A DNA stretch of 52,329 nt, from sequence record NC_048799.1. One strand, 5' to 3'. Within the stretch, counting starts at the first letter, position 1. The number at the start of each line of letters is the position of its first letter. Made by a program: the position numbers and the translations under genes. Of this stretch, positions 1 to 52,329 are shown piece by piece. Source of the stretch: Escherichia phage Mangalitsa. The notes below the pieces were generated by a model. The model saw nothing but the letters and a program-made list of their open reading frames with translations, was not told the origin of the DNA and searched no databases.

Positions 1-131
1 TTAAAATACGGTCCCTACCTCAACTTTTTCCTAGAGCCTATCGGCTTTCAATCAACACCAAGTTAGGCGCTTCGCTTATGAGTCAAGGTCAAAGGCAATC
101 AGAGCACGCTGTTGTAATGTGCTAGTCTCAC

Positions 132-150
132 CATTAGTTGGTTGTGATTA
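132..150 (+). promoter_or_regulatory. phage-RNAP-type promoter, variant class (CATTAGTTGGTTGTGATTA), upstream of the RNAP gene
   Basis: Member of a 10-copy motif family with core CATTAGT; closest match is the copy at 26372 upstream of terminase. Confidence 0.5.
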
Positions 151-210
151 TGAATAGGCTACGCAAGTCTAATCCGTTTCAGTTAAATCATAATCAATTG
201 GAGACTTATC

Positions 211-2325
211 ATGACTAACGAAGAATACCGTGCACTGGCTGCTGATGGCGCTCGCTTGAAAGAAGAAGGCCAAGGTTGGAAAGACGTGCTCGATACGATG
301 GACCGTTGCAACCAGATGGTAGATGAAATCACCTCCGCTACACAATCCGAAACTAAAACCGAAACTAAATTGGAGACTCGCAAAATGACAACTATCTCAA
401 CTCAAACTATCAAATCCGTTGTCCCTGCTATCACTGCCCTGGTATACCGTGCTAAAGAGAAACAGAATTACATGCAGCCTCAGACCTGTGCTATTGCTGC
501 TCTTGCAATCTTTAAGATGATGACCTCATTCACTCGTGATGATGTTGTTCCTGCAATGTCAATGGTTGAACTGGCTTCTGCTTCTATTGCTGATGCCAAC
601 CGTTACAACAACGACCTGAAAGCAATGCACTATGTTGACCCGGCTATCAACCTCATTGGTCTGGCTAAACACTTTGGCTTCATCACCATGAACGAAGACA
701 AGTCGTTCCAACAAACTGATGCATGGGTTGAGCTGGTTACTACCAAAGATACCTCAGTTCCATTTACTGAGCGTGTTACCACTGAATCTCGTCGCAAGCC
801 TTTCGTTAAAGGTGGCAAAGTTAAGCCATCCAAGACTCTGAAAGCTGCAATCGAATTCCTGCAAGATACTGAGTACCATGTGGAGACTGAGATGGTTCGC
901 GTCATCCAGTCTATGATTGAACAACGTACCTACGGTGGTTTGCAGGTGCCAGAAGCAATCCAGACTGAACTCCATGTTTGGAACAATGCTGTAGCAATGA
1001 TGACTCAGGACACTCTGTTCTCTGACTACTTTGCTGATAACCGTGGTCGTCTGTATCATGTAGCATGTGCTGGTCCTAACCCACAATCATCTGACTTTGC
1101 TCGTTGCTTGTATTCTCACAATGTTGAGAACATCGTTAAGAAGTTTAACGAAGATGGTTCTACTACCATTGCATACAACATGTTCATGGCAGAGCTGGAA
1201 GATATTTCCGGTGGTGAATGGTGTACTGCTAAGCGTTTAACTTATGTTGCTCAGAATCCAGCTGGTTCACTTGCTCGCATGATGAACATGGACAAATCTG
1301 AACGTCCTTCTAAGCCATTCACTTATGTTCGATTGGCTCTGGATTGGTTCAAGTTTGAGACTACAGGTGAGTGTGATTCTCGAGTAGGCTTTGGCTTAGA
1401 TGCTAAATGTTCTGGTACTCAATATCTGGCATTCATTGCTGGTAACATGGAGATGGCTCGTGCAACAGGTCTGGTTGATTCTGAGACTAAAGCATCTGAC
1501 CCATACCAGTTGAGTCTCCGTGAACTGTTGAAGCTACTGGATAAGTCTTCAATGAAACCATCTCCTGAAATTATGGATGAATTCTTGAATCCGAAAGCTG
1601 GTCGTAAGTTTATCAAAACTCCATACATGGCTATCCAATATGGTGGTGGTAAAGCTGCGTTAACTGGTTCTTCTGACTTTATCTCCTACATGACTGCATC
1701 TCTACAGATTCCAGTTGAGAAAGCAGAAGCATTTGCTGAACTGTGTGTGGAAGCAATCCATAACGCATTGGGTGCTAAGATTAACATGTTCATTGAGAAA
1801 GCTGCTGAAGCTGCATATAACCGTTGTGTTGAACTCAACAAAGAGTACATCACCTATAAGCACACTGATGGCCAAGTTGTAATGAAGCCTTGCTTCCCAT
1901 CTCGTGAAATCTGTGATGCATTCAGCATTCGTGTTGATTCTCAAACTCGTGTTATCTTTGGTCAGATTCAGGAAGAGAAACCTTGGACCATTCGTGAGTC
2001 CAATCCAACTAAGGAAGAATTCAAACGTACCTTCGTTGTTAACTACATTCAAGGTATTGATGCTCTGGTTGCTCGTACTGTTGCAGTTAAGGCTAAAGAA
2101 GCTGGTCTTCGTGGCTTTACTCCAATCCATGATTGTTTCCGTTGCTGTTTGGCTGATGCTCCACGCATGATGGAAGTTATTCGTGCAGCATATGTTGAAA
2201 TCTTTGTAACCAACAATCAATTCGAGAATCTGTCTAAGCAACTTGGTGGCATCAAGATGTATCACGAGAACATCGTAACCGAAGAGCTTCTGATGAGCGA
2301 ACACGCTTACTACTTCTGTCAATAA
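211..2325 (+). CDS. single-subunit DNA-dependent RNA polymerase, T7-like but compact (704 aa)
   Basis: Palm motifs readable in the translation: motif A DAKCSGTQYLA, motif B KFIKTPYMAIQYGGG, motif C IHDCF; RBS GGAGA before the ATG. Confidence 0.85.
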   Translation: MTNEEYRALAADGARLKEEGQGWKDVLDTMDRCNQMVDEITSATQSETKTETKLETRKMTTISTQTIKSVVPAITALVYRAKEKQNYMQPQTCAIAALAIFKMMTSFTRDDVVPAMSMVELASASIADANRYNNDLKAMHYVDPAINLIGLAKHFGFITMNEDKSFQQTDAWVELVTTKDTSVPFTERVTTESRRKPFVKGGKVKPSKTLKAAIEFLQDTEYHVETEMVRVIQSMIEQRTYGGLQVPEAIQTELHVWNNAVAMMTQDTLFSDYFADNRGRLYHVACAGPNPQSSDFARCLYSHNVENIVKKFNEDGSTTIAYNMFMAELEDISGGEWCTAKRLTYVAQNPAGSLARMMNMDKSERPSKPFTYVRLALDWFKFETTGECDSRVGFGLDAKCSGTQYLAFIAGNMEMARATGLVDSETKASDPYQLSLRELLKLLDKSSMKPSPEIMDEFLNPKAGRKFIKTPYMAIQYGGGKAALTGSSDFISYMTASLQIPVEKAEAFAELCVEAIHNALGAKINMFIEKAAEAAYNRCVELNKEYITYKHTDGQVVMKPCFPSREICDAFSIRVDSQTRVIFGQIQEEKPWTIRESNPTKEEFKRTFVVNYIQGIDALVARTVAVKAKEAGLRGFTPIHDCFRCCLADAPRMMEVIRAAYVEIFVTNNQFENLSKQLGGIKMYHENIVTEELLMSEHAYYFCQ

Positions 2326-2367
2326 CATTAATTGGTCAAGGATGACCACAACTACTTGGAGACTACA

Positions 2368-2568
2368 ATGAATACCATGCAAATCAAACAAATCGAAAAC
2401 TGTTTCAATCCTCACCACACTTGCAGCATGACTGATTTATCTCGTCCTACAGTGGAGGAGACTAAAGACTTCTTAGAATTGTTGTCAGAATATAAACAAG
2501 AATCGCATGTATTATTGCATGCATATTTACACAACTCTGGATACTTTGATACAGAGATACCGTTCTGA
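2368..2568 (+). CDS. hypothetical early protein (66 aa) ending in DTEIPF
   Basis: ORF-track frame 2332..2568 begins at TTG; the internal ATG at 2368 has a GGAGA RBS. C-terminus ...SGYFDTEIPF. Confidence 0.45.
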   Translation: MNTMQIKQIENCFNPHHTCSMTDLSRPTVEETKDFLELLSEYKQESHVLLHAYLHNSGYFDTEIPF

Positions 2569-2573
2569 TACTC

Positions 2574-2598
2574 GGGAGCTTCGGCTCCCTTTTCTTGT
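2574..2598 (+). terminator. intrinsic terminator, GGGAGC-UUCG-GCUCCC hairpin plus U-tract
   Basis: Perfect 6-bp GC stem with UUCG tetraloop followed by TTTTCTTGTTT, directly after the RNAP operon. Confidence 0.6.
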
Positions 2599-2620
2599 TT
2601 CAACTAATCTAAAGATGTAG

Positions 2621-2640
2621 CATTAGTTGCATGTGAATAA
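2621..2640 (+). promoter_or_regulatory. phage-RNAP-type promoter CATTAGTTGCATGTGAATAA
   Basis: Identical 20-mer recurs at 3749; family consensus CATTAGTTGR-ATGTGAA. Confidence 0.6.
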
Positions 2641-2660
2641 CAAACAATTTGGAGCATATC

Positions 2661-2825
2661 ATGTTCACAGTACATTACATAAACAAGAACTTATCCGAAG
2701 GTGTTTACAAGTGCGACACACTCAAAGAGGCAAGAGCGTTCGCCAGAAGCTTGAGAGAAGTAATATCTGTTGAAATCACAGATGGCGATAAAGAGTACGA
2801 TGTAGTTAAGCCTGAACTCCACTGA
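2661..2825 (+). CDS. hypothetical small protein (54 aa)
   Basis: ATG 21 nt after the promoter with GGAGCA RBS; below the 60-aa cutoff of the ORF track. Confidence 0.4.
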   Translation: MFTVHYINKNLSEGVYKCDTLKEARAFARSLREVISVEITDGDKEYDVVKPELH

Positions 2826-2838
2826 TTCCCAATATTCA

Positions 2839-2865
2839 GACAATATTGCTGCATGTAATATTGTC
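2839..2865. repeat. inverted repeat GACAATATT-N9-AATATTGTC
   Basis: Perfect 9-bp arms; belongs to the AATATTG..CAATATT family also at 3289, 3538 and the right end. Confidence 0.6.
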
Positions 2866-2876
2866 TCGATATTCGA

Positions 2877-2896
2877 CATTAGTTGGATGTGAAGTA
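2877..2896 (+). promoter_or_regulatory. phage-RNAP-type promoter CATTAGTTGGATGTGAAGTA
   Basis: Motif family member; the prefix GATATTCGACATTAGTTGG is shared with the copy at 10780. Confidence 0.55.
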
Positions 2897-3288
2897 ACAG
2901 AATACGGAGAAGTATTACTCACGTTGTTCGTGGGTTTCCGCATGTCATGTTGAAATCATTCTAGAAACATTTCAGCATGTCAACTAAACATACAGTGTTG
3001 TAATGATGTGGCAATCATTGAACTCCCTGTCTTTGGCCAGACAAAGTTCCAACAACCATGTGTGAAGTAGGATTATTATTCGAAACTGTTCTTCAACTAA
3101 GGCATGTTCACTTGTTTCAATATTGCTTCATCTCCTATTATCAAGGCCCACCCACAAGCCGGGAGATAACTTTGGCAAGACTGGAACTTTTGGACATGCT
3201 TCTTTCTTTCAATCAGAATTCGAAAGAAGAGAAGAGTCGGAGCAAAGTGGCATTACGAATCCCGTAGCCCGCCCCGATTTTGAGCAAC

Positions 3289-3306
3289 AAATATTGTGAC
3301 AATATT
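3289..3306. repeat. inverted-repeat 18-mer AATATTGTGACAATATTG, copy 1
   Basis: Exact duplicate at 3538..3555; imperfect palindrome. Confidence 0.65.
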
Positions 3307-3537
3307 GTCGCAGTATGGCATGTAAATATTGCTACAAATTGGCATGTTAGAATGTGGCAGAATTGTTAGAGGACTAATCACCTCGAAGATACAATTGTCT
3401 ACCAATCCGGCATGTTAATTTTGTAACAGTATTTGTGCCAAATTCGCATGTATTAGCTGTATCAGTATTAACCCAATATTCTTGCAACCCGCATGAATAC
3501 TGGCTTCCAGCCAAGCGAAGGCTTTATCATCGCATGT

Positions 3538-3555
3538 AATATTGTGACAATATTG
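3538..3555. repeat. inverted-repeat 18-mer AATATTGTGACAATATTG, copy 2
   Basis: Exact duplicate of 3289..3306. Confidence 0.65.
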
Positions 3556-3748
3556 GGATAAAACCCTTTATTTAATTAGTTTTATTATGCTGTACATGGT
3601 CGGTTTTCCGTACCTGCTGCGCCACTTCTTGATGTGCCAAATACATTCCAAGATAGGAGCAAACCTGTAATTAATGATGCATGTTTAGTTGTGACAAAAT
3701 TCGTCTATTTGGCAGATGAATTAGTTGCAATTAAGCATGTCCATTTAT

Positions 3749-3768
3749 CATTAGTTGCATGTGAATAA
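3749..3768 (+). promoter_or_regulatory. phage-RNAP-type promoter CATTAGTTGCATGTGAATAA, preceded by a partial copy at 3721..3734
   Basis: Identical to the 2621 copy; tandem partial motif TTAGTTGCAATTAA lies 28 nt upstream. Confidence 0.6.
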
Positions 3769-3869
3769 GACCAAATCTCTGTAAATTCTGCTGAAATTGT
3801 GTGGCAGATTTTAGAGAGATTATGTCTCCAAGCTAATCATTGTAGTTTTCGGCACTTCATGTGTCACAT

Positions 3870-3933
3870 ACTCCCTACAACTTTAAGGTGGATTGAGGTA
3901 AGACAAGACCTCCACAATCGTTCTGTAGGGAGT
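3870..3933 (+). other. structured 5' leader hairpin upstream of gene 3959
   Basis: 10-bp perfect long-range stem ACTCCCTACA / TGTAGGGAGT enclosing an inner GAGGT/ACCTC hairpin; sits between promoter 3749 and the RBS at 3948. Confidence 0.4.
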
Positions 3934-3958
3934 TTTCTTTTAACTTTGGAGAATAAAA

Positions 3959-4207
3959 ATGGATACTGTAATTAAAGCTGCTTGTTTCAAAGACCTGCAA
4001 GATGGTCAAATCTTCACTGTTCGTTCTGTGAAGTGGATTAAAGTAAATGAATCAGATAAGTACAATGCTGTAAAGTTCTTTGATTCAAGTAAGGCATGTA
4101 CTTTTAGCGACAATATTGTTGTCAATATTGAAGTCGAATTAACTCCTGAAGACGAAGATATTGAAGTGGCTCTTCGTAAAACTGCTGGATATAACGAGGG
4201 ATTCTAA
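3959..4207 (+). CDS. hypothetical early protein
   Basis: ORF with GGAGAA RBS; no recognisable motif. Confidence 0.5.
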   Translation: MDTVIKAACFKDLQDGQIFTVRSVKWIKVNESDKYNAVKFFDSSKACTFSDNIVVNIEVELTPEDEDIEVALRKTAGYNEGF

Positions 4208-4444
4208 ATGAATTATGCTTTATATCAATACATTAATCGTGATGGTGTTGTTGCTCACGCCTTAGTCAATACTAAGACAAAAGATGTAATGCTGGCTGAC
4301 ACAGTGATTTACTTCGAAAGAGGAAATCTGGTTTGGAAACCTGCTGCACATCCTGAATACGTTTGGCTTGCAATTCAAAATGACAAACATCACAAAATTG
4401 TAGCAATGGCCACGCACCCTCATTTCATTAAAGCAAGAGGTTAA
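4208..4444 (+). CDS. hypothetical early protein
   Basis: ORF tightly packed against neighbours. Confidence 0.5.
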   Translation: MNYALYQYINRDGVVAHALVNTKTKDVMLADTVIYFERGNLVWKPAAHPEYVWLAIQNDKHHKIVAMATHPHFIKARG

Positions 4445-4445
4445 T

Positions 4446-4634
4446 ATGGACTTCATCGTCTTCTTCAAATTAAATGATGTAGAGCAAAGGTTATACTTCA
4501 ATTCTTTATTTCGTTTACAGGAGTGGGCGGAGAAGTTTGTTGGTTACGACTTTGAATACATCAATGCATGTACAACTGACGAACATGAGGAAATCGTGTT
4601 CAGTTCTTTAAATCAAATTCTGGAGGCCAAATGA
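4446..4634 (+). CDS. hypothetical early protein
   Basis: ORF tightly packed against neighbours. Confidence 0.45.
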   Translation: MDFIVFFKLNDVEQRLYFNSLFRLQEWAEKFVGYDFEYINACTTDEHEEIVFSSLNQILEAK

Positions 4635-4876
4635 GCCAGTTTAAGTTAAAAGCAGATTTAATCGAATTGGCCTCTTATGAAGAGAAGGTCGAATTCATTC
4701 AGGAGCGTCTTGTTGTTAACTATGGTGGTTGGTGGGATATTGCAACAGATGAGCTAGTCACCATTGTTAAGGAAGAATTCGGCATTGAGCTGACCAATAA
4801 GCAATTTCTTGATGATGTTCTCACAGATAAAGTCGTTAAAGAAATTACAACCAATTTCATGACAAGTGTTCAGTAG
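4631..4876 (+). CDS. hypothetical early protein
   Basis: ATGA overlap with the upstream gene. Confidence 0.5.
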   Translation: MSQFKLKADLIELASYEEKVEFIQERLVVNYGGWWDIATDELVTIVKEEFGIELTNKQFLDDVLTDKVVKEITTNFMTSVQ

Positions 4877-4885
4877 GAGTATTAA

Positions 4886-5059
4886 ATGAACGACCAGCAA
4901 TTCAACACATTCATGCAGCAGATTAATCATCAAGAACTGATGGATGCCATCAAAGGCAAGAAGCCAGTCGAACGTCAATATCGTAAAATTGATAATTATA
5001 TGCCAACAATCATTGCATGTGTTGGTGTTGCTATTGTTCTCTACTTCCTGGTGAAATAA
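4886..5059 (+). CDS. hypothetical small membrane protein (57 aa)
   Basis: TAGGAGT RBS; hydrophobic C-terminal segment TIIACVGVAIVLYFLV; below ORF-track cutoff. Confidence 0.4.
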   Translation: MNDQQFNTFMQQINHQELMDAIKGKKPVERQYRKIDNYMPTIIACVGVAIVLYFLVK

Positions 5060-5154
5060 TGGACATTGTTAAGAAATTAGTGTTCTGCATTCTAATGTTC
5101 CCTCTGGTGCTGCTCGTTGTGGGCAGCTTCTTAATCTTTTAATAAGGTAATTCA

Positions 5155-5451
5155 ATGTCAATTCAGAAATTCCTTGATGTAGCAAACGTTGCTAAGAATT
5201 CGATTCCAAGCAATCCCGATATTCTCACCTCAATGCGTGTTGATGTTGCAATTCTGGCTTTGGCTGGTGAGCACATCAATGTACTTGAGAAGCAAGTTTC
5301 AGATTGTAAAAGTGAAATAATCACTTTGCGTGACCAGGTTGCCAGCCAAGAAGCGGCATATTCTGACCTCATGGATGCGAAAAACCATTTGCAACAACGG
5401 CTTGCAGATGCACTTGAAGAAATCGAAAGGTTAACACCTCCAACCAAATAA
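5155..5451 (+). CDS. hypothetical protein, coiled-coil-like
   Basis: ORF; heptad-like charged sequence. Confidence 0.5.
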   Translation: MSIQKFLDVANVAKNSIPSNPDILTSMRVDVAILALAGEHINVLEKQVSDCKSEIITLRDQVASQEAAYSDLMDAKNHLQQRLADALEEIERLTPPTK

Positions 5452-5466
5452 CAATTGGGAGTTATT

Positions 5467-5730
5467 ATGGCTACTAAGACTGGAATGATGATTGTCCCAA
5501 GCCGTAATAACTCTTTAAGCGGCTTTACTCCATATAAAATCTATGAAGTAATTTCTGGCACTGGTGAAGCAAACCTGTCAGAAGTTGCTTTGAAGCTAGG
5601 TAGGATGGTCCACTCCGACATTTCCTGTAACGTAGTTGATGATGAAGGTAAAATCCGTTTTGTAACAATGGATTTCTTTCGTGAATTTAATCTTAAATCT
5701 GAAATCGGTGTTTTATATCATGAAATTTAA
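5467..5730 (+). CDS. hypothetical protein
   Basis: ORF-track frame 5455 begins at TTG; first ATG at 5467. Confidence 0.5.
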   Translation: MATKTGMMIVPSRNNSLSGFTPYKIYEVISGTGEANLSEVALKLGRMVHSDISCNVVDDEGKIRFVTMDFFREFNLKSEIGVLYHEI

Positions 5731-5947
5731 ATGTGTTGCTTCAACCAAAGATTATGTTCCAGTTGGCTTCATCGTTGAAGGTGAAGCTATCTCACCTTTG
5801 GAATTTAAAGTGACCAAATCGGCTGAGGATGTTTCTCCAGCATTTCGTAAAGGTGCTGTCGTTCCTATGAATGGTGTATTCTGGACATGGCAGCGTGACC
5901 ATGAAGCAGAATTTGCAGATATTTGTGAACAAGGGTTATTGCAATGA
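5720..5947 (+). CDS. hypothetical protein, tandem paralog A
   Basis: Starts MKFKCVASTKDY..., contains VFWTW; resembles the next gene. Confidence 0.5.
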   Translation: MKFKCVASTKDYVPVGFIVEGEAISPLEFKVTKSAEDVSPAFRKGAVVPMNGVFWTWQRDHEAEFADICEQGLLQ

Positions 5948-6174
5948 CAAAGTTTAAATGTGTGAAATCGACCTCTTCATCTGAGTATTCTCCGAAGGTT
6001 GGAGATATTATTGAGGGAGAGCTTGTAACTATTAAAGACGAGGATGGAGTGCAGACTCGCATAAACATCACAGAAGACAGTGACCGCAGAACTTCCTATG
6101 GCGCCCCATATTGGTCTGCGGGAGAGAGTGTTCCCTTGGAAGGCAGTGTCTGGACTTGGGAAGAAGTTAAATAA
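5944..6174 (+). CDS. hypothetical protein, tandem paralog B
   Basis: Starts MTKFKCVKSTSS..., contains SVWTW. Confidence 0.5.
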   Translation: MTKFKCVKSTSSSEYSPKVGDIIEGELVTIKDEDGVQTRINITEDSDRRTSYGAPYWSAGESVPLEGSVWTWEEVK

Positions 6175-6237
6175 TTTCCTCAACCGCTTTTGTAATGAGA
6201 GTGGTTGCTGAATATTATTAATTAACTTGGAGCATTT

Positions 6238-6525
6238 ATGAAACAGCGTACTCGTTTACAACGTGACCCAGCCACAGGCCGCTTGTTACCAGCATATTTG
6301 AAGGTTGGTGACTTAGTTTACACTCGTGACTTTGCTTTTGATATTTGCCCAAGCAAAGTTTATGTTGTTCTGGCTACCAGCTTGTCAAAACCTAAAGTGC
6401 TGTTTGGTGCACTTGAACCAATTCAATTAACCGGAACTCAATTTGTCATCAAAGATGAATCTGGTTGTAACCGAATCTTCAGTCTTGGAGGTGGACTATC
6501 TAAGTGGGAGAAAGTGAGGAAATGA
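6238..6525 (+). CDS. hypothetical protein
   Basis: ORF with GGAGCA RBS. Confidence 0.5.
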   Translation: MKQRTRLQRDPATGRLLPAYLKVGDLVYTRDFAFDICPSKVYVVLATSLSKPKVLFGALEPIQLTGTQFVIKDESGCNRIFSLGGGLSKWEKVRK

Positions 6526-6809
6526 ATAAGAATTCAATCGTTAAATATGTTGGTGAAACAAATTCCAGCTTCACCAAAGGCAAGAAGTACAAAATCGTCG
6601 CAGGTCGTGGTGACGGAGTTCCTCGAAACAGCGGTACATTAGGTGCGTATATTCAATCTCCTTTGGGTTTTGTCGTTATTGATGATAACAACGTTCTACT
6701 CTATCGTTCATTCACCAATTTGTGGGAGTTGGTGAAAGATTCTGGCGAAGTAAGTTGGTATAAACCTGAATCAAACATCGACCCGATTCCTATTTCAAAG
6801 GTGATGTAA
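6522..6809 (+). CDS. hypothetical protein
   Basis: ATG with GAGGAA RBS, ATGA overlap with upstream stop. Confidence 0.5.
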   Translation: MNKNSIVKYVGETNSSFTKGKKYKIVAGRGDGVPRNSGTLGAYIQSPLGFVVIDDNNVLLYRSFTNLWELVKDSGEVSWYKPESNIDPIPISKVM

Positions 6810-6850
6810 ATTAACAAGGGGCATTCATTGAGTGTTCCTGATTAATTCAA

Positions 6851-6870
6851 CATTAGTTGGATGTGAGAGA
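6851..6870 (+). promoter_or_regulatory. phage-RNAP-type promoter CATTAGTTGGATGTGAGAGA
   Basis: Motif family member, 70 nt upstream of the SSB-tail gene. Confidence 0.55.
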
Positions 6871-6938
6871 CAAAGCTATTCCGTGGTTAGCAATGTCGCT
6901 GAAACTTAAACTGTAATTAACTTAAAGAGAATTTAATC

Positions 6939-7313
6939 ATGGCACAATTTAACGATTTAAACACTGGTATTCTGGGTTCCAATGGCTTCAAGAAAGCTGA
7001 AAATCATCCAGACGTTCGTGGTCGCATTAACGTAGAAGGTATTTGGTATTGGGTGTCTGGCTGGAATAAGAAAGCTGGCAACACCGAATTTACCTCATTG
7101 GCACTCACCATCATGACTCAGGAACAGGTTGATGAAATGATGCGTAAGCGTGAAGAGAAGGCTAAAGCCAAAGCTCAACCTCAAGCTGCCGCTCAACAGC
7201 AACAGCCACGCCAGCAGCCAACTCAGCAACAGCAAGCTCCTGCTCAACAACAACAGCAGAGCAATTATAACCCGAACGAGCCGAAAGACTTCGACGACGA
7301 CATTCCATTCTAA
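6939..7313 (+). CDS. mini SSB-like protein: short N-domain, Gln/Pro-rich linker and a C-terminal tip identical to E. coli SSB (DFDDDIPF)
   Basis: C-terminus ...NPNEPKDFDDDIPF; low-complexity linker QPQAAAQQQQPRQQPTQQQQAPAQQQQQ; N-terminal 70 aa is too short for a canonical OB-fold SSB. Confidence 0.55.
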   Translation: MAQFNDLNTGILGSNGFKKAENHPDVRGRINVEGIWYWVSGWNKKAGNTEFTSLALTIMTQEQVDEMMRKREEKAKAKAQPQAAAQQQQPRQQPTQQQQAPAQQQQQSNYNPNEPKDFDDDIPF

Positions 7314-7326
7314 TTGGAGATGCCCT

Positions 7327-7446
7327 ATGAAAATTTTATGTTTTATAGGGCTACATAATTGGGAGATTTCTCATACAAACGATTATGTAACCTTTTGGGT
7401 GTGTAAGCACTGCTCAGAAATGCGTGAGGAGTATCATGGACAATAA
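7327..7446 (+). CDS. hypothetical small Cys/His-containing peptide (39 aa)
   Basis: GGAGA RBS; MKILCFIGLHNWEISHTNDYVTFWVCKHC...; below ORF-track cutoff. Confidence 0.3.
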   Translation: MKILCFIGLHNWEISHTNDYVTFWVCKHCSEMREEYHGQ

Positions 7447-7912
7447 GTTTGTCGAAATACCTGCCAACTTGGTTAAAGCTGGCGACGTATTAGTATATAG
7501 CAACAGAGAATATTTAATTGTAAAAGTTCTGCGATTTAGTTCTGTAGTTCAACTCCAATATTCCGGAGGATACTACAATTTTGAGTTTGGGCGCATAGTC
7601 AAAGTGTTGGACAGGCCACCAGCTTCAGGAACCTCAACAATTGAATTCCCAAACCAAATAAATCCAGTATTCCTTCCTGTGGAGAATAACATGGAAACAT
7701 TAAATATTCAAAATGCAATCGAAGCACAACGCATTCTTCTGCAAAAGTTGGAGCAAATGTTGGAATTAACCCAGCTTACACCAACAAAAGATGGCAAGAT
7801 TGCAATTGGCAACTGTAACATTCGCGTGGACAAGGCATCAATCACTAAAGCCGTACGAGATGAAATGAAAGCTGCCGCAAGCAAATCCGCAGAGCTTATC
7901 AAGAAGCTGTAA
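7436..7912 (+). CDS. hypothetical protein
   Basis: ATG 7436 with GAGGAG RBS (ORF-track frame begins earlier at 7424). Confidence 0.5.
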   Translation: MDNKFVEIPANLVKAGDVLVYSNREYLIVKVLRFSSVVQLQYSGGYYNFEFGRIVKVLDRPPASGTSTIEFPNQINPVFLPVENNMETLNIQNAIEAQRILLQKLEQMLELTQLTPTKDGKIAIGNCNIRVDKASITKAVRDEMKAAASKSAELIKKL

Positions 7913-7964
7913 TTAACAGAGGTCATTCCACTTCGAGTGGCCTCGATTAATTATTGGAGGTTAC

Positions 7965-8096
7965 ATGTGGGATATTTATCTTGAAGGTGTTGACGAGCCA
8001 ATTTCAACACTTAACACACAATTTGTTACGGTTGGGTGTGCAATCCTCTACAAAGGTAGGTTGTACACCGTATCTAAAATCGTTCAGAGGTTTTAA
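7965..8096 (+). CDS. hypothetical small protein (43 aa)
   Basis: GGAGG RBS 4 nt upstream; stop overlaps the ATG of the next gene. Confidence 0.3.
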   Translation: MWDIYLEGVDEPISTLNTQFVTVGCAILYKGRLYTVSKIVQRF

Positions 8097-8437
8097 TGAA
8101 AACATTTTACATCTTCTTAGTTATTCTTTTCGGCGTCTTAACCTTTAAATCTGAAGCCAAACAGGTTAAATTTGGTTGCGACGGCTTTGATGTAACTTTA
8201 GACCAGTTTGAAAACAGACCAATCGTAGCATCAATCACATTTGAACCAGGTACTTGGGTTGAAGTTCCAGAAAGCGGAGATTCAAACACCATTCACCTAT
8301 TCAATATAGTCAATAGCAAACTTGCAGTTATGGGTATGGACCATCATGGCTCACTGTTTCTGCAAATTTATCGCGATTATGATTTCTATCAGGCCCACCA
8401 GCCTCAACATAGTTTAAGATGTTTGGAGAGAAAATGA
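8096..8437 (+). CDS. hypothetical exported protein (N-terminal signal peptide)
   Basis: MKTFYIFLVILFGVLTFKSEA-KQ: hydrophobic leader with an A-X-A-like cleavage context. Confidence 0.5.
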   Translation: MKTFYIFLVILFGVLTFKSEAKQVKFGCDGFDVTLDQFENRPIVASITFEPGTWVEVPESGDSNTIHLFNIVNSKLAVMGMDHHGSLFLQIYRDYDFYQAHQPQHSLRCLERK

Positions 8438-8661
8438 CGTCAGCCGAATTTACCATTGATGGAGTACCATACTTACTAGAATCCAATTGCGAATACCGCC
8501 ATTGGTCAGTAATTCACGACCGAGTTGTAAAATACTTGGAACGTGTAGGGAGAGCAACCGCAGTATTGTTTGAAGCAACCGTTGAAGGTAGTACATCAAT
8601 CAATAAAGAGTGTGTTGCTTTTAAATTAACCATCAACCCACAAGGTAATAACTTCCGATGA
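8434..8661 (+). CDS. hypothetical protein
   Basis: ATG 8434 with GGAGAG RBS, overlaps upstream stop. Confidence 0.45.
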   Translation: MTSAEFTIDGVPYLLESNCEYRHWSVIHDRVVKYLERVGRATAVLFEATVEGSTSINKECVAFKLTINPQGNNFR

Positions 8662-8924
8662 AAGTTGAAGAACTTGCAGACCGCTTGGCGGCAGCAAAGA
8701 AAGAGCTTGCAACACATGCTACACGTGTTAATTCTCTTAAAGCACTCCCTTCTGGTGAGGAAATCTCACTATTCACAGACAATATTTGGTTTTCAATGAA
8801 TCGTGCACAATTTATTGAGATTCAGGACCAACGTTTGGCTGAACTGGAGCAGAAAGTTGCCAGTTATGAGGGTTTACTGCAAACTTTACAAGCAACACTG
8901 GACCAGGAGCTGGGAAATGTCTAA
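8658..8924 (+). CDS. hypothetical coiled-coil protein
   Basis: ORF; Leu/Glu/Ala-rich heptads. Confidence 0.5.
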   Translation: MKVEELADRLAAAKKELATHATRVNSLKALPSGEEISLFTDNIWFSMNRAQFIEIQDQRLAELEQKVASYEGLLQTLQATLDQELGNV

Positions 8925-9315
8925 TGTTAAGTTGGGCCAACGCTCACTTGACCGACTCAAGGGTGTAAATCCCTCATTAGTGGCAGTTTTCAAGCGTGCA
9001 TGTGAAACAATGCCGTTTGATGTAACTGTTCTTGAAGGATTGCGCACTTATGAGCGCCAACAAGAGCTTTTAAAGCAGGGTGCAACCAAAGTTTCAGTTA
9101 GCCGACACATGTCAGGCAATGCTTTAGACATTGCACCATATCCAATTGACTGGAATGACCTCGAACGATTCCAAATTGTAGCTGAACACATGTTCAAAGC
9201 CGCAGAAGAGCTTGGAATTGTCATTCGTTGGGGCGGAACATGGGAGCGTTCATTCACTAAGCCAGTGAAATGGGCTAAATTCCTAGACGCACCACACTTC
9301 GAACTTCCAGCATAA
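8917..9315 (+). CDS. peptidase M15 family, T5 Lys-like L-alanyl-D-glutamate endopeptidase (endolysin candidate)
   Basis: SRHMSGNALDIAPYPIDWNDLERF, IRWGGTW and PHFEL match the zinc-peptidase signature of T5-type endolysins as recalled; ATG 8917 overlaps upstream stop. Confidence 0.7.
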   Translation: MSNVKLGQRSLDRLKGVNPSLVAVFKRACETMPFDVTVLEGLRTYERQQELLKQGATKVSVSRHMSGNALDIAPYPIDWNDLERFQIVAEHMFKAAEELGIVIRWGGTWERSFTKPVKWAKFLDAPHFELPA

Positions 9316-9335
9316 CTTCATCAATGGAGCATCCG

Positions 9336-9614
9336 ATGAATTACGAAGATATCCCAAGAGAGTTGAATGCACTAGAGTCAAGAGCCATCCGTGCAGAGAA
9401 TATTCTCCACCAGCACCTATCAATTAACGTAGGTGATGAAAAGAAGATGCAGTACACTATGGAACTTGACGATGTAGTCTACACTGTCAGTTACAACGAG
9501 AAGGCTGCTATCCTCAGTGCACTTATCAAAGGTGGAAATGAGCGAATCAATCAACTTAAGATTCTGGACACAGAATTGAGAGGCACTTGGGAGAAACTAA
9601 ATGCAAAACGATAA
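9336..9614 (+). CDS. hypothetical protein
   Basis: ATG 9336 with GGAGC RBS (alternative ATG at 9324). Confidence 0.45.
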   Translation: MNYEDIPRELNALESRAIRAENILHQHLSINVGDEKKMQYTMELDDVVYTVSYNEKAAILSALIKGGNERINQLKILDTELRGTWEKLNAKR

Positions 9615-10149
9615 CATTACTCAAGCAGTAGAACAGCTAAAGTCCTGGCGTAGAGATGAAACCTTATTGGTTCGTTTCTACACAGGCGAAACTAATTCTG
9701 AATTTGTAGATGCGTGGATTGATGGCCTGTCTTGGCGTCACTATGATTTCAACATGCGGGACTATTTGCATGAAGAATATGGCATTGAATATCCAGAAGA
9801 CGGTACATATGACGTAATTGAATCAAACGAAGAAGATGTTACCGAAGTTTGCTTTGCCAATGGGCTATTCAGCATTCGTAAATATGATAAGTTCAATGGG
9901 CTGCTTGTTGACACCGATTTGGATGTAATTCTTGCAGCATTCCGCAGTGGTGAGATTGATATTTTCACTGTGGATGATTTGAACGACATGTTCATCACAC
10001 GTTGCGACTCAATTACAGAATATTTGAAGCAAAGTGAGGCACTGGATATTCCAGACCGCCTTGCACCATATATTGATTGGGATGCAATAACCAGAGATTA
10101 TGGAAGTGACTACATTTTCTCTGAGGGAATATTATTCTTAAATGCGTGA
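9601..10149 (+). CDS. acidic protein, candidate ArdA-like DNA-mimic anti-restriction protein
   Basis: Strongly acidic 182 aa; segments FYTGETNSEFVDAWIDGL and YIDWDAITRDYGSDYIFSEGILF resemble ArdA N- and C-terminal signatures as I recall them; not search-verified. Confidence 0.4.
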   Translation: MQNDNITQAVEQLKSWRRDETLLVRFYTGETNSEFVDAWIDGLSWRHYDFNMRDYLHEEYGIEYPEDGTYDVIESNEEDVTEVCFANGLFSIRKYDKFNGLLVDTDLDVILAAFRSGEIDIFTVDDLNDMFITRCDSITEYLKQSEALDIPDRLAPYIDWDAITRDYGSDYIFSEGILFLNA

Positions 10150-10381
10150 TTTAAATATTGCTGAACTTGAGGCTGGATTGATTGTTCACCACCAGCCTCG
10201 AAACACTTTCTATCGTATTCTTGGGCCTACAAAGATTAAAACTCACTCCGGAGATTGGGTAGATGGGTTTGCTTACCAGGAAGTGAAGAAATACGGGAAT
10301 CATACTTTCTTGAGTATTGATTCTTCTACTATCTACACACGACCGAAAGAGCTATTTGACTCAGATTGGAAAACACTATAG
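10142..10381 (+). CDS. hypothetical protein
   Basis: ORF overlapping upstream stop. Confidence 0.45.
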   Translation: MRDLNIAELEAGLIVHHQPRNTFYRILGPTKIKTHSGDWVDGFAYQEVKKYGNHTFLSIDSSTIYTRPKELFDSDWKTL

Positions 10382-10591
10382 TTCCAGGCGGTTTCTTCGA
10401 AGTGCCAAGCGGGTTTGTTGCTCGCATTGGCCTTCGGCATTCTTCTGGGGCATTAGTGGGATTTGATTCTGACCTCTTAGGGAAGAAAGGCATTATACAC
10501 TTATCGCCAAATAGGTGTCAAGCACTTTCTTCATTTATTTTAATTTATTCTTATTATTCTTTTTGTTTGGAATATTGGAATAATTCTTAAA

Positions 10592-10610
10592 CATTAGTTG
10601 GAATTGAAAT
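10592..10610 (+). promoter_or_regulatory. phage-RNAP-type promoter CATTAGTTGGAATTGAAAT
   Basis: Motif family member, ending 1 nt before the ATG at 10609. Confidence 0.5.
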
Positions 10611-10785
10611 GATTAAAGTCCTGGAAAAAGATAATGTAACCTTCACACGCCAATGCCAGTTGTGTGCCTCTGTTGTGTCTTATGAATTCTCTGACTTAAA
10701 GATGCGCACAGGAAAGAATGACCGAGGATACTTCGCATACAGATTTATTCCTTGTCCTGTTTGTAAGAAAGATATTCGACATTAG
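10609..10785 (+). CDS. hypothetical zinc-ribbon protein (58 aa)
   Basis: CQLC ... CPVC pairs; stop codon lies inside the next promoter motif; below ORF-track cutoff. Confidence 0.45.
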   Translation: MIKVLEKDNVTFTRQCQLCASVVSYEFSDLKMRTGKNDRGYFAYRFIPCPVCKKDIRH

Positions 10786-10799
10786 TTGGAATTGGAGAA
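10780..10799 (+). promoter_or_regulatory. phage-RNAP-type promoter CATTAGTTGGAATTGGAGAA
   Basis: Motif family member; transcription would enter the GC-rich 10800..11434 leader. Confidence 0.5.
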
Positions 10800-11434
10800 A
10801 CAACATCAGATAATAACTTTGTAACTCGGTAGACCGTTGCGGCCGCATCGTGAGAGAATGTTCGACTCATTCTGCAAAGTTATTTTCGATGGAATGTTTC
10901 CATCACATACATTTATCTTTTAACATAGGCCAAAGGGCCGGAATACTTCTTCGCAGAAAAGCTATTCACTTGTTATAGGCGATGTATTGGGATGAATTGG
11001 AACTAAATAAGCAAGCTGTTAGGGCTGAATAATTAGAGGGTAGTGCCTCATGCTTATGTTAGTCATTCGAAAATAGGTTTGTGCCACAAGCTGCTGGTGC
11101 TCTGAGGAAGTCGGACAAACAGGGCTTAGAGTGGCATAATCCGCACAAAACCTCGCCACCAGCTATGCCAAAGCAGGTGGATTGGGTGAATGTATTGGGA
11201 AGGGTTGCAAAGCCTCTGTGACACGCCTGAGCCGCAAGGCGACGACACTCATGTGATTAGCGTATCGCACCCCTAACGGGAGTAACCCTTCACCAATGCA
11301 GTTATCCAGAATTGACACAAACGGTAGGCAGCGGCCCGATTTTCGGCCTTCCTGCGCTGCCCTGTGGCCTGTTTCCTGGGCCAAAAGATGAGAAGAGAAG
11401 TCACAAACACTGAATCGAAAATTGGAGAGTTCCT

Positions 11435-11749
11435 ATGATTCGTAAGCATTCTGCCAAAGTTTTGACATTGAGAAATGTCCTCATGCCATTAACAGGAAAA
11501 GAGGAAGAAACAATCCACTTCGTCCTGATTGGTGGACGTTGGTACTATAATGGGACAAACGCCTTCGAAGTTACCAAGTCCCTCAAAGACGGGTTCTGGA
11601 AGAACAATATTAAAGAAGTTCTTTCGGTTAGTGCAAACTACACCCTCGGAGAAGTTAAAAGATTCTTCTACCATGGCCCAAACAAGTCCATGCAAATTGC
11701 AATGCGCGAGTGGACAACAAACCAACCAATTTACGGAGTACCATTTTAA
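11435..11749 (+). CDS. hypothetical protein ending in YGVPF
   Basis: GGAGAG RBS; C-terminal hydrophobic-Pro-Phe. Confidence 0.5.
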   Translation: MIRKHSAKVLTLRNVLMPLTGKEEETIHFVLIGGRWYYNGTNAFEVTKSLKDGFWKNNIKEVLSVSANYTLGEVKRFFYHGPNKSMQIAMREWTTNQPIYGVPF

Positions 11750-12057
11750 TGGCTCGCAAAACATTGAAGCAAAAACTTCGAAAACAGATTCGTGAAATCA
11801 AATCTGCTGCCGACCAGGAACATGAGTTGGCTGGCATCACAATTAACTTTGAACTCCAGGCAATGCAAGCTGTTGCTTTAGGTCATGGCCTTATGACCAC
11901 ACTCATTCATGCCAAGAATGTGTTGGGAGTAAACAACGAAGATTACCAAACCATCGAGAAAGTGGCGCAAGAGCGTATTTCGCAGTGCTTGGTGAAATTA
12001 GTTGATATGGGAATTCCTGCTGAAGAAGCAAATCACCGAATCTTACAAGGCCATTAA
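11749..12057 (+). CDS. hypothetical protein
   Basis: ATG overlaps upstream TAA (TAATG); ORF-track frame begins at 11710. Confidence 0.5.
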   Translation: MARKTLKQKLRKQIREIKSAADQEHELAGITINFELQAMQAVALGHGLMTTLIHAKNVLGVNNEDYQTIEKVAQERISQCLVKLVDMGIPAEEANHRILQGH

Positions 12058-12059
12058 TA

Positions 12060-12734
12060 ATGTCTTATCATGATGACGACAAAGAAATTGCACTTTCTAC
12101 GTGCAAGCAATGGCTCAATGATAATGATGCCGTCTATCTTGCCAAGGAAGATGTTATCATCATGTGGGTCCATTTTAATCCAGAATCTAAACGCGGTGAG
12201 TGGCAACGCTACAAAATGAAAGAGGCTTGCCGAATCATTAAAGCCACTCGCGCTGGCTTCTCTGCGATGAAGTATATCAAACCAGAGATGCTCATGCTTG
12301 CTGCACAAGAAGAAGAACGTGCTTACAAGCAAGCTGTTAAATCTCGCTCAACTGTTCCTCCAGAGTTCTTTAATCTGGAGCGCGCTGGACACTTCAACAA
12401 TTTAGAAATGTTGACATTGTGCATGTTGCAAGAATTAGTTGGAAGAGGAATGAACATTGAAGCTGTTTGCCTTGGGGAACTCATGAAAGAGTTGTTCTTG
12501 ACAAAGGGCTTTGCTGTGCCTAATCGCACGCTTCGTTGGAAACTGCTTCGTGCTGTTGAAGGTGAAGCTGGTGTGATTATCCGTGACCGAACCAACCGCA
12601 TGACTGTAACAGGTGTGGGACGTTTTGTTGCGATTCAAATCGAGGGCATTGACGACTCGATTACAACTGAACTCACTGTCGCCGAGACAAAGGATTTAGT
12701 GATTAAATCAATCGAACGATTCAATATGTATTGA
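12060..12734 (+). CDS. hypothetical protein (224 aa)
   Basis: Long ORF, no recognisable motif. Confidence 0.55.
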   Translation: MSYHDDDKEIALSTCKQWLNDNDAVYLAKEDVIIMWVHFNPESKRGEWQRYKMKEACRIIKATRAGFSAMKYIKPEMLMLAAQEEERAYKQAVKSRSTVPPEFFNLERAGHFNNLEMLTLCMLQELVGRGMNIEAVCLGELMKELFLTKGFAVPNRTLRWKLLRAVEGEAGVIIRDRTNRMTVTGVGRFVAIQIEGIDDSITTELTVAETKDLVIKSIERFNMY

Positions 12735-12764
12735 GTCGTTTGTTAAATCAGAGCAGTTCTGAAA

Positions 12765-12784
12765 CATTAGTTGAATGTGAAAAG
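12765..12784 (+). promoter_or_regulatory. phage-RNAP-type promoter CATTAGTTGAATGTGAAAAG
   Basis: Motif family member upstream of the acidic protein gene. Confidence 0.55.
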
Positions 12785-12857
12785 AGAAAGGCTCTTTAAT
12801 TTTATCTAAGTCACGCCACCGTGGCGTGCAAAACTATTTAACATAAGGTATATACAA

Positions 12858-13196
12858 ATGGCTAAGATTGTAACCGTAACTCAGTATGAAGCTAACGATG
12901 GTTCCCTGTTCCTGAGCGAAGCAGAATGTAACGCACACGATTTTAAACTGGAAAACGGTGCTAAAATCGACGCAGCTGTTGAAGCGTTCGCCAACACCAT
13001 GAAACTGGTTGACCGTTCTCGCTCCATGCAGAGCAACACTGTTGCATCCTTCCTGGCATTCTACCTGCCGTGGGTTGAAGCTGGTTGCCCGGAAGTTGAA
13101 CGTGTTGCGTTCGACACTCCGAAAGAAGTCAAAGTTGCCGAAGCAGAAGTAGTTGAAGCTGTTGAAGCTGCTGTGGAAGAAGCTCCGGTATTCTAA
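12858..13196 (+). CDS. small acidic protein with acidic tail ending in PVF; candidate DNA mimic or replisome-docking protein
   Basis: About 20 Asp/Glu against 9 Lys/Arg; tail VAEAEVVEAVEAAVEEAPVF; codon usage typical of highly expressed enterobacterial genes (CTG, CCG, CGT, GAA). Confidence 0.55.
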   Translation: MAKIVTVTQYEANDGSLFLSEAECNAHDFKLENGAKIDAAVEAFANTMKLVDRSRSMQSNTVASFLAFYLPWVEAGCPEVERVAFDTPKEVKVAEAEVVEAVEAAVEEAPVF

Positions 13197-14041
13197 GTTG
13201 CCAAGGGCAAACTTGAGAAGCTAAGCTAATTCGATCTGGCACGCACTGGAAGATTTCCGGTGCTGCCTTGAACCCATTCCGGCGTGAGTGGGCTTCAATG
13301 AGCATTCTTGTGATTAGAGTTGGGAGGTAGGCCGATGCCCAATCTCGTGGCCCAGACAAGAGTGTTCATTGAAGTTATTTCAATATGGATGTACAGTAGG
13401 ATGAGAAGCTTCTCCGATAAGAGGAGTGAAAGTAGCTGGAAGGACATGCCCACAGAACTGACCGAGACCATTACAGTAGTAGCGATTCACTACCGCGAAA
13501 CAGTATTGAAATTGGCAACGGTTCATGCGGAAGGGCATCAGTGAAATCTACGTTCAGTGCGCGTGGTGAAATGAAGGAGTAGTGTCCTGAGAATTAGCCC
13601 TGTCTGGTTAAATGCCAGAGTCCATATTAAAGTAACTGGAAACTATTCCTGTCAGGTACTCCTATAATGTCTGAAACGGAGTCAGGTCGCACCTGGTAGC
13701 CGAGGCTATTTACCTACAGATGGATACCTGACAGAAGTAGTTTTCTGAGTCTTACGACGGGCCTAAACTGCCTGGAGTTATTGCGACTGTTTTATTCATT
13801 TAAAATAAATGCAAATGATTCTGAAATGCGAGTTGCGGCTTAATTAAATTTGAGTCCTCTCCGTGGTCTTCCAATCCCATGTAACCAAATTTGGCGCATT
13901 GTGGCTTCGAGATGTGATTAATAAATCGGAGCAATAATTAATTTGTATTCTGCGATGCAGGGCAGGCTTAAGTCCCTCAGTGCGCGTAGGGATGTGATAG
14001 AGTACAAACTTAATTATTAACCTAACCTATAGAGAAACATT

Positions 14042-14296
14042 ATGGAAAGCATTGCCGTATTAATTGTTGGTGTTCTGTTGTTTGCTGCATACATGATTCC
14101 AACTCTCATTGCATTTAGTCGTGGTCATGCTTCCAAGTGGGGCATTTTCATTACAAATCTGTTACTAGGTTTAACAGGAATCTTTTGGGTTGCTGCATTA
14201 ATCTGGTCGCTGTCCAATAAAGGTCAGCAACAATCTCTTGTTGTAAATGTTGGCAGTAATAATGTCAGCAATGTATCACAAAAGGATTCGCTTTAA
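14042..14296 (+). CDS. superinfection-immunity-like small membrane protein
   Basis: Two predicted TM helices; MIPTLIAFSRGHASKWGIFITNLLLGLTGIFWVAALIWSL fits the A..R.H....I..N.LLG.T.I.W..A.IW pattern I recall for this family. Confidence 0.5.
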   Translation: MESIAVLIVGVLLFAAYMIPTLIAFSRGHASKWGIFITNLLLGLTGIFWVAALIWSLSNKGQQQSLVVNVGSNNVSNVSQKDSL

Positions 14297-14543
14297 GTGA
14301 ATTGCCCTGAGCATGGAAATAAACTGCTCTAACCGATGGTATCTACAAAGGTAGATTAAATCAGGTTGCCTGTTGGTACTTGGGTTCAACACCTGCTTGC
14401 ACTCGCAAAGTAGTGCCTTGTACCTGAGATGAAGTGAGTCGGGACCATCAATCCCACGTTATGTCAAAACACAGTAGGCGACTCACAGATTCTACAAGCC
14501 TCGCAGTTTGGGAAAACCTGCGTTACCAAAACCCACCTCATTC

Positions 14544-14639
14544 GGACGAGTAGCTCAGAAGGTCTGCTCCAGAGCTTAGTCAGGTAGAGCAATCTGTTCG
14601 ACAGATGTGTCGTTGGTTCGAATCCAACCTTGTCCACCA
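14544..14639 (+). tRNA. tRNA-like gene with an expanded D region; candidate anticodon UCG (Arg) if the anticodon loop is GTTCGAC
   Basis: 7-bp acceptor stem GGACGAG/CTTGTCC, canonical T-arm GTTGG-TTCGAAT-CCAAC, discriminator A and encoded CCA; D-arm-like GCTT-AGTCAGGTA-GAGC preceded by about 20 extra nt; 93 nt before CCA. Confidence 0.4.
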
Positions 14640-14669
14640 GCTTTAATAACCCGCAACACTGGAGTCCTT

Positions 14670-14810
14670 ATGGATTTTGATGCACTTGATAACTTAGACT
14701 TCGGTGCTGCCGAAGAAGCAATTGAAGAACTGAAGAAGAAACAGGACGAAGAAGCAATCGTTCCTGGTGCTGGCGACAACGACTGCTCAAGTGGTGCGTG
14801 CGCCATCTAA
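14670..14810 (+). CDS. hypothetical small acidic peptide (46 aa) with Cys-containing C-terminus
   Basis: GGAG RBS; MDFDALDNLDFGAAEE...GAGDNDCSSGACAI. Confidence 0.35.
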   Translation: MDFDALDNLDFGAAEEAIEELKKKQDEEAIVPGAGDNDCSSGACAI

Positions 14811-14818
14811 GGTGAATC

Positions 14819-15055
14819 ATGCAACAGCTTAAGTCAATCTTTCTTGGCGTCTTGACTGCATTGGGTATTCTCCTTGCAGTGTTCCTCAAAGGCAAAAGCT
14901 CAGGCAAAGCCGAGGAGCGCCAGGAAGCCAAAGAGAAGCAATTCGATTCCATTAAAGAATCTATCGAGATTAAAACGCATGTTCAGAAAGAAGTGTCTAG
15001 CAGTTCTGATAGCAATGTCGATAGTGAGTTGCTCTCAAAGTGGGTTCGTAAGTGA
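14819..15055 (+). CDS. small membrane-anchored protein, possible i-spanin-like
   Basis: N-terminal TM IFLGVLTALGILLAVFL followed by a charged helical region; AAGGTG RBS. Confidence 0.4.
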   Translation: MQQLKSIFLGVLTALGILLAVFLKGKSSGKAEERQEAKEKQFDSIKESIEIKTHVQKEVSSSSDSNVDSELLSKWVRK

Positions 15056-15188
15056 TTACTGCATGATTGCACAACCAATATATTTGGATGTTGCAGAAGT
15101 GAAAGTTTTGTCACGCGAAACCAAAACACAGATTTTAGTCCACAATGAAACGTGGGCACAAAAGTGTTCGAAACTTACCCGACAGTGA
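14979..15188 (+). CDS. possible o-spanin-like lipoprotein overlapping the preceding gene in the +1 frame
   Basis: MFRKKCLAVLIAMSIVSC: positive n-region, hydrophobic core and lipobox-like IVSC; starts inside 14819..15055 and extends past it; rare codons weaken the call. Confidence 0.3.
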   Translation: MFRKKCLAVLIAMSIVSCSQSGFVSDYCMIAQPIYLDVAEVKVLSRETKTQILVHNETWAQKCSKLTRQ

Positions 15189-16085
15189 GTGAACAAGACG
15201 GACGTCTATAACTTCCCACATAAAGTCGAGGGAGTGCGCGACTTTAAATAACGAGACTCTAGCCACTTGTGGTATGGCAGGTGTAATTCCTGCAAGTTGC
15301 TCTGGGCATAACAATTGAAATTGCTGCCTCGCATTGAACGCGAAAAAGTTCAGGTAGTCACTTCCTAGAACAGTGGCCGGGAACAGACCTAGACAAAAGT
15401 GCTTGAGAACGTTAGCTCTGTCTTGCCAGCATTAATGGCACGTTGGCCGCGTAAAGGCCACAGCGTCTGACCAACGTATCGGTCAACCAAATTCAACGGA
15501 TTCGTAGAGTTAATGAAACCTGCACGATGGGATAGGGATGAAGCATCCGAGGCCGACTGTGTAATTGTGAACGCGGAGTTCACCGAATCCACCAAATCAA
15601 TGGGCTAGTGCAAATGTCAGTCACTAGAAGATGTGTTGCAAAACGTCTTCCATGATGTGCAAAGTGTCAGTCACGTGCCCACCACTTTCCTAACAGTTAT
15701 GCCTCTGTTCAAAAGGCTCATGCGAGCGTCTGGCATACCGTAGCGATACGGCTTAGTTGCGCTGATTGTGTTGTGTCGAAAGAAAGTTCAGGCTTTCGTT
15801 TGAGTTCCTCCTCATCTCGAAGTTAGCTGGATTCAAAATCCAGACTATGTTCCTATTCACATGAAATATGCAAGTCGAGGGTTCTTAATATCTGACATAG
15901 GTATTAAGCGGGTTTATACTTTTCCCCGATGGTCCCCATAAACAAGGTTGATTCACTTGGGCGGTTCGAATCAAATTTAATAAGTGTCTTGGCCGCAGTG
16001 GAAACATCATTTAAGCCAATTTATTGTAATGTTCGTAATAGTCCACGTCAGGGCACTTACTTAAATTTTATCTAGAGAGAGAAAC

Positions 16086-16307
16086 ATGAAAACTGCTGAA
16101 ATTGCCGAAGAGATTTATATGGCCTTAATTGCCAACCAAATTACAAGTGAAGTCCTGCACATGGATATTGAAGAAGTTCGCAAGGCCTTTGGTGGTTTTG
16201 CAATCTTGTCAATCGAAGCTGCGGAAGCACTGACAAACACGTACAACCATCGTGAATACGAGAAGCGGTCTGTACTAAATGCGTCGCTTCAAGCGTCATT
16301 AAAATAA
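16086..16307 (+). CDS. hypothetical protein
   Basis: ORF with GAGAGAGA RBS. Confidence 0.45.
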   Translation: MKTAEIAEEIYMALIANQITSEVLHMDIEEVRKAFGGFAILSIEAAEALTNTYNHREYEKRSVLNASLQASLK

Positions 16308-16363
16308 TACCATTATCATGGTGCGGAGCTAATTAATCTCCCACCATATGAACCGGAGAGCAA

Positions 16364-17014
16364 ATGATTACTGCTACACTCGTTGACCACATGGGAAGCG
16401 ACCTCACAACTGTTAACGCTGCACGAGCATCTTATGCAGCAGAATCTTATGTGCTGTCTGAGCGAGACGTTCGTCTGATTCGATTCCTCGCAGAACACAA
16501 GCATATTACGCCGTTTCGTCATGCACAGGTAACTCTTCGTTGCAGTGCTCCAATCTTCATTGCACGTCAACTTGGTAAACACCAGGCTGGCTTTAGTTGG
16601 AACGAAGTTAGCCGTCGCTACAAGGATGGCAAAGATGTTGAAATCAAGTGCTTTGTTCCAGAAACTGTGTTTGGTCGTCCTGAGAAGTTAATGACTCAGG
16701 CTGCACAACCACTGCCAAAAGACTTTGCTGACGATATTCAGTATCGTATGGAAGCGCATAACAAGGCTTGCATTGCAGAGTATGAAACATTACTTGGATT
16801 GGGGATTGCTCCAGAGCAAGCTCGCATGGTACTGCCACAATCCATGATGACCACTTGGATTTGGACTGGCTCACTTTATGGCTGGGCATCCATGTATAAT
16901 CAGCGCTCTTCTGAACATGCACAATACGAATCTCGCTTGTTTGCGGAAGAAGTAAATAAAATTATGTTGGAACTATTCCCAATTTGCTGGAAGGGTCTGA
17001 CCACTCAGGAATAA
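16364..17014 (+). CDS. thyX: flavin-dependent thymidylate synthase (ThyX)-like protein with a non-canonical active-site motif
   Basis: Blocks LVDHMGSDLTTVNAARASY, SAPIFIARQL and FSWNEVSRRY align to ThyX as recalled, but the position of the canonical RHR motif reads KHQ. Confidence 0.65.
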   Translation: MITATLVDHMGSDLTTVNAARASYAAESYVLSERDVRLIRFLAEHKHITPFRHAQVTLRCSAPIFIARQLGKHQAGFSWNEVSRRYKDGKDVEIKCFVPETVFGRPEKLMTQAAQPLPKDFADDIQYRMEAHNKACIAEYETLLGLGIAPEQARMVLPQSMMTTWIWTGSLYGWASMYNQRSSEHAQYESRLFAEEVNKIMLELFPICWKGLTTQE

Positions 17015-17019
17015 AATAA

Positions 17020-18783
17020 ATGAACGTCAAGCAATGTGTTGCCAAGATTAAGCACGATGTACCAGACTGTAAATCCACATCTGGCAAGTCTTTACAGGTT
17101 TGGTTGAATGTCGATGAAGCTGGTAATAAGAACTTCTCTGGTTACTGCTTTGCATGTGGCGTTCTCGTTCCGAATCCGTACGGCAATAATCCGGAGAATA
17201 TTCCGGAAATTAAAGTCAAGACTCCAGAAGAAATTCAGGAAGAAATTGACGAAGTAACCTCGTGCCCTCCGTTTGATTTAGACCATCGCAGCATTGAACC
17301 AGAATTCTGGAAAGCTGCTGGTGTTCGCCTACTCTACTCAGAGTTTGATGGCAAAACTCCAAATGCTTTGGCGCATGGGTATACCAAGAATGGCAAACTT
17401 GTTCGTTGGAAGATTAAACTTCTGAACAAGAAAGTCATGTGGTCTGTTGGCGATACTCAGGGTAATGACCCGTATAACTGGATGGCTGCAAAAGCAATTG
17501 GCGGTAAGACACTGTTCATCACAGAAGGTGAAGAAGATTGTATCGCATTGCGTCAAATCCTCAAGACTATGAACCGTGGTGGTGCATATGAAGATTTGGA
17601 TTTTGCTGTAATTAGTTTGAGTGATGGAAGTGATTCCGTACATAAATGTTTGTCACCAGTTGCAGAAGAAATTAAGCAACGTTGGGAGCAGGTTGTTATC
17701 GTATTTGATGATGATGAACCTGGTCGTAAAGCTGCTAAGGAAGCATGTCGTTTGTTGCCTGGTGCAATGATTGCAACACTTCCAGCTAACGATGCCAACG
17801 ATTGTCTGAAGCGTGGTTTGCTCAAAGCCACTCAGTCTGCTGTTGTATTCCGTGCTGCCCGTCCTCTCCCCACAGCACTCGTCAATAAAGAGCTTCTTAT
17901 GGAAGAGCTTGATGATGAAGTTGAACAGGGTGTGGACTATCCTTGGCCTAAGTTAACCGACTTAATGTTTGGTCAGCGTCGTGCCGAAGTTATCTCAATT
18001 GGTGGTGCAGAAGGTGGTGGTAAAACCACACTGTCACGACAGATTGTGCATCACAACATTGTTCAGCATGATTGGGGAGTGTTTACTGCATACATGGAGG
18101 AAACTCCAGCAGAAACATTACGCCGTATGGCTGGCCTTAATGACAATTTGCCATATTGGGAACCTGCGTTTACACGCGAAGACCCTCGATATGATGAAGC
18201 TAAGTTCCGTCAAACTGCTGCGAAGATGCTTCGTAACATGGAGATTTGGGACCGCAAGCAAGCTGGAGAAGACCCTTATGAAACTTGGGATGGGTTAAAG
18301 ACGATTCTTCGTCAGATTGGTCCAGACATTGATATGTTTGTTCTTGATAACTTAACCTATTTATCGGAAGGGATTTCTGCGTCAGAGAAGAACGACTTTC
18401 TGGGCAAGCTGTATGCAGACATTACAAAGTTAGCAGACCAGTACCAGTTCCACGTTAATATTCTGTCGCACCTTAACCCTGTGGCAAAAGGGCAACGACC
18501 TCATGAAGATGGTGGACGTATCAAGAAGTCAGACTTTACTGGCTCTCGTGCTGCTGCTAAATATTCTCATGGTATGTTTGGTTTTGAGCGTAATAGTCAG
18601 GCAGTAGACCCAAACTGTTCTATTATTCGTTCCATCAAAGCTCGTAAGAGTGGTAAAACAGAAGGCTTCAAGACGTACTATGATACAGACTCAGGTCGAA
18701 TCATTCAACGTTCTTGGGAAGATTCACTGTTTGAAACTAAAGAGATTGTTCAACTTACTAAGAAGAACGGTCCACACCAATAA
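17020..18783 (+). CDS. bifunctional primase-helicase (T7 gp4-like)
   Basis: N-terminal Cys pair, TOPRIM-like ITEGEEDC and VFDDDEPG, helicase Walker A GGAEGGGKTT and Walker B FVLDNL. Confidence 0.8.
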   Translation: MNVKQCVAKIKHDVPDCKSTSGKSLQVWLNVDEAGNKNFSGYCFACGVLVPNPYGNNPENIPEIKVKTPEEIQEEIDEVTSCPPFDLDHRSIEPEFWKAAGVRLLYSEFDGKTPNALAHGYTKNGKLVRWKIKLLNKKVMWSVGDTQGNDPYNWMAAKAIGGKTLFITEGEEDCIALRQILKTMNRGGAYEDLDFAVISLSDGSDSVHKCLSPVAEEIKQRWEQVVIVFDDDEPGRKAAKEACRLLPGAMIATLPANDANDCLKRGLLKATQSAVVFRAARPLPTALVNKELLMEELDDEVEQGVDYPWPKLTDLMFGQRRAEVISIGGAEGGGKTTLSRQIVHHNIVQHDWGVFTAYMEETPAETLRRMAGLNDNLPYWEPAFTREDPRYDEAKFRQTAAKMLRNMEIWDRKQAGEDPYETWDGLKTILRQIGPDIDMFVLDNLTYLSEGISASEKNDFLGKLYADITKLADQYQFHVNILSHLNPVAKGQRPHEDGGRIKKSDFTGSRAAAKYSHGMFGFERNSQAVDPNCSIIRSIKARKSGKTEGFKTYYDTDSGRIIQRSWEDSLFETKEIVQLTKKNGPHQ

Positions 18784-18870
18784 CAGAGCTGCTGCGCTGC
18801 ATGGTTCGCCCACCAGCGCGGCCCTCCCTAAATCCATTGGAGCCATACTGTGTTGTATCCTTGGGAAAAT

Positions 18871-20784
18871 ATGTATGCCAGTGACATTGAAACAACTGGT
18901 TTGTTGGAGCAGATGAAGAAACAGGCTGCACCACGTCTTCACAACATTGGATACATTGATGTTCAAACTCGTGAAGAAACTGTAATTGAGTGGACGCAAC
19001 GAAAATCCATTCAAGACTTTCTGGACACAGGTCCAACACTAATCATGCACAACGGCGCAACCTTTGACTTCGAAGCATTGAAGTTCCTTGGTTATGACGT
19101 TTCAAAATGTACTCTGATTGATACACTATTTATCAGTTGGTATCTCCAACCTCGTCGTGTTAAGCACGGACTTGAAGGTTATGGTGAAGAGTTTGGTGTG
19201 CCTAAACCAATCATTGATGATTGGGAAAACCAAACACAAGAAGAGTACAACCATCGTGTACTGGAAGACTGTAAGATTCAGCACAAGTTGTGGGAACAGC
19301 AGTATATCCAGTTACTCAAGATTTATAAGACTCCATCTGAAGTAAGACGCTTTGTTGAATACTTGATGACCAAAGCTCGCCAACAGGTTATTCAGCAACG
19401 TACTCGTTGGAAGTTGAACATTGAGAAGGCATTGGCATTTAAGGCCAAGCTGGAACCAATGATTAAAGAGAAGACCGACGCATTAGAAGCATCAATGCCG
19501 AGTATTCCAGAATATGCAATCAAAACTCGTCCAGCCAAATGCCACAAGCTAAATGGGCAGTTGTCTGCCACTGGACTTAAGTGGAAAGCTGTTTGTGATG
19601 CAAACGGTTTAGACTGGAAAGACCCAGACTTGGCTATCAAAGTTCTAAAGGGTTATAAAAAGCCAAACGCTGGTTCTCATGTACAAATTAAAGATTGGCT
19701 ATTCAGCTTAGGCTGGGAGCCAGAAACATTTAAGTTTGACCGTAATAAGGAAACAGGCGAGACTCGCCAGATTCCTCAAATTACTGTAAAGGATGAAGAT
19801 GGCAATCCTGAAATCTGTCCGAGCTTGCATAAGCTGGCAGAAAGAAACCCCGACTCCGGTATTCAACACCTTATTGGTATGGGCGTGTATAAACATCGTC
19901 TGTCTGTTGTTAATGGTTTCCTTCGCGACGTCGATGAAGATGGATTCCTTACTGCGCGATGCGGTGGTCTTACCAATACTTTACGTCTTAAACACCGCGA
20001 ACTTGTTAACCTCCCTTCTATTCGCGTATTTGGCGGTGAAGAGCTTCGTTCAATGTTGGAAGCGTGGCGCGAAGACTACGAACAGTTAGGCTCTGACTTG
20101 TGTTCACTGGAAGACCGCTGTAAGCACCACTTCCAATGGATGTATGACCCTGAATATGTTAAGAAGCAGTTGGCACCAGACTATGATGCTCACCTTGCAA
20201 TTGGCGTAATCGGTGGGTTCATCACTGAGAAAGAATCTCAGGACCATAAGGATGGAATACAGAAATGTAAGCAACGTCCAATGTTTAAGACCACTAACTA
20301 TGCTTGTCAATATGGTGCTGGCATTCCAACTGTTGCTCGTTCTGCCGACTGTGACCAAGCAACGGCTGCGCGTCTACATAAAGCATATTGGGACTTGAAC
20401 TGGTCCATCAAAGAGATTGCTGCTAACACTAAAGTAATTACAGTTGATGGTCAGATGTGGCAACAGAATCCAGTAAACAAATTCTGGTATTCGTTGCGTA
20501 CAGAGAAAGACCGATTCTCAACACTGTGTCAGGGCACTGGTGCATATGTGTTTGACATTTGGTGTAACAACATTATTGCAATTTGTAACGAACGTTGGGG
20601 ATGTGACCCGCTTCTGTCTGGACAATTCCATGATGAATTGATTCTCCAGGTTAAGAAAGGCTTCCGCGATTTGTGGACGGACTTGCTTAATGAAGCAATG
20701 GACCGAACCAACAAAGAACTTAAACTTAACCGTGATTGTGCATGTGATGTGCAGTTCGGTGATAACTACGCAGAGATTCACTAA
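18871..20784 (+). CDS. family A DNA polymerase with 3'-5' exonuclease domain
   Basis: Exo I motif ASDIETTGL; Pol A motif B-like KTTNYACQYGAG; C-terminal His. Start uncertain (ATG 18871 or GTG 18850). Confidence 0.8.
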   Translation: MYASDIETTGLLEQMKKQAAPRLHNIGYIDVQTREETVIEWTQRKSIQDFLDTGPTLIMHNGATFDFEALKFLGYDVSKCTLIDTLFISWYLQPRRVKHGLEGYGEEFGVPKPIIDDWENQTQEEYNHRVLEDCKIQHKLWEQQYIQLLKIYKTPSEVRRFVEYLMTKARQQVIQQRTRWKLNIEKALAFKAKLEPMIKEKTDALEASMPSIPEYAIKTRPAKCHKLNGQLSATGLKWKAVCDANGLDWKDPDLAIKVLKGYKKPNAGSHVQIKDWLFSLGWEPETFKFDRNKETGETRQIPQITVKDEDGNPEICPSLHKLAERNPDSGIQHLIGMGVYKHRLSVVNGFLRDVDEDGFLTARCGGLTNTLRLKHRELVNLPSIRVFGGEELRSMLEAWREDYEQLGSDLCSLEDRCKHHFQWMYDPEYVKKQLAPDYDAHLAIGVIGGFITEKESQDHKDGIQKCKQRPMFKTTNYACQYGAGIPTVARSADCDQATAARLHKAYWDLNWSIKEIAANTKVITVDGQMWQQNPVNKFWYSLRTEKDRFSTLCQGTGAYVFDIWCNNIIAICNERWGCDPLLSGQFHDELILQVKKGFRDLWTDLLNEAMDRTNKELKLNRDCACDVQFGDNYAEIH

Positions 20785-21056
20785 TGAAAACTGTATACTC
20801 TATTTTCGATATGCAGGAGTTAGAGCATCATATGTTTGCTACTGATTCCGAAGTTCTCGCAAAAGACGCCGTAATGGCGTTTCTTGAAAAGATTAAGGGC
20901 AACGTATTCGCTTCGTCCGACCCACAGTCTCAAGCACTTAACGATGAGACATTTAAAAGCCTCCAATCTTTAATCTCGGCAACGACTTCAATTGAAGAGC
21001 TGTCCGAAGCATTAGTTGGATACGACTTCCGTCTTGCAACATTGCAAGTCGATTAA
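20784..21056 (+). CDS. hypothetical protein
   Basis: ATG overlaps DNAP stop. Confidence 0.5.
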   Translation: MKTVYSIFDMQELEHHMFATDSEVLAKDAVMAFLEKIKGNVFASSDPQSQALNDETFKSLQSLISATTSIEELSEALVGYDFRLATLQVD

Positions 21057-21084
21057 CCTAAACTGAAACTTAAAGGTACTCAAA

Positions 21085-21951
21085 ATGGCATTTGCTGCTC
21101 CTACCCTGGCCTCGAACAAGACTCCTTCTGCTGCACCATTACTGGAAGCGGGTGGTTATCCTGCTCGTGTTTGCCGTATTATCGACCTGGGCCTACAGCC
21201 TGGTTCTGCTAAATATCCTACCCCGTCTCTGAAACTTCTGGTTTCTTTCGAACTTCTCGACGAGTACATGAAAGAAGTTGATGGCGAAGGTAAAATGGTC
21301 ATGGTCCAAGACCCGGACGAAGATGACGGCGTAATGATGGCGAAGAATCTTGAAGACAAGCCGCGTTGGTTTGACTTTGAGTTTACCTACAACGCTGACG
21401 GCTTCATGGGTGACAACTCCCACATCTACAAATTCGCTAAAGCGATTGATGCTCTGGAAGTTAAACAGAATCTGGAACAAGGCATTCAGGGCCATCCTGC
21501 CAAGAACCTGCCAGATTGGTTGGGCGAACCTCTGATTGTTGGCATTGTTCAGTATACCAAGCAGTCCGGTAAGAATGCTGGCCAGGTTGCAAACAAAGTT
21601 GCTACCTTCTCTCCGATGAAATCTAAGGAGAAGAAAGAAGCTAAAGCTCTGGTTAACCCGACTGTCTTCTTTGACATGTCTGAGCCGGACCTGGAAGTAT
21701 TCAACAAACTGCCAGGTGGCGAATCTCCGTATGCAATCAAGAACCGTATTACTTCCGGTGTTGATTTCTACAAGACTAAGCTGTCTGCACTATTAGGCGG
21801 TAAGCCTGCCGATGAAGGCGCTGTACCGAATCAGGCTTCTGATGAAGAAGTTGATGCAGCTATGAAAGCTGAACTGGAAGCACAGGCTGCTGCAAAAGCA
21901 CAGCGTGAAGCGGAAGGTGGTGCTGCTGGCGGTACTGGAATGCCCTTTTAA
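21085..21951 (+). CDS. candidate ssDNA-binding or annealing protein with flexible tail ending in GMPF
   Basis: Sits immediately after DNAP; high-expression codon usage; Ala/Gly/Glu-rich C-terminal region ending ...GGTGMPF, reminiscent of gp2.5 or SSB tails. Confidence 0.35.
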   Translation: MAFAAPTLASNKTPSAAPLLEAGGYPARVCRIIDLGLQPGSAKYPTPSLKLLVSFELLDEYMKEVDGEGKMVMVQDPDEDDGVMMAKNLEDKPRWFDFEFTYNADGFMGDNSHIYKFAKAIDALEVKQNLEQGIQGHPAKNLPDWLGEPLIVGIVQYTKQSGKNAGQVANKVATFSPMKSKEKKEAKALVNPTVFFDMSEPDLEVFNKLPGGESPYAIKNRITSGVDFYKTKLSALLGGKPADEGAVPNQASDEEVDAAMKAELEAQAAAKAQREAEGGAAGGTGMPF

Positions 21952-21959
21952 TCATAATT

Positions 21960-21982
21960 GGCTCCTTCGGGAGCCTTTAATT
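21960..21982 (+). terminator. intrinsic terminator, GGCUCC-UUCG-GGAGCC hairpin plus U-rich tract
   Basis: Perfect 6-bp stem with UUCG tetraloop then TTTAATTT. Confidence 0.6.
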
Positions 21983-21992
21983 TGGAATTCAA

Positions 21993-22421
21993 ATGAAAGT
22001 TTGTAGTTCATGTAAAACACCAAAGCCTTTATCTGAATTCTATAAATGGAAGTTGGGTAAAGATGGGCATCGAGCAAGCTGCAAGTTTTGTGTAAACAAA
22101 CAAAACAACAGCAGCATAAGCAAGAACCCAGAGGCCAAACTTCGAGCAAACCGTAAGTATAAGAAAGTTAATATCGACAAAGTTCGAGAGCAAACTTCTT
22201 TGTACAGAAACTCAAACCCAATAAAACGTGCAGCACATGTTGCAGTCCAAATAGCTCTTAGAGAGCACAGACTTGTAAAAGGTGCTTGCGAATGTTGTGG
22301 AGATACTAATTCAGTAGCTCACCACGACGACTATTCCAAGCCTCTGGATGTGAGGTGGTTGTGCAACTTCCACCACAAACAGTGGCACACCAAGAACGGA
22401 GAAGGACTTAATGGTAAGTAA
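21993..22421 (+). CDS. HNH endonuclease
   Basis: N-terminal CxxC pairs; C-terminal AHHDDY...WLCNFHH HNH-like motif. Confidence 0.5.
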   Translation: MKVCSSCKTPKPLSEFYKWKLGKDGHRASCKFCVNKQNNSSISKNPEAKLRANRKYKKVNIDKVREQTSLYRNSNPIKRAAHVAVQIALREHRLVKGACECCGDTNSVAHHDDYSKPLDVRWLCNFHHKQWHTKNGEGLNGK

Positions 22422-23436
22422 GAAGCGCGTCCTGCTTCTCGTTGATGCAGATATGGTTGCATTTTCCCACTGCGCGGCAGAAGAATATGGGAAAGAGCCA
22501 GGAGATATAAACTTCGCCAAGATTCAAATGTCCATAGACTCCAAGATGGAGTTCCTTGCCAAGCGTTCTGGAGCCACGGAGATTATGAGTTTTGTATCCC
22601 CGTCTGAAACTATGAGACATGTCTTTGCTCCTGACTACAAGGGCAACCGTGATAACGTATGGCGTCCAGAAAACCTTAAGAATGCGAAAGCACATCTCAT
22701 GGTTGCATGGAATGGAATGTGGATGAAGGGTCTGGAAGCAGATGACCTTCTGGCTGTATTCGCTCGACATGAATACGAAGCAACAATGGGTAAACGTAAT
22801 GAGATTAAGAGCCTCAAGCGCATTGGTCCGTGCACATATGATGAAGTCTGGATTGCATCGTTGGACAAAGACTTGCGTCAAATCGGGCAGAACGGTGGTG
22901 TTGGTCCAGTAATCAAGCACTACCAGTGGGAACGCGAAACCCAGGGCATTGGTGAGAAAATCGTAATCCCGAAAGATTATGGTGAACTCAAACTAATCAT
23001 CAAGGACAATGGTAAAACGAAGAAGAAAGAAGTTAAAGGCAATGGTCCCAAATTCTTCTTGCATCAATTGCTTATTGGCGACTCAACGGATAACGTTATG
23101 GGTTGCGGAGTTCTTGAAGAAAGAATCTACAAAACTGGTGCCAAAGCCGGAGAAACTTATTTCCGTCGTGATGGCATTGGTGCAGTTGCTTCATTCGAAA
23201 TGCTGGATGGTACAACCTCCTATGCAGAAGGTTTGAAGAAAGTTATTGGTGCATATATTGTGCGCTTCGGAGATGGTTGGGAACAAGAGCTGCTCAAAGT
23301 GGGCCGTCTTGTTTACATGCACCATCAAATTGAAAAGGGTAATTGTGTTCGCTTGTGGCATTACAAGAACATTAACGAATACTTTGACCTTAAAGAGAAT
23401 CGTATCCTCACTCAAGAAGAGTACCTCCAGAAATAA
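22411..23436 (+). CDS. 5'-3' exonuclease / flap endonuclease (T7 gp6-like)
   Basis: LLVDADMVAF, PDYKGNR, EADDLLAV and SLDKDL match the T7 gene 6 pattern as recalled. Confidence 0.75.
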   Translation: MVSKKRVLLLVDADMVAFSHCAAEEYGKEPGDINFAKIQMSIDSKMEFLAKRSGATEIMSFVSPSETMRHVFAPDYKGNRDNVWRPENLKNAKAHLMVAWNGMWMKGLEADDLLAVFARHEYEATMGKRNEIKSLKRIGPCTYDEVWIASLDKDLRQIGQNGGVGPVIKHYQWERETQGIGEKIVIPKDYGELKLIIKDNGKTKKKEVKGNGPKFFLHQLLIGDSTDNVMGCGVLEERIYKTGAKAGETYFRRDGIGAVASFEMLDGTTSYAEGLKKVIGAYIVRFGDGWEQELLKVGRLVYMHHQIEKGNCVRLWHYKNINEYFDLKENRILTQEEYLQK

Positions 23437-23447
23437 TTGGAGTTGGA

Positions 23448-23972
23448 ATGGCTTACGGTTATTGTGGAACGGAAGCCAAGTTTGTATCTTGGCTCCAATC
23501 TGCTATTCGAAGTGTTTGGTCTAAACACCCAAGCAAACTTGCGCTGATACAATCTCGACGCATTGCATTGAGGGTCGGTGACTCAAAGAAACCAATCTTC
23601 CACATTCAATGCTACCATTGCAAGAAGTTGTATAAGCTCAAAGAGATTGAAGTAAACCACAAAGTTCAGGTTGGTGGCCTCCTTAAATTGGAAGACCTGC
23701 ACCGCTTTGTGGACAACCTTCTACTGGTTCAGCCAGAAGATTTGGAATTGCTGTGTAAAGATTGTCACGGCATTATTACATACATGGAACGATATGGTGT
23801 ATCACGACGTGATGCAGTCATTGAGAAGAAGTGTATCGCATTTGCCAAATTATCTGACGAAGAGCAAATTGCCAAGTGCAATCTTGCTAAAATAGAGCCA
23901 GTTCCTAAAACCAAAATCGGACGCAAGAATGCTGTCCGAGAATACCTGAGAAAGAATCTTAATGTCTATTAA
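23448..23972 (+). CDS. HNH endonuclease
   Basis: CYHCKK...EVNHK...CKDCH arrangement (Cys pair, His, Asn, Cys-x2-Cys-His). Confidence 0.5.
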   Translation: MAYGYCGTEAKFVSWLQSAIRSVWSKHPSKLALIQSRRIALRVGDSKKPIFHIQCYHCKKLYKLKEIEVNHKVQVGGLLKLEDLHRFVDNLLLVQPEDLELLCKDCHGIITYMERYGVSRRDAVIEKKCIAFAKLSDEEQIAKCNLAKIEPVPKTKIGRKNAVREYLRKNLNVY

Positions 23973-24717
23973 GCTCCTCGATGATGGTACAAAATACACA
24001 AAGGCTCACGCACATGATTGGGAAGACCCAGACTGCCGTATCAAAGGGCGCTGTGAACTCTTCATCAAGATTGACGGAATTCGAGCTATCCGTAATAAAT
24101 CAGGTAGTGTCTGGAGTCGTAATTCCAAACCCCTACCTCATTTGGACCACTTACAGTTCAGAGATGCTGAGATATTCCGTAATAGTTGGAATGAGACTTC
24201 TAGCATCCTCGGACGTATTGACCCGCCAAGCATTCCACTAACCCAAGACAATGTGTATGAGTTGAGCGATGGTGCTGTTGACCCACGCCTGTACATCGGC
24301 TGGTGCAAGGACCCAAGCAATGAGAACCTTAAGGCATTGATGGATAAATACTTGGCGCTTGGTCATGAAGGTATTATTGTCCGTGATGCAAAAGGTAAAT
24401 GGTGGAAAATTGTACCATACAAATACGCCGATGTAAAAATTACTGGTATGAAAGAGGGTACTGGTGCTCTTAAAGGTATGTGTGGTTCTATTTCCTCGAA
24501 CTACGGCAGTGCTGGCTCAATGGTGAAAGATTGTCTGGCAGACCACGGTATTCCTGAATCTAACACATTGATTCGTAAGTGGTTGTGGGAACACCGTCAC
24601 GAGCTAATTGGTTCGATTATGCAAGTTCGGTATCGTGAGAAAACAGAAGCTGGTAAGTTCCGGTTCCCGTCACTCGTTCGTTTACGTGCAGACAAGAGTG
24701 AGGAAAGTTTTGATTAA
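23962..24717 (+). CDS. ATP-dependent DNA ligase
   Basis: Adenylation motif I KIDGIR in FIKIDGIRAI. Confidence 0.7.
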   Translation: MSIKLLDDGTKYTKAHAHDWEDPDCRIKGRCELFIKIDGIRAIRNKSGSVWSRNSKPLPHLDHLQFRDAEIFRNSWNETSSILGRIDPPSIPLTQDNVYELSDGAVDPRLYIGWCKDPSNENLKALMDKYLALGHEGIIVRDAKGKWWKIVPYKYADVKITGMKEGTGALKGMCGSISSNYGSAGSMVKDCLADHGIPESNTLIRKWLWEHRHELIGSIMQVRYREKTEAGKFRFPSLVRLRADKSEESFD

Positions 24718-25336
24718 GCGACTAGCTGTTATTCTTAATGGACCTCCTGGCTGCGGTAAAGACACTATTGCCAATAAGATTATTGCTGCTGAGGAATCCT
24801 ACTTCCTCGGTAGGCGCAAATTCATTAAACATCAGTTTAAGGATGCACTGTATGAGCATACTGCCAAACACTTTCAAGTTGATGTGGACAAGTTTATTCA
24901 CTATGCTTCGGACCGTGACCTCAAAGACTCTATCTCCCTTGCAGGTCTTGGTGGCAGAACACCTCGTCAAGCTCTTATTCATGTTAGTGAAGACATATAT
25001 AAGCCTCGCCACGGACAAGACTATTTTGGTCAAGTTGAAGCGGCTCGTGTTAAAGAACTCACGGGGCGTATGGGTGGCGTTGTTAATGTCATTTATCCCG
25101 ATGGCGGTTTTGGCGATGAAGTCGTTGCCATTGAGTCTGCTTATGATTTTGTCATCATTGTGCGTTTGCATCGTGGTGGTTATGATTTCAAAGGCGATTC
25201 TCGCAGATACATCGAACTCCCAAACACACCTACCCGCGTAACAGTGGATGAACATCTAATTGATGGTAAAGTGGGTGATGCTGTATTCAAAGTGTTCAAC
25301 TGGATTGAGCGCGTAACTCATCAAGTAGAGAAATAA
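24710..25336 (+). CDS. P-loop kinase, candidate deoxynucleoside monophosphate kinase (T4 gp1-like)
   Basis: Walker A LNGPPGCGKDT; start uncertain (TTG 24710 or GTG 24698); the ORF-track frame overlaps the ligase. Confidence 0.5.
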   Translation: MIKRLAVILNGPPGCGKDTIANKIIAAEESYFLGRRKFIKHQFKDALYEHTAKHFQVDVDKFIHYASDRDLKDSISLAGLGGRTPRQALIHVSEDIYKPRHGQDYFGQVEAARVKELTGRMGGVVNVIYPDGGFGDEVVAIESAYDFVIIVRLHRGGYDFKGDSRRYIELPNTPTRVTVDEHLIDGKVGDAVFKVFNWIERVTHQVEK

Positions 25337-25338
25337 TC

Positions 25339-25791
25339 ATGTCTTGTATGACTCAAGTTGTTGCTGTAAAGCGAGTGCATCCTAATGCGAAATTACCTGT
25401 GTACGCTACTGCTGGCGCTGCTGCTGCTGACGTTTGCACTATCTCCGATAGCACTGTTGTTATCAATCCCGGCTGCTCTGCTGTTTTCGATACTGGCCTC
25501 CAGTTCGAGATTCCAATTGGATACGAACTCAAAGTGCATAGCCGTTCTGGTCACGGCTTTAAGTCTGGCATTCGCCTGGCAAACTGCACAGGAATTCTGG
25601 ACTCCGATTATCGTGGCAATCTTATGGTTAAGTTGCACAACGATTCGGACACAGCCTTTGTGGTTCAGCCAGGTGAACGTATTTGTCAGGTGCAAGTTAG
25701 TAAAGCTACTCAACACCATTTCGTTGAAGTTGACCTCTTAAATTCCACTGTTCGTGGTGAAGGTGGGTTTGGTTCAACTGGACGAGTTTAG
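25339..25791 (+). CDS. dut: dUTP pyrophosphatase (dUTPase)
   Basis: All five dUTPase motifs: AGAAAADV, HSRSGHG, GILDSDYRGNL, RICQVQV, RGEGGFGSTGR. Confidence 0.85.
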   Translation: MSCMTQVVAVKRVHPNAKLPVYATAGAAAADVCTISDSTVVINPGCSAVFDTGLQFEIPIGYELKVHSRSGHGFKSGIRLANCTGILDSDYRGNLMVKLHNDSDTAFVVQPGERICQVQVSKATQHHFVEVDLLNSTVRGEGGFGSTGRV

Positions 25792-25821
25792 TAATTAGTA
25801 ACTAATTGGAACCTATCTGAA

Positions 25822-26151
25822 ATGAAACTGTCCTCACCTGTTGTAGTAAATAGTCGCAAAGTTAAATTTGCATACCTCAAGTCTAATGTCACCTCCACTG
25901 GTGGTGGGACTTATCTCACCCGTGCACTTGCAGTTCGCAACGAAACAGGTGCGGATGTCATCGTTTTCATGCTTCCTCATGGTGAAAACACAATCAAGAA
26001 CGTCGAACGTATCAAGCGTGGGCGCGAAGATTTAATGTCGGCTGTTAAGCCGCTAATACTGCCATTTAAGATTGTGGTGGTTGTTGGTTCTACCCAAGCA
26101 TATCTTGAAGATTTCTATAAAGATATGGCCTGGAGCGATATTAAATATTAA
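25822..26151 (+). CDS. hypothetical protein
   Basis: ORF between dut and the terminase region. Confidence 0.45.
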   Translation: MKLSSPVVVNSRKVKFAYLKSNVTSTGGGTYLTRALAVRNETGADVIVFMLPHGENTIKNVERIKRGREDLMSAVKPLILPFKIVVVVGSTQAYLEDFYKDMAWSDIKY

Positions 26152-26167
26152 GCGGCACGCATAATAG

Positions 26168-26194
26168 GGAGGCTATCTGGCCTCCTATCTTATT
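26168..26194 (+). terminator. candidate intrinsic terminator
   Basis: GGAGGC / GCCTCC stem with 6-nt loop, followed by TATCTTATT. Confidence 0.4.
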
Positions 26195-26205
26195 CGGAGT
26201 CGCTT

Positions 26206-26391
26206 ATGCGCACAATACAATGTCCCAACTGTCATTATGAAATTGCTGAAGATGATTTCATAACGCAACAATGTCCTATCTGTGATTCATACATGCCGCT
26301 AAACCGCCTATACTTAAAGGCTGATTCTGGTTTGGGCAGCATCATTCGCATTAATCCCGTGCAAACTTTGCCATTAGTGGATTGTGATTAA
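26206..26391 (+). CDS. hypothetical zinc-ribbon protein (61 aa)
   Basis: CPNC ... CPIC pairs. Confidence 0.45.
   Translation: MRTIQCPNCHYEIAEDDFITQQCPICDSYMPLNRLYLKADSGLGSIIRINPVQTLPLVDCD
26372..26390 (+). promoter_or_regulatory. phage-RNAP-type promoter, variant class (CATTAGTGGATTGTGATTA), upstream of terminase
   Basis: 17 of 19 positions identical to the copy at 132; overlaps the end of the zinc-ribbon gene. Confidence 0.5.
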
Positions 26392-26410
26392 AACCAAAGA
26401 GAACGAATCA

Positions 26411-28429
26411 ATGTCAAAGACTGATGACCTCGGACCAGAGTTTAACGATACAGTTGCCAGCTATCTCGTTAAGAACTATGGTGACGTTTTAAAAGTCTCA
26501 AGAGAGAGATTCTGTATTCTATCTTTGCCATTGCTCCGTCGATATATTTCAGAAAATACTGCAATAGTTGACAGCTATGAAGAACAAATTCAAGCAGAGT
26601 TAGAAGGCCAGGGTCTGGAAAACGATGCGGTTCTTCGTTCCGTTTTCAAAGCACAACTTGAGCGTCTTCGCTCTGGCGATAAGAAAGACTCAACTGCCTA
26701 TGCAGACGAGTTGAAGAAAGGTATCCAAGCAGGTGTTACTGACCGTGTTGCAGGTTCCACTTTAGAGGAGCCAAACGCTGAACACGATAACACCGAAGAA
26801 CTTGTAGACAAGATTCTGCATGACCCACATAACGTGGACCCAACTGTAATCCCTGCCAAGGTTGCAGAACGTGTTCGCAAAATCTTGATGAAGAGTTTCG
26901 AAGCCTTTGGTAAGTGGCAGTTCCACATTCAGATGGGATTCCCATTCCAGGCACAAGACTTTCACGATGTAATATTCAGTGTTGGTCAGAAGGTTGTTGA
27001 TGGCGAGATTGACCGCTTAATAGTTACCATTCCTCCACGACACTCTAAGACTCAGCTTATGAGTATTGCATTGCCCTTGTATTCATTTTGCCACAATGAA
27101 TCAAGCCATAACATTATCACCTCGTATGCAGAAGACGTTGTTCTTGAATCAAGTGGTTACATCCGTGCAGTAATGATGGACCCACTATTCCAACGCATAT
27201 TCCCGAAGGTGAGAATAGACCCGAACAAACGTTCTCTTGAGCGTTGGGGTACGACCAAAGCTGGCGTAATGCACGCTGTTCCTACTGGTGGTAAGCTAAC
27301 TGGTAAGGGTGCTGGCCTGTTGGTTGCAAACTATTCCGGCTGCTTTGTGGTCGATGACGTAATCAAGCCTAAAGATGCCTATTCAGACACAGTTCGAGCG
27401 GAGATTAACGACCGATTCGATAACACCTTTATGTCCCGTCTTGCAAATGATGGTTGCATAACCGACTCTCGTGGCAATCAAATCAAGTGTGCTCGTACAC
27501 CAATGGTTATCATTATGCAGAGGGTGCATGACCAAGATTTAGTTGGATATATACTTCGTGGTGGCTCGTCTGATAAGTACCATTACCTAAACATCCCAGC
27601 CATTATTGAGAAAGGTGTGGGAAGTGCTGAATGGTATGACAAGTTAATTAAGAAGCAGAACTACACTCATGCTATTCCGATTCTTTACAATTTGAACAGG
27701 AAGGAAGAGAAGTCTGCATTGTGGCCTTCACGTAAGAGTTTAGATTCTCTGGAGGCAATGAAAGAGTCCAACCCATATACATACAATTCACAGTATGCTG
27801 GCGACCCATCTGCACAAGGCCATGGCCTCGTTAAAGAAGATTGGTGGCAGGAATATGAACCGGATGCTTTCGACAGAAGTCGCATAGTTAGAAGTTTTAT
27901 CACTGCTGATACGGCATCAACTGCCAAGTCATATTCTGACTATTCGGTCCTGAAGCATTGGGGCGTGACTAAAGAGCGAGATGTCTATTGTTTAGATATC
28001 ATGCTTGGTAAGTTTGAAACTCCAGAACTCAAGACTGCTATCATCGACTTCTGGAACAAATGCAACAAGTTGGACTTGAAAGCTGTAGGCTGTATTCCTC
28101 GTGCATTGTACATGGAAGACAAGTCTGCTGGACAATTCTTGAACCAACAATTTATTAGAGATGGGAGTGTCCGAGTCTTACCTCTGCCCCGTGATGGTGT
28201 GAATGGTAACGACAAGGTAACTCGATTCCTTAACGCAATCCCATATTTCTCACAAAAGAGAATATTCTTCCCTGCTGGTCATGAACACATCGACCACGTT
28301 AGACGTGAAATACTTGGATTCACTTCTTTGGGTAGCGGTACTGGACACGACGATTGTGTCGATAACGTCTCAGATATGGTTGCAATCGAATTCTCCGGCC
28401 CAAGTGCCAACTACTCGGCATGGATGTAA
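26411..28429 (+). CDS. terminase large subunit
   Basis: Large ORF immediately upstream of portal; ATPase-like segment DRLIVTIPPRHSKTQ and acidic C-terminal nuclease-like region; start ATG 26411 or GTG 26384. Confidence 0.65.
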   Translation: MSKTDDLGPEFNDTVASYLVKNYGDVLKVSRERFCILSLPLLRRYISENTAIVDSYEEQIQAELEGQGLENDAVLRSVFKAQLERLRSGDKKDSTAYADELKKGIQAGVTDRVAGSTLEEPNAEHDNTEELVDKILHDPHNVDPTVIPAKVAERVRKILMKSFEAFGKWQFHIQMGFPFQAQDFHDVIFSVGQKVVDGEIDRLIVTIPPRHSKTQLMSIALPLYSFCHNESSHNIITSYAEDVVLESSGYIRAVMMDPLFQRIFPKVRIDPNKRSLERWGTTKAGVMHAVPTGGKLTGKGAGLLVANYSGCFVVDDVIKPKDAYSDTVRAEINDRFDNTFMSRLANDGCITDSRGNQIKCARTPMVIIMQRVHDQDLVGYILRGGSSDKYHYLNIPAIIEKGVGSAEWYDKLIKKQNYTHAIPILYNLNRKEEKSALWPSRKSLDSLEAMKESNPYTYNSQYAGDPSAQGHGLVKEDWWQEYEPDAFDRSRIVRSFITADTASTAKSYSDYSVLKHWGVTKERDVYCLDIMLGKFETPELKTAIIDFWNKCNKLDLKAVGCIPRALYMEDKSAGQFLNQQFIRDGSVRVLPLPRDGVNGNDKVTRFLNAIPYFSQKRIFFPAGHEHIDHVRREILGFTSLGSGTGHDDCVDNVSDMVAIEFSGPSANYSAWM

Positions 28430-28430
28430 T

Positions 28431-28643
28431 ATGGCGGTTATCACTCGCTTAGATGCCCGCTCACGTAAGAACAACTCCCTCCAGATTCAAGATTTGGATG
28501 GCAACATTCTCTGCGTGGTTGAGGCTGTATCAACCGTGGAAAACGATTGTGTTAAATTGAAACACGAATCTAATCTGCGTCTCCATACCTCCGACAAGAT
28601 TCAAATTGTTAAAGGTAACGGAACAATCTTAAGGAAGAAATAA
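28431..28643 (+). CDS. hypothetical protein
   Basis: ATG right after terminase stop; ORF-track frame extends upstream inside terminase. Confidence 0.4.
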   Translation: MAVITRLDARSRKNNSLQIQDLDGNILCVVEAVSTVENDCVKLKHESNLRLHTSDKIQIVKGNGTILRKK

Positions 28644-29962
28644 TGGCTTCCAAAGATAAAAAGAACAATTTAGCCGTAAAGGTTACAGACGGCCTTGAGA
28701 ACCTTGTAACAGGTTTAGGAGGCCAAGCGGATAAGTCTACTTTTAACCAGTGGACTTTCTCAAATAAGAACGCGAACTATCGCGAACTGATGAACCGCTT
28801 CCGTGAGGATTGGGTAAGCCAGAAGGTTTGCACTGTAATACCTCAAGATATGACGCGTAAGTGGCGGCATATTGATACTGAAGAGGGACGTAAAGCGGAT
28901 AAGAAACTTCGAATCCGTAAACTGTTCCGTGAAGCATATCAATGGGCCAGGCTGTACGGGACTTCATTTGTTCTGCTCGACCTGAAAGGGACGGGCAAAC
29001 TTGATACGCCATTACGTCTGGATAACTTGAAGACTGGATGTATTAAATCCATGAGAGTTATTGACCGCTCACGCTTATTTGCCGCAGGAACTATGGTTCT
29101 GGACCCTTTGAGTCCTCACTATGGTTTGCCAGAGTATTACACTTTGGCTGGATATCCCGGCTATATCCACTACACTCGTTTTCTTCGATTCGAGGGTACT
29201 GAACTCCCACTGTTCGAATTCCAACGTAACATGTGGTACTCTGATTCGGTACTTATTCCGTTGCTGAAAACGATTGACCAGTTTTACACAACTGCCGCTG
29301 CTGCTGCCAGCCTTGCTCAAGAGGCCACAATTGATGTGGTAACTGTCGAAGGTTTACAATCTCTGCTTACATCACCGGAAGGTGAAGCTGCTGTGATGAA
29401 ACGCTTCAAACTCATGAAGCTGGCAAAAAGTATTTATAATGTTTTAATTCTCGACAACACTGAGAAATATGACACCAAATCAATTGCACTATCTGGTGTG
29501 AAGGACTTGATTTGGGAATACTTGAAGATTGTAGCTGCTGCTGTAGGTATTCCGGCAACACGTTTCCTTTCTGCATCTCCAGACGGTATGAATGCTACGG
29601 GCGAATCTGACCTCGTAAACTATATCGACTTGTTGACTGGCTTGCAAACATCTGTCTTCGACCCTCGTTTAGATGTGGTAGACAAGATTGTTCAGGCGCA
29701 CTTTGGCATTGAAGAATACGACTATGAATGGTTGGACATCTTCCCTGAATCCAATGTTGAGAAAGCGAAGCGAGCCAAAGATTTGGCATTCGCTGTTGAC
29801 CTGTTGGTTAATAACGGAACCATAACAACCGAAGTTGCAAACGATGTAATGTTCCATGCAGGAGTGTTCGGAACATGTGACCTTGGTAAGCCAAATCCCA
29901 AACCACCAAACATTCAAAAGGGTAACGCAAGTGAAGCAAAGCCAAAACCTGGTTCAGCTTAA
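28643..29962 (+). CDS. portal protein
   Basis: 439-aa ORF between terminase and scaffold/capsid genes; call is positional. Confidence 0.6.
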   Translation: MASKDKKNNLAVKVTDGLENLVTGLGGQADKSTFNQWTFSNKNANYRELMNRFREDWVSQKVCTVIPQDMTRKWRHIDTEEGRKADKKLRIRKLFREAYQWARLYGTSFVLLDLKGTGKLDTPLRLDNLKTGCIKSMRVIDRSRLFAAGTMVLDPLSPHYGLPEYYTLAGYPGYIHYTRFLRFEGTELPLFEFQRNMWYSDSVLIPLLKTIDQFYTTAAAAASLAQEATIDVVTVEGLQSLLTSPEGEAAVMKRFKLMKLAKSIYNVLILDNTEKYDTKSIALSGVKDLIWEYLKIVAAAVGIPATRFLSASPDGMNATGESDLVNYIDLLTGLQTSVFDPRLDVVDKIVQAHFGIEEYDYEWLDIFPESNVEKAKRAKDLAFAVDLLVNNGTITTEVANDVMFHAGVFGTCDLGKPNPKPPNIQKGNASEAKPKPGSA

Positions 29963-30995
29963 CGACGAAGATACCGTAAGTGAAGTTGTCCTGTTAACGG
30001 ATAAAGCCACACTTACGACTCGTCGTTTACGTGACTCTGGTGAAATGATTGCAGAATGCACCATTGCTCGTACTGGCATCATGCTGTACAAAGCAAAAGA
30101 ATTAGGTGACATTGCCAAGCATTTGGACCCAGAATCTATTTGCCGTGTTCGCACCAAGCCGGAAGTATTATTTGATGAAGCAACCATCGAAGGTTGTCGC
30201 TCAATTCCGGTAACTATCGGTCATCCGAAAGATGATGTGAACATTAAGAACAACAAAGAGTTGCAGAAAGGCTTTATCGAAGGTCGTCCAGTTGCTGACG
30301 GTTCTTTCTTGGCTGCATCAATCGTTTTAAATGACGAGCAAGCCATTCGATTAGTTGATTCTGGCGTTGACCAAATCTCTTTAGGGCACAATGCAGAACT
30401 GGCAGTAAGCCAAGATGCAGATGCAGACTTTGATAAAGTTCGCATCATTCCTAACCACGCTGCTATTGTAGTTCGTGGTCGTGCTCAAACAACTCGTATC
30501 GGCGACTCTGGTGAAGAGATTGCCATCGTAGATAAAGCCACGTTTGATGTAGTTGAAGCAGAACGTGATGCTGCAATTGACAAGGTTGCTGTACTTGAGC
30601 AGAAACTAGCAGATGCTGAATCTGCACGCCTATCCGATGAAGCTATTCAGGCTGAGGTAGACAAGCGTGTGGTTGCTCGTACTGCACTGTTAATTGATGT
30701 TGCTCGCCTGGGTGACGAATTCTCACAACTGGACTTTGCTGGAAAGACTGATGCACAAGTTAAGTTGGCTGTAGTTAATAAGTTGCATGACAAGGACTTC
30801 AGCGATAAGAGTGAAGATTATATCTCTGCTCGTTTCGATGCAGCACTTGAAGACTGCGATTCCATTACTCTGGGTGATGCCCTGAACCAGTCTATGCAGT
30901 TCTCTGCTAAGAAGGCTGCTGAAGATAGCAAACCTAAAGTATCTATTTCAGACGAAGCAAACAAACGTCGTTTAGAACGCTTCAACTCTTTATAA
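29931..30995 (+). CDS. putative capsid scaffolding protein
   Basis: Position between portal and capsid genes; Ala/Glu-rich coiled-coil C-terminal half; start uncertain (GTG 29931 with AAAGGG RBS). Confidence 0.4.
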   Translation: MKQSQNLVQLNDEDTVSEVVLLTDKATLTTRRLRDSGEMIAECTIARTGIMLYKAKELGDIAKHLDPESICRVRTKPEVLFDEATIEGCRSIPVTIGHPKDDVNIKNNKELQKGFIEGRPVADGSFLAASIVLNDEQAIRLVDSGVDQISLGHNAELAVSQDADADFDKVRIIPNHAAIVVRGRAQTTRIGDSGEEIAIVDKATFDVVEAERDAAIDKVAVLEQKLADAESARLSDEAIQAEVDKRVVARTALLIDVARLGDEFSQLDFAGKTDAQVKLAVVNKLHDKDFSDKSEDYISARFDAALEDCDSITLGDALNQSMQFSAKKAAEDSKPKVSISDEANKRRLERFNSL

Positions 30996-31004
30996 GGTAA
31001 TACA

Positions 31005-31478
31005 ATGCCAAAACAAGATTGGTCTATCAACACTGGTGCAGCTTACGCAGGTGAGCAGTACGGTCTTGCTACCACTAACTCCCAGCGTCTGACCTACAAT
31101 GCCGAAGAAGAAATGGCAAACTTTGGTCTGGCCGTTATTCAAGGTACTGCTGACAATCAGGTTAAACCTGGTATTGAATCTGATGGTACTGTTCTGGGCA
31201 TTACTATGCGCCAGATTAACATCGAATCTGCTACCCGTCCTGGTGATGGCACTGTCGCTATCAAAGCTGGCTGGCCTCTGGGCGTTATGCTGTCTGGCCC
31301 AATCATGGTCAAACTGGTAACTGCAATCACCGATAAAGACATTGGTGTATCTGCCACTGGTCAATTTGGTGGTGTTGGCGCTGGTTATACTGCCGCTACC
31401 AACCTGACTGCACTTCGTTACCCTGCTTCCGCTGGTGATGTTATTCCGGTCATGGTTAACGTAGTCCCAAAGCCGTAA
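31005..31478 (+). CDS. putative head decoration or capsid accessory protein
   Basis: 157-aa, highly expressed codon usage, directly upstream of the major capsid gene in the lambda gpD position. Confidence 0.5.
   Translation: MPKQDWSINTGAAYAGEQYGLATTNSQRLTYNAEEEMANFGLAVIQGTADNQVKPGIESDGTVLGITMRQINIESATRPGDGTVAIKAGWPLGVMLSGPIMVKLVTAITDKDIGVSATGQFGGVGAGYTAATNLTALRYPASAGDVIPVMVNVVPKP
31466..31472 (+). other. -1 programmed ribosomal frameshift slippery heptamer C-CCA-AAG
   Basis: X-XXY-YYZ heptamer two codons before the stop of 31005..31478; the -1 frame is open from here to 31771. Confidence 0.5.
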
Positions 31479-31771
31479 CGCCACCTCCAGCACCTACAGT
31501 ATCTGCTGTAGCTGCGATTGTAACTGCGGACGCATCTTCTTCTGATGCCACCGTGACTGTAGATAAGCTGTTTACATTCGGCAACTCTACAGCAACGGAT
31601 TATGATTTCGCTGTTACTCCCGCTGTGACTGGTGTTTCTGTGGCGGCAAACGGCACTGTGACTGTCCTGAACGAAACAACCACTGCCATCTCTGCGACAA
31701 TTACGGCAACGAACAAGACAACCCCTAGCGTAACTGCAACTAAAGAAATCGCTATTACGCCGAAGCCTTAA
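31472..31771 (+). CDS. -1 frame extension encoding a Pro/Ala linker plus bacterial Ig-like (Big_2-like) domain
   Basis: -1 frame reads AVTPPPAPTVSAVAAIVTADASSSDATVTVDKLFTFGNSTATDYDFAVTPAVTGVSVAANGTVTV...; the ORF-track piece 31553..31771 has only a GTG start. Confidence 0.5.
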   Translation, partial: AVTPPPAPTVSAVAAIVTADASSSDATVTVDKLFTFGNSTATDYDFAVTPAVTGVSVAANGTVTVLNETTTAISATITATNKTTPSVTATKEIAITPKP

Positions 31772-31778
31772 TTGTACT

Positions 31779-31799
31779 GGCGCAATTAATAGTTGCGCC
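31779..31799 (+). other. hairpin GGCGCAA-N7-TTGCGCC between decoration and capsid genes
   Basis: Perfect 7-bp stem, no U-tract. Confidence 0.3.
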
Positions 31800-31825
31800 T
31801 AACCAAATAAAACGGATTAAATTAC

Positions 31826-32833
31826 ATGCCAAAGATGATTAAACTGGCCGACGGTTCTGAATTCGAACTGAACGACGCCATCGCTCGTATTCAGGATTCT
31901 GGTACTGTTCCCCTGAACGACGACGACGCAGTATTCTTCCAACGTCAGCTTGAGTTCATTGAAGCTCAAACTTACGACACCCTGTATCCTGAACTGGAAG
32001 CTCGTGCAGCTTTCGGCGTAGATACGACTGGCGGCCCTGGTGTTAACACCCTGACCTACCGTTCATACAACCATGTTGGTAAAGCACAGGTAATCAACGC
32101 TCGTGCAACCGACCTGCCGAAGTCCAGCATTTCTGGTAAAGAATACAGCGTAACTGTTAAGTCAGTTGGTACTGCATTCGACTACGACATTGACGAAGTT
32201 GCCGCTGCTGCTGTAACTGGTCTGCCGCTGGAAACTCGTAAAGCAAACGCTGCTATCCGTGGTTACGAGCAGTATGTAAACTCTGCTGCATGGTACGGCG
32301 ATGCTGCTAACGGCTTCGTTGGCTTCTTCGAAAACCCAGACATCACCAAAGCAACTGTTGCTCAGGGTGCTGGCGGTTCTACCGAGTGGGCCGAGAAGAC
32401 TCCGACCGAAGTTATTGCTGACCTGACTGCTGCTGTGTCTGCAATGTATGCTTCTACTCTGAAAATCATGCGCCCGGATGAAATCTGGATGCCTGTTGAG
32501 CATGAGCAGTACATCTTCAACACTGCACGTTCTGAGCAGTCTGACAAGACGATTGGTCAGTTCTTCATTGACAACAACCAGTTCATCAACTCCCGCGATA
32601 AAATCAAGGGTCTGAACGCAATCAAAGGTCACGGCGATGCTGGTTCTGATTGCTTCGTTGTTGTTTGCCGCAATGCAATGGGCAACCGTACTTTCCGTCT
32701 GCGTGAACCTCTGCCGCTGACCTGGCAACCGGTACAGCTTCATGGCCTGATTTATGAAGTACCTGGCCGTGGTCGTTTCGCTGGCTTCCAGACTATGTAT
32801 CCGGCTGCAATCAGCATCAACTCCGGCATCTAA
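31826..32833 (+). CDS. major capsid protein (lambda gpE-like)
   Basis: 335 aa, highly expressed codon usage, GGSTEW segment as in lambda E as recalled; position after the decoration gene. Confidence 0.65.
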   Translation: MPKMIKLADGSEFELNDAIARIQDSGTVPLNDDDAVFFQRQLEFIEAQTYDTLYPELEARAAFGVDTTGGPGVNTLTYRSYNHVGKAQVINARATDLPKSSISGKEYSVTVKSVGTAFDYDIDEVAAAAVTGLPLETRKANAAIRGYEQYVNSAAWYGDAANGFVGFFENPDITKATVAQGAGGSTEWAEKTPTEVIADLTAAVSAMYASTLKIMRPDEIWMPVEHEQYIFNTARSEQSDKTIGQFFIDNNQFINSRDKIKGLNAIKGHGDAGSDCFVVVCRNAMGNRTFRLREPLPLTWQPVQLHGLIYEVPGRGRFAGFQTMYPAAISINSGI

Positions 32834-32840
32834 TAAATCA

Positions 32841-32860
32841 GGGCGGGAGCAATCTCGCCC
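32841..32860 (+). other. hairpin after the capsid gene
   Basis: GGGCGGG-AGCAAT-CTCGCCC, 7 bp with one G-U pair. Confidence 0.3.
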
Positions 32861-32881
32861 ACAACTCTAAGAGAAATATTA

Positions 32882-33322
32882 ATGCAGATTAAGAACAACG
32901 AAACACGTAACCTTCAATTCTTCTTCTACAAGAAAGACAAGGCTGGCCAGGCTGTGTTGGATTTTGTACACATTCCTGGTGGCGCTACTGTAGAACTGGA
33001 TGACTCAGTGTATAAAGCACTGACCTCTTCTGTAACTGAAGTTGAAGTAATGCGTGAAGAAGTAGTTCCGCTGGATGACTCCAACATCGGTGCTGATGTT
33101 AAGACTGGTAAAGAAGCTCTTGTAATCAAAGAGTATTACAACACTGGTGAAACTCGTAAAGTAAACCTGGTCCTCGAAGCAATCAAGAAAGGTACTCTTT
33201 CTATTGTTGAGCGTGTTAAAGTTGGTATGCCAGAAGTTGAGAAAGTTCTCGCTGCAAATGGTATTGCAACCAAAGACATGTCCGACGATGCTAAGCTGGC
33301 CCTCTACGATAAGTTGGCGTAA
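32882..33322 (+). CDS. hypothetical head/neck protein
   Basis: Position between capsid and tail genes. Confidence 0.45.
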   Translation: MQIKNNETRNLQFFFYKKDKAGQAVLDFVHIPGGATVELDDSVYKALTSSVTEVEVMREEVVPLDDSNIGADVKTGKEALVIKEYYNTGETRKVNLVLEAIKKGTLSIVERVKVGMPEVEKVLAANGIATKDMSDDAKLALYDKLA

Positions 33323-33712
33323 ATGATAACACTAACCGATTTGGTTAAGCGTTATCCGGCAATGGCTGACATGACCCAAGGCCGTTTTGATATCTTAGTT
33401 GAAGATGCAAAACTTCTAATGGGTACAATCGAATCGCGTTGGTGTGGGTTTTATGACCCTGCAATGGCATCACTGGTAGCGCATTGGTCTGCAACAATTG
33501 ATGACCTAATGCCTGGTGATGCTGCTATGCCAGCAATGCCTGTAAGTCGTACAGATGTTGACGATGTACAGGTAGAATTTAGCGACCGAATCATTTCAAC
33601 GATTCCGTATGTTGAAGCAGATTTCATGTCAACTGTCTACGGACAACGTTACATTCAATGGCGGCGTATGGCATTTGCTGGGCCGAGGGTTTCTCCTGGG
33701 TTCCAGTTTTGA
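33323..33712 (+). CDS. hypothetical head-tail joining protein
   Basis: Positional; 3' end overlaps the next ORF by 55 nt. Confidence 0.45.
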   Translation: MITLTDLVKRYPAMADMTQGRFDILVEDAKLLMGTIESRWCGFYDPAMASLVAHWSATIDDLMPGDAAMPAMPVSRTDVDDVQVEFSDRIISTIPYVEADFMSTVYGQRYIQWRRMAFAGPRVSPGFQF

Positions 33713-34071
33713 TTAACCAACGTCGAGCATTTAATCGCTACACAACAACACGAATGCTTCTCGAAGTTTATCAAGAGGGGCATTACGACGATAAGAATAA
33801 TTGGGTAGGAGATACTTTTGCACCTGCCAAACCAATCCGATGTACTCCCATACCTTACGGCGACCGTGATTCTGGGGTAAGTGGTCAAACATTGAAGGCC
33901 ACGGAAATTGGTGAACGCCAACCAGCATTCATGCAAGTACATTCCCGAACCGAAATGCCGATGAAGTCTGTGTTGATTATCTACGGCATACGCTACAAAG
34001 TTGTCTCAGTCTCTGACTATAATGCTGCTGGCTTCTATGAAGTAATTGCTGCCAAGGAGTTAGAGAAATGA
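33658..34071 (+). CDS. hypothetical head-tail joining protein
   Basis: Positional; start uncertain because of the long overlap. Confidence 0.4.
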   Translation: MAAYGICWAEGFSWVPVLINQRRAFNRYTTTRMLLEVYQEGHYDDKNNWVGDTFAPAKPIRCTPIPYGDRDSGVSGQTLKATEIGERQPAFMQVHSRTEMPMKSVLIIYGIRYKVVSVSDYNAAGFYEVIAAKELEK

Positions 34072-34580
34072 TTTATGACGACGACATTCAGGCAATGAAA
34101 GATATTGTGGATGTTTGCGTTGGCATTCCACGCTTCTCTTATGAGATGCAATTAAACGCACCTCGACCTGCTGATAACTATGCCGCAATTAAATGTGCGT
34201 CATCTGTTAATCCTGGCTTCGATGAAACTCGTATCGAAGTTCGTAATGGCGAGGAAGTATTTGTAACAAGAGGAATTCGAATACTGACTTTCTATATTCT
34301 CTTCTCGCGTCGCGGGAGTGAGTATGTGAAGTTTGATAATTCCTTCTTCCGTCCTGATGTACTGGCCGTGCTTAAGAGCAAAGGCTTTGCTGCACTGGAC
34401 AAAACCCAATTGAATCTTGCCTCGACAACACTTGAAACGAATTGGGAATTCCGTGAAGGAATCCAAATGAAATTTAATGTTCTTCGTGAAGATGTTATGC
34501 CAATCGGTACAATGTCTGATGCCAGTGTTGGCGGCATATTCTATGATGGCAACGAACCCATCCTCATAAAGGGAATCTAA
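34068..34580 (+). CDS. hypothetical tail completion protein
   Basis: Positional. Confidence 0.45.
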   Translation: MIYDDDIQAMKDIVDVCVGIPRFSYEMQLNAPRPADNYAAIKCASSVNPGFDETRIEVRNGEEVFVTRGIRILTFYILFSRRGSEYVKFDNSFFRPDVLAVLKSKGFAALDKTQLNLASTTLETNWEFREGIQMKFNVLREDVMPIGTMSDASVGGIFYDGNEPILIKGI

Positions 34581-36029
34581 ATGGCAATTCCAATTTCCGA
34601 CATCATCCAGGTAAACATCGCGGTTAGTCCGAACGCTGTTGCTGTGGAAGGTTTTGGTCCTTTACTCTTTCTCTCTAAAGAGTTTACACCGACTGCTGCT
34701 GAAGTAGTTCCTGTTCGTCAATATACGAGCATGGCTGCGGTGTCTGCTGATTTCCCGTCTGGTGAAATCTACAATGCAGCTTTGGCATGGTATTCTCAGA
34801 AACCTACTCCGAAGTATTTCTTGGTTGGTGCAATCACCCATGAAGACGTAGTTCCTGCAACTGCTGGTACTGTCACTGCTTCTACTGCTGCAAACCTGGA
34901 CGACATTAAAGATGTAACTTCTGGTGTTATCTCCATCAACATCAATGGCGTTGATATGCACACTGACGCTATCAACTTCTCTACCGTAACAGACTTCGCT
35001 GGTGCTGCTGCTACAATGACTGCTGCATTTGTAACTGCTAATATCCCGGCAACCGTCTCTCAGACCACTGGTGTGTTTAAAATCACTACCAACCTGACTG
35101 GTGACACTGCTGTTATCGGTGATGTTTACGGTACTGCTGCAAGTGCTTTCAAGCTGGATGCAAACTCAAGTCCTGTATTTGTCCAGGGCAACGATGAACA
35201 GTCTATCGGCTCTGACTTGTCTGCAATCCTGAACTCCACTTACAACTTCTTCTTCGTTGCGATTGACCGTGAGTATCGTGGTGGCGCTGCTGGTGATAAC
35301 CAGATGACTGTTGCTAAGTGGGCAGAAGCAAACGAGAAAGTATTTGGCTGGGCAGACTCTGACCCTCAGATTCTGGTTGTTGGTGCTGAATCTAGCTTCA
35401 AGCGTGCCAAAGAACAGAACCTCCAGCGTACTTTGCTGGTGTATGATGCGTCTGATAATGGCGACGAATATCCAGAAATCTCTATCCTGGGTCGTGCATC
35501 AACTGTCAACTTCAACGTTGCAAACTCTGCGCTTGTTCTGGCATTCAAACAAGGTCCGGCTATCAAGACTGCTGACCTGTCTCCGAACCAGCTTGCTGCT
35601 CTCGAACGTGTAAATGGTAACGCATTCATCAACGTTGGTGGGAACACTATGTTCTACAACGGCAAGATGGCTGACGGTACTTGGTTCGATACTGTTCAGG
35701 GTGTGTCTTGGTTAACCTCCAAGATTCGCGCGAACGTGTTCAACCTGTTCTACACTTCCACTACCAAGATTCCTTGGACGGACACTGGCGTTGCTCTGGT
35801 CAACCAGCAAGTAACTCTGGCACTGGAACTGGCTGTAACCAATGGCTTAATCGCTCCAGGTTATGACAACGAAGGAACCTTCTACGCAGATGGTTATAAA
35901 GTATTGTCTACCGACTTGGCACTGATGCAGTCGCAGAAAGGTGCTCGAATCTGGGAAGGTACTTCCTTCATTGCAATTGGCTCTGGCGCATTGCAGGGTG
36001 CAGTTATCTCCGGCAACTTCGTTCAGTAA
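34581..36029 (+). CDS. putative contractile tail sheath protein
   Basis: 482-aa ORF directly upstream of a 151-aa tube-sized ORF, chaperone pair and tape measure; highly expressed codon usage. Confidence 0.45.
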   Translation: MAIPISDIIQVNIAVSPNAVAVEGFGPLLFLSKEFTPTAAEVVPVRQYTSMAAVSADFPSGEIYNAALAWYSQKPTPKYFLVGAITHEDVVPATAGTVTASTAANLDDIKDVTSGVISININGVDMHTDAINFSTVTDFAGAAATMTAAFVTANIPATVSQTTGVFKITTNLTGDTAVIGDVYGTAASAFKLDANSSPVFVQGNDEQSIGSDLSAILNSTYNFFFVAIDREYRGGAAGDNQMTVAKWAEANEKVFGWADSDPQILVVGAESSFKRAKEQNLQRTLLVYDASDNGDEYPEISILGRASTVNFNVANSALVLAFKQGPAIKTADLSPNQLAALERVNGNAFINVGGNTMFYNGKMADGTWFDTVQGVSWLTSKIRANVFNLFYTSTTKIPWTDTGVALVNQQVTLALELAVTNGLIAPGYDNEGTFYADGYKVLSTDLALMQSQKGARIWEGTSFIAIGSGALQGAVISGNFVQ

Positions 36030-36040
36030 GGGTGCGATAA

Positions 36041-36496
36041 GTGAAACAATATTCTTTCTATAATACCGACCTCATTATCGACGGTGCTCGTGTAGATGGT
36101 TTTACTTCTGGTAACGCCATCATCACTGCTCGTCGTAACGCACCTCAACACCTGCCAGTGATTGACGCATATGGTAAGTTGGCTGTGGCTACCACGGCTG
36201 ACTTGTCTGGTACTATCACGTTCCCGCTTCTGCAAACCGCAGACTGGAACGAGATTCTGTACAACCGTGCTCAGCTCACTCAAGCAACTGGCTTGTCTGG
36301 CAACAAATCTCTTTGGACTCCGCTCCAGATTCAGATTGTTGACAAGATGGGTGATGTTCTTGTTAACGGTGTTAACGGCGCAATTCTGCAACAGCCCGCT
36401 ATCCAGCGTGGCGTTAGCTTCACGTCTAACGTGTGGGCTATCTTTGTAGAACGTCTTCAGATTAAGACTGGCTCTTATCCTGAAATTGGCGTTTAA
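36041..36496 (+). CDS. putative tail tube protein
   Basis: 151 aa, positional. Confidence 0.45.
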   Translation: MKQYSFYNTDLIIDGARVDGFTSGNAIITARRNAPQHLPVIDAYGKLAVATTADLSGTITFPLLQTADWNEILYNRAQLTQATGLSGNKSLWTPLQIQIVDKMGDVLVNGVNGAILQQPAIQRGVSFTSNVWAIFVERLQIKTGSYPEIGV

Positions 36497-36511
36497 TTAT
36501 TTGGAGTAATC

Positions 36512-36970
36512 ATGGCTTGTGAATTGCTACAACGTGAATTCACAAACTCCAAAGGTGAACCAGTGCTAGTCGTTGTTCGACAACTGTCGGCTTCGGCTGC
36601 ACTGTCTCTTCACGCGGAGTTGGTAAGCAAGATTGGCTCACGGGTATTTCCATTCATCGAAGGCAAATATAACTTCGCTGATATTATCTACCTGATGCAG
36701 CAAGTGGAGCATACCGTATTCACAGAACTATTCAAACGTGTTATCAGTATGCAGTCGTCTAAAGATGGTCAAGAAATCAAACCAGCTTTATATGATATGC
36801 AATTCAACGGCGAATTAATGTTATCTTGCCACGTCTTTGCATTTGTTCTTGAAGCAAACTTCCTTGATTTTTTCAAGCAAGGGCTCGAAATCAACGAACA
36901 GAGACGGTTGGAGGCGGAGGAAGCATCCAAGCTGGCAGAGCAGAAGAATTCGAGTCCGGAGACAGTTTAG
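36512..36970 (+). CDS. tail assembly chaperone (G-like)
   Basis: Immediately upstream of the tape measure gene; contains the slippery site T-TTT-TTC near its 3' end. Confidence 0.55.
   Translation: MACELLQREFTNSKGEPVLVVVRQLSASAALSLHAELVSKIGSRVFPFIEGKYNFADIIYLMQQVEHTVFTELFKRVISMQSSKDGQEIKPALYDMQFNGELMLSCHVFAFVLEANFLDFFKQGLEINEQRRLEAEEASKLAEQKNSSPETV
36868..36874 (+). other. -1 programmed frameshift slippery heptamer T-TTT-TTC
   Basis: Canonical X-XXY-YYZ in the chaperone frame; the -1 frame opens exactly here (stop TGA at 36865..36867) and runs to 37146. Confidence 0.55.
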
Positions 36971-37146
36971 TATCCCTGTTCCCAGACATAAAGTATTTTC
37001 TGCATCGTCCTATTATTGAAGATAGTTCCCTCTGTACTCTTCGTGAGTTGCAAGATGGAACTTATTCTTTAATAGATTTGTTGTTATTCCATGACATTCT
37101 CGATTTGCGTAAGAAACTCGAACCAGTAGAAGAAGACAATGGCTAA
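36874..37146 (+). CDS. -1 frame C-terminal extension of the tail assembly chaperone (GT-like fusion)
   Basis: Open -1 frame of about 90 codons with no start codon of its own, ending at TAA overlapping the tape-measure ATG. Confidence 0.5.
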   Translation, partial: QARARNQRTETVGGGGSIQAGRAEEFESGDSLVSLFPDIKYFLHRPIIEDSSLCTLRELQDGTYSLIDLLLFHDILDLRKKLEPVEEDNG

Positions 37147-40100
37147 TCAAAAAGATTTAATGAAGTTAGGCACTAGCGAGTTAATTGCTCTTGGTGCACA
37201 GAGCGGTCTGACTTTCCATGCTGGTATGAAGAAGTCGCACATGGTTCAACAACTTAGTGCGAGTGCTGCTTCTGGATGGATGGAAACAAATGCAGAATTA
37301 ATGGGTGGAACATTCGAAGATACTGGTGAAGTTTATACAGAATCTTTTGGGGATTCATCCATGATTTCAGACGCTGCTCATGTGGCTCAAATGCTCTCAG
37401 GAGCTGGTTACACAGAAGCGTTTCACAATGCAATGAACGGTCCACAACACCATGTAGAAGCAGTTCATGCATACATGGAAAGGCTCGGTGTCAACACAGA
37501 TGATGTGTGGATGCACATGCCGAAAGCCAATCCAAACTTGCCGCAGGGCAACTTCAATATGCTTAATGCCTATATGCGAGATACTTTGCAAGGGCATCAA
37601 GATATTATGCCGGAAATCCCAGGACATTACACTGGGGATATTATGGCAGAATACTCCACCAACCGTGGAAACATTGCTGACTCTTATAACTACATGGCCC
37701 ACATGTATGTTGACCGTGAGCAATATGCAAGTCATGAATTATACGCAAGAGACATTAGTCGAGTTGCCAAACGTCTGGAACAAGAGTTGCCTTCCTCCTT
37801 TAAGGAGATTGGGTATACCGCTGCCTCTAATGTAGGAAATAAATCGGCCCCACATATTTCATACATGGATGCACTTCCGCAAATTGGCTCTCCATCAATT
37901 GTTGCTGGCATTTCACATCCTCGCCAACCTCTTAATGCGTCTGGCTTACCACTTGGTTCTTATGGCTCTGGCATCAATCCAGAATATTCCCTCACTGCAT
38001 CATTAACTGGTGGCACTGGTTGGAGCGAACCAAGCAAGGCATTATATTCATCTATTAGCGAGGCTGTTAAGTCTGCTGCTAAAGTTTACTCTGGCAAAAC
38101 CGGAATGAACAACACGCGTCATGAAGTATCTGACCGTGACATGATTATGGATTCCGCTACTCGTTATGCTGATTTGGAAGAAGCTCGTAGTGGATATGCC
38201 AACCTTAAGTCAGAGCTTGCTGACGAACCTTCATATTCTGCATCAAGTGTTCGGGCAATTCTCGAAAACACTTATGACAAAATGGATGCTGAACCTATTC
38301 GCATTCCAGAAATGAAGTCTGCGTCACAGAAGATTGTTAAGGATTCACAATCAACTTCTACAGAGTTTACTGCACAACTTGGTGAAGCAACCAACTGGAA
38401 CTCTGCCAGAATGCGTCGTGAAGAACTTGCGATTGCAAACATGGATAGTGCAGGATTCAGGGATGTATCAGACTACGGAACTGGAAAGTCCGAGTCTCCA
38501 ATCAAGTTCCATGACCTTGAGCAAGGTAGTCAAGAGTGGTTAGACTTTCGTAAGCAGTACGACGTAACTGGTTCTACAGTTGGCACGTTCCTTGGTAACA
38601 ACGCATACACCCGACCTTGGGCTGGAATGGTTGACAAACTTGGAATATCCAGAAGTAAAGAGCCAAGCGATTTCACTAAGAAGATGTTCGCTGATGGTCA
38701 CAGAACGGAAGAAGAAGCACGCGCTCGCGTAAGTAAGGAATTTGGATTCAATATTGCTCAAACTGGCGCTATAACAAATGACAACTATCCCGCCTTTATG
38801 TATTCTCCTGACGGCCTTATTGGTGATGACGCCATTTGGGAGCATAAGAATCCGCAAAGGGCTGGTAAGTTTGCTGACCTTCTTAGTGGCGACCATCCAG
38901 ACTACATGGACCAAGTTCAATTTGGTATGCACGTATCTGGTCGTAACCGCGCTCTGTTCTCTCAAACTATCAACAACGAAACCCGTTCGCAATGGATTGA
39001 GAAGGACGAAGGATGGTACGAAAGAAACCGAAATCGTCTTGATTCTGTGCTTGGTCGTCTTGATGCTGGGCGAGAGTTTGTTAGAAACAATCCTTCACTA
39101 GACCGAGAAGAACTTGTCGCTGGTGCTCGTAGTGCAGTGGTGGGTGATGGCATCTGGAAGGATGTTAAGCAACGCTCTAATCGTGGGTTTAGTCCTGCTG
39201 CTGGTACGTCAGAAGACCCATTCATTGGTTCTCGTCCTTCTTTCGACCCAAATCCTGGCGGCACTTCTGACTACAAACCAAACTTTGTTATGCACGAGCA
39301 AAACTTCCCAGCTGTAGTTGGTGATGGAAGTAATGACTCAATGGCCCTTTCTGTTAAGCGTGGTATCTTAGCGGCACAGGAAGAAAACAAACAGAAAGGT
39401 ATCTCTGGTGTAGATGCCGATTTCGATGGCAAACAAGATTCCACTGTTGGTTGGAATCAGGAACGTTTCGATGCAGCAAATGGTGGCGGCAGTGGTGGCG
39501 GCGGTGGTCGAGGATATTTCTCGGCGGGTGGAAACTTTGGCGATGACTTTGGAAAGGCAGGTGGTGCACTTGCTTCTGGCATCGCTGGTGGTAGCTTATC
39601 TTCTGCATCAAACGGTGTGATGCAAGCACTGATGGCAACTCCTGCTGGACGTATGGCGGCAGTTGGTATTGGTGCAATTCAGATTGGTAACGAAGCTGCT
39701 GACTTCATGAATGATTACATTGGTCAATCTCTTGACGCTGGCGTAGCTAATCCAAATGAATACTCTTCCATGTCGCAAGGCTTGGAAATGTTGGGGCTAA
39801 ACTCCCAGCAAGCTAACCGTTTGAATCAAACCACACATAGTGCCTACAACACCATGCTTAACGGCGACCCCAGTGCCGCTGTGAACATTGTTCGTGGCAG
39901 TAGGGGATTGCTCACCATAGGTGATATTCGCTCGACTGGCGGCGACCCCGTGGCCTTAGCTCGCATTATGCAGGAAAGGGGCAAGGAACGTGGCTGGAGT
40001 CAGGCCCGTATCGCTGGTGCTGCCGAGATGGCTGGCCTACAGGGTATGGCGAGAGCATACGACCGCACGGAATACAGCCATGAGCGAGCAGGTTCGGTGG

Positions 40101-40858
40101 TAGAAAGCGGCAGAAACTCTGACTTTGCCGAAGGTATGGCCCAATCAGAAATGTTGCAGGTGGAGCGCGCACAGCTCCTGCCAGGGTATAACGTGCCACA
40201 AAGTGTGTTATCTCATGGTGCTGCACTGTTCGAAGCTGGAAGCACTGCTGCTGGTGCTGCTAACTCTGGATACAGCCAAGCCCGACAAGTTGCTGCAAAC
40301 GTTTATGATTTTATTGCTGGTGAAGAGTCTGGTGGCAGGGAATACAACAAGGATGGTACACGAGTTACAAGCCCAACTGGTGCTCGTGGAATCATGCAGG
40401 TTCTTCCTTCTACTGCTCGTGACCCAGGTTATGGAATCAAACCTTCTGATGGAAGTCCTGAAGATGATGCTCGTGTTGGTCGTGAATACTACGATGCGAT
40501 GTACAAACGATTCGGTGGCGACCATGAGAAAGCAATGGCTGCTTACACGGATGGTGCTGGAACTGTTGACAAGGCTGTCGATAAGTTTGGAATGGATTGG
40601 CTCAGTGCTGTTCCGGCTCAGGCTCAGAAGCGAGTTAAAGCGTATCGTGATTGGGCTAAGTCTTCCGAAGGCTTGGATGAAGGTGCGACTGGATTCACAC
40701 GGAATGGTATCTCCTATGGTCAAGCTCAAACCACTGTTAACGTGAAGATTGATGCGAAGGTTAATAACCAAACTGCATCTGCCACTGTAGCTGTTCCTGG
40801 CGGTCAGACTGTGACTCAGCAAATGAACATGCACAATGGTGCGCAACAAAGAAGATAA
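37139..40858 (+). CDS. tail tape measure protein with C-terminal soluble lytic transglycosylase domain
   Basis: 1239 aa; Gly-rich segments; transglycosylase signature GEESGGREYN...GARGIMQVLPSTARDPGYG. Confidence 0.75.
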   Translation: MANQKDLMKLGTSELIALGAQSGLTFHAGMKKSHMVQQLSASAASGWMETNAELMGGTFEDTGEVYTESFGDSSMISDAAHVAQMLSGAGYTEAFHNAMNGPQHHVEAVHAYMERLGVNTDDVWMHMPKANPNLPQGNFNMLNAYMRDTLQGHQDIMPEIPGHYTGDIMAEYSTNRGNIADSYNYMAHMYVDREQYASHELYARDISRVAKRLEQELPSSFKEIGYTAASNVGNKSAPHISYMDALPQIGSPSIVAGISHPRQPLNASGLPLGSYGSGINPEYSLTASLTGGTGWSEPSKALYSSISEAVKSAAKVYSGKTGMNNTRHEVSDRDMIMDSATRYADLEEARSGYANLKSELADEPSYSASSVRAILENTYDKMDAEPIRIPEMKSASQKIVKDSQSTSTEFTAQLGEATNWNSARMRREELAIANMDSAGFRDVSDYGTGKSESPIKFHDLEQGSQEWLDFRKQYDVTGSTVGTFLGNNAYTRPWAGMVDKLGISRSKEPSDFTKKMFADGHRTEEEARARVSKEFGFNIAQTGAITNDNYPAFMYSPDGLIGDDAIWEHKNPQRAGKFADLLSGDHPDYMDQVQFGMHVSGRNRALFSQTINNETRSQWIEKDEGWYERNRNRLDSVLGRLDAGREFVRNNPSLDREELVAGARSAVVGDGIWKDVKQRSNRGFSPAAGTSEDPFIGSRPSFDPNPGGTSDYKPNFVMHEQNFPAVVGDGSNDSMALSVKRGILAAQEENKQKGISGVDADFDGKQDSTVGWNQERFDAANGGGSGGGGGRGYFSAGGNFGDDFGKAGGALASGIAGGSLSSASNGVMQALMATPAGRMAAVGIGAIQIGNEAADFMNDYIGQSLDAGVANPNEYSSMSQGLEMLGLNSQQANRLNQTTHSAYNTMLNGDPSAAVNIVRGSRGLLTIGDIRSTGGDPVALARIMQERGKERGWSQARIAGAAEMAGLQGMARAYDRTEYSHERAGSVVESGRNSDFAEGMAQSEMLQVERAQLLPGYNVPQSVLSHGAALFEAGSTAAGAANSGYSQARQVAANVYDFIAGEESGGREYNKDGTRVTSPTGARGIMQVLPSTARDPGYGIKPSDGSPEDDARVGREYYDAMYKRFGGDHEKAMAAYTDGAGTVDKAVDKFGMDWLSAVPAQAQKRVKAYRDWAKSSEGLDEGATGFTRNGISYGQAQTTVNVKIDAKVNNQTASATVAVPGGQTVTQQMNMHNGAQQRR

Positions 40859-40863
40859 GGAGT

Positions 40864-40890
40864 TGGGGAGAAATCCCCAGCTTTCCTTTA
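40864..40890 (+). terminator. candidate intrinsic terminator
   Basis: TGGGGA-GAAA-TCCCCA hairpin followed by GCTTTCCTTTA. Confidence 0.5.
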
Positions 40891-40910
40891 CATTAGTTGA
40901 ACGTGTATTA
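40891..40910 (+). promoter_or_regulatory. phage-RNAP-type promoter CATTAGTTGAACGTGTATTA
   Basis: Motif family member after the tape-measure terminator, upstream of the baseplate genes. Confidence 0.5.
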
Positions 40911-40930
40911 ATTTCAATAGGTATATCGCA

Positions 40931-42025
40931 ATGCCGTGGATGCGCAGAGTTGAGATAATTGTTTCTCGTAAAGATGACCCAAGTGTGCAGACGATATTCA
41001 AATCACATCGAATTGATTTCGAAGTTCGTTCTACTGTTGGGTGGCCCGCCGATACGGCAAACGTAACTCTGTTCAACTTGTCTTTGGAAGAAGTTAAGTT
41101 CTTGCAGGATAAGTCCTACGGAGATATGTATATCGAAATTCGTGCAGGGTATGCGGAAGATGAACGTGGCGCTTCTTCTGGTGGCGTTAAGAACTACCGA
41201 AGGTCCGAATCTTCTAGCAATGTTATCGAAGTAAATACTTCACTACCTACGCTTTTCTCCGGGATAATTACGAACGCAGTTGGCTACAGAAAGCCTCCTG
41301 AACATGTTACGCAGCTATTCTGTATTTCGAAAGCGTATGGTGCATCAACCGACTTCTCCCAAATGAAAGCAATTCCTCCTGGGTCAACCTTGAAGGATGC
41401 TATTCGCTCTATGTGTTTGGATTATGGCTTTAATACCATTTCCACATTTGGCGTAGAAGATGAAGTAATGAATCAAGTTATGCCTCGTGGTCGTGTGTTC
41501 CACGATACATTCCTTATTGAGTTTCGTGCGATGTTGGGAGAATACAACCTCCTGTTCTCCGTAACCACTGGCGAGATTCAAATATTCCCAGATACCTTTG
41601 GGGATAAAGATGCAGTAAACAGAATGTCCAAAGACCGTGAACCAATCAAGTTGGATGCCAACTCTGTTATTGGGAACCCTGTTGCTGGAATCTGCACCTA
41701 CACACTTAGCACCTTCCTGAACCCAACATACCAACCAGGCATGATTCTGGATGTGTCACCACTCCTAGGAACACAACTTCTTGCAAATGGTGTGACTGCA
41801 ATACAAGGTGATGGTATTGTTCTTAATACTGACCAATCAGTATTTCGTTGGGCTGTTGAAGATAAATACTTCATCATGGAAGTTGTTCATAAAGGTTCTA
41901 CACACGCCATTGATTATAAGACTTCCATCACTGCAATCCTTGGTGGCAATACTATGATGGGTGGTAAAGAGGCTGCGTGGCAAGAGATGTATGCCAATAG
42001 TGGCATGGCTATGGAGTCATTCTAA
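40931..42025 (+). CDS. putative baseplate hub / tail protein
   Basis: Positional (first gene after tape measure). Confidence 0.35.
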   Translation: MPWMRRVEIIVSRKDDPSVQTIFKSHRIDFEVRSTVGWPADTANVTLFNLSLEEVKFLQDKSYGDMYIEIRAGYAEDERGASSGGVKNYRRSESSSNVIEVNTSLPTLFSGIITNAVGYRKPPEHVTQLFCISKAYGASTDFSQMKAIPPGSTLKDAIRSMCLDYGFNTISTFGVEDEVMNQVMPRGRVFHDTFLIEFRAMLGEYNLLFSVTTGEIQIFPDTFGDKDAVNRMSKDREPIKLDANSVIGNPVAGICTYTLSTFLNPTYQPGMILDVSPLLGTQLLANGVTAIQGDGIVLNTDQSVFRWAVEDKYFIMEVVHKGSTHAIDYKTSITAILGGNTMMGGKEAAWQEMYANSGMAMESF

Positions 42026-42927
42026 TGTCTATTTTCGATACAAACTTAATTGATAGTGCTGCTGGTGTTCTCAAGAACTTTAGTTATGGGCATCACCCTT
42101 CAATTGTTATGTGGTCCAACGGAGTAGTTGACCAAAAGGAAGATGATGACTCTTTCCTTGGTAGCATAACTGGTGGCATATCTCGTGCACTGGAAAGTAT
42201 TCCGCTTGTTGGCGATTCTCTTCCAGAAAGTTTTAGTTCTTTTAAATTTGATGCAATGGTTAGCGAGGAACACGAAGCCGCATCAACTGTAACCAAGTTC
42301 CCTGTAAGCTCTGGCTTTCTTGTAAGCGACCATGTTATTAACCAGAACCGAGTCTTGAAGCTGACTGCTGTTGCTGTCAACATGCAGAACTCCTCAATGT
42401 GGTCTGCTTCACTACAAGGCTTGTCTGTAGCAACTGGTGCAATCTTCAACTCCCCAGCTTTGTCTGTTATGGGAAGTGCAATTGGTGCTGTTGCTTCAAC
42501 ATTTGAAACAAGCAACCGAATTCAATCAACCTACGATTTGTTTAACAATTTCCGAACAACGGGAAAGAAGCTCTACATATCCACAATACTCGGCCCGTAC
42601 CTGAACTGTGTAGTGACGTCCATTAAGGCGAAGCACGACAAGAACACTTCAGCAATGCTGGCAGTTGAGATTCTGTTGGAAGAGCTTCAAACAATAGGCA
42701 CGGATGCCTTGGCGGTGGAGGCAAGAAAGGCAATGGAATCAATGTACGACTATTCCGACTTTGCTAAGACTGCAACAAACTTAGGGATGGGTGCGCTTGG
42801 TGGTGTTCCTCTTCCAGGATTAGGTGATGTATTTGGCGCATCTTCTGTAACACAACTTGCCAACCTTAAAGGCAAACTTGAGTTACTCAATTCTCCAGTA
42901 TCTTCTGTTAAGGGTGTTCTCCTGTGA
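42025..42927 (+). CDS. putative baseplate protein
   Basis: Positional; translationally coupled. Confidence 0.35.
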   Translation: MSIFDTNLIDSAAGVLKNFSYGHHPSIVMWSNGVVDQKEDDDSFLGSITGGISRALESIPLVGDSLPESFSSFKFDAMVSEEHEAASTVTKFPVSSGFLVSDHVINQNRVLKLTAVAVNMQNSSMWSASLQGLSVATGAIFNSPALSVMGSAIGAVASTFETSNRIQSTYDLFNNFRTTGKKLYISTILGPYLNCVVTSIKAKHDKNTSAMLAVEILLEELQTIGTDALAVEARKAMESMYDYSDFAKTATNLGMGALGGVPLPGLGDVFGASSVTQLANLKGKLELLNSPVSSVKGVLL

Positions 42928-43292
42928 CAAACGCTGAAACACAAGCACAGGCATTTAATGAAATCATTAGCCTACTTCCTACAGGCTATGTGAAGACTGT
43001 CCCGTTTGATGTTTCCAAGGATGTATCCTTCGAGTTCTCTGGCGTCACAGTTAAAATGTCTGCCCTTTATTTAAACTCGTACTTGAACTGCTACATGTTT
43101 GACCTGGCTTGGGGAGCAACGAATAAAATATTCGGAATCCCTATCCGTTGTGGTGTTGATATTCTTGAACAATACTCGACACCACTTCCAAACATGTATG
43201 CAACAAATACGGTATTCCCTGGACAAGAGGTTGTAAGCTACAAACAACTCTCACTGTTCGTTATTGATGCGAGTGTTCTTGAACGTGGCTAG
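42924..43292 (+). CDS. putative baseplate protein
   Basis: Positional. Confidence 0.35.
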   Translation: MTNAETQAQAFNEIISLLPTGYVKTVPFDVSKDVSFEFSGVTVKMSALYLNSYLNCYMFDLAWGATNKIFGIPIRCGVDILEQYSTPLPNMYATNTVFPGQEVVSYKQLSLFVIDASVLERG

Positions 43293-44079
43293 TCATAACA
43301 ACAATCAAAATGCTCCAGATATTAATACCAGTTATCCAGGGCATATCTACAATTTCGATGCCGTAACACAAACGTGTGAAGTGCAGCTTGCAATTGAAAA
43401 CTTATTTGTTGGTTATGCAGAAGCATATACATTACAACCTAAGCAAAGATTGCAGGGAGTTCCTGTTCAGTTTATTCAGGGTGGTGGCTGGAGTTTAACC
43501 CACCCTGTTCCTGATGGCACTCCATGTTATGTACACTTCTCACAACGTGGCATCGACCACTGGTTATCAGAGAACAAGGATGTTGCTGGCATGATTGGTT
43601 CAAGACCTTCACCAGCATTCAGTCAATTGTTCTCGCACAATGCTGCCGTATGCACAATTGGTACTCAGCCAATTCCAAAAGTTATTGCCGGATTTGCTGG
43701 CGAGGTTACAGAACTTCGTAACGCAGATAGAAGCCAGCGACTGACAATGCACTCAAGTGGTTTAATCGAAATCATTACGGGTGCTGCCAAGATTCAAATC
43801 ACGAAAGACTCGGAGATTTTAATTGAAGTTACGTCGCAAGCAACAGTTAAAGCGCCGCAGATTACACTGGACGGCGACACAACAGTCACCAAATCGTTAA
43901 CTGTTTTAGGTGGCATGGCTGTATCTGGAACCAAAGATGGTTCTACTGCAACGTTCACTGGCAACTTCAAGATGGACGGCAACATGGTTCAAACTGGCTC
44001 CCTCACCCTTAATGGTATTAAGGTTGATGGTCACACCCACACTAACCCAGAAGGCGGCGATGTTGGGCCGATGAAATAA
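43267..44079 (+). CDS. baseplate central spike protein (gpV-like)
   Basis: Position before a gp25/W-like gene; C-terminal beta-helix-like Gly/Thr-rich region ending GHTHTNPEGG (His-x-His tip). Confidence 0.5.
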   Translation: MRVFLNVASHNNNQNAPDINTSYPGHIYNFDAVTQTCEVQLAIENLFVGYAEAYTLQPKQRLQGVPVQFIQGGGWSLTHPVPDGTPCYVHFSQRGIDHWLSENKDVAGMIGSRPSPAFSQLFSHNAAVCTIGTQPIPKVIAGFAGEVTELRNADRSQRLTMHSSGLIEIITGAAKIQITKDSEILIEVTSQATVKAPQITLDGDTTVTKSLTVLGGMAVSGTKDGSTATFTGNFKMDGNMVQTGSLTLNGIKVDGHTHTNPEGGDVGPMK

Positions 44080-44450
44080 TGGCTGGTAATTTAGCTTTAG
44101 ATTCAAACCACGACATTATTATTGGGCGTGGTGCAACACGTATATCAGGGGCCACTCAGGTGGCTCAGCTGGTTAAGTGCAGACTGTTGACATTATTTGG
44201 CGAGTGGGCTTTGGATGATACTATTGGTCTTCCTTGGTATGAATCCATTTTCACTAAGCAGGTCCGTGTATCTGATATAGAGTCGGCAGTTGCAAACATT
44301 ATTCGTGGTACTGAGGGTGTTCAGCAACTCTTGTCTATTGACATTGATGCTGATTTCAGAACTCGCCAACTTAATATTTCATTCGTAGCCATCTCTGATT
44401 ATGGCGATATTTCGGAAACTGTAACATGGCTACAATACAATATGGTGTAA
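44079..44450 (+). CDS. baseplate wedge protein (gp25 / GPW-like)
   Basis: 123 aa; IIIGRGATRISGATQVAQLVKCRLLTLFGEWALDDTIGLPWY resembles the GPW/gp25 family; precedes a J-sized gene. Confidence 0.5.
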   Translation: MAGNLALDSNHDIIIGRGATRISGATQVAQLVKCRLLTLFGEWALDDTIGLPWYESIFTKQVRVSDIESAVANIIRGTEGVQQLLSIDIDADFRTRQLNISFVAISDYGDISETVTWLQYNMV

Positions 44451-45583
44451 CAGAAGACGGGTTCGTAAGAAAGCCCGTTACAGAAGTTGTTAAAAGCCTT
44501 AATAACAAATTCATTGCAGCGTTTGGTGCCAACTTCGATGTAAGTCCTGAGTCCCCAGATGGGCAGGTTATTGGAATAGTATCAGACGAGATTGCATCGT
44601 GTTGGGAACAGGCCCAGCAAGTGTTCAACGCATATCGACCTGGCGCTGTTGAAGGAGTCGGACTTGATAATGTTTGCGAACTTACCAATACTAAGCGATA
44701 TGTTAATAAACCATCCCAAGCAACTGTGTATTGCGATGGTACTGTTGGCACTCTGGTTCCTGCTGGCTCGCTTGTAAGTGATGGCAGTCGCCAATTCAGG
44801 CTGGATACTGATGTAACCTTACCTGGCGATGTTACTGCTATTGCAACCGAGCCTGGTGAATACTACATTGCTGCCGACACAATCATTAACATTCTAACTC
44901 CGATTTCTGGTTGGACGTCTGTAACCAACCCAACAATTGGTACAACTGGTGTTGACTATGAATCAGACCCAGAACTCCGAGCACGCCGTGACAAAACAAC
45001 GGCAGTCAATTCGGCCACAACGGCAGAAGCCATCTATGCTTCACTCGCTGACCTCGATATTGATTACATTCGTGTTCGTGATAATGATACCGATGCTGCT
45101 ATTGGCAGTCAGCCTCCAGGCACTGTCTTCGTTGTAGTTGATGGTGGCACGAGTAACGATATTGCTCGACGCATTTATAATGCCAAAACTGGTGGTGTTC
45201 CTACTTATGGTGACATTGAAATCACAATCAATGACTCTCGTGGCTACCCGCATCCAATCAAGTTTAGTCGTCCAGTTCGTACCCCAATCTTTGTCAAAGG
45301 TACTTTCCGTCGTCGCGCTTCTGCAAACATTAGTTCTAACGATGCTGCCGAAAGATTGCAGGAAGCTGCCATTGCATATTTAAACAGCTTACAACCTGGT
45401 GATGATGTAGTTTGGTCAAACATGTTCGGACCGATTATGTCTGCTGTACAGTATATCGAAGTTGATTCATTGTTCATTGGTTTGTCTTCAAACCCAACGA
45501 GCACTGCAACAATTGAACTAGACATTGATAAACGTGCACAAGGTCTGGAAGCTAACATTTCATTCACTGACGTAACGGTGTAA
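44426..45583 (+). CDS. baseplate J-like protein
   Basis: 385 aa following the W-like gene, overlapping start. Confidence 0.5.
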   Translation: MATIQYGVTEDGFVRKPVTEVVKSLNNKFIAAFGANFDVSPESPDGQVIGIVSDEIASCWEQAQQVFNAYRPGAVEGVGLDNVCELTNTKRYVNKPSQATVYCDGTVGTLVPAGSLVSDGSRQFRLDTDVTLPGDVTAIATEPGEYYIAADTIINILTPISGWTSVTNPTIGTTGVDYESDPELRARRDKTTAVNSATTAEAIYASLADLDIDYIRVRDNDTDAAIGSQPPGTVFVVVDGGTSNDIARRIYNAKTGGVPTYGDIEITINDSRGYPHPIKFSRPVRTPIFVKGTFRRRASANISSNDAAERLQEAAIAYLNSLQPGDDVVWSNMFGPIMSAVQYIEVDSLFIGLSSNPTSTATIELDIDKRAQGLEANISFTDVTV

Positions 45584-45584
45584 C

Positions 45585-46226
45585 ATGGCTACTAAACATG
45601 GCTTGGAGATGTTGTTATCTCAGTATTACAACTCGCCAAACTTAAAGAAGTACATTTCAATCTTCATTGAAGAGTTTGCTGAAGTTAAACAAGCCATGTC
45701 CGACTCTGTAAAGTATCGTTACCTTGCAGATTCCTTTGGCGTCATGGTTGATGACATTGCCTACATTGTTGGCACTGAACGTACAATTATTGGCGCTGAA
45801 GCTATCGGATACTTTGGCTTCTATCGTGACCCGTCTGCATACCCAGCAGGTGATGACAACGACCCAGATGTTGGTGGCATACTTAAGTCAGATTATGACA
45901 AAGACTCCGGTGACTTCGTTCGTACCGATGAGCAACTTAAGAATGCTATTCGTGCCAGGATTACCAAAATCACTGGCAACTGTAACATCGAACAAATCAT
46001 TACATACCTTGAACTTGTAATTGGACGAGACTTAGACCTTGAAATTAGAGAAGGGTTTAAGCGAATGGATTATATTGTCCATGAGAGTTTATCTGTTGCA
46101 GACAAGGTTATGCTGGCTCACATGATTCCACGATTTAAACCTGTTGGAATCACTGTAACACTTGAAGATAATAATGGCGTTATCGACCTGGTGTTCAGTT
46201 CTAAAGACTTCCCGCCGGAGACATAA
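45585..46226 (+). CDS. putative baseplate/tail protein (gpI-like position)
   Basis: Positional. Confidence 0.4.
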   Translation: MATKHGLEMLLSQYYNSPNLKKYISIFIEEFAEVKQAMSDSVKYRYLADSFGVMVDDIAYIVGTERTIIGAEAIGYFGFYRDPSAYPAGDDNDPDVGGILKSDYDKDSGDFVRTDEQLKNAIRARITKITGNCNIEQIITYLELVIGRDLDLEIREGFKRMDYIVHESLSVADKVMLAHMIPRFKPVGITVTLEDNNGVIDLVFSSKDFPPET

Positions 46227-47371
46227 TGACTAATCGTTTAACTTTCCAATTTCCCTGGGCGCAAGATGGTGAAGTTGCTGACCCAGACTTAGACACAACC
46301 AACCCAAGTTACGTTGCAAACCGATATGCAGACATGGGATGGGAAGCTGAGAAGCCTCCAAACGAATGGCAGAACTTCTTAACACAGATTAGCGATTTAA
46401 AGATTATGTCTTTACTCTTCTCTGGTGTGGCAGAGTTTGATAGCAGTGTTACATATCAAACTGGTGCAGTGTCTGTCCTTAATGGTGTTGTGCAAATTAA
46501 GGTTGCCTCCGGTTGGGAACAAATCCTGGACATGAAGACTGTCGATTATTTAAATGATGTTGCAGCATTGAAACTCATTTATGATAATCACATGGCAGCA
46601 ACCAACCCTCACCAAGATACAGTTGAGACACTTACAGATAAGAGTCGCACCAAAGAGTATCTGGATGCTGCATTCGGAAGTCCTACCGACCCACAAACAA
46701 TTGTTTATCATAAATTGCAACAAGGTCGTGTTCACCAGGAAACTCCAGAGCAGGTTGGGACTCTTCCAATATCTGGTGGTACATTCACTGGTCCTGTGTC
46801 ATTCCTTGCTGGGATGGGGTTTGCAACAAACAACACTGTCAGTATGAACGGTGCAACAGGTCGTTTGGAACTTCGTAGTGGTAATCGTATTCTGTCTATT
46901 GATGCTCTAGGAAATGTTATCTGGAGCATAGTTGGTGGTGAAGAATATCCCGTGATGACGGAGCTGAATTACTCAGAGTTTCAAATCCGTTGGGGAAACA
47001 GATTTGCACTCCCAACACCATACTTGAGCATGAACCTATCTGCCAGTATTAATGATGCTTGCTCTGTTCGTGGTTGGAAGATTTCAACAACGGGAACACC
47101 AGCATTTCACCCTATGGGTGGGTTGAAGATTGATGACAATACTGTAACCTTCTCCGGATTTGATGTTTCTTGTCCAACCACAATAGTGGCCTTTACAAGA
47201 AATGCTTCCGGTACTCTTGGGAGAGGTAACTCTGATGCTCCGTCTGGTGGGTATACAAGCCTTAACACACTCCTTACGAACCTTGGAATAGTTGATGCTG
47301 CTTACATCGTAAGTATCACTTGCTACCCAACGTTAACCGCTTATCAGAAATCAATGTTAGTGAGGCCATAA
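46226..47371 (+). CDS. putative tail fiber protein
   Basis: Contains NPHQDT fiber-repeat-like segment. Confidence 0.45.
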   Translation: MTNRLTFQFPWAQDGEVADPDLDTTNPSYVANRYADMGWEAEKPPNEWQNFLTQISDLKIMSLLFSGVAEFDSSVTYQTGAVSVLNGVVQIKVASGWEQILDMKTVDYLNDVAALKLIYDNHMAATNPHQDTVETLTDKSRTKEYLDAAFGSPTDPQTIVYHKLQQGRVHQETPEQVGTLPISGGTFTGPVSFLAGMGFATNNTVSMNGATGRLELRSGNRILSIDALGNVIWSIVGGEEYPVMTELNYSEFQIRWGNRFALPTPYLSMNLSASINDACSVRGWKISTTGTPAFHPMGGLKIDDNTVTFSGFDVSCPTTIVAFTRNASGTLGRGNSDAPSGGYTSLNTLLTNLGIVDAAYIVSITCYPTLTAYQKSMLVRP

Positions 47372-48765
47372 TGGCGCTTCGTCCTGAATTAAACCGCGTC
47401 TGGACTTCAAACAACTCTGTTGCCAGACGTGACCCAGGGGATGCAAAGTATCTCCAAGGTTGGGTTGCTGAGATACCAACCTATCAAGTTTTAAACTATT
47501 TGCAGTACAAAGTTGATACCACAATGCTTGCTCAGGCGGAACGTGGAATCTTCGAGTGGGGTGGTGATGTTTCTTATGGTGTTGGCAGTTTGGCTTGGGA
47601 CGAAACAAACAAAACTATTTATGTTTGTACTGTAACAAACCCAAGCAAGACTTTAGCACCAAGTGTCAACCCTTCTCAATGGAGTCCGAGCGCCATTCAG
47701 GTATCTCGTGCAAATTATGACTCTGTTGTGTCTGCAATCAATAACCACATTGCAAACCGAGCAAACCCACACCAAGTAACTGCTGCACAGGTTGGTACAT
47801 ATAACCGTGCTGAAATGGATGCGCTTGTTTCAAACTACCGTGCAATGGTGTTGGCCCACGCCTCAGACTACAACAACCCACACAACTTAACTGCTGTTCA
47901 AGTTGGTGCTGTTCCTGTAACTGGTGGTGAGTATACTGGTCAGGTTACTATGCCAACTGCATACTTCAATGAGTCCAAAACTGCACAACTGTTGCAAGAC
48001 AATGGACTATGGTTGAAGAATGGCAACTACTTACTAGGTATTAACGGTACGACAGGGAATCCCGAAGCAGGAACTGCTGCAAGCAAGTCCCGGATAGTCA
48101 CAGAACTTATCTTCCCAGACTTGAAAGCTGCACAAGAGTCTGAATATGCAGTAGAAGCGCCATACTATGAAATGGCACTAATAGGTTCTGTAAACATACT
48201 TCGTGGCACAGGAACATTCAGTACCGGGAACTCCGAGCCTATGTACTTGGCATCATCTGGTGGTGCTCTAACATTCGACAGCTCACCAACCAGCCCATCA
48301 CAGTCATTCAACGCTTCTTCACAACTCCCTGCTGGCCCAAGTATGACGGTCTGTGCCGATGTTATGAGGGTGTCACAGTCTGATACAAGTGATGGCAACT
48401 GGCAGCTAAGTTTCGGCACCGCAGATTTCAATATCACCATTGGGTACAATGGGTATACTACCATTAGGTACAGGAGCCTAGCAGGAAGTATTGCTGTAAT
48501 ATTGCAGGGTGTAATCTCCCAAGATTTGAAAACCGTAGGTGTGTGGAACAGGGTGTCGGCAACACTTTCTGGAAGCACTATGAAGGTGTTTGTAAACGGT
48601 GCACTGCTATTCTACAAAGAGCAAGAAGTTGGTGTTGCAGTGGAGAGAGCGCCATTTATAACTAAATGGGCTATGGTTGGGGCTACCACAAACTCTAGAA
48701 TGTCTATTAGGGCTTTTAGGTTGTGGGACTCGGCACTAACAGATAAACAAATCTCAACCTTATAG
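47371..48765 (+). CDS. putative tail fiber protein
   Basis: Repeated NPHQVTAAQVG / NPHNLTAVQVGA fiber-repeat motifs; ATG 47371 with GAGG RBS. Confidence 0.5.
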   Translation: MALRPELNRVWTSNNSVARRDPGDAKYLQGWVAEIPTYQVLNYLQYKVDTTMLAQAERGIFEWGGDVSYGVGSLAWDETNKTIYVCTVTNPSKTLAPSVNPSQWSPSAIQVSRANYDSVVSAINNHIANRANPHQVTAAQVGTYNRAEMDALVSNYRAMVLAHASDYNNPHNLTAVQVGAVPVTGGEYTGQVTMPTAYFNESKTAQLLQDNGLWLKNGNYLLGINGTTGNPEAGTAASKSRIVTELIFPDLKAAQESEYAVEAPYYEMALIGSVNILRGTGTFSTGNSEPMYLASSGGALTFDSSPTSPSQSFNASSQLPAGPSMTVCADVMRVSQSDTSDGNWQLSFGTADFNITIGYNGYTTIRYRSLAGSIAVILQGVISQDLKTVGVWNRVSATLSGSTMKVFVNGALLFYKEQEVGVAVERAPFITKWAMVGATTNSRMSIRAFRLWDSALTDKQISTL

Positions 48766-48773
48766 GATTCAAA

Positions 48774-49859
48774 ATGGCTAAAGGCTATTCTTTAGACGCG
48801 TTGGTGCAAGAGCACTATATGAAGTCTAGTACCAACCTGGATAATATAAATATCGACACCCTTACAGGAATGGATAGTGTTGGAGTGTATTACCAGTCAT
48901 ACAACGCTTATGCCATACTTGCAAATAATTACCCTCCAGGTGCGCAAGCAGGTACTTTGGAGGTTATTCCAACAAACGTAGGCTCTGCGGGTCGTGTGAC
49001 ACAAAGATATACAAACTGGCAAGACCTTCGTATGTGGGTGCGCGGCCAAAGTGGAAGCACGACGGCGGCCGATTTAAGTTTTAGCCCGTGGGTGGAGTTT
49101 ATAAATGCCAACAACATTTATAATGCCATCTATCCGATTGGTATTGTTCTCAAGTTTGATAACGCCACCAACCCAAACAACTCCTTCACAGGAACTGTGT
49201 GGCAACAAATCACAGATGGTCGTGCTGTTCGTGCTGCAACTTCTGCTGTGGCTGGAGCTACCGATGGACAGATTGGTTCTGTAGCTGGCAGTGATTCTGC
49301 ATCAATCGCTGTAGCCAACCTCCCATCACACACCCACAACATGCGTAACCATACCCACTCTATTGCGTCCCACACGCACACTATGGCCCATACGCACTCA
49401 ATAAACCACGACCACGGTGCGGTAACATCGAGTTCGGCTGGTGCTCACACACACAGCTTGAGTGGCACTGCTGCTTCTGCTGGGAACCACAACCACAACC
49501 AGGGCGTTGCATGGGAGCATGGTGGCGACACGCAGTATGGCTCTGTTACTGTTGGTAACAAGTCGCGTCGCCAGGACTGGCTTGATGGTGGTAACAACCA
49601 GTATCCTAAGACTTCAACCAACGGTGCTCACACACATAGTGTTAGTGGTACTGCAAACTCTGCTGGCGCTCACACGCACTCTGTAGACCTGCCTAACTTC
49701 ACAGGCACAAGTGGTGGCTCCAGTGCTGCTAACACAGGCGGTACTGCCCTGACGACTGGTGCACCTAGCTCCAACGAATCGGATGCAACTGGCGGCGGTA
49801 CTGCCTTAACCGTCCGTAACTCATCTCACTACTATGCCCTCTGGAAACGAGTGGCTTAA
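48774..49859 (+). CDS. tail fiber distal protein with His-x-His repeats
   Basis: HTHNMRNHTHSIASHTHTMAHTHSINHDHG and two further GAHTHS repeats, resembling metal-coordinating HxH motifs of myovirus fiber tips. Confidence 0.55.
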   Translation: MAKGYSLDALVQEHYMKSSTNLDNINIDTLTGMDSVGVYYQSYNAYAILANNYPPGAQAGTLEVIPTNVGSAGRVTQRYTNWQDLRMWVRGQSGSTTAADLSFSPWVEFINANNIYNAIYPIGIVLKFDNATNPNNSFTGTVWQQITDGRAVRAATSAVAGATDGQIGSVAGSDSASIAVANLPSHTHNMRNHTHSIASHTHTMAHTHSINHDHGAVTSSSAGAHTHSLSGTAASAGNHNHNQGVAWEHGGDTQYGSVTVGNKSRRQDWLDGGNNQYPKTSTNGAHTHSVSGTANSAGAHTHSVDLPNFTGTSGGSSAANTGGTALTTGAPSSNESDATGGGTALTVRNSSHYYALWKRVA

Positions 49860-49866
49860 GGAAATC

Positions 49867-50208
49867 ATGGAACGCTTATCCATTCAGATGTTTCTCGACC
49901 TCATGCACCAATACGGCGTTTGGCATGGATTGCTGGCTGGCCTGACGGCTCTAATCCGTGGGGCATACGAGAGTGAGGGTTTAAGCAAGGCGTTGCTGGA
50001 TGCGACGCTATGCAGCTTAATCGGCCTGTTTGCATTTCAGGTCGCTGGCACATTTGAGACTTTCACGACTAACGTCACTATGCAGTTAGTTCTTGCGATT
50101 GTTATCGGTGTGATTGGTGCAAACCTCATTATCACAACTGTCAGGGAAAGTTTCTCTGGCGCAATCAAACAACTTAATCCTTTGACGTGGTTCAAGAAGG
50201 CACGATGA
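49867..50208 (+). CDS. putative holin
   Basis: Three predicted TM segments, basic C-terminus, AAGGAA RBS; immediately upstream of a cell-wall hydrolase. Confidence 0.45.
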   Translation: MERLSIQMFLDLMHQYGVWHGLLAGLTALIRGAYESEGLSKALLDATLCSLIGLFAFQVAGTFETFTTNVTMQLVLAIVIGVIGANLIITTVRESFSGAIKQLNPLTWFKKAR

Positions 50209-50225
50209 AATGATAAGGAACTCGA

Positions 50226-50780
50226 ATGCTATCATTCAAAGTTCTTGCACTTCTGACAGCTTTAGTTCACATCAACGCCCCAGCTTCGGTTGGGGCAGTG
50301 AATTCTGCTATTACAGATTTTGCAAGTCATTCCTATTTAAATGGAAGTCTGAAACTATCTTCTTCACAACGCAAAGAGCTAGAATGCTATACTAAAGTAA
50401 TCTGGTACGAAGCTCGTGGTGAAGATAAACATGGAAAGATTCTGGTAGCTAATGTCGTCCGTAATAGAACAGAGTTCGGGAAGCCATTCGCTAACACCGT
50501 TTGTAATGTTGTCTACCAACGCAATCAATTTGCATGGACACGAGAAGCAAAGAAGAAGAATGCTCAATGGAAGCATGTAGCAAAGATTAATTATGCCACA
50601 GAACAACAACAAGTTCTGGACACCATTAATGTTGCAATCTCTTTTGTACTATTTAATCAACCCTCTATCACCAAAGCAACTCACTTTTGTACAGCATCGG
50701 AGAAGTGCAACTTCAAGAATGTCAAAGGTCTGGGCCGCTATGGTGGACATAAATTCTATGAGTATCTAGGAAATCTGTAA
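50226..50780 (+). CDS. SleB-type cell wall hydrolase with N-terminal signal or signal-anchor sequence
   Basis: [29 protein letters not shown]...[17 protein letters not shown] matches the SleB/CwlJ catalytic-domain pattern; hydrophobic N-terminus [24 protein letters not shown]. Confidence 0.65.
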
Positions 50781-51880
50781 TGGCTTACACTACCTTTTCA
50801 CAAACCAAGAATAACCAACTACTAGAGCCAATGTTCTTTGGTCAGAACGTTAACGTTGCTCGATATGACCAACAGAAGTACAGCATCTTCGAGAAGTTAA
50901 TCGAGAAGCAGTTATCATTCTTTTGGCGACCTGAAGAGGTTGATGTTAGCCAGGACCGAATTGACTATGCCAGTCTGCCTGAATGCGAGAAGCACATCTT
51001 CACAAGCAACTTGCGTTACCAAATCCTGCTTGATTCCATTCAGGGACGTGGGCCAACCACAGTTCTGCTACCAATTGTGAGCATTCCTGAACTGGAAACT
51101 TGGATTGAAACTTGGTCTTTCTCTGAGACAATTCATTCCCGTTCTTACACTCATATTATTCGTAATATTGTCACCGACCCAAGTGTAATCTTTGATGAAA
51201 TTGTGGAGAATGAGCATATTAAAATGCGTGCAATTGGCATCTCTCAATATTATGATGAGCTTCAGCATCTCACTTCCATGTGGCATCTGCATGAAGATGA
51301 AGTAGACCTCCGTGAACTTAAGAAGAAGCTGTATTTATGCCTCATGTCCATCAATGCACTGGAAGCAATTCGCTTCTATGTTAGCTTTGCTTGCTCATTT
51401 GCCTTCGCTGAACGTAAGTTAATGGAAGGAAATGCCAAGATTATTCGCTTAATTGCTCGTGATGAAGCACTCCATTTGACCGGAACTCAACACATGTTGA
51501 ACCTACTTGCAAGTGGTGTTGATGACCCAGAAATGGCCGAAATTGCCAAAGAATGCCGTCAAGAATGCCAAGAAATGTTCGAAAATGTGGCCCAACAAGA
51601 GAAAGATTGGGCTGATTATTTGTTCAAAGATGGCTCAATGATTGGCTTAAATAAGCAAATTCTGTGCGGATATGTGGAATATATCACGAATATTCGTATG
51701 CAAGCAGTTGGATTGGATGCTCCATTCAAAGGTGCAACTAACCCGATTCCATGGATTAATGCATGGTTGAATTCGGATGCTGTACAAGTTGCTCCACAGG
51801 AAACGGAGATTAGTTCGTACCTTGTCGGGCAGATTGACTCCGAAGTTGACACCAATGCTCTGGGCGGATTTGAATTATGA
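50780..51880 (+). CDS. nrdB: ribonucleotide reductase class Ia small subunit (NrdB)
   Basis: Near-identical over long stretches to E. coli NrdB as recalled ([11 protein letters not shown]..., [16 protein letters not shown]..., C-terminal [13 protein letters not shown]). Confidence 0.9.
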
Positions 51881-51997
51881 TTGGTTACGGTGAAGGCTGA
51901 CGTTTGTCAGTTAATATGTGAGAAGAGATTCGATGCGTTAGCGTCGTTTCTCTTTGAGCTAGAATAAAACAAGTAAATTAAATATTTATTTATTCCC

Positions 51998-52014
51998 AAT
52001 ATTGCTACAATATT
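51998..52014. repeat. AATATTGCTACAATATT site (related copies at 3325 and 52184)
   Basis: Same family as the AATATTGTGACAATATT inverted repeats of the early intergenic region. Confidence 0.5.
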
Positions 52015-52056
52015 AAGAGTAATATTAGGAATGCGTAAAGTTCAAAACCAAATGGT

Positions 52057-52109
52057 ACATGGTCGGTCAACTGCACCTGCTTCAATCTTCGTTCATGGTC
52101 GGTCGACTG
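52057..52109. repeat. direct repeat ACATGGTCGGTC(A/G)ACTG, two copies 37 nt apart
   Basis: Copies at 52057..52073 and 52094..52109; a third partial copy ACATGGTCGGTT at 3594..3605. Confidence 0.5.
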
Positions 52110-52150
52110 TATCTCGCCGAAATTTGTTCGAACAGAAGTCCGACTATGAA

Positions 52151-52183
52151 ATAATTTTTTTTTTATAATTTTTTTTTATTTTT
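52151..52183. repeat. AT-rich tract with T10 and T9 homopolymer runs
   Basis: ATAATTTTTTTTTTATAATTTTTTTTTATTTT. Confidence 0.5.
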
Positions 52184-52204
52184 CAATATTGCTACAGAAT
52201 TAAT

Positions 52205-52260
52205 GAGACTAGAATTGTTACGATATTGGAGACTCGAATTTGTTCGATATTAACGAGACT
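52205..52260. repeat. three GAGACT-containing direct repeats with about 25-bp period
   Basis: GAGACT at 52205, 52229 and 52255 in similar contexts, followed by TGTGACAATATT at 52268. Confidence 0.4.
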
Positions 52261-52329
52261 CAATCTGTGACAATATTATAATTTTATTTTTGGGCCAGCG
52301 GGGAGGGGAAGCCCAACGTCCTATCGGAC

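Follow-up and report, generated by a model that had tools for sequence, protein, structure and literature searches.

Positions 15189 to 16085 of Escherichia phage Mangalitsa (NC_048799.1; its 52,329 nucleotides are the window of this analysis) extend from the stop codon of Rz1 to the start codon of a small gp32-like gene. Upstream lie the Rz/Rz1 spanin genes, while the gp32-like gene is followed by thyX and the replication genes; both flanking genes, Rz1 and gp32-like, are complete. The remaining proteins encoded nearby are a superinfection-immunity protein and proteins without assigned function. The DNA is that of a Carltongylesvirus (Chaseviridae, Cleopatravirinae) and is 96% identical to phiEcoM-GJ1 over this stretch. 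All Mangalitsa genes are on the + strand, which is also the strand of the RNA structure and of every feature given below. A preliminary description of the sequence had called the stretch ORF-free and placed a tRNA-like gene upstream of it, and both observations hold: the longest listed + strand ORFs within it are only 31–48 aa, none of them conserved, and the tRNA-like gene lies at about 14546–14640, some 550 nt upstream. Together with two further ORF-free stretches it makes up some 2 kb, or about 4% of the genome. The phiEcoM-GJ1-like phages have been isolated widely and proposed for therapy and biocontrol, and their genome papers leave the stretch empty or fill it with spurious hypothetical proteins. 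As set out below, it is an array of conserved structured RNA modules, comprising a 5′ half of small elements and a larger 3′ domain.

Homologous DNA is present in 66 phage records, the homologues including those of Faunusvirus, Sabourvirus, Suwonvirus, Loessnervirus, phiA050, Pantoea phage SSEM1 and metagenomic relatives, with a reduced version in Myducvirus; indeed, the structured modules are found in every Cleopatravirinae genus examined. The 3′ domain immediately precedes the replication block, also where a different gene comes next, such as an extra 196-aa ORF in Berlingot or a nucleotidyltransferase in Myduc. Covariance models gave no match in the Nefertitivirinae (PVN02, Spp001), which also have no large ORF-free gaps, and E. 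coli genomes gave no match, nor was any cellular homologue found. Scanning with the pattern TGAAATATRCAAG-N2-3-AGGGTT, which sees only exact matches to one motif such that diverged members would escape, gave 72 metagenome and 12 genome-collection matches; those extending past the seed were only 8 metagenome loci, all in Chaseviridae-type sequence, and none in the genome collection. As far as these searches reach, the family is confined to the subfamily Cleopatravirinae, in a single copy per genome and always just upstream of the DNA-replication genes. The literature on phiEcoM-GJ1, Chaseviridae, Carltongylesvirus and structured-RNA discovery yielded no description of it, the original phiEcoM-GJ1 genome paper lying outside that search. 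Within the genus, the mean pairwise identity of the 3′ domain core is 95.4%, compared with 86.9% for thyX. About 4% of the genome appears to be conserved RNA, under a constraint stronger than that on the neighbouring enzyme gene.

The 3′ domain (15690–16061, about 370 nt) is built from an H-type pseudoknot, a long-range helix around a multi-helix junction, three further hairpins and a closing helix; besides the pseudoknot and the long-range helix it has about ten helices. The pseudoknot (15692–15717) is formed by H1 (15692–15696 with 15705–15709) and H2 (15701–15704 with 15714–15717). In a MAFFT alignment of 30 sequences that was not fitted to any structure (A2), 96.3% of its cells are paired, with both core stems at 100%, and 32 cells are changed on both sides as against 5.5 in shuffles (reached by 0/500); controls slid along the alignment are 13–53% paired. 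The central junction (15730–15874) is delimited by the long-range helix H3 (15730–15737 with 15867–15874, CUGGCAUA/UAUGCAAG) and holds H4 (15738–15742 with 15747–15751), which carries a GCGA tetraloop of the GNRA type, H12 (15767–15771 with 15857–15861), H6 (15778–15782 with 15793–15797), H7 (15800–15804 with 15816–15820), with a near-invariant CUCCU(C/U) in its loop, and H8 (15827–15833 with 15837–15843). H8 is the hairpin CTGGATT-CAA-AATCCAG noticed in the preliminary description and confirmed here at 15827–15843; a single 7-bp hairpin of this kind is unremarkable by chance (P=0.24), and in relatives its pairing is maintained by compensatory changes. The junction as a whole is matched once per genome, on the + strand, by one of the two covariance models with which the 3′ domain was modelled (R2, 57–184 bits). 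In the corresponding alignment (A7), 92.2% of cells are paired, a percentage inflated by fitting to the model's structure, and 22/34 pairs change on both sides; none of 500 shuffles reaches any of five measures, and slid controls are 23–47% paired. By way of example, at one H3 pair most genomes have C:G, whereas phiA050, L081 and L073 have U:A and Myduc has A:U. G-U pairs are also frequent, as at one H7 pair where 15/17 sequences have UG.

The distal part (15875–15974) contains the invariant junction (G)AGGGUU, the conserved GAUGGUCCCCAUAAAC, and the helices H9 (15884–15890 with 15902–15908), H10 (15909–15912 with 15925–15928) and H11 (15948–15954 with 15968–15974), the last with the loop CUUGGNCGGUU. 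The other covariance model, R1, matches it once per genome (54–124 bits). Its alignment (A8) is 76.1% paired, again an inflated value because of fitting to the model, with 13/18 pairs changed on both sides and 0/500 shuffles reaching the observed value on 4/5 measures. The closing helix H13 (15979–15986 with 16054–16061) encloses a terminal sub-domain (15979–16061), inside which lies H14 (15998–16002 with 16042–16046). On an unfitted MAFFT alignment (A1) this part is 89.1% paired, 8/12 pairs are changed on both sides and the covariation score is reached by 0/500 shuffles. The inner part of the sub-domain is deleted in ST32 and PO103-1, both of which retain the two H13 strands, and the structure stops about 25 nt upstream of the ATG at 16086. 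Since the variable hairpins are misaligned in the MAFFT alignment, RNAalifold retrieved from it no more than H2, H3 and part of H7; the other helices were spotted by eye and then tested. Moreover, the minimum free energy of the whole region is only weakly better than that of shuffles (z-score −1.84 on the + strand, −0.72 on the − strand), and covariation was therefore relied upon instead. Two further pairings examined by eye showed no covariation: a T-box-like one between the H11 loop UGGN and CCCA or NCCA, and one between the CUCCUC loop and either the M1 loop or the Shine–Dalgarno sequence downstream.

The 5′ half is made up of smaller modules. M1 (15223–15260) is an H-type pseudoknot with stems S1 (15223–15228/15239–15244) and S2 (15231–15235/15256–15260), between which UUUAAAUAACG is conserved. 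In 26 sequences aligned with MAFFT and without reference to the structure (A10), 89.5% of its cells are paired, 4/5 pairs of S2 are changed on both sides and the covariation score is 0.181 as against 0.105 in shuffles (0/500 reach it), with slid controls at 30–45% paired; nhmmer found the module in 31/33 loci searched. Two small hairpins follow at 15262–15293, GCCA-CTTG-TGGT (15262–15273) and GCAGG-TGTAATT-CCTGC (15277–15293), for which compensatory variants were seen by eye and left unscored (A9): GCAAC/GTTGC in ST32, GCTAC/GTAGC in Pel53 and CCAGTG/CACTGG in Faunus and phiA050. M2 (15297–15331, UUGCUCUGGGCAUAACAAUUGAAAUUGCUGCCUCG) may form nested helices GGCA/UGCC and CAAU/AUUG, a pairing read from the sequence only. 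Faunus, 4HA13, L032 and L073 also conserve it, but upstream of M1, and hence the order of modules varies among genera. M4 (15349–15378) consists of an invariant UUCAGGU and then a hairpin (15356–15361/15373–15378) with a nearly invariant loop of 11 nt, UUCCUA(G/A)AACA; across 21 sequences (A11) it is 80.2% paired, 5/6 pairs are changed on both sides and the covariation score is reached by 0/500 shuffles, with slid controls 9–35% paired. M5 (15398–15462), which includes the hairpin UGGCC-GCGUAAA-GGCCA, is too invariant for covariation, its identity being 0.99–1.00 per block in 19 genomes of the genus; nhmmer also found it in L073 and Berlingot. M6 (15463–15595) is more variable (mean identity 84%), is missing in PYps23T and IMGVR7747, is duplicated in PO103-1 and is present as two tandem copies in L024 (nhmmer). 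M7 (15596–15692) has an outer imperfect stem UGGGC...GCCCA, followed by CCA, and within it a 17-nt direct repeat, GUGCAAA(G)UGUCAGUCAC, occurs twice (15608–15624 and 15657–15674) on either side of a variable hairpin at 15627–15650. In relatives (A12) the GGGC/GCCC of the outer stem becomes GGCC/GGCC, and the inner hairpin varies with pairing retained. M7 is not tRNA-like when compared with Rfam; it is absent or replaced in several phages of the same genus, and in PM1 and Loessnervirus it precedes the spanin genes.

The comparative evidence thus establishes that the stretch is kept by selection on + strand RNA secondary and tertiary structure. Stem sequence drifts by compensatory change, and several loops and junctions stay fixed, the invariant or near-invariant single strands across the aligned genera being UCUGGCAUA, CUCCU(C/U), UGAAAUAU(G/A)CAAG, AGGGUU and UUCCUA.AACA. 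On these grounds the stretch is a set of folded + strand RNA elements, neither junk nor a dead gene. Among the alternatives raised in the preliminary description, whose interpretation is partly supported, a second large structured RNA is the one supported by the analysis, with covariation for at least 15 helices and two pseudoknots.

As regards transcription, phage promoters were sought with a weight matrix derived from the nine sites annotated in phiEcoM-GJ1; it matches at 12762 and 16785 but nowhere in 13197–16085, and sigma-70 promoters and intrinsic terminators inside the stretch are at or below shuffle expectation. With no internal start or stop signal, and with 12762 as the nearest upstream site, the region is probably part of a long transcript. 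The tRNA-like gene upstream scores 27.9 bits against the Rfam tRNA model (gathering score 29), is not called by ARAGORN and is annotated in phiEcoM-GJ1 as a tRNA-Arg that ‘may contain an intron’. In Fifi44 (38 bits) and Berlingot (30.7 bits), Rfam tRNA matches above the gathering score stop 7–11 nt short of the 3′ domain. Loessnervirus has tRNA or tRNA-like elements immediately upstream of that domain, and a tRNA-Cys is found about 90 nt upstream in PM1 and about 360 nt upstream in L032. Inside 15189–16085 neither ARAGORN nor the Rfam tRNA model finds a tRNA, and a T-loop-like GGUUCGAAUC at 15964–15973 is actually the loop and 3′ strand of H11. Further upstream, the neighbouring ORF-free region carries a conserved tmRNA-type tag, ANDSEMRVAA (13811–13843), with synonymous changes across genera.

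It could be supposed that the stretch is a decayed coding sequence, as the preliminary description allowed, or holds real small ORFs overlooked by annotation. In favour of this are the hypothetical proteins annotated here in several GenBank records (six in vB_Shi_2KOFFS, one of 128 aa in EaPF9, one of 55 aa in the PYps phages) and a 48-aa ORF (15929–16075) that is open in 13/19 genomes of the genus. The same ORF is cut to 21 aa in 6/19, however, and has no ATG in other genera, and the frame of the 128-aa ORF switches in Fifi44, of the same genus as EaPF9. Variable sites are spread over the three codon positions as 107/104/120 (p=0.52), with no 3-base periodicity in any 150-nt window, whereas the corresponding counts for thyX in these genomes are 60/42/156 (p=1e-19); indel lengths are not multiples of three, and conservation peaks at helices and loops, above the level of thyX. 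The stretch is non-coding, a coding origin is scarcely credible, and annotators have a concrete reason against calling ORFs in it. The checks that had been proposed, for tblastx similarity to a degraded gene and for absence in relatives, likewise indicate that the non-coding feature is real. An element acting as DNA, such as a replication origin, iterons or another repeat-built protein-binding regulatory region, would suit a position just upstream of the primase/helicase and polymerase genes. The repeats listed in the preliminary description are all present, within one base of where it placed them: AAGTCGAGGG at 15223 and 15872, AAAGTTCAGG at 15345 and 15783, and AA(A/G)TGTCAGTCAC at 15612 and 15662. 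Maximal direct repeats of at least 10 nt number 3 as against 0.31 expected (1000 dinucleotide-preserving shuffles, P about 0.002), although lowering the cut-off to 9 nt leaves no significant excess (P=0.15); GGCC palindromes, also noted earlier, occur 5 times against about 1.9 expected. Nevertheless, the proposed repeat-built region is for the most part rejected: only the GTCAGTCAC pair, contained in M7, stands as a conserved duplicate. In full it is the 17-nt repeat GTGCAAATGTCAGTCAC, present in two copies across genera, including PM1, Berlingot and EaPF9, with the copies 49–50 nt apart. The AAGTCGAGGG and AAAGTTCAGG pairs are not conserved as such: one copy of AAGTCGAGGG supplies stem and loop to the M1 pseudoknot and the other belongs to a junction, the identity of the 10-mer being lost in relatives, while AAAGTTCAGG is single-stranded and conserved at 15345 but at 15783 is no more than the genus-specific loop of the variable hairpin H6. 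A BLAST comparison of the region with the whole window yielded no significant match beyond these short words, and R1 and R2 find no second copy of the 3′ domain there. An iteron-type origin was rejected, since the sole conserved repeat pair sits in a dispensable module, lacking in several phages of the genus and relocated in other genera, and the cumulative GC skew climbs steadily with no inflection near 15–16 kb (the GC content of the stretch is 0.45). Moreover, there is no internal phage promoter, unlike in the T7 primary origin, and the compensatory changes, G-U pairs, GNRA loop and pseudoknots point to single-stranded RNA and not duplex DNA; a role as a DNA element is thus very improbable. 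An equally slight probability attaches to a diverged member of a described class (group I intron, RNase P RNA, a tmRNA piece, riboswitch, GOLLD or ROOL). Ribozymes and large riboswitches typically share its large size, its pseudoknots and its long-range helix around a junction, CAGACUAU at 15840 and AAUAGUCC at 16040 resemble group I R and S elements, and the DNA polymerase gene is split in the relative 4HA13, such that introns may exist in the lineage. Against this, the 4227 models of Rfam 15 gave no match to the stretch at gathering thresholds, nor at E up to 10 for the 897 bases alone or in a 3.3-kb context, GOLLD (RF01998) and ROOL (RF03087) included, and none over the homologous stretch in seven relatives. 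A group I intron was specifically rejected: there is no Rfam intron match, no split host gene lies alongside, no relative is without the element, and the R/S pairing shows no covariation, the supposed S element being the 3′ strand of H14, which reads UACCGAC in Faunus and phiA050 while the R element is unchanged.

What remains to be weighed is how such an RNA might act, and in broad terms it most likely precedes the replication operon as a processed leader or as a stable RNA. We tentatively prefer a protective and regulatory leader that would set the stability and translation of that operon. The region would probably be transcribed within a long phage-RNAP transcript running into the gp32-like gene, thyX and the genes for primase/helicase and DNA polymerase. 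At the tRNA and tRNA-like elements this transcript would probably be cut by the host's tRNA-processing enzymes (RNase P, RNase Z/E), as in tRNA punctuation, after which the 3′ domain would either head the replication-gene mRNA as its 5′ end or be free as a stable RNA, with the invariant loops presented to a partner, be it a protein, the ribosome or another RNA. We infer the RNA ends, abundance and processing in all of this. The conserved position before the replication block fits a leader, although all genes are syntenic in these phages, which makes positional conservation weak evidence for a cis role. Furthermore, no terminator is predicted, and the spacer of 25–100 nt between structure and start codon is variable and the sub-domain partly deletable, which speaks against the expression platform of a classical riboswitch. 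A fold so complex, with its invariant loops, also goes beyond the needs of a simple 5′ stabiliser and favours a specific partner in trans. It is possible, if rather doubtful, that the RNA is a free-standing trans-acting species (a decoy, sponge or RNP scaffold) which is excised and diverts a host factor, possibly a translation component; the same doubtful standing covers the form of this idea in which it is one of several translation-related RNAs of the island, with the tmRNA-like and tRNA-like genes. In this regard, the near-invariant CUCCU(C/U) hairpin loop resembles the anti-Shine–Dalgarno CCUCC of 16S rRNA, the fold is complex, with two pseudoknots, a GNRA tetraloop and invariant loops, the tmRNA-type tag is 1.4 kb upstream with tRNA-like elements adjoining, as tRNAs likewise adjoin GOLLD and ROOL, and the next gene differs in Berlingot and Myduc. 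However, the RNA has no promoter or terminator of its own, the resemblance to the anti-Shine–Dalgarno extends over 5–6 nt and could be chance, and none of the neighbouring proteins was identified as a partner; the idea is in any case compatible with the leader and not exclusive of it. A bolder suggestion, and an unlikely one, is that the island at 13.2–16.1 kb is a toolkit of translation-targeting RNAs, made up of the tmRNA-like gene, the aberrant tRNA-Arg-like gene and a new large RNA class. If so, the CUCCU(C/U) anti-Shine–Dalgarno mimic and the other fixed loops would capture a ribosomal or mRNA partner, host translation would be reprogrammed or a translation-directed defence evaded, and the RNA would be neither a leader nor a known RNA class. 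Finally, since module order varies and M6 and M7 are dispensable, the 5′ half may be several unrelated small RNAs and not one unit.

Returning to the preferred leader, its likeness to structured 5′ leaders of phage and bacterial mRNAs (the T4 gene 32 leader pseudoknot, the ompA 5′ stem-loops) and to tRNA punctuation of polycistronic transcripts from T7-like RNA polymerases (mitochondria) lies in a pseudoknotted structure placed before replication genes, in co-transcription with the genes downstream and in tRNA-like elements at boundaries. Unlike known structured leaders, the present RNA is about ten times larger and more elaborate, its spacer to the start codon is variable, and it has no known autoregulatory protein. 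It resembles tmRNA (ssrA) in its H-type pseudoknots, in an M7 stem followed by ACCA and in the tag frame of the neighbouring ORF-free region; the stretch itself, however, has no tag frame, T-arm or Rfam tmRNA match, and ARAGORN finds no tmRNA anywhere in the window. The T4 stable RNAs C and D (species 1 and 2) come from a tRNA gene cluster, are co-transcribed with the phage tRNAs and are host-processed. They too are non-tRNA RNAs beside phage tRNAs, although processing of the present RNA is only presumed and, they are about 120–140 nt, smaller than the present RNA. GOLLD and ROOL are large RNAs of phages and prophages that adjoin tRNAs and are characterised by self-assembly into multimeric RNA cages; what they do, like the role of T4 RNAs C and D, is a long-standing question. 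The present RNA is likewise phage-borne and adjoins tRNA genes, extends over hundreds of nucleotides with many helices and pseudoknots, and has no protein partner encoded nearby; unlike them, it occurs in virulent enterobacterial myoviruses with a T7-like RNA polymerase, has no promoter or terminator of its own and combines small modules in shuffled order with a single domain of 370 nt. The two covariance models and the helix map provide starting material for an Rfam family and, with E. coli K-12 hosts and a virulent phage of 52 kb, this is an experimentally tractable large structured phage RNA beside tRNA-like genes.

The ORF-free stretch at 15189-16085 (897 bases) represents, with strong comparative support from its sequence, a real, previously undescribed and lineage-specific family of structured non-coding RNA elements. 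The phage belongs to Carltongylesvirus (Chaseviridae, Cleopatravirinae); it is a myovirus that has a T7-like RNA polymerase and all of its genes on the + strand, and in it the target is bordered upstream by the Rz/Rz1 spanin genes (14819-15188, + strand) and downstream by a gp32-like gene of 73 aa (16086-16307, + strand; phrog_32967), 3′ of which lie thyX, primase/helicase and DNA polymerase. It is matched by 66 phage records, headed by Escherichia phage phiEcoM-GJ1 at 96% identity, with Escherichia virus TH53 (MT446419.1) at 93.9% identity over 87% of the target length; phiEcoM-GJ1 and most relatives leave it unannotated, and a few records carry short hypothetical proteins there. As the preliminary description had it, the + strand is without a substantial ORF, the three short repeats are present, at most one base from where they had been placed, and the 7-bp hairpin at 15827 exists. 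Exact repeats of at least 10 nt exceed expectation (3 observed, 0.31 expected, P ~0.002), those of at least 9 nt are not in significant excess over chance, and there is no internal duplication in the target beyond the short repeats.

One origin proposed for the stretch, decayed coding sequence, does not hold up: there is no codon periodicity, the frames are broken between relatives and conservation is nevertheless strong. When the gap is aligned across 19 genomes of the genus, its 331 variable columns are spread evenly over the three phases (107/104/120, p=0.52), and periodicity is absent from every 150-nt window of the target; thyX in the identical genomes gives 60/42/156 (p=1e-19). A 128-aa ORF annotated over the homologous DNA in Erwinia phage EaPF9 is matched by the same-genus Fifi44 only piecewise and in differing frames, while the longest + strand ORF of the target (15929-16075, 48 aa) is shortened to 21 aa in six same-genus phages and lacks a start codon in other genera. 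Pairs of genomes are on average 95.4% identical at 15690-15985, vs 86.9% in thyX and 94.9% in the gp32-like gene, and some blocks of 30-60 nt are 99-100% identical across all 19 genomes.

The alternative that the stretch is a second large structured RNA is, by contrast with the coding one, borne out by covariation in the central junction, the distal hairpins, the 15692-15717 pseudoknot, helices H13/H14 and two 5′ modules, M1 and M4. The 3′ domain (15690-16061), aligned over 17-30 non-redundant sequences, keeps its hairpin pairing between genera although the hairpin sequences differ. Helix H9, for example, is CUUAAUA/UAUUAAG in the window, CUGAAG/CUUCAG in Faunus, CCAGCU/AGCUGG in phiA050, CCGCAA/UUGCGG in PM1 and UCAUAU/AUAUGA in Fifi44. 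RNAalifold independently returned a long-range helix between CUGGCAUA (15730-15737) and UAUGCAAG (15867-15874), with one otherwise invariant pair at which most genomes have C:G, three have U:A and Proteus phage Myduc has A:U. From the helix map came a pair of covariance models, one (R2) covering the central junction and the other (R1) the distal hairpins, to which one match per genome was re-aligned. Standard pairs fill 92.2% of 703 cells of the central junction, with changes on both sides in 22 of 34 pairs; on each of five measures the observed value goes unmatched in 500 shuffles, and sliding the 3′ partners by 1-3 columns leaves 23-47% paired. The distal hairpins are 76.1% paired, with both-side changes in 13 of 18 pairs. 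Both alignments are fitted to the structure, which flatters these scores, and three elements (the 15692-15717 pseudoknot, H13 with H14, and the M1 pseudoknot) were therefore also scored on plain MAFFT alignments. In these, the H-type pseudoknot at 15692-15717 is 96.3% paired, with 32 double-change cells vs 5.5 expected (0/500 shuffles), and the closing helix H13 with inner helix H14 is 89.1% paired, with both-side changes in 8 of 12 pairs. The structure ends ca 25 nt upstream of the gp32-like start codon.

The 5′ half seems more a row of separate elements than a single globular RNA, since its units (M1, M2 and M4-M7) are small, M6 and M7 are optional and the module order is variable. M1 (15223-15260) is a second H-type pseudoknot, whose first stem and loop correspond to the previously noted repeat AAGTCGAGGG. 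In M4, UUCAGGU is invariant and leads into a hairpin whose loop, UUCCUA.AACA, hardly varies and whose stem covaries in 5 of 6 pairs; M5 shows essentially no variation within the genus. PYps23T and one IMG/VR contig lack both M6 and M7, and ST32 and EcoM1 have M7 replaced. Another of the noted repeats, GTCAGTCAC, lies in M7 as part of a 17-nt direct repeat, both copies of which are kept in PM1, Berlingot and EaPF9. M2 comes before M1 in Faunus, 4HA13 and the relative L032, and M7 lies upstream of the spanin genes in PM1 and Loessnervirus; the 3′ domain comes last in every case. Escherichia phage PO103-1 has M6 in two tandem copies (L024 1752-1962) and a 202-codon stop-free stretch in its gap.

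Searching with a profile of the region picked up homologous stretches in Faunus, phiA050, 4HA13 (Sabourvirus), PM1 (Suwonvirus) and Loessnervirus. Wider scans used the exact word of the most conserved motif, and returned only Chaseviridae-sized contigs (52-57 kb) from IMG/VR, 72 matches from metagenomes, 8 of them loci similar beyond the seed, and 12 matches from 100,044 bacterial and archaeal genomes, all 12 seed-only; E. coli genomes contain no similar sequence. In Myduc the copy is reduced and diverged (R2 19.4 bits, E=8e-4): a shortened 3′-domain homologue (L125 5137-5273) that retains CCUCCUCAU and AUGAAAUAUUCAAG. What lies 3′ of the RNA there is not the gp32-like gene and thyX but a gene (L125 5428-5997) for a 189-aa nucleotidyltransferase (DUF6932; PolyA_pol head domain, weak) whose annotation is tRNA CCA-adding enzyme. 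No copy is present in the two Nefertitivirinae examined, and that part of their genomes is without large ORF-free gaps.

The helices contain many G-U pairs, and folding is slightly more favourable for the + strand (MFE z -1.84 vs -0.72 for the - strand). A promoter matrix built from nine annotated phiEcoM-GJ1 phage promoters scores strongly at 12762 and has no site from 13197 to 16085, and sigma-70-like sites and terminators are not enriched in the target; most simply, therefore, the region would be part of a long phage-polymerase transcript continuing into the replication genes. The small downstream genes of Faunus, 4HA13, PM1 and Loessnervirus form one family by BLASTP (motif FAD.FM.ERYER), to which the phiA050 frame was assigned by eye only. 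The 73-aa protein of the window has no BLASTP match to any of these, and from a short resemblance we infer that it belongs to the same family. Several records label this gene ‘tail tape measure protein’, which is implausible at 73 aa in a replication module. Between it and thyX lies a strong hairpin (16318-16357, AUGGUGCGGAG...CUCCCACCAU), annotated at the equivalent site of vB_EcoM_SA91KD as a rho-independent terminator, which could be the point at which a unit comprising the RNA and the gp32-like gene has its 3′ end or is processed. Rz1 and the beginning of the RNA region are separated by an inserted HNH endonuclease gene in vB_Shi_2KOFFS (L009 787-1233) and vB_EcoM_DE15 (L018 1033-1479), and some relatives have further HNH genes between the gp32-like gene and thyX, or 3′ of thyX. 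The borders of the island are thus reshuffled by homing endonucleases.

The island has two other ORF-free stretches, 13197-14041 and 14297-14669, whose nucleotide sequence is likewise conserved across genera (Faunus, phiA050, 4HA13, PM1, Loessnervirus, L032), and a segment of ~350 nt (13376-13730) that the window shares with L032 and phiA050 is absent from phiEcoM-GJ1 and ST32. In the former stretch, preceded by UUUAAAAUAAAU, is a tmRNA-type tag frame at 13811-13843 (GCA AAU GAU UCU GAA AUG CGA GUU GCG GCU UAA, ANDSEMRVAA-stop), over which a sub-threshold Rfam tmRNA_permuted match (20.5 bits) aligned exactly. The frame is kept with synonymous changes in six relatives of other genera (ST32, phiA050, 4HA13, Fifi44, Faunus and L032), reading ANDSEMRMVA in Faunus and ANDSEIRVAA in L032. 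ARAGORN makes no tmRNA call. An exhaustive survey of RefSeq viruses in 2014 found ssrA in mycobacteriophages only, with Bacillus phage G and mycobacteriophage DS6A named as cases from beyond its dataset (PMC4131195). The frame may mark an unrecognised phage tmRNA-like gene. The tRNA-like gene at 14546-14640, annotated in GenBank as tRNA-Arg, has a good acceptor stem, a T-arm and an encoded CCA, with ~22 extra bases between acceptor stem and D-arm; it scores 27.9 bits against the Rfam tRNA model (gathering score 29), and ARAGORN, which misses it in the window, calls the phiEcoM-GJ1 and ST32 copies as a 95-nt tRNA-Leu(cag). Since the tag frame lies in a neighbouring ORF-free stretch, the whole island might be a set of translation-related RNAs, which is unlikely.

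Any functional reading has two fixed points: the RNA fold, with its fixed single-stranded loops, is under purifying selection, and the element stands immediately 5′ of the replication block, a place kept despite a different next gene in Berlingot and Myduc. Loessnervirus phages have tRNA or tRNA-like elements directly 5′ of the 3′ domain, with Rfam tRNA scores above gathering, and PM1 and L032 have a tRNA-Cys upstream of it. From these observations taken together, a sequence of cutting and binding can be proposed, in which host tRNA-processing enzymes would cut the polycistronic transcript at the tRNA or tRNA-like elements, the structured domain would be left heading the replication mRNA, at its 5′ end, or be freed as a stable RNA, and the invariant loops would bind a partner. 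The preferred reading, a protective and regulatory leader, is held tentatively, its chance being somewhat short of even. Its main rival, a trans-acting decoy or RNP scaffold, is a lesser possibility and is compatible with the leader model; the CUCCU(C/U) loop resembles the 16S anti-Shine-Dalgarno sequence, a suggestive but short likeness.

An origin or iteron function acting as DNA is very improbable, as is decayed coding sequence. So too is a diverged member of a known RNA class: Rfam 15, at E up to 10, gives no match to the target, alone or in context, nor to the homologous stretch in seven relatives, so that the target is no recognisable member of GOLLD, ROOL, tmRNA, RNase P, group I/II introns or the riboswitch classes. 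Some group I R/S-like words turned out to be unrelated helices. Full-text literature searches found no description of non-coding RNAs for this phage group. The closest known kind are the large, tRNA-adjacent structured phage RNAs GOLLD, ROOL and T4 stable RNAs C and D, which the present RNA resembles in setting and complexity but to none of whose families it belongs; to our knowledge, their function is likewise unknown.

More long ORF-free stretches occur elsewhere in phiEcoM-GJ1, at 2848-4046 and 10429-11029 (window ~2600-3900 and 10400-11000), and in the window these contain phage-promoter matches at 2618, 2874, 3746, 10448, 10589 and 10777.

Follow-up and report, generated by a model that had tools for sequence, protein, structure and literature searches.

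Known ThyX enzymes and related phage systems

The gene considered here is of an already annotated kind, having carried the label of thymidylate synthase in phiEcoM-GJ1-like genomes since 2008. The published signature of the ThyX family is RHRX7S (Myllykallio, 2002, as cited in PMC2826268). According to a review of the family, the residues of the RHR triplet hydrogen-bond FAD at its AMP phosphate and, in the FMN half, at both the phosphate and the ribityl; the first Arg additionally bonds with the isoalloxazine, and the phosphate clamp is completed by a Ser and an Arg of a second subunit (S71 and R190 in M. tuberculosis; PMC6514825). A relative of ThyX from polyoxin biosynthesis, PolB (4P5A), is a flavin-dependent C5-methylase of UMP and dUMP with the ThyX fold, and the paper on its structure lists the contacts made with the nucleotide, including a hydrogen bond between Arg86 and the ribose O3′ (PMC5003785). 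Transfer of a one-carbon unit to a pyrimidine deoxynucleoside monophosphate, the type of reaction also expected of the protein described here, is carried out in phages by the dCMP hydroxymethylase gp42 of T4 and by the dUMP 5-hydroxymethyltransferases of SPO1, M6 and the ViI-type phages. To our knowledge, PolB is the sole ThyX homologue with a changed (broadened) substrate range, and we know of no natural hydroxymethylase of the ThyX type.

Genome setting

The window, that is the whole stretch of DNA analyzed (52,329 bp; Escherichia phage Mangalitsa), was compared with the public databases by a megablast search of positions 14,000–24,000, which returned 73 phage records. The best matches were the Carltongylesvirus (Chaseviridae) phages vB_EcoP_Bp7, SA91KD, ST32, phiEcoM-GJ1 and flopper, which are collinear with the window and show approximately 90–92% identity. 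The annotation of phiEcoM-GJ1 fits the layout of the ORFs, with a T7-like RNA polymerase, small early genes and an ArdA-like anti-restriction gene, then thymidylate synthase, primase/helicase, DNA polymerase, exonuclease, ligase, a “phage protein,” dUTPase and structural genes. The 52.3-kb window is essentially one whole phiEcoM-GJ1-like Chaseviridae genome, in which the genes that immediately follow thyX are those for primase/helicase and DNA polymerase. No tRNA genes were predicted in the window by ARAGORN. The features referred to in the text are listed in Table 1.

Table 1. Positions of thyX, its variant signature and the other genes discussed, as numbered within the window
Feature	Position	Strand	Description and evidence
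ArdA-like anti-restriction gene	9601–10149		Pfam and PHROG scans
thyX	16364–17014	+	216 aa, ATG start; Pfam, TIGR02170, PDB, AF2, Foldseek, dN/dS
Variant ThyX signature	16577–16621	+	K72-H73-Q74-AGFSWNEV-S83-R84-R85-Y86; alignments to T. maritima and Thermus ThyX
dNMP kinase candidate	24710–25336	+	208 aa; P-loop GPPGCGKD; phrog_139 (E = 1.4e-38)
dUTPase	25339–25791	+	150 aa; PF00692 (E = 1.3e-22); phrog_135 (E = 3.5e-60)
NrdB, class Ia ribonucleotide reductase beta subunit	50780–51880	+	PF00268 (E = 2.3e-49)

Family and fold of the thyX product

The Pfam model PF02511 (Thy1) was matched by residues 5–206 of the protein with 141.3 bits (E = 4e-41) over model positions 1–190 of 191, the cutoff of this model being 24.8 bits. 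The ORF also scored 127.6 bits against the NCBIfam “equivalog” model for thyX, TIGR02170, for which the curated cutoff is 87.9, and it was matched by phrog_85 (E = 1e-69). A phmmer comparison with solved ThyX structures gave E-values of 9e-25 for the Thermus and 1e-23 for the Thermotoga enzyme. The AF2 model of the protein, with an alignment of 68 sequences as input, reached a pLDDT of 95.1 and a pTM of 0.89, and a Foldseek search of the PDB with it returned T. maritima ThyX for all of the top 50 matches (ThyX–dUMP complexes), the best being 8reo_A (E = 4.9e-17, TM 0.84). No match to the ThyA family was found for the protein in either the Pfam or the fold searches. By both family and fold, the ORF is a full-length ThyX. 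The statement of the initial annotation that the protein aligns to ThyX is therefore borne out by an end-to-end match to Thy1, a TIGR02170 score above the cutoff and the agreement in fold.

The KHQ motif and the binding residues

Residues 71–86 of the protein, encoded at positions 16574–16621, read GKHQAGFSWNEVSRRY, giving a signature of KHQX8SRRY where canonical ThyX has RHRX7SGRY. The triplet K72-H73-Q74 lies opposite R78-H79-R80 of T. maritima ThyX in the phmmer pairwise and MAFFT alignments alike, and the segment KHQAGFSWNEVS has one residue more ahead of the invariant Ser than its counterpart RHRIASYNELS in T. maritima. The T. maritima numbering used here was rebuilt from the pairwise alignment, with a 12-residue tag offset that reproduces the positions given in the literature. 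The literal RHRX7S signature is absent from the protein (K72-H73-Q74-X8-S83), no intact RHR occurs anywhere else in its 216 residues, and the alignment is unambiguous. The initial annotation had given RHR as the family motif, and had reported KHQ at its place; the former agrees with the published signature (PMC2826268), and the placement of KHQ stands after the alignment to ThyX with active-site mapping that it had proposed as a check. Its description of RHR as substrate binding holds for the first Arg, which is conservatively replaced by Lys in this protein, but not for the second and third residues, which are ligands of the cofactor.

The roles of these residues were compared across structures by constant offsets. 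In the mapping of this analysis, R97 and R190 of M. tuberculosis correspond to R80 and R165 of T. maritima, and an offset of 8 places the nucleotide contacts of PolB on T. maritima F71, R74 and Q75 (phosphate), R78 (ribose O3′), E86, S88, G89 and R90 (phosphate, O3′, O4), R147 and R174. Arg82-His83 of PolB was also considered as the counterpart of RHR and was rejected, as the offset converts this pair to R74-Q75 and Arg86 of PolB to the first Arg of the triplet. RHR is chiefly a clamp for the phosphate and ribityl of FAD (PMC6514825) and no determinant of base or product specificity.

The T. maritima residues involved in dUMP binding and catalysis, namely H53, R74, Q75, E86, S88, R90, Y91, R147 and R174, are all kept in the phage protein, in the same order as H47, R68, Q69, E81, S83, R85, Y86, R154 and R181. 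The arginines R80 and R165, which hold the FAD pyrophosphate in T. maritima, are replaced with Q74 and Y172, respectively; Thermus ThyX is also without R165, having a His there. Furthermore, an Arg has been gained at position 89 (T. maritima numbering), beside the dUMP phosphate, in this protein and in the subfamily to which it belongs. As R80 and R165 are both missing, the handling of the cofactor may differ from that of the characterized ThyX enzymes. It is put forward as a hypothesis only that this redistribution of arginines predicts looser binding of FAD and tighter binding of dUMP than in T. maritima ThyX.

It could be suspected from these changes that the protein is a genuine uracil-C5 methylase with an altered preference for its cofactor or nucleotide, one in which flavin is bound more loosely or exchangeably, with FMN or free reduced flavin taking the place of tightly bound FAD, or which accepts UMP or dCMP in the manner of PolB-like enzymes. 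The loss of R80 (to Gln) and R165 (to Tyr), the change of E58 and the Arg gained at position 89 would be in line with such a shift (PMC6514825; PMC5003785), and PolB shows that ThyX homologues can widen their nucleotide specificity (PMC5003785). However, the specificity of PolB lies in Loop 1, Loop 2, Tyr99 and Tyr126, outside of the RHR triplet (PMC5003785), and the ThyX enzymes of T. maritima and Thermus match the phage protein better (E = 1e-23 to 9e-25) than does PolB (1e-16). The residues that recognize uracil (R174 and R90) and those that contact the deoxyribose (E86 and K78) are also kept, as are the ligands of the adenine pocket and ribityl (S30, H79, N85 and E86), which speaks for continued binding of FAD. 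A changed preference is thus considered unlikely.

Extent and distribution of the variant subfamily

The 120 best homologues in a collection of 5.8 billion proteins were 61–98% identical to the phage protein and mostly encoded on contigs of approximately 52 kb. The KHQ triplet was present in 118 of them, with KHS and KHA in the other two, and twelve positions (S30, H53, R74, Q75, H79, N85, E86, S88, R90, Y91, R147 and R174) were invariant in all 120. When 1.84 billion cluster representatives were searched exhaustively with HMMER, 7014 relatives were obtained, and most of the nearest 150 clusters (50% identity) showed the KHx pattern. Residues were tallied for the 130 alignable sequences among the best 150 of these 7014 relatives (50%-identity clusters). 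Position 78 was Lys in 113 of the 130 representatives and position 89 Arg (“SRRY”) in 122, with position 80 being Gln in 70, Lys in 20, Thr in 16 and Arg in just four, other residues making up the rest. The same twelve positions were kept in at least 93% of these diverse representatives, with the exception of N85 (95 Asn, 34 Ser).

When the gene itself was read from named phages, two coherent types of ThyX emerged. The canonical type has R78-H79-R80, E58, Gly, Ala or Gln at position 89, Asn or Asp at 163 and Arg or His at 165, and is carried by T. maritima, Thermus, Thermus phage P23-45, a mycobacteriophage, the T4-like cyanomyovirus S-PM2 and Pseudomonas phage JG054. The variant type has K78, His or Tyr at 79, Gln, Val, Lys or Thr at 80, a non-acidic residue at 58 (a position that varies within the type between Ala, Arg, Gly, Ser and Phe), S163, Tyr, Ala or Gln at 165 and usually R89, together with an insertion of 1–8 residues ahead of W-N-E. 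Its carriers include the phage described here, phiEco32, a Grimontviridae Salmonella phage, Bacillus phage Blastoid, Streptomyces phage EGole, the cyanosiphovirus S-CBS4 and Rheinheimera phage Barba5A.

As KHQ is fixed in 118 of the 120 best homologues and the pattern is prevalent in the 150 nearest clusters, it is no private change to one active site. It is a lineage trait, the fixed signature of a large and mostly phage-borne subfamily of ThyX, and no lesion. KHQ marks a distinct subfamily with K78-H79-Q/K/T80, R89, S163, no Arg at 165 and an insertion of 1–8 residues, which has lost two arginines at the FAD pyrophosphate and gained one by the dUMP phosphate, with the pocket and catalytic residues unchanged. 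Since the departure from RHRX7S is common to the whole subfamily, the literal pattern under-describes the ThyX family; it fails for the large and coherent KHQ/K/T…SRRY group, and motif filters such as that of PMC2826268 would wrongly drop its members.

These data also bear on the possibility that the ORF is a decayed or non-catalytic relic of ThyX, kept for some other purpose, for instance in regulation or the binding of nucleotides, for which the absence of the literal signature speaks. Such a relic is extremely unlikely. The gene is under purifying selection, with a dN/dS of 0.12 against gp33 of phiEcoM-GJ1 (dS 0.89), and the catalytic and substrate residues do not vary across the 120 homologues, down to 61% identity. 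In addition, the protein scores above the curated equivalog cutoff, its AF2 model is complete and confident, and the subfamily is very large and conserved.

Bacterial chromosomal contexts

A purely phage-borne subfamily, as suggested by matches that were all on contigs of no more than 80 kb, was considered and rejected when a genome scan gave chromosomal and syntenic contexts. KHQ/SRRY peptide patterns built from an 18-sequence alignment were scanned against 100,044 species-representative genomes, giving 38 loci; for the subfamily at large this number is a minimum, as the patterns catch KHQ-type relatives only. The motif KHQ…SRRY was present in all 38 loci except for one (L048), a partial match to residues 1–78 of the phage protein in which it was not found. 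Phage-like contexts were seen at L017, with genes for DNA pol A and RNR, and at L027, with genes for a primase and a DnaB-like helicase.

Housekeeping neighborhoods were found in four bacterial lineages. On a Spirochaetaceae contig of 186 kb, thyX adjoins a pyrF-pyrE (UMP synthase) gene and is preceded by genes for citrate synthase, an aldo-keto reductase and a short-chain dehydrogenase. A Nitrospinaceae contig has thyX flanked by an HlyD-family gene and ispH/lytB, and a Dehalococcoidia contig of 132 kb has an MFS transporter gene beside it. In two Poribacteria species-level MAGs the whole 6.6-kb locus is syntenic, with flanking proteins 89–97% identical and the ThyX proteins 94.5% identical. 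A hydroxymethylase for DNA hypermodification would be odd in such neighborhoods, where a thymidylate synthase is to be expected.

Partner genes

The start of the dNMP kinase candidate was placed by inference from the length of its homologue in phiEcoM-GJ1, gp43. Sequence and profile searches of Pfam and the PDB with this protein gave nothing beyond P-loop similarity; its AF2 model (pLDDT 94.3) had as top Foldseek match in the PDB the dNMP kinase gp1 of T4 (1DEK; E = 5.8e-6, TM 0.60, 14% identity). The protein has the P-loop NMP-kinase fold and the GxxxxGKD P-loop of T4 gp1-like kinases, and with the fold search leading to T4 gp1, “T4 gp1-like candidate” is a fair label. The phage NrdB is a close copy of that of the host, matching E. 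coli NrdB (PDB 7ai8/1jpr) over its full length with E = 8e-200; it has the ferritin-like R2 domain and the radical-Tyr context of a class Ia beta subunit, and keeps SRSYTHII and the C-terminal alpha-binding tail. No ORF of NrdA size or of the NrdA family was found in the window.

The dNMP kinase, canonical dUTPase and orphan NrdB proposed in the initial annotation were accordingly all recovered, the kinase through phrog_139 and its best structural match to 1DEK, the dUTPase through PF00692, and NrdB through PF00268 together with the lack of a NrdA ORF. Their description as a single module does not hold, as the genes are scattered over 34 kb and are non-contiguous: the kinase and dUTPase genes lie 8 kb downstream of thyX, and nrdB lies 34 kb off at the right end of the genome. 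The dNMP kinase had also been regarded as a hallmark of hypermodification. It is not diagnostic in this respect, because T5 and T7 have canonical DNA and yet encode one.

State of the phage DNA

Two readings of the locus had been offered, ordinary dTMP synthesis and a hydroxymethylase that feeds DNA hypermodification. By the second, ThyX would hydrate the exocyclic methylene instead of reducing it, and the resulting 5-hydroxymethyl-dUMP would be passed into the virion DNA by the dNMP kinase. The chemistry of ThyX does run via an exocyclic methylene (PMC8989533), RHR is changed at two of three positions as well as in spacing, dUTPase and a gp1-like dNMP kinase are both encoded, and a literature search found no assay for any member of the KHQ/SRRY subfamily. 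However, the known natural phage hydroxymethylases belong to the ThyA family (PMC8989533), to which this protein with its ThyX fold does not. The changed residues bind the cofactor phosphate, away from C5 and the flavin N5, with H53, S88, Y91, R90 and R174 intact, and the same type of motif occurs in the bacterial housekeeping contexts described above. An altered signature motif is by itself no evidence of DNA hypermodification.

Pfam and PHROG searches of 20 ORFs (those of the replication module and the NrdB-sized ORFs) for a ThyA-type hydroxymethylase, a 5-hmdU DNA kinase, a transferase, a PLP or radical-SAM enzyme or a glycosyltransferase found none, nor were any genes for the exclusion of dTTP or for downstream modification found among the ORFs scanned. 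The annotation of phiEcoM-GJ1 likewise lists no modification genes. With a fold other than that of ThyA, a KHQ motif that is subfamily-wide, intact active residues and no modification genes in the scanned ORFs, the hydroxymethylase reading is unsupported.

The sequence of the genome itself was also informative. GATC occurs once in the 52,329 bp, where approximately 198 occurrences were expected from composition and 163 from a Markov model, and there are no sites in the window for PstI, ScaI, ClaI, KpnI, SacI, BamHI or BglII. Palindromes of 6 bp have a median observed/expected ratio of 0.66, compared to 1.00 for other 6-mers (p = 4e-15). In phiEcoM-GJ1, GATC occurs twice, and the four 6-bp sites that were spot-checked gave counts of 0 (PstI), 0 (ScaI), 2 (ClaI) and 1 (KpnI). 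Such extreme avoidance of restriction sites, together with an ArdA-like gene, is how a phage with chemically unprotected DNA copes with restriction. Selection against these sites would be relaxed by a bulky modification of thymidine, so their avoidance is unexpected in chemically shielded DNA.

A literature search on ThyX-based hypermodification, variants of RHR and DNA modification in the Chaseviridae gave nothing relevant beyond the digests of PYps23T, whose ThyX motif is identical to the one described here. The MbiI and NdeI (CATATG) patterns of PYps23T equal the in silico digests with the 2.3-kb terminal repeats included (PMC8762354), NdeI cutting this DNA as predicted, and the library used to sequence SKA49 had been made by Nextera tagmentation (PMC10282059). 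It should be noted that NdeI and MbiI digests and short-read sequencing would be blind to a small substitution such as 5-hydroxymethyl-dU. As the site avoidance and the digests are both compatible with so small a change, a residual probability is kept for hypermodification, and the production of 5-hydroxymethyl-dUMP for the virion DNA is judged highly unlikely. There is likewise very little probability that a phage ThyX of the KHQ/SRRY type releases 5-hydroxymethyl-dUMP or otherwise diverts the flavin-methylene chemistry. If this were true, the Chaseviridae, kuraviruses and other carriers would hold a small and unnoticed substitution of thymidine, missed by short reads and a few digests.

Proposed role of ThyX

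The evidence favors ordinary dTMP synthesis. What was obtained directly is the family and fold of the protein, the conservation of its residues, the distribution of the subfamily, the purifying selection and the genomic contexts, and from there we infer that thyX very probably encodes a working flavin-dependent thymidylate synthase producing dTMP for a genome of canonical bases. The activity, its product and the effects of the changed phosphate clamps are spoken of here in this sense.

ThyX would be expected to form the usual homotetramer, in which reduced flavin would take up the methylene group of CH2H4folate and pass it to C5 of dUMP. Reduction of the exocyclic methylene by NADPH would then give dTMP. 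As the folate would be released in the form of H4folate, a phage DHFR would be unnecessary. The dUTPase would convert dUTP to dUMP, both supplying dUMP and clearing dUTP, and the gp1-like kinase would convert dTMP to dTDP and probably act on other dNMPs too. The host-like NrdB would presumably pair with the NrdA of the host and boost ribonucleotide reduction, the combined outcome being more dTTP for the replication of a canonical-base genome. With thyX lying just ahead of the primase/helicase and polymerase genes, its position is in keeping with expression alongside replication. Read in this way, the locus would be a routine case of a phage that supplies a DHFR-independent thymidylate synthase, a dUTPase, a dNMP kinase and a host-like NrdB to lift dTTP. 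With their phosphate-binding arginines redistributed and no characterization of them found in the literature, the members of the subfamily are a reasonable target for enzymology on flavin binding by ThyX.

Comparison with known systems

The thyX product is orthologous to gp33 of phiEcoM-GJ1, with 82.9% amino acid identity, and identities of up to 86.6% were found with its counterparts in ST32, flopper and Bp7. In phiEcoM-GJ1 and the other Carltongylesvirus phages thyX likewise precedes the genes for primase/helicase and DNA polymerase and encodes the same KHQ…SRRY motif; phiEcoM-GJ1 differs in having a HNH endonuclease gene between thyX and primase/helicase, which is absent here. The T. maritima enzyme TM0449 (1O26/8REO) shares fold, length, dUMP-binding residues and catalytic residues with the phage protein at approximately 30% identity. 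Relative to it, the phage protein carries the changes R78K, R80Q, E58R, G89R, N163S, R165Y and L173Q and one extra residue before Ser88. PolB is also matched (E = 1.1e-16). The phages with pyrimidine hydroxymethylases resemble this phage in having a dNMP kinase and a dUTPase alongside, but their enzymes are of the classical ThyA family (PMC8989533), whereas the protein described here has the unrelated fold of ThyX.

Distribution and structure of KHQ-type ThyX proteins

ThyX proteins of the KHQ type, which carry KHQ...SRRY at the place of the canonical RHR signature, are also encoded by chromosomal genes in bacteria (L024:2974–3627 with its neighbouring genes, and the whole of loci L033 and L039, from a scan of 100,044 species-representative genomes). 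In a Spirochaetaceae metagenome-assembled genome (MAG) the gene adjoins a pyrF–pyrE fusion, and the loci of two Poribacteria species MAGs are syntenic. Further carriers were found in Nitrospinaceae, with ispH adjoining the gene, and in Dehalococcoidia. Many members of the subfamily reach two to three times the usual protein length, among them P0126 (480 aa), P0167 (530 aa), P0172 (526 aa) and P0239 (601 aa), all recovered in a HMMER search with the Mangalitsa ThyX. As the query aligns to these over-long members in two or three separate stretches, their sequences suggest that inteins or other inserted elements interrupt the thyX genes. The ThyX match in Vibrio phage pVa5 is likewise discontinuous, and coincides in part with an annotated HNH endonuclease.

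Ribonucleotide reductase

The nrdB gene occupies the extreme right of the genome, and its partner NrdA is absent. Compared with E. coli NrdB, the phage protein retains the sequence context of Tyr122 as well as the C-terminal tail that binds NrdA, with one loop shorter by approximately 10 residues. From its sequence, it appears to be a beta subunit of host origin which would pair with the NrdA of the host.

Features of the Mangalitsa genome
Feature	Position	Strand	Remarks
224-aa conserved protein	12060–12734	+	phrog_13087 ("unknown function")
tRNA-like partial match	14573–14628	+	Rfam RF00005, model positions 9–63; weak
288-aa conserved protein	21085–21951	+	phrog_862 ("unknown function")
Putative HNH endonuclease ORF	21993–22421		Translation resembles HNH endonuclease
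174-aa ORF	23448–23972		Place corresponds to HNH gene gp41 of phiEcoM-GJ1
NrdB	50780–51880	+	Near-copy of E. coli NrdB over its full length, E=8e-200

Restriction-site avoidance

Avoidance of restriction sites in the Mangalitsa genome is extreme. GATC occurs once in 52,329 bp (position 13233) against an expected number of approximately 160–200, and sites for PstI, ScaI, ClaI, KpnI, SacI, BamHI, BglII, SnaBI and ApaI are missing from the whole genome. Across its full length, the median observed/expected ratio was 0.66 for 6-bp palindromes versus 1.00 for other 6-mers (p=4e-15). Sites for EcoRI, SspI, DraI and HpaI showed no depletion. In phiEcoM-GJ1 there are only two GATC sites, and four spot-checked sites were few or absent, as in Mangalitsa.

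The replication module and its upstream region

The RF00005 match scored 27.9 bits, slightly below the gathering score of 29, and ARAGORN predicted no tRNAs in the whole genome; at the equivalent place, phiEcoM-GJ1 has an annotated 95-nt tRNA-Arg "that may contain an intron". It should also be noted that approximately 1 kb 5' of thyX (~15060–16086) is devoid of convincing ORFs, gave no Rfam hits at E≤0.1 and contained promoter-like sites at a frequency not above that of shuffled sequence. Its counterpart in phiEcoM-GJ1 (14961–16028) also carries no annotation.

The 288-aa and 224-aa conserved proteins, encoded within or close to the replication module, had no match in a Pfam scan. Two HNH endonuclease genes of phiEcoM-GJ1 (L001), one inserted between thyX and primase/helicase (16986–17429) and a second between primase/helicase and DNA polymerase (19254–19739), are absent from the corresponding Mangalitsa positions (17014–17020 and 18783–18850, respectively). 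Taken with the putative HNH endonuclease ORF (21993–22421) and the 174-aa ORF at the place of gp41, these differences indicate that the replication module is variable in its complement of homing endonucleases.

Follow-up and report, generated by a model that had tools for sequence, protein, structure and literature searches.

Phages have repeatedly used ribosomal frameshifting to equip part of the copies of a virion protein with C-terminal Ig-like domains, and this strategy is recurrent and evolved independently in different lineages (PMC5009743, PMC9022992). In gene 10A/10B of phage T3, the major head and tail proteins of Lactobacillus phage A2, the Listeria phages A118, A500 and PSA, and gp17.1* of SPP1, the slip site lies close to the virion gene's 3' end, as in the locus considered here (PMC5009743, PMC9022992). 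These systems make mostly a short product and, in smaller amount, a long one with a C-terminal Ig-like or FN3 domain, which is also the arrangement proposed below. The first-pass annotation of the locus had invoked this precedent, stating that Ig domains added by frameshifting to capsid or tail proteins are known and that the long isoform is usually minor, and the literature agrees (PMC5009743, PMC9022992). Slip sites of the X_XXA_AAG class depend on a shift-prone tRNA-Lys (PMC4066793, PMC5009743). In E. coli, C_CCA_AAG surpasses all other -1 heptamers in efficiency, reaching 54% in combination with the IS3 pseudoknot (PMC4066793; see also PMC5009743).

The window, that is, the whole analysed stretch of 52,329 nucleotides of Escherichia phage Mangalitsa (NC_048799.1), represents a phiEcoM-GJ1-like coliphage, a myovirus (Chaseviridae, Cleopatravirinae, Carltongylesvirus-like). 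Region 30990..31830 is closest at the nucleotide level to phiEcoM-GJ1 (90.7%), and in IMG/VR the window corresponds to contig UViG_2974545116_000001. A search of the literature on frameshifting, Ig-like domains and virion proteomics in Chaseviridae or phiEcoM-GJ1 found nothing relevant. The features of the locus are listed in Table 1.

Table 1. Features of the cement gene locus of phage Mangalitsa (positions in the window)
Feature	Coordinates	Strand	Remarks
DUF2213 protease/scaffold gene	29856..30995		upstream of the cement gene
Capsid cement (decoration) protein gene	31005..31478	+	short product of 157 aa, 16.2 kDa; assigned by Pfam, PHROG, fold and gene position
Slippery heptamer C_CCA_AAG	31466..31472	+	site of the proposed -1 shift; re-pairing from CCA to CCC in the P site and from AAG to AAA in the A site
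Pro/Ala linker AVTPPPAP, -1 frame	31472..31495	+	residues 157-164 of the predicted long isoform; from translation
0-frame stop TAA of the short isoform	31476..31478	+	one sense codon (CCG) between heptamer and stop
RNA hairpin, 7-bp core CUACAGU/GCUGUAG and 3 outer pairs	31490..31515	+	RNAfold; probably not the stimulator
Ig-like beta-sandwich, -1 frame	31496..31771 (including stop TAA 31769..31771)	+	residues about 165-255 of the predicted long isoform; AF2, Foldseek, PHROG
Major capsid protein gene	31826..32833	+	identified by Pfam Major_capside PF09950 (E 7e-48); the protein to which the cement protein binds

By sequence family and predicted structure, the product of the gene carrying the slip site is a capsid cement protein. 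It scores 59.3 bits against the Pfam family Phage_cement PF22758 (cut-off 27, E 5.9e-16) and matches PHROG 563 'virion structural protein' (E 9e-27). An AlphaFold (AF2) model has a mean pLDDT of 86.6, and Foldseek aligns it with Pam3 gp6 (8hdt_G; E 5e-6, TM(target) 0.66) and also with the cement proteins of T1, HFTV1, FCWL1, Sf11, TW1 and E217. The gene is flanked by the DUF2213 protease/scaffold gene upstream and by the major capsid gene downstream. Thus the protein, which had been described at first by its decoration position, is placed among cement proteins by PF22758 and by the Foldseek matches.

The 3' end of the cement gene reads ...GTA GTC CCA AAG CCG TAA, with CCA and AAG as codons of the 0 frame, that is, in the X_XXY_YYZ register. 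The -1 frame is open at 31460..31771; its post-shift part consists of 99 codons, from GCC at 31472 to CCT, and is followed by TAA. The +1 frame closes after 22 codons. The first-pass annotation had reported a canonical heptamer just before the stop of 31005..31478, a -1 frame open for 99 codons past it, and the junction VVPK-AVTPPP; register and coordinates can be read directly from the sequence, and the translation agrees on both other points. The string CCCAAAG occurs once on the + strand of the whole window, at this site. However, in-frame X_XXY_YYZ sites are found at 10 of 2909 codon positions in nine structural genes. A heptamer is thus not unusual by itself, and the case rests on comparison with related phages.

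We consider it highly probable, on comparative grounds, that a programmed -1 ribosomal frameshift on C_CCA_AAG yields a minority isoform of the cement protein bearing an Ig-like domain. Most ribosomes would read ...CCA AAG CCG TAA and release the short cement protein. A minority would slip back one base on the heptamer, tRNA-Pro re-pairing from CCA to CCC and tRNA-Lys from AAG to AAA, and would continue with GCC GTA ACG CCA..., giving an isoform of 255 aa (25.9 kDa) that consists of cement residues 1-156, the Pro/Ala linker and the C-terminal Ig-like domain. The long isoform would co-assemble with the 16.2-kDa protein, with its extension projecting outward, and a sub-stoichiometric number of Ig-like domains would be displayed on the head. 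Their likely role would be to adhere weakly to carbohydrates on the surfaces of hosts or of the environment. The sequence spanning the junction of the predicted long isoform is ...VMVNVVPKAVTPPP..., and trypsin would cut it exactly between the Lys and Ala of the junction. The tryptic peptide AVTPPPAPTVSAVAAIVTADASSSDATVTVDK is encoded within 31472..31552, upstream of any start codon.

Sequences of the locus were gathered from three kinds of source (GenBank phages, IMG/VR, public assemblies), 56 in all, of which 47 are distinct at the DNA level. In 36 distinct loci a -1 ORF of 48 codons or more lies between the cement gene and the major capsid gene, and all of these contain a slip motif; none of the 11 loci without the ORF does. 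In the latter the capsid gene starts 15-89 nt past the cement stop. For the first 43 loci the counts are 36/36 with the extension versus 0/7 without (Fisher's exact p=3e-8, uncorrected for phylogeny and shared ancestry), and the four further loci, from Nefertitivirinae/Shantouvirus, have neither extension nor motif. The motif is C_CCA_AAG in 30 of the 36 loci, C_CCA_AAA in one, G_GGA_AAA in one (a relative with 37% identity) and A_AAG only in four. In the last four lineages the P-site codon is GCA, TTA or GTA, which is non-slippery, and the signal is therefore weaker. The distance from the motif to the stop is 0-1 codons in the extension-bearing loci, the only exception being L033 with five codons. 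Conservation of the heptamer in relatives had been named in the first-pass annotation as a check on the frameshift, and these counts provide it. The cement proteins of the extension-less loci have 53% to 83% identity to that of Mangalitsa, a spread that suggests several independent losses of the extension.

The codon preceding CCA varies among GTC, GGC, GCC, CTC, ATC and TCC (Val, Gly, Ala, Leu, Ile or Ser), and its third base is invariably C. In Mangalitsa GTC (9%), CTC (9%), GCC (12%) and TCC (14%) are rare codons, and CCA and AAG stand at the site although the usage of Pro and Lys codons is mixed elsewhere (CCA 33%, AAG 50%). The combination of varying amino acids, rare codons and an invariant third base indicates selection on the nucleotides or the RNA and not on the protein. 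Overall, as far as sequence comparison goes, chance falls far short of explaining where the heptamer lies, how it is conserved and how it accompanies the -1 ORF among relatives.

The -1 ORF evolves as a coding sequence. In an alignment of eleven relatives sharing the extension domain type of Mangalitsa, the pN/pS ratio is 0.235 in the -1 frame, whereas the two remaining frames give 1.6 and 2.0. It is 0.239 over the 27 codons that follow the 0-frame stop and precede the earliest start codon available in Mangalitsa. These ratios show that the -1 ORF is coding from the heptamer onward and is under purifying selection.

An alternative is that the ORF is a separate small gene, an 'Ig domain containing protein' translated from its own internal GTG or TTG or from a non-canonical start. 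It is annotated in this manner, as a CDS of 70-91 aa, in several records (ST32 gp56, BSBP01 'Ig protein', Y2 gp67, Faunus, PYps23T), and metagenome gene callers likewise call a separate CDS. However, the first ATG, GTG or TTG of the ORF in Mangalitsa is GTG at 31553, 29 codons past the heptamer and inside the domain, and the best anti-Shine-Dalgarno pairing there is +0.6 kcal/mol, that is, none. The annotated starts differ from genome to genome. Across relatives, start codons in the ORF are scattered, not conserved and devoid of Shine-Dalgarno pairing, and they arise by synonymous GTA/GTG changes; three loci (L010, L027 and L028) lack one over 52-81 codons. Purifying selection is as strong in the 27 codons ahead of the first start as in the rest, and a separate gene would leave the co-occurrence of heptamer and ORF unexplained. 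The first-pass annotation had noted that the only start is a GTG without a ribosome-binding site and had considered independent translation unlikely, and both statements are supported by the pairing energy, by the lack of conservation of the starts and by the constraint upstream of them. On this evidence a separate gene is very unlikely.

Scattered start codons also account for the state of the databases, as annotators picked differing starts or skipped the ORF. Of the 26 records with an extension that were inspected, none annotates a frameshift: some leave the -1 ORF out, and the others treat it as a small gene of its own whose start is arbitrary. In the SA91KD record a 'rho-independent terminator' is placed on the hairpin following the heptamer and a promoter inside the ORF. 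Scanning found no terminator-like site, and a single weak promoter-like match at chance level; neither feature is supported.

The extension begins with a Pro/Ala linker. The AF2 pLDDT dips to 65 in it, between two confident domains. In relatives it is kept as K(A/V)(V/T)(T/A)PP..., also in those with another domain behind it. Two loci that lack the extension, L035 (...VVPGTTPPAAGGGE) and L034 (...SKGAATPGE), have 0-frame tails resembling the trans-frame linker VVPK-AVTPPPAP. This resemblance is a hint that the cement protein normally has the linker attached, the sequences being too low in complexity to be given weight.

The remainder of the extension is Ig-like. Modelled alone (AF2, 18 sequences), the extension has pLDDT 97.1 and pTM 0.85 and forms nine beta strands. 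Foldseek matches it to the Ig domains of the T5 tail tube protein pb6 (E 7e-4, TM 0.66) and of the phi29 capsid protein gp8 (TM 0.62), and also to invasin, Rib domain and Nup210 Ig domains. At the sequence level it matches PHROG 13745 'Ig domain containing protein' (E 2e-8). A Pfam search with the 99-aa extension retrieved no family at E<=10, Big_2 (PF02368) included, and no Big_2 match was found in its remote homologues. T5 pb6 is listed as a carrier of Big_2 (PMC9022992). The model thus identifies an Ig-like beta-sandwich at the level of fold. In the first-pass annotation the extension was a Pro/Ala linker followed by a Big_2-like Ig domain: the linker and the Ig-like fold stand, and the Big_2 assignment is not retained at the sequence level, the domain being Big_2-like by fold only.

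When the extension domains were clustered after removal of the shared linker, the same junction was found to carry at least five sequence-unrelated groups of Ig-type domains among the relatives. The groups include I-set/Ig_2-like domains (from precomputed Pfam) and an Ig_3-like domain in Proteus phage Myduc, whose extension weakly matches a Hoc-like PHROG. Two tandem copies of the domain are present in Flopper, JL1 and SA91KD, and PYps3T retains an internally deleted extension of 52 codons together with the heptamer. In-frame fusions of a cement protein with an Ig domain were found neither among 85 close cement homologues, nor among 12 extension homologues, nor in an exhaustive HMMER search of 1.84 billion cluster representatives, so that no fused homologue confirms the joining of the two parts. 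The lack of in-frame fusions at the sequence level also suggests that full occupancy is disfavoured.

Another possibility is that the -1 ORF is a decaying, unexpressed remnant of an in-frame C-terminal domain, split off by an old 1-nt indel, and that the heptamer is a coincidence of the conserved Pro-Lys C-terminus. The deleted version in PYps3T, the complete loss of the ORF in some relatives and the lack of any known in-frame fusion would fit such a history. However, an unexpressed remnant would accumulate stop codons, whereas the ORF is open and has pN/pS of 0.24 across genera whose cement proteins are 37-90% identical. Moreover, domains are swapped and duplicated at the junction with the frame relationship kept, and the codon before CCA keeps C as its third base irrespective of the amino acid encoded. 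We therefore regard an unexpressed remnant as extremely improbable.

The change of frame might in principle follow another route, either transcriptional slippage of RNA polymerase or termination and reinitiation at the TAA. The conserved location of the stop within 0-1 codons of the motif could hint at an event linked to termination, for instance slippage of tRNA-Lys in the P site with the stop in the A site in the AAG_TAA/TAG lineages. On the other hand, transcriptional slippage requires homopolymers far longer than three bases, and the A-run here has only three, so this variant is rejected. There is no start codon near the stop that could serve for reinitiation, and the motif is a textbook tandem-slippage heptamer in the correct register. 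These routes are hardly to be expected, and the three alternatives to a frameshift on the heptamer remain unlikely even when taken jointly.

The question of what stimulates the proposed frameshift was addressed at the RNA level. The hairpin downstream of the heptamer had been noticed in the first-pass annotation, which judged it too distant to be a confident stimulator. This judgement is upheld by RNAfold, which gives a gap of 17-21 nt between the heptamer and the stem (arms CTACAG 31494..31499 and CTGTAG 31506..31511), and by the absence of conservation outside the genus. The hairpin is kept in 14 genus-level sequences, where five of the seven core pairs are fixed by the PTV...AVA codons. Two core pairs are free of coding constraint: one is always kept, with a single replacement of A-U by C-G, and four of the 14 sequences break the other. 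In other genera that keep the heptamer the hairpin is not conserved; RNAalifold finds zero consensus pairs in 15 relatives, and Rfam has no match. As a demonstrated stimulator the hairpin was therefore rejected, being too far from the heptamer, mostly a by-product of the encoded peptide, and broken at a free pair. An upstream Shine-Dalgarno-like stimulator was rejected as well: the nearest candidate, GGTGAT, lies about 31 nt upstream, at the wrong spacing, and encodes a conserved Gly-Asp. In reporter assays heptamers without stimulators reach only 2-10 times a background of 0.055% (PMC4066793), and the yield of the long isoform could thus be very low. Alternatively, shifting may be aided by the neighbouring stop codon, which is conserved, or by an element that escaped detection.

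These observations admit a broader, tentative reading, to which we give somewhat less than an even chance. In Cleopatravirinae the slip site and the linker K-A/V-V/T-T/A-P-P would form a conserved 'socket' on the C-terminus of the trimeric cement protein for swappable Ig-type domains, with frameshifting setting a low display copy number, full occupancy being selected against and single-tRNA slippage by the stop being enough. Were this so, firstly, unrelated Ig-type domains would be swapped, duplicated or deleted at the junction by recombination. Secondly, the number of domains per capsid would be set by the frameshift and not by a promoter or gene dosage. Thirdly, the lack of in-frame fusions would reflect selection against full occupancy, for instance if a trimer does not tolerate three bulky domains. 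Finally, the lineages with GCA, TTA or GTA before AAG would show that single-tRNA slippage beside a stop suffices in nature.

Frameshift-appended Ig-like domains of phage virion proteins are already known in kind (T3 10B, A2, Listeria phages, SPP1 gp17.1*). What is new here is the cement protein as the carrier, Cleopatravirinae as the group, for which no publication or annotation was found, and a single junction as the socket for several domain types. A frameshift at this site would correct the annotation of a whole phage subfamily and would add a cement protein to the major capsid and tail proteins that are known to gain Ig domains by frameshifting. The natural comparison is unusually clean, as some relatives have the extension and others lack it, and one junction carries at least five different domains, and it could be useful for studying the co-evolution of recoding sites and display domains. 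Lytic coliphages and Erwinia and Yersinia phages of this kind are considered for biocontrol, where the Ig domain may influence adsorption or surface retention. A sub-stoichiometric display site on the capsid would also be a ready position for engineered adhesins or tags.

Several known systems share parts of this arrangement. Capsid-surface Ig-like domains are carried by T4 Hoc, T5 pb10 and the N4 decoration proteins, for which weak adhesion has been proposed (PMC7602432), the role suggested above for the Mangalitsa domain. However, these proteins are encoded by separate genes, have their own capsid-binding domain and a fixed stoichiometry, and involve no recoding. The head fibre protein gp8.5 of phi29 combines a cement-like capsid base with an outward appendage, and its base domain (6qyy) matches the model of the Mangalitsa cement protein (E 7e-4). 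The appendage, in contrast, is an in-frame coiled-coil fibre on every subunit and not a recoded Ig domain.

The N-terminal 156 residues of the Mangalitsa protein match the Phage_cement/TW1-Dec fold of Pam3 gp6, E217 gp24, XM1 gp53, TW1 Dec and the T1 and HFTV1 proteins, both by Pfam and by fold. None of these cement proteins has been reported with a frameshift extension, and cement homologues in the databases are 145-187 aa long and have no Ig domain.

With respect to the signal, dnaX, IS911 and IS3 use the same heptamer class X_XXA_AAG and rely on tRNA-Lys(UUU) at AAG (PMC4066793, PMC5009743). They are stimulated by a Shine-Dalgarno-like element upstream, by a hairpin or pseudoknot located 5-9 nt downstream, or by both, whereas none was detected in Mangalitsa. 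The nearest in signal would be Lactobacillus phage A2, which uses a site of the C_CCA_AAA type. From the set formed by T3, A2, the Listeria phages and SPP1 the present locus differs in three respects. Firstly, no conserved downstream stimulator was found. Secondly, at least five domain types occur at the junction within one subfamily. Finally, the carrier is a major capsid or tail protein in the known systems and a trimeric cement (decoration) protein in Mangalitsa.

The open reading frame that continues the cement gene in the -1 frame (-1 ORF) varies among the relatives. In phages flopper, JL1 and SA91KD it comprises 195 codons and encodes the Ig-like domain twice in tandem, with a second PKPPAPTV linker joining the copies. 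The same two-copy layout was found in the metagenomic ORF P0016. In Yersinia phage PYps3T an internal deletion has cost the Ig domain its central strands, and the C_CCA_AAG heptamer is still present. This shortened ORF represents either an intermediate stage of recent decay or a tail of reduced length.

Four divergent lineages, Proteus phage Myduc and loci L038, L039 and L040, retain the -1 extension with A_AAG as the only motif, immediately ahead of the stop codon or one codon before it. The P-site codon in these lineages is non-slippery (GCA_AAG, TTA_AAG, GTA_AAG). Judging from these sequences, they are candidate natural cases of single-tRNA slippage adjoining a stop codon.

In two relatives without the Ig ORF (loci L034 and L035), the cement protein ends in a short in-frame Pro/Ala/Gly tail (SKGAATPGE and VVPGTTPPAAGGGE, respectively). 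These tails are similar to the trans-frame linker of the window, VVPK|AVTPPPAP, and may be footprints of the linker that were fixed in frame once the domain was lost.

The spacer that separates the Ig ORF from the start of the capsid gene holds a 9-bp hairpin, GGCGCAAUU/AGUUGCGCC, that has no U-tract. Since the cement-capsid gap of relatives lacking the Ig ORF (L029, L034-L037) also contains a hairpin, of unrelated sequence, comparison of the loci suggests a conserved structural element. Such an element could, for instance, serve as a processing site, stabilise the mRNA or terminate transcription by the phage RNA polymerase.

In the GenBank record of SA91KD, the hairpin following the heptamer is labelled a rho-independent terminator and a sigma-70 promoter is placed within the Ig ORF. 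A scan of the equivalent region of the window found no terminator-like site, and the sole promoter-like match was at chance level.

Upstream, the DUF2213 protease/scaffold ORF, as mechanically listed, encodes 379 aa and shares 107 nt with the portal gene. In the relatives this gene is annotated from a later start (354-355 aa). The true start is probably downstream of 29856.

Coordinates of the features (L-numbers denote loci from relatives, each with its own coordinates)
Feature	Location	Remarks
Tandem Ig-like -1 ORF, flopper	L018:1656-2249
Tandem Ig-like -1 ORF, JL1	L047:871-1464
Tandem Ig-like -1 ORF, SA91KD	L049:871-1464
Shortened -1 ORF, PYps3T	L008:1356-1520	52 codons
-1 extension, Myduc	L011:1335-1706
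Annotated terminator, SA91KD	L049:899-941	GenBank record
Annotated promoter, SA91KD	L049:989-1017	GenBank record
In-frame cement tail	L035:1360-1401
In-frame cement tail	L034:1354-1392
Cement-capsid hairpin	window 31779..31799
DUF2213 ORF	window 29856..30995
Gene in tail-assembly-chaperone position	window 36512..36970	between tube and tape-measure genes
Heptamer T_TTT_TTC	window 36868..36874
Tape-measure gene	window, start 37139	1239 aa

Besides the cement gene, the window contains a probable second -1 frameshift (36512..37146). The gene in the tail-assembly-chaperone position contains an in-frame T_TTT_TTC heptamer, and its -1 frame opens exactly there and extends 58 codons beyond the 0-frame stop, ending at 37146. 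This layout is the classic G/GT arrangement.

What the first reader, a model, noticed from the sequence alone, without database searches (positions are those of the whole stretch)
33323..34071. 55-nt overlap between two head-tail ORFs, with codon usage favouring the downstream frame
The last 18 codons of 33323..33712 use rare codons (CGG, AGG, GGG) while the overlapping start of 33658..34071 uses common ones. This suggests a mis-called stop or start, a sequencing frameshift, or translational coupling.
Basis: seen in the sequence. Interest (0 to 1): 0.25.

Follow-up and report, generated by a model that had tools for sequence, protein, structure and literature searches.

The report
Mis-called start, ordinary 4-base gene overlap
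The 55-base overlap between two phage neck genes comes from taking the longest open reading frame; the second gene really starts 51 bases later at a TTG that overlaps the first gene's stop codon by four bases, which is ordinary for phage structural operons.

Summary
The window is a Chaseviridae (Carltongylesvirus-like) E. coli myophage. It is 98% identical to phage FXie-2024a and about 84% identical to phiEcoM-GJ1.

What is confirmed:
- The two ORFs, 33323..33712 and 33658..34071, exist and overlap by 55 nt.
- The rare codons in the upstream tail are real (1st percentile of genuine in-frame windows).

Why the overlap is not biological:
- All 27 related loci examined, from about 11 Chaseviridae lineages, have a start codon at the position of window 33709: TTG in the E. 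coli/Yersinia clade and ATG in the other 14.
- Nine relatives carry an in-frame TAG inside the supposed 17-codon extension.
- Substitutions are mostly synonymous in the upstream frame before 33709 and mostly synonymous in the downstream frame after it.
- The upstream tail encodes the invariant C-terminal motif WRRMAFAGPRV of a DUF4054 head-to-tail adaptor.
- Its rare AGG codon forms a GAGG Shine-Dalgarno-like motif. Relatives keep AGG where the next start abuts the stop, and use CGY where they have their own intergenic SD.

The real junction is TTGA (33709..33712). It links the adaptor gene (129 aa) to a 120-aa stopper/head-completion gene and is probably translationally coupled. There is no frameshift and no sequencing error. 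Published annotations of GJ1 and ST32 already use this start. The finding is ordinary and of low interest.

The parts
33323..33712 (+). The C-terminal motif WRRMAFAGPRV is followed by a clade-specific SPGFQF tail and a TGA stop at 33710..33712.
   Evidence: Pfam PF13262 scores 42.4 bits against a cut-off of 23.9, and phrog_302 matches at 2.5e-25. A profile of the family hits the Pam3 adaptor 8hdr at E=4.7e-5. The C-terminal motif is invariant in 14 aligned homologues.
33709..34071 (+). Stopper/head-completion gene with corrected boundaries: 120 aa, TTG start.
   Evidence: phrog_11887 covers residues 18-137 of the long ORF, which is profile positions 1-120 of 120. tblastn hits in all 60 listed records (of 107 matching) begin at residue 1 of the 120-aa form. 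A start codon sits at the homologous position in all 27 related loci. N-terminal residues M1, I2, A7, F8, T12 and T13 are invariant. The predicted fold matches neck/stopper proteins of Bas63, Pam3, Sf14, XM1 and Pa193.
33709..33712 (+). TTGA: the start codon TTG (33709..33711) overlaps the stop codon TGA (33710..33712). This is the real gene junction.
   Evidence: Read directly from the sequence. The same TTGA is present in 13 relatives of the E. coli/Yersinia clade. Other genera have ATGA, TAATG or a short gap carrying its own SD.
33658..33708 (+). The 17-codon 'extension' of the downstream ORF (ATG 33658 up to the TTG). It is not coding in this frame and arises from the longest-ORF rule.
   Evidence: Nine Carltongylesvirus relatives have a TAG in this frame 6 codons before the TTG. 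Against each relative, differing codons in this frame are mostly non-synonymous, whereas in the upstream frame they are mostly synonymous. No SD precedes ATG 33658.
33680..33689 (+). GGG CCG AGG G: rare codons for Gly-Pro-Arg of the adaptor motif, containing GAGGG (33685..33689). In relatives this is the embedded Shine-Dalgarno for the next gene. Here it lies 19 nt before the TTG, or 20 nt counted from the end of the AGG codon.
   Evidence: Codon table across 21 phages. AGG is used wherever the next start is 5-8 nt away (5 genera). CGY is used wherever an intergenic SD follows the stop (4 lineages).
34068..34580 (+). Next gene in the neck module: tail completion / neck terminator (170 aa). Its ATG overlaps the stopper gene's TGA as ATGA (34068..34071).
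   Evidence: phrog_12771 matches at 6e-83, and PF23961 scores 57 bits. The overlap is read from the sequence.

Best explanation
Two adjacent neck genes of a Chaseviridae myophage are joined by an ordinary 4-nt start/stop overlap, TTGA at 33709..33712.
- The upstream gene (33323..33712) encodes the DUF4054 head-to-tail adaptor and is correctly delimited.
- The downstream gene encodes a 120-aa stopper/head-completion protein. It starts at TTG 33709, not at ATG 33658.
- The 55-nt overlap appears only because the frame happens to stay open for 17 more codons back to an ATG in this lineage.
- The rare codons in the adaptor's tail are kept for two reasons. They encode an invariant C-terminal peptide (WRRMAFAGPRV), and the CCG-AGG-G stretch is the ancestral in-gene Shine-Dalgarno for the stopper gene.
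- In the E. coli/Yersinia clade, 12 extra nucleotides between this motif and the start (5 extra adaptor codons) have moved the motif 19-20 nt from the start, and the start codon is the weak TTG.
- Stopper translation here is therefore most likely driven by ribosomes that terminate on the adaptor gene and re-initiate at the overlapping TTG (translational coupling).

Shown: the gene boundaries, which frame is under selection, and the fold and family of both proteins. Inferred: the coupling mechanism and the SD role of GAGG.
For: - PHROG 11887 aligns to residues 18-137 only, covering the full profile 1-120 of 120.
- Annotated relatives GJ1, FXie-2024a, JL1, SKA49, Bp7, DE15, flopper, Pel53 and MLP1 all call a 120/121-aa gene with a 4-nt overlap. 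The ST32 paper lists ORF60 as 120 aa with a TTG start (PMC6266442).
- At the homologous position the start codon is ATG in 14 loci from the other lineages and TTG in the 13 other E. coli/Yersinia-clade loci.
- A TAG stop interrupts the extension in 9 relatives.
- Frame-switch test, counting differing codons against the window. In the 17 codons before the TTG, the upstream frame gives 2-4 synonymous versus 0-1 non-synonymous per comparison, and the downstream frame gives 0-1 versus 2-4. In codons 2-16 after the TTG, the downstream frame gives 48 synonymous versus 11 non-synonymous, against 6:59 and 0:62 in the other two frames.
- The adaptor C-terminus WRRMAFAGPRV is invariant down to 34% overall identity.
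- The choice between AGG and CGY tracks the position of the SD.
- Four consecutive junctions of the module have no intergenic gap: TAA|ATG at 33320-33325, TTGA, ATGA at 34068, and stop|ATG at 34580/34581. No promoter-like or terminator-like site lies near the 33709 junction or between these four genes.
- Fold matches: the stopper model hits neck proteins of Bas63, Pam3, Sf14, XM1 and Pa193 of 110-132 aa at E from 4e-5 to 8e-4. The adaptor profile hits the Pam3 adaptor.
Against: - No direct protein evidence for the TTG start (N-terminal peptide or ribosome profiling) was found.
- Only a weak SD-like GGGU lies 7 nt before the TTG, and the best anti-SD duplex in the window involves the distal GAGGG. 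Independent initiation may therefore be poor, and coupling is inferred rather than shown.
- In the window/FXie and PO103-1/Yersinia lineages the ATG at -51 is not interrupted, so a minor long isoform cannot be formally excluded.
- The AGG/CGY correlation rests on about 9 lineages without phylogenetic correction.
Confidence: 0.93

Rival explanations
1. The long form is real: the stopper protein starts at ATG 33658 (137 aa), and the two genes truly overlap by 55 nt in different frames.
For: The frame is open and begins with ATG in the window, FXie-2024a, PO103-1, PYps23T and MLP1. Two GenBank records, PO103-1 and PYps23T, annotate this long form. The codon usage of this frame is acceptable.
Against: A TAG interrupts the extension in 9 close relatives. 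The extension is absent from PHROG 11887 and from all other lineages. Codon differences in this frame are mostly non-synonymous. No SD precedes the ATG. An open -1 frame of this length occurs in 22% of windows by chance.
Confidence: 0.03
2. The stopper gene starts further downstream, at ATG 33754 (105 aa), as annotated for phage SA91KD. This would leave a 41-nt intergenic gap and no overlap.
For: ATG is a stronger start codon than TTG. One GenBank record uses this start. The ATG is present in Carltongylesviruses.
Against: This ATG is absent in 4HA13, PM1, PO103-1, the Yersinia phages, Y2 and Myduc. Codons 2-16 after the TTG show 48 synonymous versus 11 non-synonymous differences in this frame. 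Residues I2, A7, F8, T12 and T13 are invariant across the family. No SD precedes 33754.
Confidence: 0.03
3. A sequencing indel or a programmed ribosomal frameshift joins the two ORFs into one adaptor-stopper fusion.
For: The downstream ORF is in the -1 frame relative to the upstream one and is open across the overlap in this lineage.
Against: No X_XXY_YYZ slippery heptamer exists anywhere in the upstream gene. The two-gene layout is the same in all 27 related loci. In several lineages the genes are separated by a stop plus an intergenic SD. A TAG blocks the downstream frame in 9 relatives. Both proteins match separate single-domain neck proteins in solved phage necks.
Confidence: 0.01

Closest known systems
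phiEcoM-GJ1 gp55/gp56 and ST32 ORF59/ORF60 (Carltongylesvirus, Chaseviridae)
   Same: Orthologous genes in the same order, with the same lengths (129 aa and 120 aa) and the same TTGA junction. The 129-aa protein is 95% identical and the 120-aa protein 88-89% identical.
   Different: In GJ1, ST32 and 7 other relatives a TAG closes the downstream frame 6 codons before the TTG, so no long ORF appears there. In the window, and in the near-identical FXie-2024a, the Ser codon is TCT instead of AGC and the frame stays open back to an ATG.
Translationally coupled overlapping gene pairs (NTGA start/stop overlaps) in bacterial and phage operons (from general knowledge, not tested here)
   Same: 4-nt overlap of start and stop, same strand, no intergenic signals near the junction, and a weak start codon with a poor local SD.
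   Different: Coupling itself has not been demonstrated for this pair. The start is TTG rather than the more usual ATG.
Head-to-tail adaptor and stopper (head-completion) proteins of solved myophage necks: Pam3 (8hdr), XM1 (7kln, 7kjk), E217 (8fvh), Pa193 (9b42), Bas63 (9mt4)
   Same: The adaptor profile hits the Pam3 adaptor at E=4.7e-5 and XM1 gp1 at 0.03. The stopper model matches Bas63, Pam3, Sf14, XM1 and Pa193 neck chains with TM 0.56-0.64. Gene order is capsid, adaptor, stopper, terminator, sheath.
   Different: Sequence identity is only 13-22%. The models are of moderate confidence (pLDDT 75 and 69). The adaptor fold search alone is weak (best E=0.1).

Membership tests
DUF4054 / head-to-tail adaptor (Pam3 adaptor-like) | Sequence match to the family model above the curated threshold | tested here: met
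   PF13262 scores 42.4 bits against a cut-off of 23.9 over residues 9-114. phrog_302 matches at 2.5e-25.
DUF4054 / head-to-tail adaptor (Pam3 adaptor-like) | Homology to an adaptor seen in a solved phage neck | tested here: met
   The family profile hits the Pam3 adaptor protein 8hdr_a at E=4.7e-5 and XM1 gp1 at E=0.03. The fold search is weaker: E217 connector at E=0.1, TM 0.62.
DUF4054 / head-to-tail adaptor (Pam3 adaptor-like) | Forms a 12-mer ring bound under the portal | not testable with these tools
   Needs cryo-EM of the virion.
Stopper / head-completion protein (SPP1 gp16-like, XkdH-like beta-barrel) | Fold similarity to stopper or neck proteins of solved phages | tested here: met
   Foldseek against the PDB: Bas63 9mt4_E at 3.7e-5, Pam3 8hdr_A at 6e-5, Sf14 at 4e-4, XM1 7kjk at 7e-4, and also the T1 stopper, XkdH and SPP1 gp16, with TM 0.5-0.64. 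Model pLDDT is 75.
Stopper / head-completion protein (SPP1 gp16-like, XkdH-like beta-barrel) | Sequence match to a curated family | tested here: inconclusive
   There is no Pfam hit. phrog_11887 'head protein' matches at 1e-63. The PDB profile search gives only E=0.77 to the XM1 head completion protein.
Stopper / head-completion protein (SPP1 gp16-like, XkdH-like beta-barrel) | Size of about 100-130 aa and a gene position between the adaptor and the tail terminator | tested here: met
   The protein is 120 aa from TTG 33709. Matched chains are 100-132 aa. Neighbouring genes are shown.
Translationally coupled overlapping gene pair | The start codon of the downstream gene overlaps or abuts the stop of the upstream gene on the same mRNA | tested here: met
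   TTGA at 33709..33712. No promoter-like or terminator-like site lies near the junction or between the four neck genes.
Translationally coupled overlapping gene pair | Downstream translation depends on translation of the upstream gene | not testable with these tools
   Needs reporter fusions with premature stops in the adaptor gene.
Programmed -1 ribosomal frameshift fusion | Slippery heptamer X_XXY_YYZ in the overlap, in the upstream frame | tested here: not met
   No such heptamer was found anywhere in 33323..33712.
Programmed -1 ribosomal frameshift fusion | The downstream frame is conserved open across the overlap in relatives | tested here: not met
   TAG is present in 9 relatives. Other lineages have a stop plus an intergenic SD.

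The most novel reading that the evidence does not exclude
In the E. coli/Yersinia clade the ancestral in-gene SD (GAGGG) has been displaced to 19-20 nt from a weak TTG start, yet the rare GGG-CCG-AGG codons are still perfectly conserved in all 14 genomes. Two readings are not excluded. The motif may still act at a distance, for example through a small local hairpin (CUGG-GUU-CCAG, 33697..33707) that shortens the effective spacing, as described for T4 genes 38 and 25 (from my own knowledge). Alternatively, lineages with an open ATG at -51 may make a minor N-terminally extended stopper isoform.
Probability: 0.04. Interest if true: 0.3.

Novelty: already known. Interest (0 to 1): 0.06.

Why it matters
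Its value is mainly for annotation.
- The start of this gene should be set to TTG 33709 (120 aa).
- The same gene carries three different start calls in GenBank relatives: 105, 120/121 and 138 aa.
- The case shows that local codon rarity can mislead frame assignment when an upstream gene's tail carries both a conserved peptide motif and the ribosome-binding site for the next gene.
- It has no consequence for phage biology beyond the usual tight coupling of neck-protein synthesis.

Tried and rejected
- Single-sequence PDB searches with either protein found nothing. Only the family profiles and predicted folds gave assignments.
- RNA folding of 33665..33735 gave an MFE of -19.9 kcal/mol, with z=-1.1 against shuffles. 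This is not significant. The outer stem is broken by uncompensated changes in GJ1 and JL1, so I do not claim any structure (and reading).
- The anti-SD duplex scan found no convincing SD at normal spacing before the TTG.
- The first literature search for virion proteomics of GJ1-like phages returned mostly irrelevant papers. The PP101 paper had no proteomics hits. Only the ST32 ORF table was useful.
- The programmed-frameshift and sequencing-error readings were rejected.
- I did not use the large protein and metagenome searches, because the phage collection already gave decisive comparative data.

Full report
**What is there.** The window is a Chaseviridae myophage genome segment. A 1.9-kb stretch around the finding is 98.2% identical to Escherichia phage FXie-2024a. 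It is about 84% identical to phiEcoM-GJ1, ST32, flopper and other Carltongylesviruses. The genes around the finding form a head-neck-tail module:
- major capsid protein, 31826..32833 (PF09950)
- a 146-aa protein of unknown function
- ORF 33323..33712 (DUF4054, phrog_302 'virion structural protein')
- ORF 33658..34071 (phrog_11887 'head protein')
- 34068..34580 (neck terminator / tail completion, PF23961)
- tail sheath, 34581..36029

**Observation check.** The ORF coordinates and the 55-nt overlap (33658..33712) are correct. The codon claim is also numerically correct.
- I used a codon table from 31 long ORFs of the window. The 17 upstream-frame codons inside the overlap contain CGG (1.1 per thousand), AGG (2.1), GGG twice (5.4) and CCG.
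- They score at the 1st percentile of genuine in-frame windows.
- The downstream frame scores at the 16th-22nd percentile.
- That downstream score is typical of stop-free off-frame windows (70th-88th percentile).
- 22% of 17-codon -1-frame windows in this genome are stop-free, so an open extension is not surprising.

**Where the downstream gene really starts.**
- The PHROG 11887 profile (120 positions) aligns end to end with residues 18-137 of the 137-aa ORF. Residue 18 is the TTG at 33709.
- A tblastn search with the 120-aa form found 107 phage records. In all 60 listed, down to about 42% identity in Aeromonas, Shewanella and Vibrio phages, the alignment begins at query residue 1.
- I fetched 27 related loci from about 11 Chaseviridae lineages. 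Every one has a start codon at the homologous position: TTG in the 13 E. coli/Yersinia-clade loci and ATG in the other 14. It is followed by a conserved I-N/S-x-x-x-A-F-x-x-x-T-T N-terminus.
- In nine Carltongylesviruses (GJ1, JL1, SKA49, SA91KD, Bp7, DE15, flopper, TH53, Pel53) the downstream frame has a TAG six codons before the TTG, so the extension cannot be translated there. The same nucleotide changes are a synonymous Ser codon swap (TCT to AGC/AGT) in the upstream frame.

**Frame-switch test** (counting differing codons against the window).

| Region | Frame | Synonymous | Non-synonymous |
|---|---|---|---|
| 17 codons before the TTG, per comparison | upstream | 2-4 | 0-1 |
| 17 codons before the TTG, per comparison | downstream | 0-1 | 2-4 (plus the stop) |
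| Codons 2-16 after the TTG, summed | downstream | 48 | 11 |
| Codons 2-16 after the TTG, summed | other two frames | 6 and 0 | 59 and 62 |

Selection therefore switches frame exactly at the TTGA junction. This excludes both ATG 33658 and the internal ATG 33754 as the start. Most GenBank relatives annotate the 120-aa TTG form with a 4-nt overlap. The ST32 paper tabulates it the same way (PMC6266442). PO103-1 and PYps23T carry the long call, and SA91KD carries the short one.

**Why the upstream tail uses rare codons.** The overlap encodes W-R-R-M-A-F-A-G-P-R-V. This is the most conserved stretch of the adaptor and is essentially invariant down to 34% overall identity. The codon choice for its last Arg follows the layout of the junction.
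- In five genera the next start lies 5-8 nt beyond this codon: Sabourvirus, Loessnervirus, Myducvirus, Yushanvirus and Faunusvirus. There the codon is AGG, giving CCG-AGG, a GAGG Shine-Dalgarno at normal spacing.
- In four lineages the adaptor stop is followed by its own intergenic SD (GAGGT or AGGAGGT): Suwonvirus PM1, the Pahsextavirus phages, ZPAH14/LA93P1 and VPs20. There the codon is CGC or CGT.
- A 5-versus-4 split of this kind has a Fisher exact p of about 0.008. I calculated this by hand and it ignores phylogeny.

So the rare codons are best read as an invariant peptide motif with a ribosome-binding site for the next gene embedded in it. The SD role is an inference.

In the E. coli/Yersinia clade, which includes the window, the stretch between this motif and the start is 12 nt longer. 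The adaptor gains five residues (SPG[F/S]QF instead of a final A). GAGGG now lies 19 nt before the start, or 20 nt counted from the end of the AGG codon, and the start codon is TTG. Only a weak GGGU lies at 7 nt.

**Mechanism.**
- Shown: the gene boundaries, the 4-nt TTGA overlap, and the absence of promoter-like or terminator-like sites near the junction.
- Also shown: four consecutive gap-free junctions in the module (TAA|ATG at 33320-33325, TTGA, ATGA at 34068, stop|ATG at 34580/34581).
- Inferred: the stopper gene is translated mainly by termination-reinitiation coupling to the adaptor gene. This suits two proteins that assemble as stacked rings in the neck.

**What the proteins are.**
- A profile of the adaptor family hits the Pam3 adaptor protein (8hdr, E=4.7e-5) and XM1 gp1 (E=0.03). 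Its AlphaFold model (pLDDT 69) gives weak matches to the E217 connector and the T1 adaptor.
- The 120-aa protein model (pLDDT 75) matches neck, stopper or head-completion chains of Bas63, Pam3, Sf14, XM1 and Pa193 at E from 4e-5 to 8e-4, with TM 0.56-0.64.
- More weakly, it matches the T1 stopper, PBSX XkdH and SPP1 gp16. All of these are 100-132 aa, which is consistent with a 120-aa product.

**Rejected readings.**
- A sequencing frameshift is excluded. The two-gene layout with a start at the homologous position is present in all 27 related loci, and the identical 129-aa ORF with a TTGA junction in all 13 E. coli/Yersinia-clade genomes.
- A programmed -1 frameshift is not supported. There is no slippery heptamer in the adaptor gene, and relatives have in-frame stops.
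- RNA folding of the junction is not significant (z=-1.1), and the outer stem is not maintained in GJ1 or JL1.

**Verdict.** The overlap as a biological feature is not. It is a longest-ORF artefact at an ordinary, previously annotated 4-nt coupled junction. Interest is low.

Noticed in passing
window 36512..37146: Likely tail-assembly-chaperone programmed -1 frameshift. ORF 36512..36970 contains the slippery heptamer T_TTT_TTC at 36868..36874. From there the -1 frame stays open for 92 codons to a stop at 37144..37146, just inside the start of the 1239-aa tape-measure ORF (37139).
   Followed up: partly
relatives: L006/L007 (PO103-1, PYps23T), L017 (SA91KD), versus L001 and others: GenBank relatives carry three different start calls for the same stopper gene. 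Most use 120/121 aa with a TTG start. PO103-1 and PYps23T use 138 aa with the 55-nt overlap. SA91KD uses 105 aa from an internal ATG. The long and short calls look wrong.
   Followed up: yes
L022 (PP952070.1, 'Staphylococcus phage Pel53'): A phage recorded with the host Staphylococcus hyicus is about 83% identical at the DNA level to E. coli Carltongylesviruses and is classified in Chaseviridae. This is an odd host label for a family of Gammaproteobacteria phages.
   Followed up: no
whole window (52329 bases): The window length equals the record length of Escherichia virus TH53 (MT446419.1, 52329 bp). That record is only about 84% identical in the region compared, with coordinates offset by about 330 bases. 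This is probably a coincidence. The window may be a complete genome of a FXie-2024a-like phage.
   Followed up: no
window 33685..33708 and homologous positions in L001, L003, L006, L007, L015-L022: Compared with the other genera, the E. coli/Yersinia clade has 12 extra nucleotides between the embedded GAGG motif and the stopper start, together with a switch from ATG to TTG. The rare GGG-CCG-AGG codons nevertheless remain identical in all 14 genomes of the clade.
   Followed up: partly

Follow-up and report, generated by a model that had tools for sequence, protein, structure and literature searches.

The tail assembly chaperone gene of Escherichia phage Mangalitsa raises the question of whether it gives rise to one protein or to two, the second being made by a change of reading frame at a short run of T residues within the gene. 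The window analysed here, i.e. the whole stretch of 52,329 nt of sequence record NC_048799.1, belongs to a phiEcoM-GJ1-like myophage (Chaseviridae), and over the segment 36041-37400 it shares 98.9% identity with Escherichia phage FXie-2024a and about 89% with phiEcoM-GJ1 and relatives (Chaseviridae, Carltongylesvirus). The genes of the locus follow the order sheath, tube, chaperone, tape-measure-like gene (Table 1). The chaperone ORF matches Phage_TAC_15 with an E-value of 4.6e-19 (69.6 bits, against a curated cut-off of 22) and phrog_11820, 'tail assembly chaperone', with 2.2e-73. The tube gene also gives a weak match to KPP10_Orf10 (1.1e-4), which is under the Pfam cut-off; its homologue is labelled tail tube in the records of phages 4HA13 and PYps23T, and the homologue of the tape-measure-like gene is labelled tape measure in those of 4HA13, PP101 and PYps23T.

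Table 1. Features of the chaperone locus and codon-position variability along it (mean pairwise difference at zero-frame codon positions 1/2/3 in an alignment of 11 Cleopatravirinae sequences).
Feature	Position (nt)	Strand	Evidence or reading
Tail sheath gene, 482 aa	34581..36029	+	Pfam DUF3383 4.9e-64; phrog_205 'tail sheath' 1.9e-97
Tail tube gene, 151 aa, directly 5′ of chaperone	36041..36496	+	phrog_280 2.5e-32
Short tail assembly chaperone ORF (TAC-N), 152 aa, standard decoding	36512..36970	+	Phage_TAC_15, phrog_11820
Chaperone body (variability)	36512-36867		0.35/0.22/0.60; normal zero-frame wobble
TGA shutting the -1 frame, directly 5′ of heptamer	36865..36867	+	
Slippery heptamer T TTT TTC (X XXY YYZ), zero-frame phase	36868..36874	+	Proposed tandem tRNA-Phe -1 slip site
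-1-frame linker, Arg/Gly-rich, fusion residues 122-149 (QARARNQRTETVGGGGSIQAGRAEEFESG)	36874..36957	+	Shares nucleotides with the short form's acidic tail (zero frame)
Dual-coding stretch (variability)	36875-36967		0.20/0.35/0.27; low overall, peak at the -1-frame third position
-1-frame C-terminal DUF6889-type 'T-like' domain, fusion residues ~150-211, and TAA	36958..37146	+	
Stretch after chaperone stop (variability)	36971-37138		0.145/0.569/0.254; -1-frame wobble
Tape-measure-like gene, 1239 aa	37139..40858	+	SLT and YqaJ domains; phrog_19855

The zero-frame codons at the heptamer are GAT TTT TTC AAG (D-F-F-K), 96 nt (32 codons) ahead of the zero-frame stop codon at 36968-70. The -1 frame becomes open precisely at the heptamer, remains so for 92 codons (36868..37143) and ends with a TAA at 37144-37146. 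Both the zero-frame position of the heptamer in the 152-aa chaperone and the opening of the -1 frame at the slip site, just 3′ of a stop codon, had been recognized correctly in the initial annotation. That annotation also had the -1 frame run for about 90 codons to a TAA overlapping the tape-measure ATG; the length stands, but the TAA comes 3 nt after the ATG triplet, and it is the two genes that overlap, by 8 nt counted from the ATG at 37139. The predicted fusion would comprise 211 aa (121 zero-frame residues and 90 new ones), as against a previous estimate of roughly 210 aa; from their lengths, the long and short forms would have masses of about 24 and 17 kDa, respectively. The junction peptide of the fusion would contain ...ANFLDFFQARAR...; of the predicted GluC peptides that would tell the two forms apart, ANFLDFFQARARNQRTE marks the long form and ANFLDFFKQGLE the short one.

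The association of a slip site with an open frame of this kind exceeds chance. The -1-frame stop-to-stop stretches within the long ORFs of the window have a mean length of 10.8 codons, and 4 out of 1247 reach 92. In-phase XXXYYYZ heptamers number 36 in the long ORFs of the + strand, two of them having a -1 extension that continues past the end of the ORF. Runs of A or T of at least 6 nt are themselves rare: a first-order Markov model predicts 58 +/- 7.6 of them for the 52-kb window, which contains 3, i.e. a ~20-fold depletion genome-wide, and the two runs other than that of the heptamer lie together at 52155-52177, where the DNA is AT-rich and non-coding. Elsewhere in the window, the head cement gene contains a second conserved candidate frameshift (site 31466), which would give a cement-Ig fusion of ~255 aa that, in contrast to the chaperone, would be expected in virions.

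When the hypothetical fusion was used as a tblastn query, two pieces in different frames were found in about 80 phage records, with Escherichia, Yersinia, Pectobacterium, Erwinia, Pantoea, Proteus, Aeromonas, Vibrio and Shewanella as hosts. We compared 18 relative loci, covering both Chaseviridae subfamilies (Cleopatravirinae and Nefertitivirinae) and Shantouvirus. The initial annotation had named the absence of the heptamer from relatives, along with detection of the 152-aa product only, as what would refute the frameshift; the exact in-phase T TTT TTC was present at the homologous position in 17 of the 18, at identities of the fusion down to 31-37%, and the remaining phage, Erwinia phage Faunus, carries the variant site G TTT TTC. 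The open -1 frame is retained in all 18. In the relatives with the exact heptamer the -1 extension spans 90-97 codons and ends at most 11 nt from where the next gene is annotated to start; in Spp001 alone that start, as given in the record, is 279 nt further on. The overlap with the tape-measure-like gene is most often of 8 nt, and the last -1-frame stop 5′ of the heptamer is found at a distance of 3-57 nt.

The site is conserved beyond what the encoded residues ask for. The Phe-Phe pair at the slip site is TTT-TTC in 17 out of 17 sequences, while Phe elsewhere in these genes is encoded by TTC in 68% of cases and the other Phe-Phe pairs of the window are TTC-TTC (11) or TTC-TTT (4). The base 5′ of the run is a T in 16/17, across codons for Asp (GAT), Ser (AGT) and Ala (GCT). 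In these alignments, the heptamer is thus conserved at the nucleotide level, with its synonymous sites fixed. The -1 peptide is likewise kept from the heptamer on, as 'FFQARARN.RTE..GGGG' in Cleopatravirinae and 'FFRARG.SSRARP' in Nefertitivirinae; eleven columns of the C-terminal domain (L, P, L, R, C, L, S, H, L, D, L) are invariant in the two subfamilies, and the linker is followed by a strongly kept C-terminal block of about 55 residues.

Codon-position variability was used to see which frame is translated (Table 1). Because the wobble moves to position 3 of the -1 frame past the chaperone stop, the -1 frame is a real coding frame. It is under clear purifying selection, and within the overlap it is constrained at least as much as the acidic tail of the short form. 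One could have supposed that the heptamer and the open frame are coincidental, or that they represent the decaying, functionless remnant of a fused gene. Given that relatives of as little as ~30% identity retain the site, the frame and the peptide, and that the -1 frame shows purifying selection, such an origin is scarcely conceivable, and on the aligned sequences conservation and selection can be said to refute it effectively. The third frame at the locus contains an Arg-rich ORF (36837..37019, +, 60 aa), which we rejected as a gene, in agreement with the initial annotation, which had dismissed it as spurious: this +1 frame is broken in relatives, no more than 9-30 codons of it being left in nine of the 16 checked (PM1, Y2, PA_03, Fifi44, Myduc, Faunus, VPs20, pAh6-C and Spp001), and codon-position variability gave no selection signal fitting its phase.

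A translated -1 frame could also be accounted for without any fusion, if the C-terminal domain were made separately as a small protein from a start of its own. The records of several relatives do list small ORFs, of 37-73 aa, at this place (GJ1 gp61, PM1_050, PYps3T ORF069 and Myduc gp50), and profile searches meet the domain mostly as small called ORFs. However, in the window the -1 frame contains no ATG, GTG or TTG from the heptamer to codon +60, where the first start-type codon, a TTG lacking an SD, falls 23 codons within a domain that begins at about codon 37. The possible -1-frame starts of relatives differ in position and are scattered, nearly all of them without an SD, and GJ1 gp61 is annotated from an ATC. 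Moreover, both the conservation of the -1 peptide and the wobble signal start at the heptamer, well 5′ of any start, and a metagenomic protein, P0083, joins DUF6889 to a TAC_15 domain. Separate synthesis of the C-terminal domain is thus, in our opinion, highly improbable, and a fusion made through the heptamer is the reading we pursue here.

What the extension is was addressed by profile searches, as had been suggested in the initial annotation. The extension matches Pfam DUF6889 (1e-05, 25.6 bits against a curated cut-off of 23.9) and phrog_4364 (5.5e-18). An exhaustive profile search with the C-terminal domain recovered 111 proteins, nearly all of which are very short ORFs (30-110 aa) that end with the domain, which is what one would expect if gene callers overlook an N-terminus that is encoded in another frame. 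P0083 (194 aa) contains TAC_15 at residues 9-114 (43.6 bits) and DUF6889 at residues 153-187 (46.8 bits) in a single frame. A second protein, P0108, resembles P0083 and has DUF6889 only by Pfam; each of the two is encoded directly 3′ of a separate TAC_15 gene of ~170 aa. In hhalign comparisons the C-terminal domain of the window is homologous to those of P0083 (probability 97.6%) and P0108 (probability 96.8%). End-to-end profile alignment of the fusion with these two proteins aligned the C-terminal domain alone, the N-terminal domains being linked solely via the Pfam family. The existence of separate short and long genes in metagenomic relatives provides independent support for the idea that DUF6889 belongs on a chaperone N-terminal domain and that both forms are needed. 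No natural fusion was found among close homologues, the 45 matches to the fusion all being of about 150 aa with TAC_15 only, and the extension used alone as a query retrieved only five small called ORFs; fusions came up solely in the exhaustive profile search.

In the AlphaFold model of the fusion the N-terminal domain has a pLDDT of ~80-88, residues 129-150 are below 50 and would form a disordered linker, and the C-terminal domain is small, helical and of low confidence. A Foldseek search against the PDB gave nothing at E <= 0.001, the HK97 chaperone 2ob9 being a weak match (E 1.1, target-normalised TM 0.45), and a sequence search of solved structures gave one weak, irrelevant match (2wm8, E 0.0056). 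Taking the family relationships together with the analogy to other chaperones, DUF6889 can be regarded as the domain at the C-terminus of TAC_15 chaperones, where it would presumably serve to recruit the tube protein.

We consider it very probable that the locus uses a programmed -1 ribosomal frameshift of the kind known from lambda G/GT and P2 E/E+E′. The initial annotation had seen here the conserved G/GT arrangement, and this view is sustained by the slip site and its phase, the open frame, the gene order, conservation in 18/18 relatives (17 of them exact), the selection switch, the lack of a usable independent start, and the domain identities, including DUF6889. According to this model, most ribosomes would read GAU UUU UUC AAG through to the stop codon and make the 152-aa short chaperone. 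In a minority, two tRNA-Phe, one paired with UUU in the P site and the other with UUC in the A site, would slip one base back to UUU UUU, and the ribosome would go on with CAA GCA AGG in the -1 frame until the TAA. The minor product, of 211 aa, would consist of the common TAC_15 N-terminal domain, a basic Gly/Arg linker and the DUF6889 domain of ~55 residues. By analogy with lambda, the common N-terminal domain would coat the tape-measure protein and the extra C-terminal domain would recruit the tube protein, both chaperone forms departing before completion of the tail, and the use of a single start for both forms would fix their ratio. In systems of the G/GT class the long product accounts for a few percent, and tail assembly requires both products. 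The ribosomal nature of the slip, its efficiency and the binding partners are points that we infer.

A candidate stimulatory RNA structure was also considered. A stem of 9 bp (36881-89/36949-57, +) can be drawn 6 nt 3′ of the heptamer, with an MFE of -25.5 kcal/mol and a z-score of -2.7 relative to shuffled sequences, while the local fold of 51 nt is unremarkable. The pairs of the stem show no change among close relatives but are disrupted in distant ones; covariation among 15 relatives was no higher than in controls, and RNAalifold returned no consensus pairs. A role of the structure at 36881-36957 as stimulatory RNA is therefore not supported, there being neither covariation nor a family-wide consensus, and its maintenance in close relatives can be put down to dual coding. 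Lambda-type slip sites are not known to depend on a stimulatory RNA structure.

It could also be that the frame is changed by an RNA polymerase rather than by the ribosome. The phage's own polymerase or that of the host would then add a U on the T6 run, and a fraction of the mRNA would encode the 211-aa protein; insertion of one U would give a protein identical to that made by ribosomal slippage. The slip site does consist of a homopolymer run, a T7-type single-subunit RNA polymerase is encoded in the window (PF00940 1.5e-18), and the ~20-fold depletion of A/T runs is as expected were such runs costly for the phage. However, productive polymerase slippage generally needs longer runs, of about 7-9 or more, and the run never exceeds T6 in the 18 relatives and is a T5 in Faunus. 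The flanking C and the X XXY YYZ phase, which are relevant to the re-pairing of tRNAs and not to a polymerase, are kept, although common descent also explains the phase, and the near-identical T TTT TTG of P2 is annotated as translational. In related families the motif is GTTTTT (PMC12846349), which again speaks against polymerase slippage; on the other hand, a study cited by PMC12846349 is mentioned there as having proposed a mechanism other than frameshifting for the chaperones of T4-like phages. On balance, an origin of the long form by transcriptional slippage seems unlikely to us. If the T7-type polymerase of the phage did stutter on T6, the purge of A/T runs would reflect the slippage-proneness of that polymerase, and the tail chaperone gene would contain a programmed transcriptional slippage site. 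Ribosomal frameshifting is the mechanism assumed in the comparisons below.

The closest experimentally established case is E/E+E′ of P2. P2 is a myophage too, its chaperone gene likewise lies directly 5′ of the tape-measure gene, and its long form, too, runs 8 nt into that gene. Its annotated in-phase -1 site, T TTT TTG, departs from T TTT TTC in the last base only, which puts UUG (Leu) in the A site in P2, as against UUC (Phe) at the present locus, where both slipping tRNAs would be tRNA-Phe. The P2 products have 91 aa (E) and 142 aa (E+E′), as against 152 and 211 aa for the present locus, and they belong to Phage_TAC_7 and Phage_P2_GpE, whereas the present ones belong to Phage_TAC_15 and DUF6889, with no detectable sequence similarity between the two. 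In lambda, whose heptamer is G GGA AAG, G/GT is likewise situated between the tail tube (major tail) gene and the tape-measure gene, short and long forms share a common N-terminus, and T overlaps the start of H by 8 nt, as here. Unlike the phage studied here, lambda has a non-contractile tail, and its Phage_TAC_2 and Phage_tail_T families show no similarity to the present protein; hhalign of the extension with lambda Phage_tail_T and P2 Phage_P2_GpE gave probabilities of 0.4% and 0.2%, respectively, i.e. no homology. In lambda, the ratio (~30:1) and the binding partners have been measured. The lambda model assigns binding of the tape measure to the N-terminal part and of the tube subunit to the extension; it regards the ratio of the two products as important and has both missing from the virion (PMC5009743). 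It rests on work by Levin, Hendrix & Casjens 1993 and Xu, Hendrix & Duda 2004, 2013 and 2014, reviewed in PMC5009743. The initial annotation had taken the frameshift as support for a contractile tail, which is too strong, since the arrangement occurs in contractile (P2) and non-contractile (lambda) tails alike; it is the predicted DUF3383 sheath gene, rather than the frameshift, that shows the tail to be contractile.

A -1 frameshift producing TAC-N and TAC-NC at a conserved GTTTTT has been proposed for Vandenendeviridae (Pakpunavirus) and Andersonviridae (PMC12846349, 2025). Those phages have the same type of tail module (DUF3383/E217_gp31 sheath, KPP10/PhiTE tube) and also a poly-T slip motif, the downstream piece is there, too, routinely mis-annotated as a hypothetical ORF, and the case was likewise made from an uninterrupted -1 frame (PMC12846349). 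The motif in those families is GTTTTT, while the present locus carries T TTT TTC, a complete heptamer of canonical type; the GTTTTTC of Faunus contains the GTTTTT motif of PMC12846349. No similarity between the chaperone and those of Vandenendeviridae and Andersonviridae was detected by tblastn at 1e-5, and PMC12846349 names Chaseviridae for tail fibres only, not for a chaperone frameshift. Two metagenomic loci, L022 and L023, represent yet another arrangement. They have the same domain families and a homologous C-terminal domain, with N-terminal domains related to that of the present locus at the level of the Pfam family only, and L023 has the same gene order (sheath, tube, chaperone, long chaperone, preceded by a terminator), but their short and long forms are adjacent separate genes with their own starts, for which no recoding is needed. 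Judging from these comparisons, the Mangalitsa locus is one that would work like G/GT but forms a TAC_15/DUF6889 lineage.

The recoding proposed here is of a well-understood kind and is an expected instance of a mechanism that is widely conserved and has long been known; within this phage family it is unannotated in the records examined. Slippage was annotated in none of the database records that we examined for relatives, and in the literature searched we found no report of a frameshift for phiEcoM-GJ1 or Chaseviridae, and nothing on DUF6889 or on TTTTTTC in combination with a chaperone. In the records of the phiEcoM-GJ1 group, the stretch corresponding to 36971-37138 is either an empty gap of ~170 nt or a small hypothetical ORF, in one case called from an ATC. 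Recognition of the frameshift would add a 211-aa long chaperone to the annotation and remove a spurious gene, and DUF6889 would gain a role. Since the therapeutic use of phages of the phiEcoM-GJ1 group against E. coli, Erwinia, Pectobacterium and Aeromonas is under study, a correct structural annotation may be of some practical value. In addition, the occurrence of recoding and of two-gene encoding within one TAC_15/DUF6889 family would provide a natural setting in which to compare the two and to ask what makes a fixed ratio of short to long chaperone important.

Homopolymer runs of at least six A or T are strongly depleted across the whole window, three being observed against 58 +/- 7.6 expected under a first-order Markov model (about 20-fold). 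Besides the chaperone slip site, the only such runs are a T10 and a T9 at 52155-52177, in a non-coding AT-rich stretch close to the window end; should the genome be circularly permuted, this stretch would lie upstream of the gene for the single-subunit RNA polymerase.

In two metagenomic contigs carrying distant relatives, L022 (3493-4585) and L023 (3511-4594), the short and long chaperones are encoded without recoding, by two adjacent genes. The short form, of about 170 aa, carries the TAC_15 domain, and the long forms, of 194-197 aa, end in DUF6889, with TAC_15 detected as well in one of them (P0083). In L022 the next gene after the long chaperone is Dit-like, and a sheath gene is absent within the 8.6 kb examined. 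As for how far database annotation can be relied upon in this matter, the RefSeq record of lambda (NC_001416) lists T as a free-standing CDS (10115..10549) without a joined G-T product, so that a record lacking a slippage annotation speaks only weakly against frameshifting in any genome.

In Aeromonas phage pAh6-C (KJ858521; 796-1212) the chaperone is annotated at just 110 aa, starting at position 880, while both the heptamer and the −1 extension are intact; the in-frame stops in the homologous N-terminal region upstream of the annotated start suggest a sequencing error or a disrupted chaperone gene. Record PP952070.1 bears the name 'Staphylococcus phage Pel53' and gives S. hyicus as host. Over the region of the tube and chaperone genes it shares 89% identity with the window, an E. 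coli phage, and its host assignment looks doubtful.

Within the tape-measure-like protein, the YqaJ-like exonuclease domain occupies aa 466-602 (1.2e-12), with RecE-like PHROG matches too, and the SLT lytic transglycosylase domain lies C-terminally at aa 1045-1149. The homologue in phage ZPAH14 is likewise labelled 'yqaJ'. A nuclease-type domain in a protein at the tape-measure position is unusual.

Features of the window discussed in this part
Feature	Coordinates	Strand	Remarks
Single-subunit RNA polymerase gene	211..2325		
Head cement protein ORF, 157 aa	31005..31478	+	Pfam Phage_cement, 1.1e-16
Heptamer C CCA AAG	31466-31472	+	In phase in cement ORF, two codons ahead of its stop
Tape-measure-like protein, 1239 aa	37139..40858	+	YqaJ-like exonuclease and SLT domains

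Judged from sequence, the heptamer in the head cement gene is a candidate for a second conserved −1 frameshift site in the window. Its −1 frame is open for 101 codons, to 31771 (31005..31771 on the plus strand with the cement ORF), wholly contains a 72-aa 'ORF' (31553..31771), and gives a match at 2.1e-8 to phrog_13745, 'Ig domain containing protein'. Phages Faunus, Y2, PM1 and ST32 also have this heptamer in phase, with an extension of 98-101 codons, and in their records the distal part is either a separate Ig-domain protein or lacks annotation. Fraser et al. 2006 reportedly described Ig-like domains that are added to phage structural proteins through −1 frameshifting, and the cement heptamer with its Ig-type extension fits this pattern.
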